Origin: Phaeosaccion multiseriatum
Taxonomy: Eukaryota; Protista; Ochrophyta, other classes
Length of the DNA stretch: 64,000 nucleotides
Assembly (NCBI GenBank): GCA_965112735.1
Contig: OZ218957.1
Coordinates: 1,736,001 to 1,800,000, forward strand
Direction of reading: 5' to 3'
Numbering within the stretch: position 1 is the stretch's first letter; the number at the start of each line of letters is the position of its first letter. Made by a program: the position numbers and the translations under genes. Positions 1-64,000 of this stretch are shown in pieces. Under the pieces are notes generated by a model that worked only from the letters and a program-made list of their open reading frames with translations, had not been told where the DNA came from and searched no databases.

Positions 1-2900
1 TCCTCCTCCTCCTCCTCCTCCTTCCGCGTGCCCTCGCCCTCCTCCTCTGCCCGTGGGGGTGGTGGGTTGGTACGGGTTGAGCCTGGCCGTTGCTGTCGTG
101 TGCTGGGGCGTTGCCGTACGCGACGGGTCCTCGTTTGGGTCTGGGCCTAGATAGGCGTTCTCGAGGTCGTTGAGGGGGCCTTGGTAGGCCGATGCTGCGT
201 TGCCTTGGGTGAGGATGGTCCTGAGGGCGGGGATGGCTCGTTGAGCTTGGTAGCCAGCCATGCAGCCTTGCGCGGGGCAGGGGAGGTTGCCTGGTGGTAT
301 GACGGGCTGCTGGTTGGCTCTCCTCAGTGTGGCTTGGTCGTTCAGGTGGTGAAGGAGGCACGCGGGGTGAACGGTGTGTTGGCAGCGTCGGGTGCGTACT
401 GGCCACTCCGTGGTTGGTGCGATGAAAGGGGGGTCCGCGTCAGACATGCATATGCAGCATATCGGGGCTGGGGGGGCGGTAGGTTGGGGTGGGGGTGTGT
501 GTCGGGTGGTGGGGGGTGGCTGGGACTGGCGGCGCCGTCCTTGGCTGGCCTGCGCGTGCTGCTGATGCGACTCTCTGCGCTCCCTCGCTAGGCGATCCCT
601 TGCGCGGCCCATAGCTCTCCCTCCTTGTGCTGTGATGGCCTGCTCGATCGTGTGCCGGTAGCAGGGGTTGCGGCAGTAGGGGCAGAGGTGGTCGTTGCGG
701 TTGGGGTACGTGCTCATGACTCCCAATGCGCAGTGGTTGTGCACGTGATGTTCGTCTTCGTGCATGGCGACTTGTGCTTGGCCAGTGAGCGGTTCCATAC
801 ACACCGGGCAGTTGGGTAGCTCCTCGTTGTTGGTGGGGTCGCCTCCTCCTTCTGCTTCGTCACCTCCTCCCTCTGCTTGCCCTTCCCCTCCTTCTGCCGC
901 TGCTTCCCGTGCCAGTGCTGGGCGCTCTCCTCCGCCTCTGCTGTTTTCGCCCTCTCCCCCCTGCTACTACTCTTCCGTCGCGGTCTCCTCGTCCCCCTCC
1001 CCTGTGTCCCGCTCGCTCTCCTCTCCCTTCTCCCTCCGGGTCGTGCTCCCGTGTAGTGTCTGTCCCACCTGCTCTTGTCGGTGGGGGCATGCTGCGAGCT
1101 CGTGGTGGGATGGTTGACGATGCCGGGAGGTGTGCTGCTTCGTATGCTCGTATGCATGTGTGGCATATGGGCTGCCGTAGGCCTGCTTGCGGGAAGCTTC
1201 TGAGGAGGGATCTGCCGGAGTTTCTGTGGGCCAGGTTGCCGCATCCACGTATACAGTCACGTAGCTGATACGTTCTGTTCTGTGGTCCGCTCTGTGGGCC
1301 GTTGGCGCGGTACCACAGGATTGACGCGGCCTGGGGGTGGTGTTCGCGCATCCATCGTTCCCACTCTCGGCCGCGGTTGGGGTGGTGGCTCAACTGGTGC
1401 CTGTTGAGGCGGTCTCTGGACCTGCCGACCGTGACGAAGGTGTCATTGCACTGTTCGAAGTTGCAGAGGACTCCCGTGGCGATGTAGTTGTTGTCAATGT
1501 TCCTGCGGTACGCTGTGGTGTTGTTGTGGGTGTCGTCCGTCTGTGGCGTGGTTGTGTCACTGTGGGTGGGGGTGTTGGCGGTCCTGGTGCGGTTCCCCGG
1601 GGGGCCTGCCTCGTGCGTAAGGCGAGGGCTTGCCCCGGCGCCCACCACGGTGTGGCCATGGTGTTGGCGAAGGGGGAGGTGGTGGTGTTGTTGGTGTGGT
1701 CGCGTAGGGCGTGGCCGTAGCGCTCAACGATGGCTTGGACGTCGGGTAATACCGCGATGAGTTCCTCCTGTCGTGAGGCGGTGATGTAGTCGTTGACCAA
1801 CTCGTTGGAGGTGATCTCTTGGCCTGCGAGCGTGTGGGCATAGGCCTCTACGATCTGTTGCCATCCAAGGGGGTAATCTCCTCCCCCATGTGGTCTTCCG
1901 GGGGTGGTGGGGGGGCCTCCGCTCCTTAGAGCTTGTCTGAGGAGGGGCATATAGAAGTGCGAGTTGGTAGGCGGGAGCGCCGCGTCGCGCTGGTGGCGTA
2001 TGGTGTTGCTCCATGTCGTTGGTGCGTGTCCATGCGTGTCTGTTTCGAGTGATGCTGTCTCTTCCTCGTGCGTCGTGGGGGGTGGTCGTACGAGGTCGGC
2101 GATGGCCTCGGCCGTGTTGTGGTGGGTCAGTTCCGTCGCGGTGAGGTTTAGGCTTGCGAACTCAGCGCTGATGCGTCGGCTGGCGGATGCTGGCGCTTGT
2201 TCGTTGAAGAAGAGGTTCGGGTGTTGCCGTATGGGGGTCGTGGCTGTGAGGTGGGTGTCTTCGTATTCGTCTTGGAGGATGGAGACGATTTGCTCTGTGA
2301 TCCCGTGTGCGTTTCTGTGAGTTGACGCGTTGGTGGTTTGGGCTGGATCTGAGGCTCGGAAAGTGGCGGTTGGCCTTTCCGGGCTGCGTGCTCGGGGGGT
2401 CCTGCTTCGTCCCCTTGGCCTCGTGGTTGGCTGCATGGGTGCTGGGCTGGTCGCTGTGGGGGGTGGTGCTGTTGTAGGGCCTGTTGTCTCGCTGGCGGGC
2501 GTGGTAGATCTCCTGGCGGCTGGTGCTGTTTGTTGCCGTGTCGTTGAGATCGGTTGTGGTTGCTGCTGCTGGGGGTGGGCTTCCGCTGCTGTTGCTGTGG
2601 GTTCCGTGAGTGCTGGTGGGAGCTGTGGGTCCTGCGGGAGGGTGTTGCGGGGTGCTGCGGCCGCTGGTGGAGCCGTGATGGGGGTGGGCACGCCTTCCCG
2701 TGCTGGTGTTTGGCGAATTGCTGCTGCCGCTGCCCGTCTCTCCCTTCTTTCGAGCCGCTGCTGATCGCGGCTCATAGGTGGCTCCTGCTGGGTTGCTGTG
2801 AGGTTTGCTGGTGTCTCCTGGGCTCCGGGGGGCCGCGTGGCCCCCCTGTCGTCCCCTTCCATGGTGGCCCTGTCTTAAGCAGAAAAAAAGATGGGGTGTG
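1..2900 (-). mobile_element. CRE-clade non-LTR retrotransposon, copy A (5' ~2.9 kb only; continues beyond the window start)
   Basis: Near-identical to 26499-~29400 of copy C (ORF 1390..2862 is identical to 26537..28009). Its 5' end CACACCCCATCTTTTTTTCTGCTTAAG abuts the 3' end of copy B at 2901-2903. Confidence 0.93.
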
Positions 2901-3224
2901 ATGTATATTAGAGCTTATGGGCTCAGTATTGGAGCGCTCGAGGTAAGTTGTAACCATGTGTAGATGCGTGTATGTGTGGTATTGATGGAGCGTGATGTGG
3001 AGGGGAAGAGGATGGTAAGGGTGGTAGAGTAGAGGATAATGGGGAATGGGAAGGGAGTGAGGGGGGGAGGAGGAGATGAAGGGGGGTGGGAAGGAGTGAG
3101 GTGGTGGAGGTGATATGTGAACTATCCTACTGGGGGTGGTGCGGGTGACAAGGCGTGACTAACTGTGGTTGCTATGCTGTGTGCTGATGGTCTCGCTGTC
3201 TGCTGGCTGGTGTACTCCTGCTCC

Positions 3225-5717
3225 TCAGGCGGCCGCTCCGTCGATGGCTCCCATGAGCCCCCAGTCGAGGGTTTCTGCTGCTTCGTGCTGCGTCATCGTG
3301 GCTCGAAGGAGGGTGCCATACCTGATCTCCCGCTGTGAGAGGGCGCGTTGAAGGGCGAGGGACAGTTGTTGGCGCAGGAGGCCCTTGATGGGGCCCGTGG
3401 CTGCCGCCGCTGCGGGGCCGAGCCCTCTTGATGCCTTGTGGATGGCCATCGCCTCGATGAGCTCGTCCGTTTGGTGGCCCAGTCTGCCGTACGTCTCGAT
3501 TGCAATGCACTTCAGGGTTGAAGTCCCGGGCAGAAAACTGCCCAGGTAGTGAATGCGCTTGCGCTCTTCGGCGGCGGCTGCTGCGTGGCCTGGCGTGGTG
3601 GAGGCCCGTCCCACGTGGGTGGGGGCGGTGGGGTTGGTGACGGTGATGTCGCAGAGGAGGTTTCTCCGCAGGGGTGCGTCCGCTCCCGGGAAGCTACCTG
3701 CGGGATAGGTCAGATCCATGCGTAGGTCTCGGCCTGCTCGGGTGCCCGTGGGGCCGTCGAAGCAGGTCTGGTCCTCTACACGTGCTCCTCCAATGCCCAC
3801 GCTGTGCATCATCCTCCCGAAGGCCTTGACGAGGAGGTGGTGTGTGTGGTTGTGGAGGCCGGTGCGGGGGCAGATGGTGGCGTGGGTGGTGCTTGCCGTG
3901 CGGGCGCAGCCTGTGCCGAGGCAGGGTGGGGGCGGGTCCGCGTATGGCGTGTTGACACCGAGGTTGCGACGAAGGGCCATGGTCCATTCTGCGGGGGCCA
4001 TGGTGTTGTGGCCGTGGGGGAGCGCTCCGAGGAAGGCCATGGCGCCCCTTCCTCGCTGTGAGTGGAGTCGGGCTGTTGCCATTTCCTGTGTCTCCTCTCC
4101 CCTCTGTGCCTCTGCCGGTGTGACGTCGATGGTGGCGATGCTCTGCGTCAGCTCCTCATGGCGGCGTTTGTGGATGAAGGTGGTGAGGGCCTTCTGGACG
4201 CCGTGGGTCGGTTGACGGCCTGCCTGATGGCTCCTGCGCACGTTGCGTCGCGCTGTGTCTTGGGCTTGGTGGTCAGGCGGCTCGAGTACGCGTGAGCGGG
4301 CCTCGTCGAACTGTGCCTGACCCACTGCTTGGATGAGGGGGGCCTCAGGGACCCCCTCCTCGTGCAGGAGGTTGACGCTGTCGGCGACGCTCTTGAGGGC
4401 TCCGTTGGTGAACAGCTGGTCCGGTAGGGCGCTCTCTTGGGAGCCTTCCCGGCGTGCGGTGCGGCTGAGCAGGGGGGGGAGGGTGAGCATCTTGTTGCCA
4501 AGGTATGCTGCTGGGGCGATGTCGTGGAGGCTGGTGAGGCCGAGGCCGCCGAAGCGCCGTGCCGTATGCATTTGTAGGCGCTGTGTCTCCGTCCATGGCT
4601 CCTCTTGTGCATCTGCGGCCTGCTCCAGAGGGGGGGCATCGGGGAGTCGCATGATGTGGGCCAGTGTCGCCCTGTTGGTGCGGTCTGCCCTGCTGCCGAG
4701 GGCGCGTCGGAAGATGGAGGGGTCAATGGCTCTCGCCAGGTGTGTGAGCCTGGCTGGGAGGCATTGGAGGAGGACGAGGGTGGCCGCCTGGGTGTTGTCC
4801 CACTCGCTGCAGTGTTTGGCGAGTTGGAGGTAGCCCCTGGGGTCTTCTTGGCCGAGGATGTTGCGGAGGTACTCTTCGATGTACTCCTCTGTGCCGACGG
4901 GGATGCCGGCTACCACGGTACCCTCGGTGGCAAGTGTGGCGCCCTGCCGTTGGGCGTGGTCCCTGTCAGCCTGTGTTGGCTGCTTGCCTTTGCCCATGAG
5001 GTAAACCGTTTTCCTCTCGTTGAACTCGAGGCCCAAGCCTCGGAATTGGGCTTGGAGATGGGCATGGCGTGGGGCGTAGGTCTCTAGGGGTGCGTCGGGT
5101 TCCAGCTGGTCCATGAGGTCGTCTGCGTAGGCGGAGATGGTGGGGCGGTTCGCTGCGGTGTCGGCTGTGTTCTGAACTTTCAGCACTGGGTGGATGGCGG
5201 CTGCGAACATGAGAGGCCCTTCTGGTGCTCCTTGGTTGACTCCGGAGCTCTGGTGGATGGTCTGGGTGCCGTCTGGTGTGAGGGCGTTGTGGGCGGAGGC
5301 GTGGGAGAGGCTGGCGATGGCGTAGTTGATGCCTGCTGGGTCGATGGTAGGGAGTGCGCCTGAGGCTAGGACGCCTCTGGCACGCGACACGCGGGTGTAG
5401 GCCTTGGTGATGTCATGCAGCACGACGGTTTTGCCGGCATCGTGCGCTAGCTGGGCTGCTGCGGCGTGTGTTTCCCCTCCGCCTCTGACCGCTACCGCTA
5501 GCTGTCCTGCGCTTCTGAGCTCTGGGCCCACCCTGTCCGCGATGAGCTTCATGTGACAGCTCTCCACGAGGCTGCGGTAGAGGTTGGGGGATGTCACAGG
5601 ACGCGCTTTCTCGCCGAGGGCTGCGGCGCTGGTGCTGAACCACCGTTTGGCGAGCTGTGGAGGCAGTGGAGTGTCCCCCGTTCGGAGCAGCTCGTAGGTG
5701 TCAGTCAGAGCCTCCAC
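3225..5717 (-). CDS. Reverse transcriptase + CCHC knuckle + restriction-like endonuclease (C-terminal part of copy B protein)
   Basis: RT motifs LHDITKAY, GVNQGAPEGPLMF, AYADDL, GLEFNERKT, AGIPVG, RFGGLGL; knuckle CLGTGC-x7-H-x3-C; RLE motifs HNHTHH..E..RMDL..LLCDITVTNP..AEERKRIHY..IAIETYG, as in CRE-clade elements. Confidence 0.93.
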   Translation of the reverse strand: MEALTDTYELLRTGDTPLPPQLAKRWFSTSAAALGEKARPVTSPNLYRSLVESCHMKLIADRVGPELRSAGQLAVAVRGGGETHAAAAQLAHDAGKTVVLHDITKAYTRVSRARGVLASGALPTIDPAGINYAIASLSHASAHNALTPDGTQTIHQSSGVNQGAPEGPLMFAAAIHPVLKVQNTADTAANRPTISAYADDLMDQLEPDAPLETYAPRHAHLQAQFRGLGLEFNERKTVYLMGKGKQPTQADRDHAQRQGATLATEGTVVAGIPVGTEEYIEEYLRNILGQEDPRGYLQLAKHCSEWDNTQAATLVLLQCLPARLTHLARAIDPSIFRRALGSRADRTNRATLAHIMRLPDAPPLEQAADAQEEPWTETQRLQMHTARRFGGLGLTSLHDIAPAAYLGNKMLTLPPLLSRTARREGSQESALPDQLFTNGALKSVADSVNLLHEEGVPEAPLIQAVGQAQFDEARSRVLEPPDHQAQDTARRNVRRSHQAGRQPTHGVQKALTTFIHKRRHEELTQSIATIDVTPAEAQRGEETQEMATARLHSQRGRGAMAFLGALPHGHNTMAPAEWTMALRRNLGVNTPYADPPPPCLGTGCARTASTTHATICPRTGLHNHTHHLLVKAFGRMMHSVGIGGARVEDQTCFDGPTGTRAGRDLRMDLTYPAGSFPGADAPLRRNLLCDITVTNPTAPTHVGRASTTPGHAAAAAEERKRIHYLGSFLPGTSTLKCIAIETYGRLGHQTDELIEAMAIHKASRGLGPAAAAATGPIKGLLRQQLSLALQRALSQREIRYGTLLRATMTQHEAAETLDWGLMGAIDGAAA

Positions 5718-8700
5718 GATTGCGTACTCCTGGGGGCTGTCCGGGGGTACTTGACGTGGCTCGCCCTGCGCCCGTCTGCTCCTTGGCCCTTCCAGTAGTT
5801 GACCCTCCGGTAGGTCAGCAGCATGGCTGTGCTGATCTCCTCTCTGGTGACGTCGTTGCCATTCTCGGGGTGCTCCTGCACCTGGGTTCTGGCGTACTCC
5901 CTGGCTGCTGTTGCTGCTGTGTTGATCTCTTCGAGGCTCTCGTCGACGTGCGCTTGCTGGAGGCGTCGAAAGGTCTCGTGTGTGGGAGGGAGGTGGCCGT
6001 CTCTGCTCTTTGTGCTGAGCCTCGCCGCGGCCTTGTGCAGGCCTCCGGGTTTGGTGAGCAGGTGGGCGCAGGTTTCTCTCCGTCGCTCCTCTGTCTGTGC
6101 CTGTGCTGGGGGTGGTGGGCGGCGTGCGTGTGCTGTGGCTATCGCTGCTTGTGCGAGTGGGGCGATGTCGAGGTCGAGGACCATCTGTATCCGCTGCTGG
6201 CGGCTGTAGGCTCCGTCTTTAGAGAAGAGCATGGCAGGGAGGAGGTGGTGGAAGACATCCCATGCCAGAAGGGTGTGGAGGGTGGCGTCGGTGGGTCCGT
6301 TCTTGTGGGCCCTCAGCGCCCTGTTCCAGTTGTTGAGCGCTCTTTGCTGTAAGCTGATAATCAAGCTTACGTGGCGGGGGTTGCACTGCGCTACTGTCTC
6401 AAACACGAGTGTTGAGAGGATGGTACCCTGCGGGTCCAGGGCCCCTAGGCGGAGGACGTTTGGGTGCTGCATGGGCCATCCTTCCTCGGGTGTATCGTCG
6501 TTGGCTGGCCCTTCTCCGTCCCCTCCGTCCCCGCCGCTACCTCCTTGGCCTCTGCTCCGTCCTCCTCCCCCTCGTCTCGCTGCTGCTGCTGTGGTTCCTT
6601 GCGTGCGTGTGCTATCTCCCCCTGCCCTTTCTCTCTGAGGTCCCCTCTCTGCTGCTGCTCCTTGTCCGTTTCCTTCCCCCCTCCCTCGTCCTCCTCTTCC
6701 TCCTTCTACTCCACTTGGCGCTGCTGCGATTGCTCCTCCTCCTCCTCCTCCTCCTCCTTCCGCGTGCCCTCGCCCTCCTCCTCTGCCCGTGGGGGTGGTG
6801 GGTTGGTACGGGTTGAGCCTGGCCGTTGCTGTCGTGTGCTGGGGCGTTGCCGTACGCGACGGGTCCTCGTTTGGGTCTGGGCCTAGATAGGCGTTCTCGA
6901 GGTCGTTGAGGGGGCCTTGGTAGGCCGATGCTGCGTTGCCTTGGGTGAGGATGGTCCTGAGGGCGGGGATGGCTCGTTGAGCTTGGTAGCCAGCCATGCA
7001 GCCTTGCGCGGGGCAGGGGAGGTTGCCTGGTGGTATGACGGGCTGCTGGTTGGCTCTCCTCAGTGTGGCTTGGTCGTTCAGGTGGTGAAGGAGGCACGCG
7101 GGGTGAACGGTGTGTTGGCAGCGTCGGGTGCGTACTGGCCACTCCGTGGTTGGTGCGATGAAAGGGGGGTCCGCGTCTGACATGCATATGCAGCATATCG
7201 GGGCTGGGGGGGCGGTAGGTTGGGGTGGGGGTGTGTGTCGGGTGGTGGGGGGTGGCTGGGACTGGCGGCGTCGCCCTTGGCTGGCCTGCGCGTGCTGCTG
7301 ATGCGACTCTCTGCGCTCCCTCGCTAGGCGATCCCTTGCGCGGCCCATAGCTCTCCCTCCTTGTGCTGTGATGGCCTGCTCGATCGTGTGCCGGTAGCAG
7401 GGGTTGCGGCAGTAGGGGCAGAGGTGGTCGTTGCGGTTGGGGTACCTGCTCATGACTCCCAATGCGCAGTGGTTGTGCACGTGATGTTCGTCTTCGTGCA
7501 TGGCGACTTGTGCTTGGCCAGTGAGCGGTTCCATACACACCGGGCAGTTGGGTAGCTCCTCGTTGTTGGTGGGGTCGCCTCCTCCTTCTCCTTCGTCACC
7601 TCCTCCCGCTGCTTGCCCTTCCCCTCCTTCTGCCGCTGCTTCCCGTGCCAGTGCTGGGCGCTCTCCTCCGCCTCTGCTGTTTTCGCCCTCTTCCCCCCCT
7701 GCTACTACTCTTCCTTCGCGGTCTCCTCGTCCCCCTCCCCTGTGTCCCGCTCGCTCTCCTCTCCCTCCTCCCTCCTGGTCGTGCTCTCGTGTAGTGTCTG
7801 TCCCACCTGCTCTTGTCGGTGGGGGCATGCTTCGAGCTCGTTGGATGGTTGGCGGTGCTGGTAGGCTTGCGGCTTCGTGTGCTCGTATGCAGGCGTTGCA
7901 TAGGGGTTGTCGTAGGCCTGATTGCGGGAAGCGGGTAAGGAAGGATCTGCCGGAGTTTCGGTGGGCCAGGTTGCCGCATCCACTTGTGCAGTCCCGGAGC
8001 TGGTACGTATTATTCTGTGGTCCGCTCTGTGGGCCGTTGGCGCGGTACCACAGGATTGACGCGGCCTGGGGGTGGTGTTCGCGCATCCATCGGTCCCACT
8101 CTCTGCCGCGGTTCGGGTGGTGGCTCGACTGGTGCCTGATGAGGCGGTCTCTTGTATTGCCTACCGTGACGAAAGTGTCGTGGCATTCGCCAAAGTTGCA
8201 GAGGATGCCCCCTTGAATGTTTCCATTGTCGGGGTGTCTTCGGTACACTCGGGCGTTGTTGGGGTTGTCCTCCGGTGTTGGTGGGCTGGGTGTGGTTGCG
8301 TCGCTTTGGGCGGGGGGTGGTGGCGGTCCTGGTGCGGTTCCCCGGGGGGCCTGTCTCGTGCGTAGGGCGAGGGCTTGCCCCGGCGCCCACCACGGTGTGG
8401 CCATGGTGTTGGCGAAGGGGGAGGTGGTGGTGTTGTTGGTGTGGTCGCGTAGGGCGTGGCCGTAGCGCTCAACGATGGCTTGGACGTCGGGTAATACCGC
8501 GATGAGTTCCTCCTGTCGTGAGGCGGTGATGTAGTCGTTGACCAACTCGTTGGAGGTGATCTCTTGGCCTGCGAGCGTGTGGGCATAAGCCTCTACGATC
8601 TGTTGCCATCCAAGGGGGTAATCTCCTCCCCCATGTGGTCTTCCGGGGGTGGTGGGGGGGCCTCCGCTCCTTAGAGCTTGTCTGAGGAGGGGCATGTAGA

Positions 8701-9607
8701 AGTGGGAGTTGGTAGGCGGGAGCGCCGCGTCGCGCTGGTGGCGTATGGTGTTGCTCCATGTCGTTGGTGCGTGTCCATGCGTGTCTGTTTCAAGTGATGC
8801 TGTCTCTTCCTCTTGTGTCGTGGGGGGTGGTCGTACGAGGTCGGCGATGGCCTCGGCCGTGTTGTGGTGGGTCAGTTCCGTCGCGGTGAGGTTTAGGCTT
8901 GCGAACTCAGCGCTGATGCGTCGGCTGGCGGATGCTGGCGCTTGTTCGTTGAAGAAGAGGTTCGGGTGTTGCCGTATGGGGGTCGTGGCTGTGAGGTGGA
9001 TGTCTTCGTATTCGTCTTGGAGGATGGAGACGATTTGCTCTGTGATCCCGTGTGCGTTTCTGTGAGTTGACGCGTTGGTGGTTTGGGCTGGATCTGAGGC
9101 TCGGAAATTGGCGGTTGGCCTTTCCTGGCGGCGTGCTCGGGGGGTCCTGCTTCGTCCCCTTGGCCTCGTGGTTGGCTGCATGGGTGCTGGGCTGGTCGCT
9201 GTGGGGGGTGGTGCTGTTGTAGGGTCTGTTGTCTCGCTGGCGGGCGTGGTAGATCTCCTGGCGGCTGGTGCTGTTTGTTGCCGTGTCGTTTAGATCGGTT
9301 GTGGTTGCTGCTGCTGGGGGTGGGCTTCCGCTGCTGTTGCTGTGGGTTCCGTCAGTGCTGGTGGGAGCCGTGGGTCCTGCGGGAGGGTGTTGCGGGGTGC
9401 TGCGGCCGCTGGTGGAGCCGTGATGGGGGTGGGCACGCCTTCCCGTGCTAGGGTTTGGCGATTTGCTGCTGCCGCTGCCCGTCTCTCCCTTCTTTCGAGC
9501 CGCTGCTGATCGCGGCTCATAGGTGGCTCCTGCTGGGTTGCTGTTGGGTTTGCTGGTGTCTCCTGGGCTCCGGGGGGCCGCGTGGCCCCCCTGTCGTCCC
9601 CTTCCAT
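5705..9607 (-). CDS. N-terminal part of copy B protein (ACP-like segment, C2H2 finger, A20-like C4 finger, two RING-like fingers, start of RT); interrupted by a stop at 9290
   Basis: ORFs 9290..9607 and 5705..9181 are in the same frame; ATG lies in GCCACCATGG context. Motifs: CNFGEC-x16-H-x3-H; CPVC..HxHxxC..CPYC; CICM..CQHTVHPAC..CPAQGC. It ends with the RT domain-0-like KGQGADGRRASHVK, so it is probably one ORF with 3225..5717 (one extra C needed near 5731-5747). Confidence 0.8.
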
Positions 9608-9643
9608 GGTGGCCCTGTCCTAAGCAGAAAAAAAGAAGGGGTG

Positions 9644-10967
9644 GGGTGTGAGAAGCAGTCGCAGCAGGGAGGATTATGCCAGAGGCACGGAGCTGTGAGC
9701 ATACGTAAGAGGTGCACTGTGGAGGGGTGTGAGAACCAGTCGCAGCAGGGAGGATTGTGCACTAGGCATGGAGCTGTGATCAAGAGGTGTAGTGTGGAGG
9801 GGTGTGAGAAGCAGACCCAGGGTGGATGTGGTGGGATGTGTAGGCGTCATGCTCGAATGAAAAGGGAGGGAGCGGAGCAGACGGAGATGGCCCAGGGCAC
9901 GCCTGAACCCAAGCGAGGAGCTGCCACCGACATCGATACGAGAGGAAGGAAGAGGGCGAAGTTCCCCCCTTCAGTTGAGGGAGGGGAGAGGCAAGAGGAA
10001 GAGAAGGAAGCAGCGGAGGAGGATGGGGATGGAGGAGGTTTGCTTGCGAGGCTGGGGCTTCATGTCGGGGATGAGATTCAGCTTCCCAATGGTCTGTGGA
10101 GAGAGCTGGAAGATGCTGCTGCCGACGCTGCCATAGCCTGCTGGGGCCACCGGGATAGGCAGCTGTCGAATGGCGTGGTGGTGTCTGTGGGCCAGAGTAA
10201 GGTGTTGCTGCTGCCCCACTACGCTGTGCGCACCAAGAGAAAGGGGACCAGCCTGGAGAGCACGATTCGAGGCTTTGTGTCTGCCTACCAGCGCTATCGC
10301 TCAGGAGGAGGAGGGGGTGACGAGGATGACGAGAAGCAGCAGGACGAGTGGGAGGTGCTGGAGGAGGGCATGGTGGTGGCGAGTGAGAAGAAGAGGCGGG
10401 GACGGAAGGCGCTGCGAGCGTGCGTGCGTGTGGGGCGCGTGGCAGGGGCTTGTGCTGGTGCTGATACCTCGGGACTGGGGATGTAGTGACGCGAAGCCGT
10501 CCATCTCATCTCCTGCCTATCTTCGCCACGGTGAAGCTTGGCTTGCACCATCGTACCATGGTGGGTGGGTGGGCGGGTGGGCGGGTGGGTGTGGATGGGT
10601 GGATAGGTGGGTGGGTGGGTGGGCGGGTGTGTGTGGGTGGGTCGGGGGGGGGGCTTGTTGCGATATAGTCTTCACGCCTTGCCACTGCCACGATGGATGC
10701 TGGGAGTGTTTTGCTCTCGGCTTGCCGTCACCCGTACACACGGACTCGTGTGAAGCAGCTGCGCCCTGTCGCCCTTACGCCGGGCCCTCGCTGCTGCCCT
10801 GCTCTGCTCTGCTCTGCTGCTGTTGCCCTCTGGATGTATTCATGTGTGTTGTTTTGGCTGTGCAGGGAGGCGGCGGGAGCACGGAAGGCATGAGCAGGGT
10901 CAAAGCTACCGACGAGGACGCGCCTTTCCTCGTGGCCAAGTCTCTCAAGCTTGCCGATTTGATTTGA
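9644..10967 (+). pseudogene. 3' part of WRKY19-like zinc-finger repeat gene, paralogue L, interrupted by retrotransposons A/B
   Basis: GCEKQSQQGGLCQRHG / CTVEGCENQSQQGGLCTRHG / CSVEGCEKQTQGGCGGMCRRH repeats, a basic NLS-like RGRKRAK, and further putative exons conserved with paralogue R, ending ...KLADLI* at 10965-10967. It lacks a ~150-bp block present in R. Confidence 0.7.
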
Positions 10968-11898
10968 TTAGAAAAGATTTTTTATTTTTCTTACAATAGT
11001 ATAATAGTGTACAGACCTTTGAGTAGCATACACAGTACGATAACTCTGCGGGGTTGTGCGTGTTGAGACTGTGTGTGTTTTGGACACCACAGCAACGCAA
11101 GCAAAAACACCCCAAATCAAAAAAAATAACGTATCCCCTTACAAACTGGTAGAGCTTGTAGTGCGTGGTGTGTATGTGTGTGTGCGTGCGTGTGCACAGT
11201 ACCAAGGGCCTCACACGCGATGCCGCCAAGCAAGCTCGCGCACTCGATCCAAACCCTCACTCGCTCCCTCCCCCCCTCCATCCCTCCCTCACTTCCCACT
11301 CAGTCTTGATGTCTACAAAGCGTGCCTTCCTCTCCAATCCGCCACTCAGCGTGTTAATGACAGCCACAACGTACGTGTGGCCTTCCTCCCGCCGCTCTCT
11401 CCAAAATGCGGTCTCGCCCTCCTCCCTCCCCCTCCCCCCCCCTCCCACCCCCTCTCTCTCTCTTTCACTCTATTTTTCATTGTCTTTCTTTCTCTAGTAA
11501 TAAAAGGGTCGCACCGCCCATCGTGTAATAGTAAAATTGATCCACACAAACGCACACACACATACACACACACACACTCCCCAAGGCTCTGTCCACAGCA
11601 GGCCACCCTCCTTACATCCCTCCTCCCCCATCCCTCCCCCCCCCCTCCCCTCCTTCGTCCTCCTCCCCTCCACCTCCTCCTCCCCCCTCTCCTCACGGAT
11701 TGCCATTGGTACCTCAGTGGACAAGTAAACCCCCTGCAGGAAACAAACTGTAGGAAACAAAATCTCCTCCCTCCTCTCCTCTCCTCTTCTCCTCTGCCCT
11801 CCCCCCCCCCCCCCCCCCCCCCCAAAACCCAAACTAACAAAAAGTCCTCCCAAAAACACCACAACACGCCATACCGTTCATTGCAAAAGGGAGATTGG

Positions 11899-11932
<34 letters not shown>

Positions 11933-12149
11933 ATGTGTGTGTCCGCCCGCGCGTCCGTCGTACGGCGTGAGGCGTGAGCCGCTCGAGGGAGAAACAGTGG
12001 CAGCTGGATGGATGTGGATGGCCTCCCGTCTTGACTCCCTCCGATAGAGCGGCTCCGATCCCGACGACGCCTTGAACATCTTGACGTGTGAGTCGTTGTC
12101 CCGTCTCCCTAGTAGACTTGGGCTGTCCCTAGTAGACTTGGGGCTATCT

Positions 12150-13256
12150 CTAGTAGGCTTGGGCGTGCTCCGGGATTCGCCCGGGCCGGTGTGAGCTCCA
12201 ATCCAGTGTGCTCCGCGGCTTCGGTGACGGGGCGGCAGGGGAGCAGGGAGGCGGGGGAGGCGGGGGAGGGGGAGACGAGGAGTCAGCCCGGAACGGCTGG
12301 CCGCCCCGAGACAGCTTCCTGCCTCTTTCTTCCCCTCCTCCTCCTCCTCCTCCTCCTCCTCCTCCTCCTCCTCCTGCTGCTGCTGCTGCTGCTGCTCCTG
12401 CTGCTGCTGCTCCTCCTCCTTCTCCTGCTGCTGCTGCTCCTGCTGCTCCTCCTCCTCCTCCTCTTCCGAAGGGGGAGCAGGGAGGGGGGGGGGGGGGAGG
12501 AGGGGGAGACGAGGAGCCGGCGCGGAACCGCTGGCCGCTCACACGTGGCTGCCTGCCTCTTCCACCTCCCTCTCCTACTGCCGCTGCTGCTGCTACTGCT
12601 GCTGCTGCTGCTGCTTTGACCGCAAAGGGGCTGGTCATGAGCGTCTGTGGGGACCCACCATGCCCGTCAGCCGACGAAAGGAGTGCTGATGCTGTTGTTG
12701 GCAGCAGTGGTGCCCCTGGTGGTGCCAGAAATAGGGAGAAGCTTTCATCGGCCTGTGCCTCTCCTGCTGTAGCACAACGTCGCAGCCCATCCCCCCGCCC
12801 CTGCTCATAGCTCGCAATGAGCTCACCGTGCAAAGGCATGATAGGCTCCGCACCGAGCCTCTCCCCCACCGGCAGGTCGCTGTCCTGCCAGTGCCTTGGG
12901 CTTGTTGGCTGGCTGTGGGGAACAGCCTCCCAGGCTGCTGGCACTGGGTCACCTTCTTCTGCTCCTCCTTTCTCTACCCCTCCTCTTTCCTTCATCTCTA
13001 CGGAGCTGTAGAAGAGATGCGCCTGCGGCTCCGGCACTACAAGCTCAAGCAACTCTTCGGCACCGTTGTGACCCGTCACATCGGCTCCAACCAACGCTTG
13101 GACGAGCTGGTTGTCCACGAGGGCCGGTGCCCCATCCCCCCCACTTAAGTGCACCTCGTGCGCGTCCATGATTTCTTGCAGCACCCCTTTAACTCGTGCT
13201 GCGTCAACAGTGACGACCACTCCGTTGGGAGCAAACTCTGCACTTGACTCTGCCAT
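12150..13256 (-). CDS. Hypothetical low-complexity protein (368 aa)
   Basis: ATG-initiated ORF with a non-repetitive N-terminal half; shares a short motif (YEQGRG..C..GEA....FS) with ORF 16494..18059. Confidence 0.4.
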   Translation of the reverse strand: MAESSAEFAPNGVVVTVDAARVKGVLQEIMDAHEVHLSGGDGAPALVDNQLVQALVGADVTGHNGAEELLELVVPEPQAHLFYSSVEMKERGGVEKGGAEEGDPVPAAWEAVPHSQPTSPRHWQDSDLPVGERLGAEPIMPLHGELIASYEQGRGDGLRRCATAGEAQADESFSLFLAPPGAPLLPTTASALLSSADGHGGSPQTLMTSPFAVKAAAAAAVAAAAAVGEGGGRGRQPRVSGQRFRAGSSSPPPPPPPPPCSPFGRGGGGGAAGAAAAGEGGGAAAAGAAAAAAAGGGGGGGGGGGGGGEERGRKLSRGGQPFRADSSSPPPPPPPPPCSPAAPSPKPRSTLDWSSHRPGRIPEHAQAY

Positions 13257-14689
13257 ATTTCAAGCGCCCTCTCTTTCTTCTTCCCTCCCTCCTTAATTAT
13301 TGCCAACCGCCCCTGATGGAGGGGATGACTGGACAATGATGGACCGCCGGTAACACGGGCGGTTGAGAACCCCTCGATTGCGAACGCAACGGTTACAGAT
13401 TGAAGTCCAAACTAATTTAGAGGCATACGCAGCATCGACTGGCGTTTGGGTGTACTTCGTATCATGTATGTGTGTGTGTAGAAGGAGGGGGGCGGGGGAT
13501 GATGCGAAGACCTACTCTCACTCACTGGCTCACAGACGAGCCAAAGTTGTCTCAAGAACTGAAATCCACACTGTAACGTTGAAGGCACGCTGGAGGGTGT
13601 GTATGCGTGCGCGAGTGTGTGTGTGTGTGTGTGTGTGCGTGATATGTGGGATAAACGCGAGCGATGAAGGCGAAGGCCAACTCACTCCCTGCTGATGAAG
13701 GCTCCCTTATCAATTCTCTTGTTTACTTAACTTATACCCCCCATCTGCATGTGTGACCCTATAAGTTGACACATTGAATCACACATCGGGTGCGCCTGTT
13801 GTGGACTGTGACTTTATGTACAGCCAGCACTACAGTGACGCAGGAACCAAAAATCAAAACAAAAAACAAGAAAAGAAACCGTCCGAAGTATCATACCTAC
13901 AAACTCGAACACTCGCTCGTAGAGCGTGTGTGTGCGTGTGTGCGTATGTATGCGTGCGTGCGTGTGGCAGAAAGGGCCACACACGTACATGCCGTCAAGC
14001 CCGCTCACTCCACCCAACCCACATACACACCCTCTTCCCTGCTCCTTGCCTCCCTCGCAACTCAGTCTGGTTTTCTGCACCCTGTCCCTCCCTCCCCCCA
14101 ACATGCACACACACACACACACGGGCGCGCGCGCGCACCGTATAGCACTTTCCCTCCACTCTCCTTGCATCCCTCCTCACTCCATCCCCCCTCCCTCCTA
14201 CCCTCCCTCCTTCTACAACAAAAAGAATGCCCTAAAGCCACACACACAGCCCACATACAACAACAACAACAAAAACGAAAAATTGGACGTGTGTGTGTGT
14301 GCGTGTGTGCGTGCGTGCGTGCGTGCGTGCGTGCGTGTGTCCGGCCCTTGTGCCGCGTGAGCGTGGGCCAACGCCAAGCAAGCAACACACATCTTCCCAC
14401 CCGCCCCTGGCTGGCATGCCAATGTATGGATGGCAGTGGATGGCAGTGGATGGCATGGTCGTGGATGCCATCCGTGCTTCCGCTCTTGCTTCCGTCCGCT
14501 CGTCCGTGCTCCCCTTCCAAGAAAAAGCAATCACGTCGCTGGTATTCGAGCGTTCTCCTCCTTGGCCAAGTGGTGCACTGCGCTGCTGTCATCTGTGTCG
14601 GGCACGCCTCTCCTCTCCTGTCCTCTCCTCTCCTCTCCCGTACCTCTCTTCCTCCTTTTTTCGCTCATTTCCCTTCTCTCTTCTCTCTT

Positions 14690-14818
14690 CTCCTCTCCTC
14701 TCCTCTCCTCTCCTCTCCTCTCCTCTCCTCTCCTCTCCTCTCCTCTCCTCTCCTCTCCTCTCCTCTCCTCTCCTCTCCTCTCCTCTCCTCTCCTCTCCTC
14801 TCCTCTCCTCTCCTCTCC
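14690..14818. repeat. (CTCTC)n microsatellite
   Basis: Directly visible pentanucleotide run. Confidence 0.95.
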
Positions 14819-15145
14819 GCTCCACTCCTCTCTTCGTTCCCCTGTCCCTTCTTCGCCCCTCACCTCCCTCCCCTCCCCTTTACGATGGTGCGTGTACCGG
14901 TACCCTTTGTCTACCTCGCCGGCGATATCGCTGCTGGCGACGGTCGTTTATGGCATCAAGGCGCCACAGGCAGTGGCTGGGCCCTTCTGCCACAGAGTGC
15001 CATCCGCAAGGGAGAACGCCCCCCCCCAAGCAAAAAGTGGAGAGGTCTAGGCTACATGTAGTAGTAGGCCCCTTTCAAGCGAGGGGATAAATGCCGAGCG
15101 ATGGAGGAGGGAGGGTTGGAGTGGAGGGAGGAAGGCAGGGGCGCT

Positions 15146-16165
15146 TCAGCTGCTGGGTGCGGCGAGCTGCTGCTGCTGCTGCTGCTGCTGCACCTGTATC
15201 ACCAACTTGTGCTCGATCACGAGCTGCTGTTTGTGCTGCTGCTGTATCGCCAGCTGCTGCTGCTGCACCACCCATTGCAGCTGCTTTATTGCCACCTGCT
15301 TCTCCTGCAAATCCAGCTCCAGCTGTATCGCCAACTGCTGCTTCTTCTGCTCTATCAGCAGCTGCTGTTGCTGTAACACCAAGGGCATTATCACCGGCTG
15401 CTGGTGCTGCTCCTGTATCGCCAACACCCGCTGCTGCATCACCAACGGCTGCAGCTGCTCTTCAAATACCGACTCCTGCCGGTTTATCACCTCCTGCAGC
15501 TCCTGTATCACCAATCGCTGCTGTTGCGCGCGCTCCTCTCGACGAACCGCCGGTTCTGCTGGTGTATCAACAACTGCTCCCACTCCTCCTGCCGCTGCTT
15601 CGATAGCGAAGAGGCTGCTCCTGTGCGGCTGTCTAGGCCTAGGCCCGAGAGCCATGGGGCTTGGACGCAACGGCCCCTGCCCCACCCCAGCAACCGCAGC
15701 AGTTGGTGATACAGCAGTTGGCAGCTCAGGAGTTGATGGTACATTAGCTGCATCAGCCGCTCGCGTCGCATTCAGGAGCGCCTTCCGCCGGAGCTCATCA
15801 GCGGCAGCTCGTGGAGCGAAAGCACGCATACTTGCCGCTGCCGCTGCTTCAGCTGTTGCTTCGACGGCGAAGATGGTGCGCCTTGATGGTCGCTTGGGCT
15901 TGGGCCCGACAGCAAAAGAACCTCGCCGCAAGGATCCCTGCCCAGCCCTGGCAGCAGCAACAGTTGGTGATACAGCAGCTGTTGCTACAACAGTTGGTAG
16001 TCCAGCCGTCGCCTGCGCCTCTGCGACCGCCTTCAGCAGCGCCGCCCTCCTCCACTCGTCGTGGTGTGCGTGGCCACCCCCGGCCTGCCGCTTGTGGCTG
16101 AGAGCGTCACGTACTTGACGCAACTCCCTCAACACCTTGCCGAGGTCATTCAAGGAGGCCCACAA
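15146..16165 (-). CDS. Hypothetical protein or exon with an internal duplication and Gln-rich tail (possibly spliced to 16494..18059)
   Basis: Open 339 codons containing two copies of RRxALL.A...AVSPT.A.A..GQG.LR....GP.P+.P.R...FA+EA; the tail is built from 21-bp motif repeats. Confidence 0.35.
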   Translation of the reverse strand: MWASLNDLGKVLRELRQVRDALSHKRQAGGGHAHHDEWRRAALLKAVAEAQATAGLPTVVATAAVSPTVAAARAGQGSLRRGSFAVGPKPKRPSRRTIFAVEATAEAAAAASMRAFAPRAAADELRRKALLNATRAADAANVPSTPELPTAVSPTAAVAGVGQGPLRPSPMALGPRPRQPHRSSLFAIEAAAGGVGAVVDTPAEPAVRREERAQQQRLVIQELQEVINRQESVFEEQLQPLVMQQRVLAIQEQHQQPVIMPLVLQQQQLLIEQKKQQLAIQLELDLQEKQVAIKQLQWVVQQQQLAIQQQHKQQLVIEHKLVIQVQQQQQQQQLAAPSS

Positions 16166-16493
16166 CAGCGACAGGGTCGCGCTAGTCCTCAGAACGCCCC
16201 CCTCCGCATCATCCTTCCCGTTGTCGTTGTGGTTGTTGTTGTCCTTCTCCTCCTGCTTCTTGAGCTCCTTCTCCCCCTCCAGCCCCTTGCTCTCATCGTA
16301 GGGAGAGCAGACTCGCCCCTCCCTTGCTGCTGCCAGTCCCGCTGCTTCTGCTTCTCGGCGGCGCCGAATGTCGGTCTGTGGAAGAAGATGGCAGGGGGGG
16401 GGGGGGGGGGAGGTTCGACGTGGTGAGTGGGCAGGCTGCTTGCCTTGCTTACCAAAGCTCTCGCCACGACAATAGCAACAACTGAGTCTGAAA

Positions 16494-18059
16494 CTAAAGC
16501 GAAAACCCTCTTACCTGCAGGTTTAGCTTCATCTTGAGCAGATCGGCACGCCTGGCCCTGAGCTGCTGTCGGAGCACCAACTCCTGCTCTTCCCGCATGG
16601 CAGCGGAGGCCTCACTCTCTGGGGAATACACGAGGGCGACGTGGGCGTGCGCGTGTCCAAGTGTGGGTGCGTGCGAAGGCTCAGGCGAGGGCGGCGGGGG
16701 TGGGTGGAGTGGAGGTGTGGGTGACCGGAGCGTGGCCATTGCTCCTGGTGCTTCGGCTTCGGCTTCCGTGGGCGGTTCTGCGGTTACTACAGGCCATGTC
16801 TCCTGAGTGCCCCATGTGGAGGGGACCACTTGAAGAGGGCGAGTGAACAGGGCCTTAGCTCCTCCGCCTTCCCACAGCAGCTGCTCTCCCTCCCCTCCCC
16901 CTCCGACGACTACTGCTGGTGCGGGTGACAAGCATGGGCTCGGGGAGAAATCATCATTCGTCAGTGCCTCTCCTGTGGCACCACACTGTGCCCCCCCCCC
17001 CCCTCTTCCCTGCTCGTATCTGTCCTCAGTAGTCCCCGTCCACGCCTGGTGCTCGTGGCTCTCCGCCCGGGAAGGCACGGGGGAAGCAAGCAGGCTTGTG
17101 TCCTGCATCGAGTAGTAGGAGTCTGTGCCCCACTGCTGGTAGTAGTCGCCTGCTATATCGTTCTCACTCACTCCGTCCGCTCCCTGCAAATGCTGCTCTG
17201 TACCACCTTCCGAAGGGCGGCTATCATCGCAGGTGTGTCTGAGTGCCCTCACCACCAGCTCGTCTAACTCATTCGTCAGAGCTCGAAGCCTTGTTACCGA
17301 AACAACCCCTTGTTCGGCGAGGTCGACGAGGTCCGCGTGGGCTAGTAATGCCTGAGCCTGTCCCCCCATACACATGAGCATGTCCAGCAGACCTCGCAGC
17401 GTCGCTGAAGGAGCAATCACTTCCTCTTCTTCTCCAACAAGTCCGTCAAGCCACTTTGTAAAGCTCCGCCGTGCTGTACTAGTCTGTACCACTGCTGCTG
17501 CTGCTGCTCCTCGTCTCTCCTCTCTCTCTCCCTGCAGGTTCAACAACTGATCTGTGGGTGCCAACTCCGCTGCGGCTCTTCCTCCTCCGCCTCTCTCACC
17601 TGTCTTAGTACTCTCGGACTGCCCTCCGCCGAGGACTTCTTGACAGCCAATGCGGGCGCTGGAGCTGCTGGCGGTACCCCGTCGGACCCCTGCGCCTTCC
17701 GGGCTCGGAGAGTCGACGTGCTCCCACCCTTCCCATGCGTAGCTGCTGCTGAGCTCCATCTCTCGGTGGTGGGGTTCAAGCTCAATCGCGACGTCGGCCG
17801 GGTCAGCAGTCAAGTCCACGCTTTGAAACCTGGCCCGACGACCGGATGTGTGGGGAACGAAGACTTGTTCTATCACACTTGCTTCTTTTTGCTCGTCATC
17901 AACGAGCTGGTACGGAAGGTCTTCTCCCACCACACCCACCACTCCGTCTTCTTGTTGCTCGGCATCAGTGAGCAGGTACCGAAGGTCCTCTCCCCCCGCC
18001 GTATCACAACAAATGCTGAATGCCTCCTGCTCCCGCGTCTCTCCTACCCCCTCTTCCAT
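16494..18059 (-). CDS. Hypothetical acidic protein (521 aa), possibly the first exon of a longer gene
   Basis: Long ATG-initiated non-repetitive ORF; candidate donor CAG|GTAAGA just before the stop. No recognisable domain. Confidence 0.5.
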   Translation of the reverse strand: MEEGVGETREQEAFSICCDTAGGEDLRYLLTDAEQQEDGVVGVVGEDLPYQLVDDEQKEASVIEQVFVPHTSGRRARFQSVDLTADPADVAIELEPHHREMELSSSYAWEGWEHVDSPSPEGAGVRRGTASSSSARIGCQEVLGGGQSESTKTGERGGGGRAAAELAPTDQLLNLQGEREERRGAAAAAVVQTSTARRSFTKWLDGLVGEEEEVIAPSATLRGLLDMLMCMGGQAQALLAHADLVDLAEQGVVSVTRLRALTNELDELVVRALRHTCDDSRPSEGGTEQHLQGADGVSENDIAGDYYQQWGTDSYYSMQDTSLLASPVPSRAESHEHQAWTGTTEDRYEQGRGGGGAQCGATGEALTNDDFSPSPCLSPAPAVVVGGGGEGEQLLWEGGGAKALFTRPLQVVPSTWGTQETWPVVTAEPPTEAEAEAPGAMATLRSPTPPLHPPPPPSPEPSHAPTLGHAHAHVALVYSPESEASAAMREEQELVLRQQLRARRADLLKMKLNLQVRGFSL

Positions 18060-18584
18060 TTCCAGCGCTACTCTTGCTTGGCTGGTTGTTTGCGCGCCTC
18101 GCTCGCTTATCGCTCACTCTCTTTTCATCAACCTTTCCTGAGGGACAAACTCCAGTGGTGACATTTTGGCAGAAGTACAAGTGGAGAAATACACATACCC
18201 CCAACCCCCCCACCCATCTCCGCTCATCTCCGCTCCCGCTTTCGTGGACGAGGAGTCTGCCGTGCCTCGCCCCCCCCTGGGTAACCGTTACATATCAGCA
18301 GAAAAACTCCAACTGAATTTTGATTTCAGTTGGGTTTGGGTTTGCTTGAAGTGAGGCGTGTTTTTTCTTATCTTCGAGGGGAGAGCAGCAGCGACACAGA
18401 GCAGACGCCCACAGACACACAGACAGGCGCACATATGTGGCAGGCTCACGGGGCGACGCATGTCGAGCTGGCGGAGAAGCTCCGAGGTACGCAGTGTTCG
18501 TTTTAGGAAGAGCAAGTCTTTCCGACGTGATTGCCCGCCTCATCCTTTCGTGTGACCGCAATATACCGCGGCGGGTCCTGCCGT

Positions 18585-23922
<5,338 letters not shown>

Positions 23923-24456
23923 GGTCGGAAGGGAAGGGAAGAGAAGGGAAGGGGCGGGGCGTGGGAGGAGAACAAGATCGAGAACGAGGACGGGACGAGA
24001 AGGAGGACAAAGAGGAGGAGGGGTGGGAGGACAGGGAGGAGAGCGCGGGAAGGGGGAAGAGAGCGAAGACGACAAACCAGCAAGGTAGGACGGGGCTCTC
24101 TTTGCCTTGTTGTTGTGGTGGTAGTGGTGGTGGTAGTGGTGGTGTTGGTGGTGATGGTCATGGTTTCTGAAGGGGCGATAAGGGCCGTGTAAACATGTGC
24201 ATGCGAGGGGTGGGTGGGACGGGGAGGGTGTAAACACGGGATGGAAAGGGTGTGTAAGTGTGGGTATGTATGGGTATGTATGGGTATGTAAGGGTATATA
24301 CGGGTGTGTAATGAGCGTGTAAGGGTATTGATTTAATGCCGCTAAGGAGAGAGGAGGCGTGCTTGGTATAACAAGGTTTGTTCTTACGTAAGTACGATGG
24401 AAGAGTGAGAGAGATAACACAGAGGGGAGCCTGCCTTGTCTTGTGCTGTATCAACG

Positions 24457-24489
<33 letters not shown>

Positions 24490-25055
24490 CACAAATGCGG
24501 TACGGGAGCCTGTGTTGTGTGAAGGAGGGAGCAAGTATGTAGTAGTCTCACTTTCCCACAGAGAAGAGACGGGGACGTACTAACTAATACGTAATACGTA
24601 CATTGTATGGTATGGGAGAGGGGTACGTAAGGGGCGGCCGATTGGCTGTGAGAATGGCACTGTCGGATAGGAAGGAGTAGTTGTAGGTAAGAAAGGTGAG
24701 GCATTGGAATCAGTCAATCAATCAATCATCCAATGAATCGCCGTGAGCAGTGTTCGGCAAGTAGCACGACGTATATACTTTAAAAAAAAAAAAAAAAATT
24801 ATATATATATATATATATAATAATAATGATCGCACTGCCGATTGACCTAACGACCTGTTCGCCACTCCCTCGGCGGAGTGTCGTGGTCATGAGCTCCCTG
24901 CTCACTCCGACGTCAGTAACATCGCCATGATGAGTATGGGAGCCTGACAGCAAGAGAGCAGCCGAACCTACGGCAGCCCAGCCTGATGGCCTCACAGCCT
25001 GACAGCCTCTCCTCCCCATCCCACAACCGAATCAAAGAAGATGCAAGTGATCTAA

Positions 25056-26498
25056 TCAAATCAAATCGGCGAGCTTGAGAGACTTGGCCACGAGGAAAGG
25101 CCCCTCCTCGTCGGTAGCTTTGACCCGGCTCATGCCTTCCGTGCTCCCGCCGCCTCCCTGCACAGCCAACACAACACACATGAATACATCCAGAGGGCAA
25201 CAGCAGCAGAGCAGAGCAGCAGCGAGGGCCCGGCGTAAGAGCGACAGGGCGCAACTGCTTCACACGAGTCCGTGTGTACGGGTCACGTCAAGCACGGGGC
25301 AGAGATGTGAAAGAAGTCGTACTTTTGCTATACTGATACCTATCCCCTGAACTCAGACCCCGCTAGGGAATTCACAGGATAGGCACCAGTCTATCAAAAG
25401 TACGAGTTCTACCAAGAACACTCCCAGCATCCATCGTGGTAGTGGCAAGGCGTGAAAGTCACTCACCCCATTACCCTCCTCCCTGTTGGCTTATTCCAAC
25501 CCACAACCCCTTGGACAAGACTCGCAGACGCTTCCACCCCTCTCTCTCCTCGTCGATGCTCTCGGTCTTCCGCTGTCTCCTGCCCCAAGCCTCCGACCTC
25601 CAACACCCCCTAGCCCCCCCCCGACCCACCCACACCCACCCACTCATCCACCCACCCACCATGGTACGATGGTGCAAGCCAAGCTTCACCGCGGCGAAGA
25701 TAGGCAGGAGATGAGGCGGACGGCTTCGCGTCACTACATCCCCAGTCCCGAGGTATCAGCACCAGCACAAGCCCCTGCCACGCCCCCCACACGCACGCAC
25801 GCTCGCAGCGCCTTCCGTCCCCGCCTCTTCTTCTCACTCGCCACCACCATGCCCTCCTCCAGCACCTCCCACTCGTCCTGCTGCTTCTCGTCATCCTCGT
25901 CACCCCCTCCTCCTCCTGAGCGATAGCGCTCGTAGGCAGACACAAAGCCTCGAATCGTGCTCTCCAGGCTGGTCCCCTTCCTCTTGGTGCGCACAGCGTA
26001 GTGGGGCAGCAGCAACACCTTACTCTGGCCCACAGACACCACCACGCCATTCGACAGCTCCCTATCCCGGTGGCCCCAGCAGGCTATGGCAGCGTCGGCA
26101 GCAGCATCTTCCAGCTCTCTCCACAGACCATTGGGAAGCTGAATCTCATCCCCGGCATGAAGCCCCAGCCTCGCAAGCAAACCTACTCCATCCCCATCCT
26201 GCTCCGCTGCTTCCTTCTCTTCTTGCTGCCTCTCCCCTCCCTCAACTGAAGGGGGGAACTTCGCCCTCTTCCTTCCTCTCGTATCGATATCGGTGGCAGC
26301 TCCTCGCTTGGGTTTAGGCGTGCCCTGGGTTATCTTCCCCGTCTGCTCCGCTCCCTCCCTTTTCATTCGAGCATGGCGTTTACACATCCCACCACATCCA
26401 CCCTGGGCTTGCTTCTCACACCCCTCCACAGTACACATCTTGACCACAGCTCCATGCCTAATGCATAATCCTCCCTGCTGTGACAGCTTCTCACACCC
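25056..26498 (-). CDS. 3' part of WRKY19-like zinc-finger repeat gene, paralogue R (continues at 33227-33448 beyond retrotransposon C)
   Basis: GCEKLSQQGGLCIRHG / CTVEGCEKQAQGGCGGMCKRH; highly similar in inverted orientation to 9644-10972; stop ...ADLI* at 25056-25058. Confidence 0.72.
25312..25410. mobile_element. ~100-bp hairpin / MITE-like insertion in an intron of paralogue R
   Basis: Imperfect 40-bp inverted arms at 25312-25351 and 25371-25410; absent from the homologous position of paralogue L. Confidence 0.6.
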
Positions 26499-29400
26499 CA
26501 CACCCCATCTTTTTTTCTGCTTAAGACAGGGCCACCATGGAAGGGGACGACAGGGGGGCCACGCGGCCCCCCGGAGCCCAGGAGACACCAGCAAACCTCA
26601 CAGCAACCCAGCAGGAGCCACCTATGAGCCGCGATCAGCAGCGGCTCGAAAGAAGGGAGAGACGGGCAGCGGCAGCAGCAATTCGCCAAACACCAGCACG
26701 GGAAGGCGTGCCCACCCCCATCACGGCTCCACCAGCGGCCGCAGCACCCCGCAACACCCTCCCGCAGGACCCACAGCTCCCACCAGCACTCACGGAACCC
26801 ACAGCAACAGCAGCGGAAGCCCACCCCCAGCAGCAGCAACCACAACCGATCTCAACGACACGGCAACAAACAGCACCAGCCGCCAGGAGATCTACCACGC
26901 CCGCCAGCGAGACAACAGGCCCTACAACAGCACCACCCCCCACAGCGACCAGCCCAGCACCCATGCAGCCAACCACGAGGCCAAGGGGACGAAGCAGGAC
27001 CCCCCGAGCACGCAGCCCGGAAAGGCCAACCGCCACTTTCCGAGCCTCAGATCCAGCCCAAACCACCAACGCGTCAACTCACAGAAACGCACACGGGATC
27101 ACAGAGCAAATCGTCTCCATCCTCCAAGACGAATACGAAGACACCCACCTCACAGCCACGACCCCCATACGGCAACACCCGAACCTCTTCTTCAACGAAC
27201 AAGCGCCAGCATCCGCCAGCCGACGCATCAGCGCTGAGTTCGCAAGCCTAAACCTCACCGCGACGGAACTGACCCACCACAACACGGCCGAGGCCATCGC
27301 CGACCTCGTACGACCACCCCCCACGACGCACGAGGAAGAGACAGCATCACTCGAAACAGACACGCATGGACACGCACCAACGACATGGAGCAACACCATA
27401 CGCCACCAGCGCGACGCGGCGCTCCCGCCTACCAACTCGCACTTCTATATGCCCCTCCTCAGACAAGCTCTAAGGAGCGGAGGCCCCCCCACCACCCCCG
27501 GAAGACCACATGGGGGAGGAGATTACCCCCTTGGATGGCAACAGATCGTAGAGGCCTATGCCCACACGCTCGCAGGCCAAGAGATCACCTCCAACGAGTT
27601 GGTCAACGACTACATCACCGCCTCACGACAGGAGGAACTCATCGCGGTATTACCCGACGTCCAAGCCATCGTTGAGCGCTACGGCCACGCCCTACGCGAC
27701 CACACCAACAACACCACCACCTCCCCCTTCGCCAACACCATGGCCACACCGTGGTGGGCGCCGGGGCAAGCCCTCGCCTTACGCACGAGGCAGGCCCCCC
27801 GGGGAACCGCACCAGGACCGCCAACACCCCCACCCACAGTGACACAACCACGCCACAGACGGACGACACCCACAACAACACCACAGCGTACCGCAGGAAC
27901 ATTGACAACAACTACATCGCCACGGGAGTCCTCTGCAACTTCGAACAGTGCAATGACACCTTCGTCACGGTCGGCAGGTCCAGAGACCGCCTCAACAGGC
28001 ACCAGTTGAGCCACCACCCCAACCGCGGCCGAGAGTGGGAACGATGGATGCGCGAACACCACCCCCAGGCCGCGTCAATCCTGTGGTACCGCGCCAACGG
28101 CCCACAGAGCGGACCACAGAACAGAACGTATCAGCTACGTGACTGTATACGTGGATGCGGCAACCTGGCCCACAGAAACTCCGGCAGATCCCTCCTCAGA
28201 AGCTTCCCGCAAGCAGGCCTACGGCAGCCCATATGCCACACATGCATACGAGCATACGAAGCAGCACACCTCCCGGCATCGTCAACCATCCCACCACGAG
28301 CTCGCAGCATGCCCCCACCGACAAGAGCAGGTGGGACAGACACTACACGGGAGCACGACCCGGAGGGAGAAGGGAGAGGAGAGCGAGCGGGACACAGGGG
28401 AGGGGGACGAGGAGACCGCGACGGAAGAGTAGTAGCAGGGGGGGAGAGGGCGAAAACAGCAGAGGCGGAGGAGAGCGCCCAGCACTGGCACGGGAAGCAG
28501 CGGCAGAAGGAGGGGAAGGGCAAGCAGAGGGAGGAGGTGACGAAGCAGAAGGAGGAGGCGACCCCACCAACAACGAGGAGCTACCCAACTGCCCGGTGTG
28601 TATGGAACCGCTCACTGGCCAAGCACAAGTCGCCATGCACGAAGACGAACATCACGTGCACAACCACTGCGCATTGGGAGTCATGAGCACGTACCCCAAC
28701 CGCAACGACCACCTCTGCCCCTACTGCCGCAACCCCTGCTACCGGCACACGATCGAGCAGGCCATCACAGCACAAGGAGGGAGAGCTATGGGCCGCGCAA
28801 GGGATCGCCTAGCGAGGGAGCGCAGAGAGTCGCATCAGCAGCACGCGCAGGCCAGCCAAGGACGGCGCCGCCAGTCCCAGCCACCCCCCACCACCCGACA
28901 CACACCCCCACCCCAACCTACCGCCCCCCCAGCCCCGATATGCTGCATATGCATGTCTGACGCGGACCCCCTTTCATCGCACCAACCACGGAGTGGCCAG
29001 TACGCACCCGACGCTGCCAACACACCGTTCACCCCGCGTGCCTCCTTCACCACCTGAACGACCAAGCCACACTGAGGAGAGCCAACCAGCAGCCCGTCAT
29101 ACCACCAGGCAACCTCCCCTGCCCCGCGCAAGGCTGCATGGCTGGCTACCAAGCTCAACGAGCCATCCCCGCCCTCAGGACCATCCTCACCCAAGGCAAC
29201 GCAGCATCGGCCTACCAAGGCCCCCTCAACGACCTCGAGAACGCCTATCTAGGCCCAGACCCAAACGAGGACCCGTCGCGTACGGCAACGCCCCAGCACA
29301 CGACAGCAACGGCCAGGCTCAACCCGTACCAACCCACCACCCCCACGGGCAGAGGAGGAGGGCGAGGGCACGCGGAAGGAGGAGGAGGAGGAGGAGGAGC

Positions 29401-32400
29401 AATCGCAGCAGCGCCAAGTGGAGTAGAAGGACGAAGAGGAGGACGAGGGAGGGGGAAGGAAACGGACAAGGAGCAGCAGCAGAGAGGGGACCTCAGAGAG
29501 AAAGGGCAGGGGGAGATAGCACACGCACGCAAGGAACCACAGCAGCAGCAGCGAGACGAGGGGGAGGAGGACGGAGCAGAGGCCAAGGAGGTAGCGGCGG
29601 GGACGGAGGGGACGGAGAAGGGCCAGCCAACGACGATACACCCGAGGAAGGATGGCCCATGCAGCACCCAAACGTCCTCCGCCTAGGGGCCCTGGACCCG
29701 CAGGGTACCATCCTCTCAACACTCGTGTTTGAGACAGTAGCGCAGTGCAACCCCCGCCACGTAAGCTTGATTATCAGCTTACAGCAAAGAGCGCTCAACA
29801 ACTGGAACAGGGCGCTGAGGGCCCACAAGAACGGACCCACCGACGCCACCCTCCACACCCTTCTGGCATGGGATGTCTTCCACCACCTCCTCCCTGCCAT
29901 GCTCTTCTCTAAAGACGGAGCCTACAGCCGCCAGCAGCGGATACAGATGGTCCTCGACCTCGACATCGCCCCACTCGCACAAGCAGCGATAGCCACAGCA
30001 CACGCACGCCGCCCACCACCCCCAGCACAGGCACAGACAGAGGAGCGACGGAGAGAAACCTGCGCCCACCTGCTCACCAAACCCGGAGGCCTGCACAAGG
30101 CCGCGGCGAGGCTCAGCACAAAGAGCAGAGACGGCCACCTCCCTCCCACACACGAGACCTTTCGACGCCTCCAGCAAGCGCACGTCGACGAGAGCCTCGA
30201 AGAGATCAACACAGCAGCAACAGCAGCCAGGGAGTACGCCAGAACCCAGGTGCAGGAGCACCCCGAGAATGGCAACGACGTCACCAGAGAGGAGATCAGC
30301 ACAGCCATGCTGCTGACCTACCGGAGGGTCAACTACTGGAAGGGCCAAGGAGCAGACGGGCGCAGGGCGAGCCACGTCAAGTACCCCCGGACAGCCCCCA
30401 GGAGTACGCAATCGTGGAGGCTCTGACTGACACCTACGAGCTGCTCCGAACGGGGGACACTCCACTGCCTCCACAGCTCGCCAAACGGTGGTTCAGCACC
30501 AGCGCCGCAGCCCTCGGCGAGAAAGCGCGTCCTGTGACATCCCCCAACCTCTACCGCAGCCTCGTGGAGAGCTGTCACATGAAGCTCATCGCGGACAGGG
30601 TGGGCCCAGAGCTCAGAAGCGCAGGACAGCTAGCGGTAGCGGTCAGAGGCGGAGGGGAAACACACGCCGCAGCAGCCCAGCTAGCGCACGATGCCGGCAA
30701 AACCGTCGTGCTGCATGACATCACCAAGGCCTACACCCGCGTGTCGCGTGCCAGAGGCGTCCTAGCCTCAGGCGCACTCCCTACCATCGACCCAGCAGGC
30801 ATCAACTACGCCATCGCCAGCCTCTCCCACGCCTCCGCCCACAACGCCCTCACACCAGACGGCACCCAGACCATCCACCAGAGCTCCGGAGTCAACCAAG
30901 GAGCACCAGAAGGGCCTCTCATGTTCGCAGCCGCCATCCACCCAGTGCTGAAAGTTCAGAACACAGCCGACACCGCAGCGAACCGCCCCACCATCTCCGC
31001 CTACGCAGACGACCTCATGGACCAGCTGGAACCCGACGCACCCCTAGAGACCTACGCCCCACGCCATGCCCATCTCCAAGCCCAATTCCGAGGCTTGGGC
31101 CTCGAGTTCAACGAGAGGAAAACGGTTTACCTCATGGGCAAAGGCAAGCAGCCAACACAGGCTGACAGGGACCACGCCCAACGGCAGGGCGCCACACTTG
31201 CCACCGAGGGTACCGTGGTAGCCGGCATCCCCGTCGGCACGGAGGAGTACATCGAAGAGTACCTCCGCAACATCCTCGGCCAAGAAGACCCCAGGGGCTA
31301 CCTCCAACTCGCCAAACACTGCAGCGAGTGGGACAACACCCAGGCGGCCACCCTCGTCCTCCTCCAATGCCTCCCAGCCAGGCTCACACACCTGGCGAGA
31401 GCCATTGACCCCTCCATCTTCCGACGCGCCCTCGGCAGCAGGGCAGACCGCACCAACAGGGCGACACTGGCCCACATCATGCGCCTCCCCGATGCCCCCC
31501 TCTGGAGCAGGCCGCAGATGCACAAGAGGAGCCATGGACGGAGACACAGCGCCTACAAATGCATACGGCACGGCGCTTCGGCGGCCTCGGCCTCACCAGC
31601 CTCCACGACATCGCCCCAGCAGCATACCTTGGCAACAAGATGCTCACCCTCCCCCCCCTGCTCAGCCGCACCGCACGCCGGGACGGCTCCCAAGAGAGCG
31701 CCCTACCGGACCAGCTGTTCACCAACGGAGCCCTCAAGAGCGTCGCCGACAGCGTCAACCTCCTGCACGAGGAGGGGGTCCCTGAGGCCCCCCTCATCCA
31801 AGCAGTGGGTCAGGCACAGTTCGACGAGGCCCGCTCACGCGTACTCGAGCCGCCTGACCACCAAGCCCAAGACACAGCGCGACGCAACGTGCGCAGGAGC
31901 CATCAGGCAGGCCGTCAACCGACCCACGGCGTCCAGAAGGCCCTCACCACCTTCATCCACAAACGCCGCCATGAGGAGCTGACGCAGAGCATCGCCACCA
32001 TCGACGTCACACCGGCAGAGGCACAGAGGGGAGAGGAGACACAGGAAATTGCAACAGCCCGACTCCACTCACAGCGAGGAAGGGGCGCCATGGCCTTCCT
32101 CGGAGCGCTCCCCCACGGCCACAACACCATGGCCCCCGCAGAATGGACCATGGCCCTTCGTCGCAACCTCGGTGTCAACACGCCATACGCGGACCCGCCC
32201 CCACCCTGCCTTGGCACAGGCTGCGCCCGCACGGCAAGCACCACCCACGCCACCATCTGCCCCCGCACCGGCCTCCACAACCACACGCACCACCTCCTCG
32301 TCAAGGCCTTCGGGAGGATGATGCACAGCGTGGGCATTGGAGGAGCACGTGTAGAGGACCAGACCTGCTTCGACGGCCCCACGGGCACCCGAGCAGGACG

Positions 32401-33226
32401 AGACCTACGCATGGACCTGACCTATCCCGCAGGTAGCTTCCCGGGAGCGGACGCACCCCTGCGGAGAAACCTCCTCTGCGACATCACCGTCACCAACCCC
32501 ACCGCCCCCACCCACGTGGGACGGGCCTCCACCACGCCAGGCCACGCAGCAGCCGCCGCCGAAGAACGCAAGCGCACACACTACCTGGGCAGTTTTCTGC
32601 CCGGGACTTCAACCCTGAAGTGCATTGCAATTGAGACGTACGGCAGACTGGGCCACCAAACGGACGAGCTCATCGAGGCGATGGCCATCCACAAGGCATC
32701 AAGAGGGCTCGGCCCCGCAGCGGCGGCAGCCACGGGCCCCATCAAGGGCCTCCTGCGCCAACAACTGTCCCTCGCCCTTCAACGCGCCCTCTCACAGCGG
32801 GAGATCAGGTATGGCACCCTCCTTCGAGCCACGATGACGCAGCACGAAGCAGCAGAAACCCTCGACTGGGGGCTCATGGGAGCCATCGACGGAGCGGCCG
32901 CCTGAGGAGCAGGAGTACACCAGCCAGCAGACAGCGAGACCATCAGCACACAGCATAGCAACCACAGTTAGTCACGCCTTGTCACCCGCACCACCCACAG
33001 CAGGATAGTTCACCTATCACCTCCACCACCTCACTCCTTCCCACACCCCTTCATCTCCTCCTCCCCCCTTCACTCCCTTCCCATTCCCCATTATCCTCTA
33101 CTCTACCACCCTTACCATCCTCTTCTCCTCCACATCACGCTCCATCAATACCACACATACACACATCTACACATGGTTACAACTTACCTCGAGCGCTCCA
33201 ATACTGAGCCCATAAGCTCTAATATA
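26499..33226 (+). mobile_element. CRE-clade non-LTR retrotransposon, copy C (full length 6728 bp) with 12-bp TSD
   Basis: Flanked by CTTCTCACACCC at 26487-26498 and 33227-33238; 38-nt 5' UTR, ATG at 26537, stop at 32905, ~320-nt 3' UTR ending CTCTAATATA with no poly(A). Confidence 0.95.
26537..32905 (+). CDS. Copy C polyprotein (~2100 aa reconstructed: zinc fingers/RINGs-RT-CCHC-RLE), broken by several 1-nt indels in homopolymers
   Basis: ORF fragments 26537..28009, 27751..28686, 28155..29057, 29138..29686, 28993..30426, 30414..31982 and 31559..32905 tile the same protein as copy B. Breaks fall in or next to C/G runs (~27830, ~28440, ~28970, ~29452, ~30386, ~31497). Confidence 0.85.
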
Positions 33227-33448
33227 CTTCTCACACCCTTCCACAGTACACGTCTTTCTCACAGCTCCATGCCTAGTGCACAATCCTCCTTGGACCCGCT
33301 GATTCTCACACCCCTCCACATTACACCTCTTCCGCATTCTCGCAGCTCCGTGGCTACTGCACAATCCTCCCTGCTGCGAATGCTTCTCACACCCCTCCCC
33401 AGTCCACGATTTTTGGATCCCGGCTGCGAGGCAGGGGGTCTTCTCCTC
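33227..33448 (-). CDS. 5' zinc-finger exon of paralogue R, upstream of the insertion
   Basis: KSWTGEGCEKHSQQGGLCSSHG-AARMRKR-CNVEGCENQRVQGGLCTRHG-AVRKT-CTVEGCEK. Removing the element and one TSD restores CTVEGCEKLSQQGGLCIRHG. True start not identified. Confidence 0.8.
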
Positions 33449-33794
33449 TGAAAGTTCTTCAACAGATCAACGGGATAAGATATCAGGGTATGATGATAGG
33501 AACCTCAGCTCTGAGTGGCTCCTCCCTCACGTTCTTTCCCGCGGATCGCTGTGGAGAGATTGTCTTCTACTTCCCCCCCCGAGCCTTCAAAACAAAACAA
33601 ATTCGCCTCAGGAGATGAGGGTCTCACGCCCATCCACCGCACACCAGTCTTGAGTGGCTCTTCCCTCTCGTCTCCTCCCGCAAGTTGCTGAAAGACAAGT
33701 CCTTGCGCAGAGTATTGCGTGTGAAAGGGGAAAGTGTGAAAGGAGAGAAAAAGGGGGGGGTGGGGGGCGTCTGGTGCCATCTGTGCTGGCCAAA

Positions 33795-34985
33795 AAGAAT
33801 CGCCCAAATCGCCCGATTTCCCCCCCAATTTTATTTTTGCACATGCTCAGGAAAAGGACGCTGGGAGAAGCGCTATAGCTCTTCGTGTAGCTCTTTGAGA
33901 TCCCCACCGATCCATGGTCTTTCGGCTTTCATCGCCTCTTCCCTTCCGTAGTTGTCAGCGTTTCCGCAGCAGCACCCCCTTCCCGTGGGGGGGAGAAGGG
34001 GGATGTGCACGCCACGGAAATCGCTCATGGGCAGCTTGCCCGCCCTTCTGCAAGAGAACAGGCGCAGGGCTACGGCGGCTAGCCACAGTGGAGCAGCAGC
34101 AGGACCCTTGGCAAGCCTGGTGCGATTTCCGTGGCGTGCACATCCCCCTTCTCCCCCCCCCCCGGAAGGGCGTGCTGCTGCGGAAATGCTGACAACTACG
34201 GAAGGGAAGAGGCGATGAAAGCCGAACGACCATGGATCGGTGGGGATCTCAAAGAGCTACACGAAGAGCTATAGCGCTTCTCCCAGCGTCCTTTTCCTGC
34301 GTTTGCGCAAAAAACGTTTTGGTCGCGATTTGGGCGATTCTTACGCAAATCGAGTGTTAAAATTATAACTGATTATTACTGAAAAGAACAAAAAAAAAAA
34401 ATGAAAAATACTGTGATTTCGCGGTTGAGTGGCACTTTTGACGCCCCGTGAATTTTTTTTGACGCCAAATGACGATTACTTTGACGACGTTTGACGACTT
34501 TTGAACCCCTTTTTTCCCCACTTTCAAGCCCTATTTGACGCCTATTCGTGATTTGTTTTCCGTGATTTTTTTTAGACGAAGTTAAGGCGAATTAAGATAA
34601 AAGGGCGTCAAAGGGCGTCAAAGTGCGTCAAACAGGGCTTTAAAGTGGGTAAAAAAGGGGTTCAAAAGTCGTCAAACGTCGTCAAAGTAATCGTCATTTG
34701 GCGTCAAAAAAAAATTCACGGGGCGTCAAAAGTGCCACTCAACCGCGAAATCACAGCATTTTTCATTTTTTTTTTTGTTCTTTTCAATAATAATCAGTTG
34801 TAATTTTAACACTCGATTTGCGTAAGAATCGCCCAAATCACCTCCAATTTTTTGGACGAACTCCGGAAAATGTCGCTTAAAAATTCTTTTCTCTTTGAGA
34901 TGCCTACCGACACATAGTTTTCTCTCGTCTTTCGACACTTCCTTCCTTCCCTACTTGTCAGCATTTCCGCAGGAGCACTCCCCCT
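33795..34985. repeat. Compound inverted-repeat (foldback) structure
   Basis: Arm A 33795-34024 vs inverted 34122-34342; arm B 34327-34540 vs inverted 34625-34839; degenerate third copy of A at 34824-34985. Confidence 0.9.
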
Positions 34986-36024
34986 TGCCTGGAAGACCAG
35001 CCACCCCGACGTGGTGATGGTGACGGGCCAACCAATAGACAACCAACAAATAGACTAGCTTCCCTTCACCACTGCTTCATCAAAGGAGCAGCTGCAATAC
35101 CATCACCGAACCCTCTTCTCTCTCCGGGAGCGACACTGGCAGCGAAATGCCTACGCTCGTGCCATCCCACCTCCCTGTGGGCCAATGCAACTGTGGCAGT
35201 TGGTGATTCAGCGGCAGGCTTCATGCTTCCATACATACATACATACAGTCCCTACATATATGATGTCCTTCTGTTACACAGCTCAGGCGCGCAACAGAAG
35301 GGGGGGGGAGTCAACAAGAGGAAAGGTGGTCTGCCGGCGGCTGCTTTGGCTCCTCCCTCGCTGTACACCAGCGGGAGGGGGTCAGGGTAGATAGAGCAGT
35401 CTTCCTCTCCTTGCCTGTGCCCTCCGTCTCTGTTTGTTCAGCGAGAGAGGAGCCATCGTACCGGCAACCCACCTTCCTCTCCCTGTGCCCTCCGTCTCTG
35501 TCTCTCAAGCAAGTGTCTCAGCTGTGCATATGCTCTACCAAGTTGCTGCCAGCTGTGAATGCTGTACCAAGTTGTTGCCCCCCCGCTGTCGTCGTGCCAG
35601 CGCTGCCTTGTCTGTCTATCTATCCAGTAATCGAGGCAGGCAGGTCCACCGCTCAAGGGCACGTACGCACTGCCCTCTCCTCTGTTCAAGCTCTGACGCT
35701 CTGTAGATCTGCTGAAGATGAAAGCTCCCTCCCTCCCTCCCTCCCTCCCTCCCGTGGGTAGTTCGCTACATTTCCCCTCTAATCCTTGCGCTAAACCCTG
35801 TGCAGTGTGTACACAGTGAATGGGATAAAAAGGTCCTCGGTCTTCTCTGCGGCGCTGCGGCGCTGACGGTTGGGGAGGCCACACGCAATCGATGCCAAAG
35901 CGTTGCTGCGCTCTCCTCGTTTCTCAACGGTTCCGGCTCCCCTTGTTCCGCGGCTTGCTCCTCAGGATGAGACGAGAAGAACGAAAAAAGACAAAACATG
36001 CTTGGGGAAGAAATCAATCGCCCT

Positions 36025-36713
36025 TTAGCACACTCGTCCCTCCCTCCGCCCCCGCCCCTGGAAGGGGGACTGTCGCCTTGAGTAGGTTGATGGCGGGAAA
36101 GCCCACCACCAGCGTCTGCAGGGTCCACAATCGGGCCTTGGACAGAGGGAGGCCCCTCTTAAGGGCGATGCCGTAGGCCACCACCGCTTCGACTGAGGCA
36201 GGAGAGGGACAAGGAGGAGTATGACAAGAGGGTGAGGATGAGGATGAGTACGGAGAGAGGGGCTAGTGTGTGTGCACCTGAAGCATCGAAGCTGCCCCCC
36301 CCCCAGCCCGTTTCGCCCGCCGACTTACCAACGTGCGTGATGTGCGCGAGCCAGCAAGCGATCTTCAGGCCAGTTAGACTGCGTGACCGTGAAAGGGGTG
36401 AGAAGGTTACAAGCAAACCGGTGAGGGAGAGAGAGACAGAGAGAGAGAGAGAGAGAACATAGAACACAAAGGAGTGTTTCCATGTAACCACTTCTTACCT
36501 TTGGAAGAGAAGAATACCAACACCTTGCAGCGGCTCGACGACTGGCTCCCACAGAGAAGCTGGGCAAAATGTTTCGGGGTAGGCGGTGACAGTGATGGCC
36601 ACCATCCCCACGACGAGAAGCAACCACCGACATGAGACCAGGCGGAACATGTCTTCAGGCTTCAGTGCGGGTGGGGCTACAGTTTCCTTGGGCTGCGACG
36701 CTTGCGAACCCAT
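36025..36713 (-). CDS. TMEM254 / DUF4499-like small membrane protein, 3 exons
   Basis: Exons MGSQASQ..WLLLVVGMVAITVTAYP..LLFQ, GLKIACWLAHITHV and VEAVVAYGIALKRGLPLSKARLWTLQTLVVGFPAINLL match the H-x2-E-A..A......G......W..QT...G pattern; GTAAG donors at ~36497 and ~36328. Confidence 0.7.
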
Positions 36714-36941
36714 GGTGGACGAAGCAGGAATGAGCCCCCCGAGGAGAAGGAAGAGGGGATAGAAGAGGAGGTAAGCAGAGGAGGGCAAAGAGATGCCCCT
36801 TCACAAAGAAGGGACCTCAAGAAGGAGTAGGGGATGTTGAAGCAGGTGCCGCCCTTGAAGCAGACAAAAGAAGAGAAGGGAGAAGGGAGAATGGAGGGAA
36901 ATTGGAGGGGGAAAAGTAAAGGTCTGAGCAACTGAAACTGT

Positions 36942-37156
<215 letters not shown>

Positions 37157-37160
37157 ATTG

Positions 37161-37271
37161 TCGGCCCCTGACATGCTTCTGAGGCGACCTTGCTTCCTGC
37201 TTCTGGCCGGCGCCAGAGGGCCTGCTTCCTGCTTCTGGGCTGGCCTCTCTCAGAAGCATGTCAGGGGCCGA
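37161..37271. mobile_element. 111-bp MITE-like element with perfect 23-bp terminal inverted repeats
   Basis: TCGGCCCCTGACATGCTTCTGAG (37161-37183) and its reverse complement (37249-37271); internal direct repeat TGCTTCCTGCTTCTGG x2; embedded in a (GT)n tract. Confidence 0.65.
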
Positions 37272-37951
37272 GTGTGTGTGTGTGTGCGTGGATTTGGACA
37301 GCACATATGGCACTAAACACCAGAAAGGGTGCGCACCTTCTCTCTCCTCCAATCCTACGACTCTCTTTTCTCCTTTGGCCTGACGCTCAGCTCAGTATGC
37401 ACCCTCTGGTTGCATACAACTGTATCTCTGTATCTGCTGTGTGGCGTAATGGTATCGACCTTCAGCTTAAGTGTCGGTGGTCGGAGCTTACGATTGATGC
37501 CTGATGAAAGACCACTTTCCTTCTACACACGAGAAGCAACATCCCCCCCCCCCCGGCCTTGCCTTAGATTCCCTCTGAGGTATGCATGTGGACGAGTGGC
37601 ATCACTCCCCTGAGAAGGTCTTTTTATTTATGATTGAAAAAAAAATTCAAGCAAGAGGCTGACACAAGTTTGAAGTGGGCCTTCGCCTGCATGACTGCAT
37701 CGCTTGCGTCCGTTGCCATCCGTCCATCCATTGCCATCCTTCCTCACCACTTTGAATGAGACCCATGCATTCATGTGAAGGCTGAGATGCTTTGCAAGCT
37801 GGGTGGGTGGGTGGAGGGAGGGGCCCGCACTCTCTTCTGTCCTCCCCCCCCCCCCCCCCCCCCCGACTGCTGCTATACTCCCAACTCCTTCTGTTCCTGT
37901 ATCACCAACTGCTGTGGAACCACTAACTCCTGCTTGCTGCTTCTGCCGCTC

Positions 37952-52586
<14,635 letters not shown>

Positions 52587-53248
52587 GCTTCTATTATCTT
52601 GCCGCTCTCCGTTTCTCGTCTTCCTCCTTTCTCTCTCTCTGCTGCTGCTGCGCCTGCGGTTCCAGCTCCTTCTGCTGCCTACTCGTGCGGCTCAGTCACC
52701 AAAATGAAGGAGCCTACCCTGTCTTGCAAACCTCAGCCCCACTCGCAAACCCCCATTTCCCTCTCTCCCACAACCCGCTCGGCTCGTGCAGAAGGCCTCT
52801 AGACCTTGTAACGTCGGCCCCCCGGGGGATTCACAATTGGTTCTAAACTTCACCTCTCCTTGATGACAATTCGCATTCGGGGTCAGAAAATTATCCCTCT
52901 CTATCCGCATGACCTTCTCATCACCTTGAGTCCTAGGCGAGGCCTTGTATACCCGTGATCCAGTCGTGGGGATTTAAAAGGAAGAGAGGAAGGCAGCGCT
53001 GAGGCCTATACAGCGAGCGCTTCGGGTTGACAGGGCGAAGGGGCCGGCGTTAGCCAGGGGCTTAGCCAGGGCTGCGAGATAAGAGTCCCTCAAGGCTTGC
53101 ACACATTCCCTGTACTTTGTTCCTCCTCTTCGGCCTGATGGCGATAGATTCGGGTGCCAAGTCGTGGGGAAAAGTCGTCAGCGAGGGAGGGCCCAGAGCT
53201 CCTTAAGGGATGCGTTAAGTGGAGATAGGCGACAAAGAGCTTCCGGCC
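52587..53248. promoter_or_regulatory. Probable bidirectional promoter region
   Basis: ~660 bp of microsatellite-free DNA between divergent ATGs at 52586 (-) and 53249 (+); positional inference only. Confidence 0.4.
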
Positions 53249-56200
53249 ATGGGTCGCGCCAACGAGAAGGCCCCAAGGAAATGTGCGTCCGGGGGCTGTC
53301 ATCGTCGCTGATCCTTCATGTGTCCCTGGCTCCACCCCCCACCGAACCATGCCTTCACCCCGCCCCTTCCACTTGTTTCAAGCCCCCACTCTCTCCCTTC
53401 CCCCTTATCTCACTGACTCATGTATGGGCTCTCGTCCACTGCTGCCGTCCACAAGTCCTTTCACTGGCTCTCACCTTCTTTTCTAGTCTGATGCCATCCT
53501 TCCTGGCTTCTTTTCCCCTGCCCCTTCTCTCTCTCTCTCCTTCTCCTTCTCTTTGTCTCTCTCTCATCTGCCGCGACCACCAGACAAGCTGTGTACGAAG
53601 GAAGGATGCACCAAGCTCGACGTGGGAGGTGGTGCCTGCGTTGCCCACGGGGGTGGAGTGAGGTGCGTTGCACTCCCATGGCCTGCTGCTACTGGTGCTG
53701 CTGCTGGTGCTGGCTGACATATCACCAACTGCCGTGGCACAATCCAATCAATTAGGTGCGAGTTCCCGGGTTGCGTCAAGGGCGCACAGGCCGGCTCCAA
53801 GTACAGTAAGGCCGGGGAAGGGGGCGTCCAGGGGCACTTCTGCCGCTCGCACGGGGGAGGGAGGCGTTGCCAGACAGAGGGTTGTCAAAAGGCGGTGAGT
53901 GAGGGGGATGGGGACGGATGACAGTGGATGGATGGCAGTGGGTGGCAGTGGATGGATAGCAGTGTGTGTGTGTGTGTAGGTGGATGGCAGTGGGTGGCAG
54001 TGGATGGATGGTACTGGGTGTGTGGACAGTGGATGGTAGTGGATGGCAGTAGATGGCAGTAAATGGCACGCACCGCAGCACGGAGGGCTATCAGAAGGCG
54101 GGTGCATGAGTACGTGAGGAGGGGGACGGGGGAGGGACAGGCATATGGGCAGGCATATGGGCAGGCATATGGGCAGGCATATGGGCAGGACCACGATGAG
54201 AGGGCTTCATGGGCCTTGTCCCTCGAAAGTCATCCCTTATCCCCATTATGCTTACGTGTCCATTACGTGTACATTACGTGTGTATTACGTGTATATTACA
54301 TGTTTATCACGTGTATATTACGTGTACATTACGTGTATATTACGTGTGTATTACGTGTGTCTGTGTCTGTATGTTCTCTTGCCGCCCTGCTTGTCGTCGC
54401 TCACCTACCGACCAAGCCAAACCAAACCCAACTCCAAATCCAAACTAACTTGTGAGCCGCTCGTCCGGGTTATATTATATATTATATACATCCCCAGGAT
54501 GTGGGCGGGGGACACTGCCGTAGCCACGGGGGAGGGCGACGCTGCTCCTTCCCGGGTTGCCCCAAGACGGACGTGGGGGGAGGCAAATGCGTGGCGCACG
54601 GCGGCGGAGTGCGATGCAAGCATCCGGGCTGTACCAAGGGGGCTCAGGGCTTTGGGACAAAGTGCAAGGCGCACGGCGGCGGGCTGCGGTGTAAGATTAA
54701 AGGGTGCAATACGAGTGCGCAGAACTGCTCCAAGCTGCTGTGCATCAAGCATGGGGGGGGCAAGCAGTGCCTGGTGGAGGGGTGTGAGTTTCTCGTGAGG
54801 AGGCAGGGTGAGTGAAAGGGGAGGGGAGGGGAGGGGAGGGGAGGGGAGGGGGAGGGGAGGGAGGGAGGGAGGGAGGGAGGGAGGGAGGGAGGAGAGGGAG
54901 GGGCATTTTGAGTTTGTTTACTCCCTCCACGCGCCCAACCCAACCCCTAGCACCTCATGTATCTGCATGCCAACCGATCGTACTCTCATGTATCTGCATG
55001 CCAACCGATCGTACTCTCATGTATCTGCATGCCAACCGATCGTACTCTCATGTATCTGCATGCCAACCGATCGTACTCCCTCTTCCCTTCTCTCTCACCC
55101 CCTCTCTTCCTCCCTCCTCTGGCCCGCTCCCCCGCCCCCTTCTCCCCTTTTCCTCCCTCCCTCCCTCCCGCTGTCCAGGGCGGTGTGCCAAGCACCTGAG
55201 GGACCTCGCAGCGGAAGGAAAGTCGCCCAAGTCCACTCCCCCAGTAGTTGGTGATACAGCGGCGGCAGCAGCAGCACCGCCAGGGCCAGGGGCAGAAGGG
55301 CCAGGAGGGGCAGGAGGGGCAGGAGGGGAAGTGAGAGAGGCATCCGAGCAACCAGTCGGGGGGGGGGGGGAGAGAAGCGCCCGCGAGGGGGTGAACGGAG
55401 ACGCAGGAGAAGGGCTGGAAGGGCTGGTGGGTGGCGAAGGACGACAGGACCGTAAGGTGGTGAGGGGCGGGCGTGGCGGCAGCCCTGGTGGCAGCGCTGG
55501 CAGCGGCAGCCCTGGCAGCGGCAGCACCAGTAGCAGCAGGAGCAGCAGGAGGACGAGCAACAGCAATAGCGAGAGGGCGATGGCAGTAGAAGGCGGCATC
55601 ATGAGGAAAGCGAGCGACGCCGAGGACGGGCAAGCACACCACCACGGCAGAGAAGAAGGACAAGAAGGAGCGGGCGGAGGAGCAAGAGCACCAGTGGGTG
55701 ATAAAGGCGTTGCTGCTTTGGCCTCGGTCCTTTCCAACTATGCAGACGCAGCTGCAGCTCCGGGGCTTGGGGGACGTGCCATCCCCAACGGAGGCGGGGG
55801 CGGCGGCGGCGGAGGCGGGGGCGGCGGCGGCGGCGGCGGCGGCAGCAGCATTGGCGACAACGGTTACAACGATTACAGCAGTCCCGGCAGTAACGGGCTG
55901 GTGATGATGAGGGATGGTGTTCCTCTTACGGCAGAGGAACAGCAGCAGCAGCAGCAATTGGTGATACAGCAGCAACAGTTGGTGATACAACGCCAGCAGC
56001 AGCAGCTGCAACAGCAGCAACAATTGGTGCTACAGCAGCAGCACCTGGAGGGAGTCCTCCCTCTCCCCCGGGGCATGTCCGTCCCATCCGCCGCTGCCAT
56101 GGCCATGGGTGCTCCCCCTCACTCGGCCCAGCATCAGCAGCATCAGCAGCAGCAGCAGCAGCAGCAGCAGGCCTTCCAAGAGCCCTATCCCCTGCGCTAT

Positions 56201-56739
56201 TCCTCCCCCCCTTCCTTGCACTCCGGGCCACACCCTCCGCCTCAGGCTCCGTTGACCGTCGTGGGTGGGGGCAGGGGTCAGAGGCGCCTGTACGAACAAG
56301 TCGGGCGGGAGGAGGCCCGTGGGCGGTTTGATCCAAGCCTCTACTCCCCTTCTTCTTTGCAGCAGCGTCAGCAGCACCAGCGCTTTGAGGCGTGGGGGGT
56401 CGGGGCCGCCGAGCAGCGTCAGGGTCTGGTGAGGCAGCGACAGCAGGAGCAGCAGCCGTACCACCAGCAGCTGCACCAGGAGGAGCTGCGGCAGAGGGTG
56501 CTGGAGCAGGATCGAAGAGAGCAGGGTCAAGGCGCGCCATTGGTGATACAGCAGCAGCAGCAGCAGCAGCCGCCGCCGACGCCGCAGCAGCCGCAGAACT
56601 GGTATGGGCAGCACGAGCCCCAGCACGTGTACTACAGACAGCAGCAGCACCAGTCGGGAATACAGCAGCAGTATGGTCCTTCCAGGAGGGTGGTCCAGGG
56701 GGGCTTGCGAGGTGAGCGAGTAATCGTATCAGCTTGTGG

Positions 56740-56776
<37 letters not shown>

Positions 56777-57735
56777 CCCTCGCCTTTTGCATTTCTTGTT
56801 TGTTTGTATGTTTATTTTGGTTTCTTTCCTTGTTTCTCAGCTATCTCTTGACTTTGCCACGCAGCAGCACTCTGCTCTCTCTCTGCCTAACTCGCTCGAC
56901 CCAACTGACTCAATGGCGGTGCTCTCTCTTCGCTCCATCAATCGCCCACGCCCCCGCCCTCTGCCCTGCTCTCCTGTGCTCCACTCGGCGCCGCTCTTCT
57001 CTTGTCTCGTCTGCTTTTGTTCTCCGTCACAGCAGACCTCAACGGCCCCCCACAGCAGCCTTCTCGCATTGCCGACAGCCGCACCGCGCCCATTGGTGCT
57101 GCTGGGGCGGCGGCTACTGCTGCTGGTGGTGGGGGGGGTGGGGACACTGCCACCGGTTGGGGTGGCAATGGCCTTGCGCAGATTGCTGTTCCCTCGCCCC
57201 ACCGTCGCCTTGTGGAGGAGGAAGAAGATGGAGGAGCAGGTGGTGGTGGTGGTGGTGGTGGTGGTGGTTGTGGTAGGGGCGGGGTGTTTGGGAATAGAAA
57301 ACGGAGTAACTCCAGCACCCACAGCAGCACCAGTGACACACCCAACGCTGAGGCGATGAGCAGGAAGCGAGGAAGAGCAGAGGGGGAGCAGCAAGAGCAG
57401 CAAGATGGGACTCCGGCCGGCCTCTACCGTTCTGAGGGTGGGACTGAGCAGGGAGACAGAGGCAGACACCAAGGAGAAGGAGAAGGAGGAGGAGAAGGCG
57501 TTGGTCCTAGTGGGCGAGAGGATGACAGTGGGCACCGCCGGAGAGGAGAGGACGAGGAGCTTCCGACGGGGGTTGAGAAGAAGAAGAAGAAGGGAAGCTG
57601 CTGCTCTGGGTCAAAAGCCGCTGCTGCAGAAGTGACTGCAATACACGAACCACCGTCAGCAGCAGCAGGGGGTGGGGGTGGGGGTGAGGGTGGACCGACT
57701 CAAAGGCAGGCAGGAGGCCAAGTAGTAGAAGGACA

Positions 57736-57776
<41 letters not shown>

Positions 57777-59332
57777 GAGCAGGAGGAGGAGGAGGAGGAG
57801 GAGGAGGAGGAGGAGGAGGAGGAGGAGGTTGCTGTGCCTCTCGACAGAAGGCTCCTCCTCTTCAGCCTGACTCAACCCTCGCCACCGAGACGACAGCACA
57901 ATCGGTAGCAGGGGCAGGGACAGGTGCAGGGACAGGGACGTCAAGGCCAGGCGGCTGCTGCTCATCGAAAGGAGGAGCTGTAGCACCAGCAGCAGCAGGA
58001 CCAGCAGCACCACCAACAGCAGCAGCACCACCAGTTCCACCACCAATGGATTCGTCAGGCCGCTCAGGGGGCGGAGGGGGCTGCTGCTCATCAAAAGGAA
58101 GAGCTGAAGCACCAGCAGCAGCACAACCAGCAGGACCACCAGCAGCAGCGGCAGCACCACCACCAGTTCCACCACCAATGGATTCGTCAGTCCGCTCAGG
58201 GGGCGGAGGGGGCTGCTGCTCATCGAAAGGAAGAGCTGAAGCACCAGCAGCAGCACCACCACCACCACCACCACCACCACCAATGGATTCGTCTGGCCGC
58301 TCAGGGGGCGGAGGTGGGTGCTGCTCTGGCGGCGCGGTGGCCGCCGCCCCTAAGTTGAGCAACACCGACAACATGAGTGGTCTTCCTAGCACTGGGACAA
58401 ACGGCAGCAAGAAGAGTAACTTCCCCACCTTCTACTCGCTGAGCATACCCGAGATGAGCTGCATGTCGGTGTGTGGCCTCGCCATTCAAGCCGCTCTCCA
58501 TGCCGTTAACGGAGTGCTCAATGTCACCATTCACGAACCCACCAAGACGGCAACGGTGCAGCTCAACGAGGGTGTGTTTGTGGCGCCTGACGTGCTCATA
58601 AAGTCGCTGGACGCGGTGAGTGAGTGGGGTGGGGTGGGGTAGAGTGGGGTAGTGTGGTTGCGGTAGGTTGGATGGATGGATCAGTGAGTGGGGTGGGTGG
58701 GTGCGTGGGTGGGTGATTTGGATGTGTGGGTGCGTGGGTGGGTGGGTGGGTGATTTGGATGTGTGGGTGCGTGGGTGCGTGGGTGGGTGGGTGATTTGGA
58801 TGTGTGGGTGCGTGGGCAGGTAGTGATGGTTGTGGCTGCGTCGGGCTGGGTTGTGCCTGTGAGGTTGGGGGCTTATCATGAGAGCCCCTCTCCCACTGCT
58901 GGATTGAACCCCCTTTCCTCACCTTCCTTGGGCCTTGCCCTCCACTTCCTTTCCTCCTCCTGCTCCCCCTCCTCCTCCTCCTCCTCCACCATCACCACCA
59001 CCACCATAACTACACACACACACACACACACAAACCAACAACGCTACACAGATCGGCTTCAAGGCCCGCTGCATCTCCCTCTCCACAGCCACCGACAACG
59101 ACGTCCAGGCTCCCCCCGGCTCCACCTCCAACGGTGTAGGCCCTTTCTCCAGCAACCTCTCCGCTCCTTGGGCCATCTCCTCCGCGATGGGGGTGGTGGA
59201 TAGAGGGTGTGGGATGGCGTGGGGGCTGGAGTGCTCGTGCGACCCCGATGATTGCAATTGCGTTGCGTGCGTGATTCACAATGGAGGAAGGGATGAAGAG
59301 GAGGTGGCGGCCAAGATGGAAGATGCTGTCAA
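53249..59332 (+). CDS. Multi-exon protein: 7 WRKY19-like zinc fingers, polyQ region, six Cys-Cys motifs, HMA domain, Cys-rich C-terminal cluster (3' end not resolved)
   Basis: Frame-consistent GT-AG joins at ~54808/55179, ~56711/57033 and ~58615/59052; fingers such as CSFPGCPKTDVGGGKCVAHG; HMA-like LSIPEMSCMSVCGLAIQAALHAVNGVLNVTI..ATV..LIKSLDAIGFKA; CSCDPDDCNCVACVIH. Confidence 0.78.
54954..55077. repeat. 31-bp tandem repeat x4 (CTCATGTATCTGCATGCCAACCGATCGTACT), intronic
   Basis: Four identical adjacent units. Confidence 0.92.
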
Positions 59333-60900
59333 GGCAAGTGGGAGAGGGGAGGGTGGGGGGGGGAGGGGGAGAGGGATGTGCATGCGTGCGAGTGAGTGGG
59401 TGGGTGTTTCCCCCCCCTGTTCGCTTGGCGTCCTCTCAGCTGCGGGCGGTGGGGTGGGGTGGGCGCGAGGGTCTCCATCAGTCACTTTCTTTCTCCCTCC
59501 CTACCTCCTCCTCAACACGCACAAACACGCTCACTCCGTTCTTCACCCACTCACCCCTCACTCACGCATGCACACACTCCTGCACACACACACACACTCA
59601 CTCAACCACTACTTCGCGTCCTATCCCTCTCTCTCTCGCCCCGTCACTCGGCAAGGAGGGCGAGGGTGGGAGAGGTGTGGACGGACGGATGGCAGCAGAG
59701 GGGCAGGAGGGAGAGGTGTGGACGGTGTACATTACGCTAACCGTTGTGTCCGTCCCTCTCCCTCCTGCCCCTCTGCTGCCATCCGTCCGTCTGCCCCTCT
59801 CTGCCGCTATGGTGGTGTCTGACAGGCGATGGTTTCGGCGTGGAATGCAGACGACGGATAGTACTAAGGAAGGAAGGAAGGAAGGAAGGATAATAGAGAG
59901 AGGGGGAGATACATGAGACGGAAGAAAGGAAGGAATAGAGCGACAACGAGACACACACACACACACACGGGGGAGAGTGCGGGAACGACAGACAGATACG
60001 CACACGGAGGGAGAGAGCGAGACAGGAGAAGGAAGGAAGGAAGGAAGGAAGGAAGGAAGGAAGGAAGGAAGGAAGGAAGGAAGGAAGGAAGGGAGGCAGC
60101 CAAAGAGACTGTAGAAGGAAAGACACACACGTGCAACGAAGGACGGGAAGGAAGGAAGAAGTCTACGTGGAAGTGAAGTCCTCATTGCGTATGTAGGCGT
60201 GTGGAGGAACAAGCAAAAGACATGCACGAGGAGGAGAAGGAGGAGGAGAAGGAGGAGGAGGAGGAGGGTCAGCCACGCCCAAGACTCAGGGTTCAAGGCT
60301 CAAGGCTCAACAGGCTCGGTACAAGTGCTTGAGACATAATAATGTGGGGTGCTATTGTAAGAACGATATGGGGGGGGAGGGAAGCTTTACCTTCATACTC
60401 CCCGAGGGGAGGGAAGCTTTACCTTCATACTCTCCATGAGGGGCGGGGAAGGAAGCGCAGCGTAGCGTCATCACTCACCAGTGTATATTTTTATTACAAA
60501 AGGCGGGGGTGGGGGAAAAATGTGTGTGTGTGGGGGGGAGGGGGGGTGTTAAGAAACGAGCAAGAGGTTCAGTTTCATCAGAGCTGAAATAAAAGGGTGC
60601 AAGTTTTATTTATATTTTTGAATTCATTTCCTGTGCAATACGCAGGAAGAGGGACCAGGAGGGGAGGCTCTCGGCTGAGCACACTCACACCCCTCCTTTC
60701 ACGGCTCTGATGCTGGTGCTGGTGCTGTATCACCAACTGGTGCTGGTGCTGGTGCTGGGCGGGGACATGTGGGTGCTGCCTTGCTCCTCGCCACTCAACA
60801 CTTGTTGCTTTGAGCGGTTGGCTGAGGCCGCCCCTCGGAGAAGACGGGAAGGCGACAAGGGAAAGAGCGGCGGCCCCCTCGGGCACTCCCGCCCCTTGAC

Positions 60901-61058
60901 TTGTGCCCGTCGGTGCTGTGGTCTTCACTGTGGTCTTGCCCTACTACCCCTTGTGCCCGTCGGTGCTGTGGTCTTCACTGTGGTCTTGCCCTACTACCCC
61001 TTGTGCCCGTCGGTGCTGTGGTCTTCACTGTGGTCTTGCTTTGCCCTACTACCCCTTG
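60901..61058. repeat. 50-bp tandem repeat x3
   Basis: Unit TTGTGCCCGTCGGTGCTGTGGTCTTCACTGTGGTCTTGCCCTACTACCCC at 60901, 60951 and 61001. Confidence 0.92.
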
Positions 61059-61656
61059 TACCCCACCCCAGCCCCCCTCTCCCCCCCACACCCCCCGCCG
61101 CACGCCCCGCCCTCGGCCTTATGTGTACACACATACTCCTCGGGCTGTGTCTCCTCGTGCAGCTGGTGATGCAGCTGGTGATGTAGCTGGTGATGCAGCT
61201 GGTGCTATTCGGATATCTTTTCCGCATTGCGCCGTCTCCTCTTTGCTCCTCCCCTCTTGCTGTTTCCCTCAACCTTCGCAGGGCACCTGCTGGCAGGGGA
61301 GAGGGGATCGAAGGTGGGCAGAGGAGCAACACACCAAAGAAGGAGAGGAGGGGGCGTGTATCCTCTGTGAGCATTGCTTGGGCTTGGGCTTTTTGCATCG
61401 TGGCACGCCATGCTCCCGACCTTCACACCGTCCGACAGTGACTAGAATGCCCTCAACCGCACTACAAACATGCCTCACATGGAAACCCGCCCCTGAGTCT
61501 GCGCCTTTCCCTGCCCAGAATAGAAGTTAAGAGGGGCCTGCAACCCCACGTACCTGCAAGGAACCACAGTGTCCTCGTGGCAGAGGAATGATGGGGTGGG
61601 TCTATCGAGCTCTTCCTCCCACCGCCCCAATTGTCCTCAGTGACGAAGTCGCATCA

Positions 61657-63771
61657 TCATTCCAAGAGATGAAACACCTCAAGCTCGGGTAGATCTGCAG
61701 GCAGCGGGCAGTCCCTCCCAACCACAAGCTTGAGCAGGCCAGCAGGCAATGTCTTCAAAGGACATGTGTAACGTCGACCCAGTTCCAGTATCCGCAGGGA
61801 AGCAGGGAGGTCCAGAGGGAGGTTAAAGTACCGCCCCATCACCACCTCCACCAAGCCGCAAGGAAGGACCACGCGCTGATTGAAGCGAGAGTCCTCACAA
61901 AATCTGATCCACTTCAGCGAGGAAGGGAGGTCCAGAGGGAAGTTAAAGTCAGCCCCCATCACCACCACCTCCTCCACACCGCAAGGAAGGACCACGCGCT
62001 GATTGAAGTCCCTGCCAAAGTGGATCTTCTTGAGCGAGACAGGCAGGTCCAGAGGGAGGTTAAAGTCAGCCCCCATCCGCACCTCCTCCACACCGCAAGG
62101 AAGGACCATGTGCTGATTGAAGCGAGAGTCCTCACAAAATCTGATCTTCTTGAGCGAGGCAGGCAGGTCCAGAGGGAAGTTAAAGTCAGCCCCCATCACC
62201 ACCACCTCCTCCACACCGCAAGGAAGGACCACGCGCTGATTGAAGACCCTGCCAAAGTGGATCTTCTTGAGCGAGACAGGCAGGTCCAGAGGGAGGTTAA
62301 AGTCAGCCCCCATCACCACCTCCTCCACGCCGCAAGGAAGGACCACGTGCTGATTGAAGTCCCTGCCAAAGTGGATCTTCTTGAGCGAGGCAGGCAGGTC
62401 CAGAGGGAGGTTAAAGTAATGCCCCATCACCACCTCCTCCACGCCGCAAGGAAGGACCACGTGCTGATTGAAGAACCGGCTAAAGTAGATCTTCTTGAGC
62501 GAGGCAGGCAGGTCCAGAGGGAGGTTAAAGGAAACCCCCATCACCACCTCCTCCACGCCGCAAGGAAGGACCACGTGCTGATTGAAGTGATGACCAAAAT
62601 CGATATACTTGAGCGAGGCAGGCAGGTCCAGAGGGAGGTTAAAGAACCATCCCATGGCCACCTCCTCCACGCCGCAAGGAAGCACCACGTGCTGATTGAA
62701 CTTCTGGCCAAAGTGGATAAACTTGAGCGAGGCAGGCAGGTCCAGAGGGAGGTTAAAGTTATCCCCCATCACCATCTCCTCCACGCCGCAAGGAAGGACC
62801 ACGTGCTGATTGAAGCTCTGGGCAAAGATGATCTTCTTGAGCGAGGCAGGCAGGTCCAGAGGGAGGTTGTAACCCCCCATCCGCACCTCCTCTACACCAC
62901 CAGGAAGGACCACGTGCTGATTGAAGTGATACCCAAAGCGTATCTTCTTGATCGAGGCAGGGAGGTCCAGAGGGAGGTTAAAGTCCCACCCCATCTCCAC
63001 CTCCTCTACACCACAAGGAAGGACCACGTGCTGATTGAAGTCCCTGCCAAAGTTGATCTTCTTCAACGAGGCAGGAAGCAAGATCCTCCCATTGAAAGCG
63101 CCTCCAAAGGACACTTCTTCCAATGTGTTGGGCAGAGATACATCGGCCTCATCGAAATAGTCGGAGAAGACCACACGCTTGACTGATGCGGGCAACTGCG
63201 CCAGCGCCTTCGCAACGAGAGCCTTGTCTGCAGATTTCATGCCTTCGTCTCGCGAATCATGGGCGTGACTGAACGCGGCGGCTAAGACAGCCTTGTCTGC
63301 AGGTTTCATGCCTTCGCATCGCGGGTGTCCGTCTCCGTATCTGAAGCCAAGCCGCACAGCCGCCACACGAAATGACCCTGGTACAGATTCACCGCGCTGT
63401 TCTTTCACCTGCTCTTCCTGATTAGCACGCATACCCCCAGACCTTCGGCCCCCCTCCAGGACCGATCTTGTCGCCTCACTCGCAGCAGTAGCACCTGCTC
63501 CCTCGGGAAAGGAAGATGCTGCAGAACAACACCTCTTCTCTTCAGCCTTCTGTTGCCGGAGCAAACTCAGGAAACGACGCTGCACACACTCAGGCATGGC
63601 GCCGCTGATCACCAGAGTGCGGGAGGTGCCCTCGTCAACCTCCCTACACACTCCCCACAGAGCTGTGTCCGAAGTGAAGCTGGCCACAGTTCTCAGGGCC
63701 GCTCTCGCCGCGCTATGCTCAGGCAGTGCCCCACGAGACTGCCCATCCTCACTCACGCCTCCCTTATCCAT
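61657..63771 (-). CDS. FNIP-repeat (LRR-like) protein, 704 aa, intronless, possible degenerate F-box at the N-terminus
   Basis: About 10 tandem ~42-aa double units LPASLKKIxFGxxFNQHVV / LPCGVEEVxMGxxFNLPLD; N-terminal ALRTVASFTSDTALWGVCRE is weakly F-box-like. Confidence 0.88.
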   Translation of the reverse strand: MDKGGVSEDGQSRGALPEHSAARAALRTVASFTSDTALWGVCREVDEGTSRTLVISGAMPECVQRRFLSLLRQQKAEEKRCCSAASSFPEGAGATAASEATRSVLEGGRRSGGMRANQEEQVKEQRGESVPGSFRVAAVRLGFRYGDGHPRCEGMKPADKAVLAAAFSHAHDSRDEGMKSADKALVAKALAQLPASVKRVVFSDYFDEADVSLPNTLEEVSFGGAFNGRILLPASLKKINFGRDFNQHVVLPCGVEEVEMGWDFNLPLDLPASIKKIRFGYHFNQHVVLPGGVEEVRMGGYNLPLDLPASLKKIIFAQSFNQHVVLPCGVEEMVMGDNFNLPLDLPASLKFIHFGQKFNQHVVLPCGVEEVAMGWFFNLPLDLPASLKYIDFGHHFNQHVVLPCGVEEVVMGVSFNLPLDLPASLKKIYFSRFFNQHVVLPCGVEEVVMGHYFNLPLDLPASLKKIHFGRDFNQHVVLPCGVEEVVMGADFNLPLDLPVSLKKIHFGRVFNQRVVLPCGVEEVVVMGADFNFPLDLPASLKKIRFCEDSRFNQHMVLPCGVEEVRMGADFNLPLDLPVSLKKIHFGRDFNQRVVLPCGVEEVVVMGADFNFPLDLPSSLKWIRFCEDSRFNQRVVLPCGLVEVVMGRYFNLPLDLPASLRILELGRRYTCPLKTLPAGLLKLVVGRDCPLPADLPELEVFHLLE

Positions 63772-64000
63772 GCTTCCCTCTGTTTCTCTTTCTTAACGTG
63801 TGTGTGTGGGCGCTACTACTGCGGTCAGTGGTAAGAGAAGAGAGGAAGGGTTTGAAAACCCCGGTTCAGAGCTACAAGCTGGTCCCACCAAGAGACCGAA
63901 AAATCTTCAGACGCGTCGACAGAAGAATCACATGGAGGGAAAAACTAGGGCTATGCTTTCGTTCGTCTTGACGCCCTCTATCGATTGACGCTGTGCCCTT

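Follow-up and report, generated by a model that had tools for sequence, protein, structure and literature searches.

The window analysed here, a 64,000-nt stretch of the Phaeosaccion multiseriatum genome (assembly GCA_965112735.1, contig OZ218957.1, positions 1,736,001-1,800,000 of the forward strand), contains a retrotransposon (copy A) inserted antisense into the EGCEK-coding motif of a gene of the Zf_WRKY19-type family, together with further copies of the same element (Table 1). The host open frame upstream of the insertion contains no ATG and is therefore likely to be preceded by an upstream exon. Relative to copy B, copy A has five 1-nt deletions, which split its ORF into several frames. 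Predicted removal from the host transcript would excise a 6671-nt intron and leave a 69-nt insert, with both sites in phase 0 and the host frame maintained (predicted spliced junction: ...GCGCTCGAG joined to AAAAAAAGA...). These coordinates and motifs of copy A, including the 39 nt, the donor, the acceptor, the 18 nt and the phase, had been proposed in a first-pass annotation and were confirmed, as was its caveat on copy B, in which the acceptor lies at 9627 and 16 nt precede GGGTGTGAGAAG at an out-of-frame 5' junction.

Table 1. Features of the element copies and the interrupted host gene in the window; the slash marks a predicted splice boundary.
Feature	Position	Strand	Remarks
Copy A of the retrotransposon	26499..33226	+	Sense on +; host gene antisense to copy A
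Single ORF of the element, ATG (GCCACCATGG context) to stop	26537..32905	+	Span in copy A
Element 3' UTR, 321 nt	32906..33226	+	Candidate exonised part: final 39 nt
39 nt without stop in the host frame, YIRAYGLSIGALE	33188..33226	-	
Candidate 5' splice site GAG/GTAAGT	33182..33190	-	Intron would start at 33187; GTGAGT in older lineages
Candidate 3' splice site CCCTGTCTTAAGCAG/	26517..26531	-	Intron would end at 26517; antisense of element 5' UTR and Kozak region
18 nt of the element 5' end (A7 GATGGGGTGTG; KKRWGV)	26499..26516	-	Would stay in the mRNA
Target-site duplication, downstream copy, GGGTGTGAGAAG	26487..26498	-	GCEK; GGG TGT GAG AAG
Target-site duplication, upstream copy, GGGTGTGAGAAG	33227..33238	-	GGG TGT GAG AAG
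Host open frame upstream of the insertion	33227..33466	-	Zf_WRKY19-type fingers; no ATG
Host open frame downstream of the insertion	25734..26486	-	Fingers and family C-terminal domain to stop
Copy B, full-length	2893..9653	-	Within head-to-tail array; ORFs of 1158 and 830 aa
Head-to-tail junction of two copies	2884..2943	+	Acceptor, 60 nt, donor

This element, ~6.74 kb long, is a young non-LTR retrotransposon with site specificity and a restriction-like endonuclease (RLE). Intact copies contain one open frame of ~2170 codons (up to 2172 codons are open in copies other than A), which encodes zinc-finger/RING-like motifs, a reverse transcriptase (RT), a CCHC motif and the RLE. The RT matches Pfam RVT_1 (E = 2.8e-07, 30.9 bits, cut-off 29.6), shows weak similarity to R2 structures and contains RT motifs including YADD, as seen by inspection of ORF2. 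Further downstream, inspection identified the motif C-x3-C-x8-H-x3-C followed by RMDLTY ... CDITVTNP ... KRIHY, and RLE-like D...D...K motifs located after the RT. The RLE part had no match in Pfam or PDB, and word-based protein searches returned no matches for either the RT part or the host C-terminal part. Twenty-six library proteins matched at E 1e-30 or better, with the best alignments spanning the RT through the RLE region, and the nearest proteins are metagenomic ORFs with 30-34% identity across RT and RLE. The element thus combines the features of RLE-type non-LTR retrotransposons, namely sequence-specific insertion in one orientation, 5' truncation, target-site duplication, the absence of terminal repeats, an RT domain and, by inspection, a CCHC knuckle and a PD-(D/E)xK endonuclease.

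In the genome, the target family is represented by at least 124 matches, and disruption of single members may cost the host little. At every 3' junction displayed, a GTGAGATG-like target word is followed by the identical 39 nt; the upstream flanks mostly encode host zinc fingers in host sense, and the remainder are element sequence or other DNA. The splice-like motifs face the host gene in every case. Most copies read GAGATG/TATATT at this junction (the slash marking the element end), compared with GAGAAG in the host. Target-site duplications are 6-13 bp long. Donor-bearing 3' ends number 95 at no more than 2 mismatches and 120 with a looser probe, and acceptor-bearing 5' ends number 30, the acceptor being present in all 30 copies with a 5' end; the length and sequence of the 5'-end residue (18 nt in copy A) vary from copy to copy. 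About three quarters of the copies are 5'-truncated and lack the acceptor. Four sequencing runs of one sample, none recorded as RNA, which appear to be DNA (contigs of up to 254 kb, with depth tracking copy number), were compared with window positions 1-6000, a region chosen because its tandem junction places acceptor and donor 60 nt apart, so that a spliced molecule would appear as a go-back joint. Contig depth was raised 3-4-fold across the element's 3' part, truncation points were visible as loose ends of contigs, and the sole go-back joint among those listed is a truncated-copy junction (3483 to 2896). The listed joints and best-supported loose ends included none that linked donor to acceptor at the tandem junction.

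The host-sense strand of the 6.75-kb element contains a single GTAAGT hexamer, located where the donor was predicted, and the other strand contains none; AGGTAAGT occurs once in 91 kb of non-element window sequence (both strands). The donor match exceeds chance expectation; the acceptor, which consists of a pyrimidine-rich tract and CAG, and the 19 stop-free codons are each unremarkable on their own. The commoner donor-like hexamer in this DNA appears to be GTGAGT rather than GTAAGT. The possibility that ACTTACCT on the sense strand is a relic of a U1 snRNA gene target was considered and dropped, as its flanking bases do not seem to resemble U1.

The first-pass annotation had suggested testing whether the two splice motifs are conserved in related elements. 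The donor is retained as GTRAGT in lineages down to 71-88% identity (GAG/GTGAGT), with A or G at position +3 in 100 of 100 listed copies; among old copies, one has AAG/GTAAGT and one has lost the donor site. The acceptor is retained in the sole older 5' end at hand. No antisense donor and no zinc-finger flank were found in distant relatives on three contigs (30-34% identity, element ends unknown), and the second RLE family of the same genome (34% identity) is not site-specific and contains no antisense donor near its 3' ends. The element's terminal 75 nt are conserved throughout, in keeping with a 3' end that the RT has to recognise, and conservation of the donor is therefore inseparable from that of the 3' end. 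The acceptor lies antisense to the start of the element (5' UTR, Kozak sequence and start codon), whose conservation has its own causes. A search of the alga's own genome for a spliced scar found none, and in JGI metagenome contigs neither the predicted spliced junction nor the unspliced element used as a control had a match, so that the missing junction carries no weight.

Within the 39 nt, variable sites are distributed over the three codon positions of the host frame as 4/1/9 (P = 0.017), or as 4/1/10 (P = 0.0085) when one extra copy is included, in a post hoc test of a pattern noticed beforehand that covers 14-15 sites. This third-position, mostly synonymous variation ends at the donor. 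Beyond the donor, the 3' UTR shows no such bias (38/49/44), and the sense ORF, used as a positive control, gives 83/89/188.

Removal in frame was part of the first-pass proposal, which suggested tabulating genome-wide whether junctions preserve the frame more often than one in three. The 24 host-flanked 5' junctions fall into frames 0, 1 and 2 as 6/13/5, with 6 of 24 in frame compared with 8 expected by chance, and a stop is encountered at one of the six in frame 0 as well. An active subfamily with the inherited 5' extension GAAGGGGGGTGCTAG always breaks the frame and runs into a stop. Frame is thus random, an outcome that the first-pass annotation had itself set against its proposal, and in-frame removal as a family trait is contradicted both by these junctions and by the roughly three quarters of copies without an acceptor. 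Because 5' junctions form without precision, removal would leave the frame to chance, and a usable host coding frame would not generally be restored. The in-frame outcome of copy A is a one-in-three accident, and the element has no frame-preserving device. Given the lack of an in-frame excess in full-length insertions and the majority of truncated copies, host-level selection for clean removal is not visible. What stands of the proposed intron mimicry is that the motifs occur family-wide, face the host and adjoin a codon-like 39-nt segment; preservation of frame does not.

We tentatively favour, with a little under an even chance of its being correct, the view that this is a site-specific RLE retrotransposon with a real donor, whose full-length copies are removed as an intron while the resulting frame is random. 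The endonuclease would recognise EGCEK-coding DNA in the Zf_WRKY19-type finger repeats of a large gene family arranged in tandem, and the element, whose copies always lie antisense to the host gene, would insert by target-primed reverse transcription, creating the 6-13-bp target duplication and frequently suffering 5' truncation. Re-entry into the regenerated target may sometimes give rise to head-to-tail arrays. On the host strand, the 3' end supplies the 39-nt open stretch and a consensus 5' splice site and the 5' end a pyrimidine tract and CAG, by which full-length copies could be spliced from the host pre-mRNA as a 6.7-kb intron; for truncated copies, this route would offer no removal. That the donor functions as a splice site and that full-length copies are cut from the pre-mRNA is, judged from sequence, the best reading of the motifs. 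A more far-reaching version, in which the element has evolved its host-strand splice sites together with a translated 13-codon terminal mini-exon and the spliceosome removes full-length insertions, seems rather unlikely from the same data.

A quite possible alternative is that the splice-like motifs are incidental, that nothing is spliced and that the element merely disrupts redundant members of a gene family, much like other site-specific elements in multicopy targets. The last 75 nt would then be kept for RT binding in target-primed reverse transcription and the first 50 nt as 5' UTR, Kozak sequence and start codon. Consistent with this, the conserved block passes the donor, with GTAACCATG beyond it equally invariant, and the acceptor coincides in part with GCCACCATGG and the purine-rich codons that open the ORF. 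The size of the target family, the apparent tolerance of truncated copies (75%), the random frame after removal and the lack of an antisense donor near the 3' ends of the 30-34% relatives and the second RLE family point in the same direction. Less easily accommodated are a perfect 9-nt donor, unique in 6.75 kb, 39 nt from the end and always on the host-sense strand, the restriction of changes in its GT...AGT core across lineages to A/G at +3, where the consensus permits both, and the cessation at the donor of mostly synonymous third-position variation in the host frame.

The codon-like variation of the 39 nt could also be explained by an antisense transcript starting in the element 3' end, in which an ATG before TATATT, the 39 nt and the donor form a first coding exon that splices to the 5'-end acceptor and reads into the downstream host part, or ends inside the element. 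Most copies do carry an in-frame ATG directly before the 39 nt (GAGATG/TATATT), but copy A has AAG instead of ATG, the frame into the host part is random and no antisense ORF stands out in the element, all of which makes this explanation very improbable. Even less credible is a captured exon-intron boundary of a host gene, borne in the 3' UTR, with the coding-like pattern as a relic or maintained by gene conversion with the source gene. It draws its sole support from the exon-like appearance of the segment, whereas no source gene came to light, the element lineages came to differ in this segment later than any capture, and reverse transcription needs the segment at the extreme 3' end, its starting point.

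The element invites comparison with introners, a class of transposable elements whose insertion gives rise to spliceosomal introns (PMC12130899; reviewed in PMC11282704). Intron-forming retrotransposons, including non-LTR and LTR elements and some autonomous copies, have already been published (Gozashti et al. 2025, PMC12130899). Like introners, which carry or co-opt splice sites that make an exonic insertion removable from the mRNA, the element supplies candidate sites, GAG/GTRAGT and YAG/, at its ends at the level of sequence. Introners are identified through annotated, spliced introns that occur in many unrelated genes, and most are short and lack autonomy, whereas the algal element is a 6.7-kb autonomous one, confined to one motif of one gene family, always antisense and with a random frame after any removal; its insertions lie in the zinc-finger family, in element copies and in a few other flanks.

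The element resembles R2, CRE/SLACS/CZAR, NeSL and Utopia (PMC4640811) in its single ORF with N-terminal zinc fingers, RT and then CCHC knuckle and RLE, in its use of one site in one orientation within a multicopy target, and in its 5' truncation, its exact 3' junction and its 5' junctions, which vary. Site-specific retrotransposons are generally taken to persist by hiding in multicopy targets that are redundant and non-coding, and their cost to the host is considered higher than that of homing endonucleases, elements that are removed by splicing (PMC4640811). The targets of R2, CRE, NeSL and Utopia are rRNA, spliced-leader, snRNA and microsatellite sequences, in contrast to the coding repeat of a protein-coding family used here. 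Unlike these elements, the algal element lies antisense to its target gene and is thus not co-transcribed with it.

Exonic insertions of maize Ds/dSpm and C. elegans Tc1 are spliced out via terminal or cryptic sites, often leaving a few extra codons. These are DNA transposons without target specificity, for which removal was shown by cDNA; the likeness lies in transposon splice sites that permit partial rescue of an interrupted gene. Group II introns are site-specific selfish elements that self-splice in sense orientation and are removed from the host gene product. Homing endonuclease genes in self-splicing introns and inteins are likewise selfish and site-specific, with their cost cut by removal from the product (PMC4640811). 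The hosts of homing endonucleases and group II systems splice themselves in sense, whereas the algal element would need the spliceosome and antisense-strand motifs, and the frame would not be reliably restored.

If the motifs are incidental, the locus is a caution that a single copy in frame is little evidence where the 5' junctions lack precision. If full-length copies are indeed spliced out, the targeting of a protein-coding repeat combined with spliceosomal removal would link site-specific retrotransposons to the introner route of intron gain, with an autonomous 6.7-kb element acting as an intron. On the more far-reaching version, with evolved splice sites and a translated mini-exon, it would represent a spliceosomal counterpart of the homing endonuclease carried by a self-splicing intron, and no target-specific non-LTR element would have preceded it in this behaviour.

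The window contains copy A of the retrotransposon (26499-33226, plus strand), antisense within a zinc-finger host gene, and an inverted head-to-tail array at 1-9653 that includes the full copy B. Copy B encodes ORFs of 1158 and 830 amino acids, relative to which copy A carries five 1-nt deletions (near 27826, 28444, 28966, 29450 and 31494) that split its frame into several and leave it, as assembled, non-functional; the substitutions that distinguish the two copies are concentrated at 27750-28300. Compared with the left copy, contigs of the public runs X3 and X4 show small indels at window positions 955, 1567 and 5742, the last adjoining the ORF1/ORF2 overlap. Copies elsewhere in the genome keep this frame open over as many as 2172 codons, so intact copies have a single ORF. 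The 830-aa part contains an RVT_1 domain, with RT motifs including YADD recognized by eye, followed by a CCHC knuckle and D...D...K motifs of the restriction-like endonuclease (RLE) type, and the N-terminal part of the protein has zinc-finger and RING-like motifs. By sequence, the element was filed as an RLE-type non-LTR retrotransposon. The relatives found in a HMMER search of 1.8 billion proteins are only 30-34% identical across RT and endonuclease, and all are unnamed metagenomic or genomic ORFs. The same genome contains a second RLE family (L073-L077, e.g. G000:C1:4578500-4588499) with 34% identity over the endonuclease part, an ORF of 1668 aa and, close to a fixed 3' end ...TTAAGTCAATAAAGT, a (CA)n tract. 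The flanks of its copies share no similarity, so this family is not site-specific.

Sequence reading confirmed the splice-like motifs and coordinates that the first-pass annotation had described at the ends of copy A, and its figures of a 6671-nt intron, a 69-nt insert and phase 0 at both sites are correct. Both host parts flanking copy A match Pfam Zf_WRKY19. From 33466 on, the host frame ahead of the insertion is open; it lacks an ATG and follows an acceptor-like ...CTTTCAG, which makes a further exon upstream likely.

Features at the ends of copy A (slash, exon-intron boundary)
Feature	Position	Strand	Basis
Host GGG TGT GAG AAG upstream of insertion	33238-33227	-	sequence reading
39 nt of element 3' end in host frame, stop-free	33226-33188	-	sequence reading
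Candidate donor GAG/GTAAGT	intron would begin at 33187	-	sequence reading
Candidate acceptor CCCTGTCTTAAGCAG	end at 26517	-	sequence reading
18 nt after candidate acceptor	26516-26499	-	sequence reading
Second GGG TGT GAG AAG, after the 18 nt	26498-26487	-	sequence reading
Host open frame continuing from second GGG TGT GAG AAG	down to 25734	-	sequence reading

At all 3' junctions printed for 30 loci (L001-L030), a GTGAGATG-like target word precedes the identical 39 nt and donor. Most upstream flanks consist of zinc-finger coding sequence of the host in its sense orientation, the remainder being element sequence of tandem copies or other DNA. Most copies read GAGATG/TATATT where copy A keeps host GAGAAG, and the element thus seems to carry CAT, perhaps with target-like bases, at its very 3' end; in the GAGATG copies an ATG lies in frame ahead of the 39 nt. 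The donor-bearing 3' end has 95 genomic matches with up to two mismatches and 120 with a looser probe, compared with 30 for the acceptor-bearing 5' end, so that about three quarters of the copies are 5'-truncated and lack the acceptor. In the four public runs, contig depth is 3-4 times higher across the element 3' part, and loose ends mark truncation points at which the element meets GCGACAAG-type host sequence. The host C-terminal domain, which is without a Pfam match and is joined to a Zf_WRKY19-type finger array across the family, matches the genome at no fewer than 124 places, mostly with open frames, and family members form tandem clusters spaced 2-10 kb on contigs C8, C1, C13 and C2, which makes the target a large and redundant gene family. 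Two members lying head to head in the window (9885-10602 and 25618-26335, 96% identity) carry insertions at the same motif with differing 5' junctions.

The 5' junctions are heterogeneous, with A7 to A12 followed by GA(T/A)G, a variable target-like stretch and a 6-13 bp duplication; tandem junctions measure 60, 63 or 62 nt. The first-pass annotation had proposed that the element neutralizes exonic insertion by in-frame removal, and had named random frame genome-wide as evidence to the contrary. Of the 24 junctions running into host fingers, six keep the host frame (one passing a stop), where eight are expected by chance, while 13 give frame 1 and five frame 2, as judged by the offset between the acceptor and the first GGLC or HGA motif of the host. 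Frame is thus random, which refutes in-frame neutralization as a family property, and copy A owes its in-frame outcome to an accident of imprecise 5' joining. The 5' extension GAAGGGGGGTGCTAG is shared by four copies whose flanks differ strongly (L042-L045; C12:3038268, C1:770366, C1:673556 and C1:613143), and it always results in frame 1 and an early stop. This end, including its 5'-terminal target-derived bases, appears to be inherited within a subfamily, which would imply transcription starting upstream of the T-run.

Several features nevertheless argue for a genuine donor. The element has a single GTAAGT on its host-sense strand, at the predicted site, and none on its own sense strand, and AGGTAAGT is found just once in the 91 kb (both strands) of window sequence outside the element. 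Older copies at 71-92% identity keep GAG/GTAAGT or have GAG/GTGAGT instead, except for one with AAG/GTAAGT and one dead copy without a donor; with donor position +3 left free in the probe, it is A or G in 100 of 100 listed copies. Among 49 distinct sequences, variable sites within the 39 nt fall 4/1/9 on host-frame codon positions 1/2/3 (binomial P = 0.017, or 0.0085 with an extra third-position site, GGG to GGA), a test on few sites of a pattern spotted beforehand. Of these ten third-position changes, nine leave the amino acid unchanged and the tenth creates TAG. The codon-like variation ends at the donor, the 282 nt of 3' UTR beyond it being flat (38/49/44), and the element sense ORF, as positive control, gave 83/89/188. 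Though post hoc, this is the putative signature of an exon-intron boundary. The acceptor is kept in the sole older 5' end examined.

Other evidence speaks against splicing. Conservation covers the whole terminal 75 nt of the element, as expected of an RNA end priming reverse transcription, and the acceptor lies antisense to the element 5' UTR, GCCACCATGG start context and purine-rich first codons. Outside the element, GTGAGT is about 12 times commoner than GTAAGT in the window (192 vs 16, both strands), partly owing to (GTGA)n arrays. Neither an enrichment of in-frame junctions nor a depletion of truncated copies was observed, and the antisense donor was found neither in distant relatives nor in the second, non-specific RLE family. 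A search for sequencing runs covering the stretch found none of RNA. The four public runs are DNA-like, their contigs reaching 254 kb and their depth tracking copy number, and no donor-acceptor link at the tandem junction was present among their listed joints and loose ends. The predicted spliced junction had no match in the genome or in metagenome contigs, where the unspliced control likewise matched nothing.

Known targets of site-specific RLE elements are rRNA, spliced-leader and snRNA genes and microsatellites, and these elements have been contrasted with homing endonucleases, whose removal by splicing makes them less harmful (PMC4640811). A limited literature search found no report of a target-specific non-LTR element with host-strand splice sites or aimed at a protein-coding repeat. 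Transposable elements spliced out of exons, known as introners, are already documented, with non-LTR as well as LTR retrotransposons and some autonomous copies among them (PMC12130899; review PMC11282704), so the principle of spliced-out elements is not new. Given donor conservation and the codon-like pattern, the chances that the element ends function as splice sites may be regarded as close to evenly balanced.
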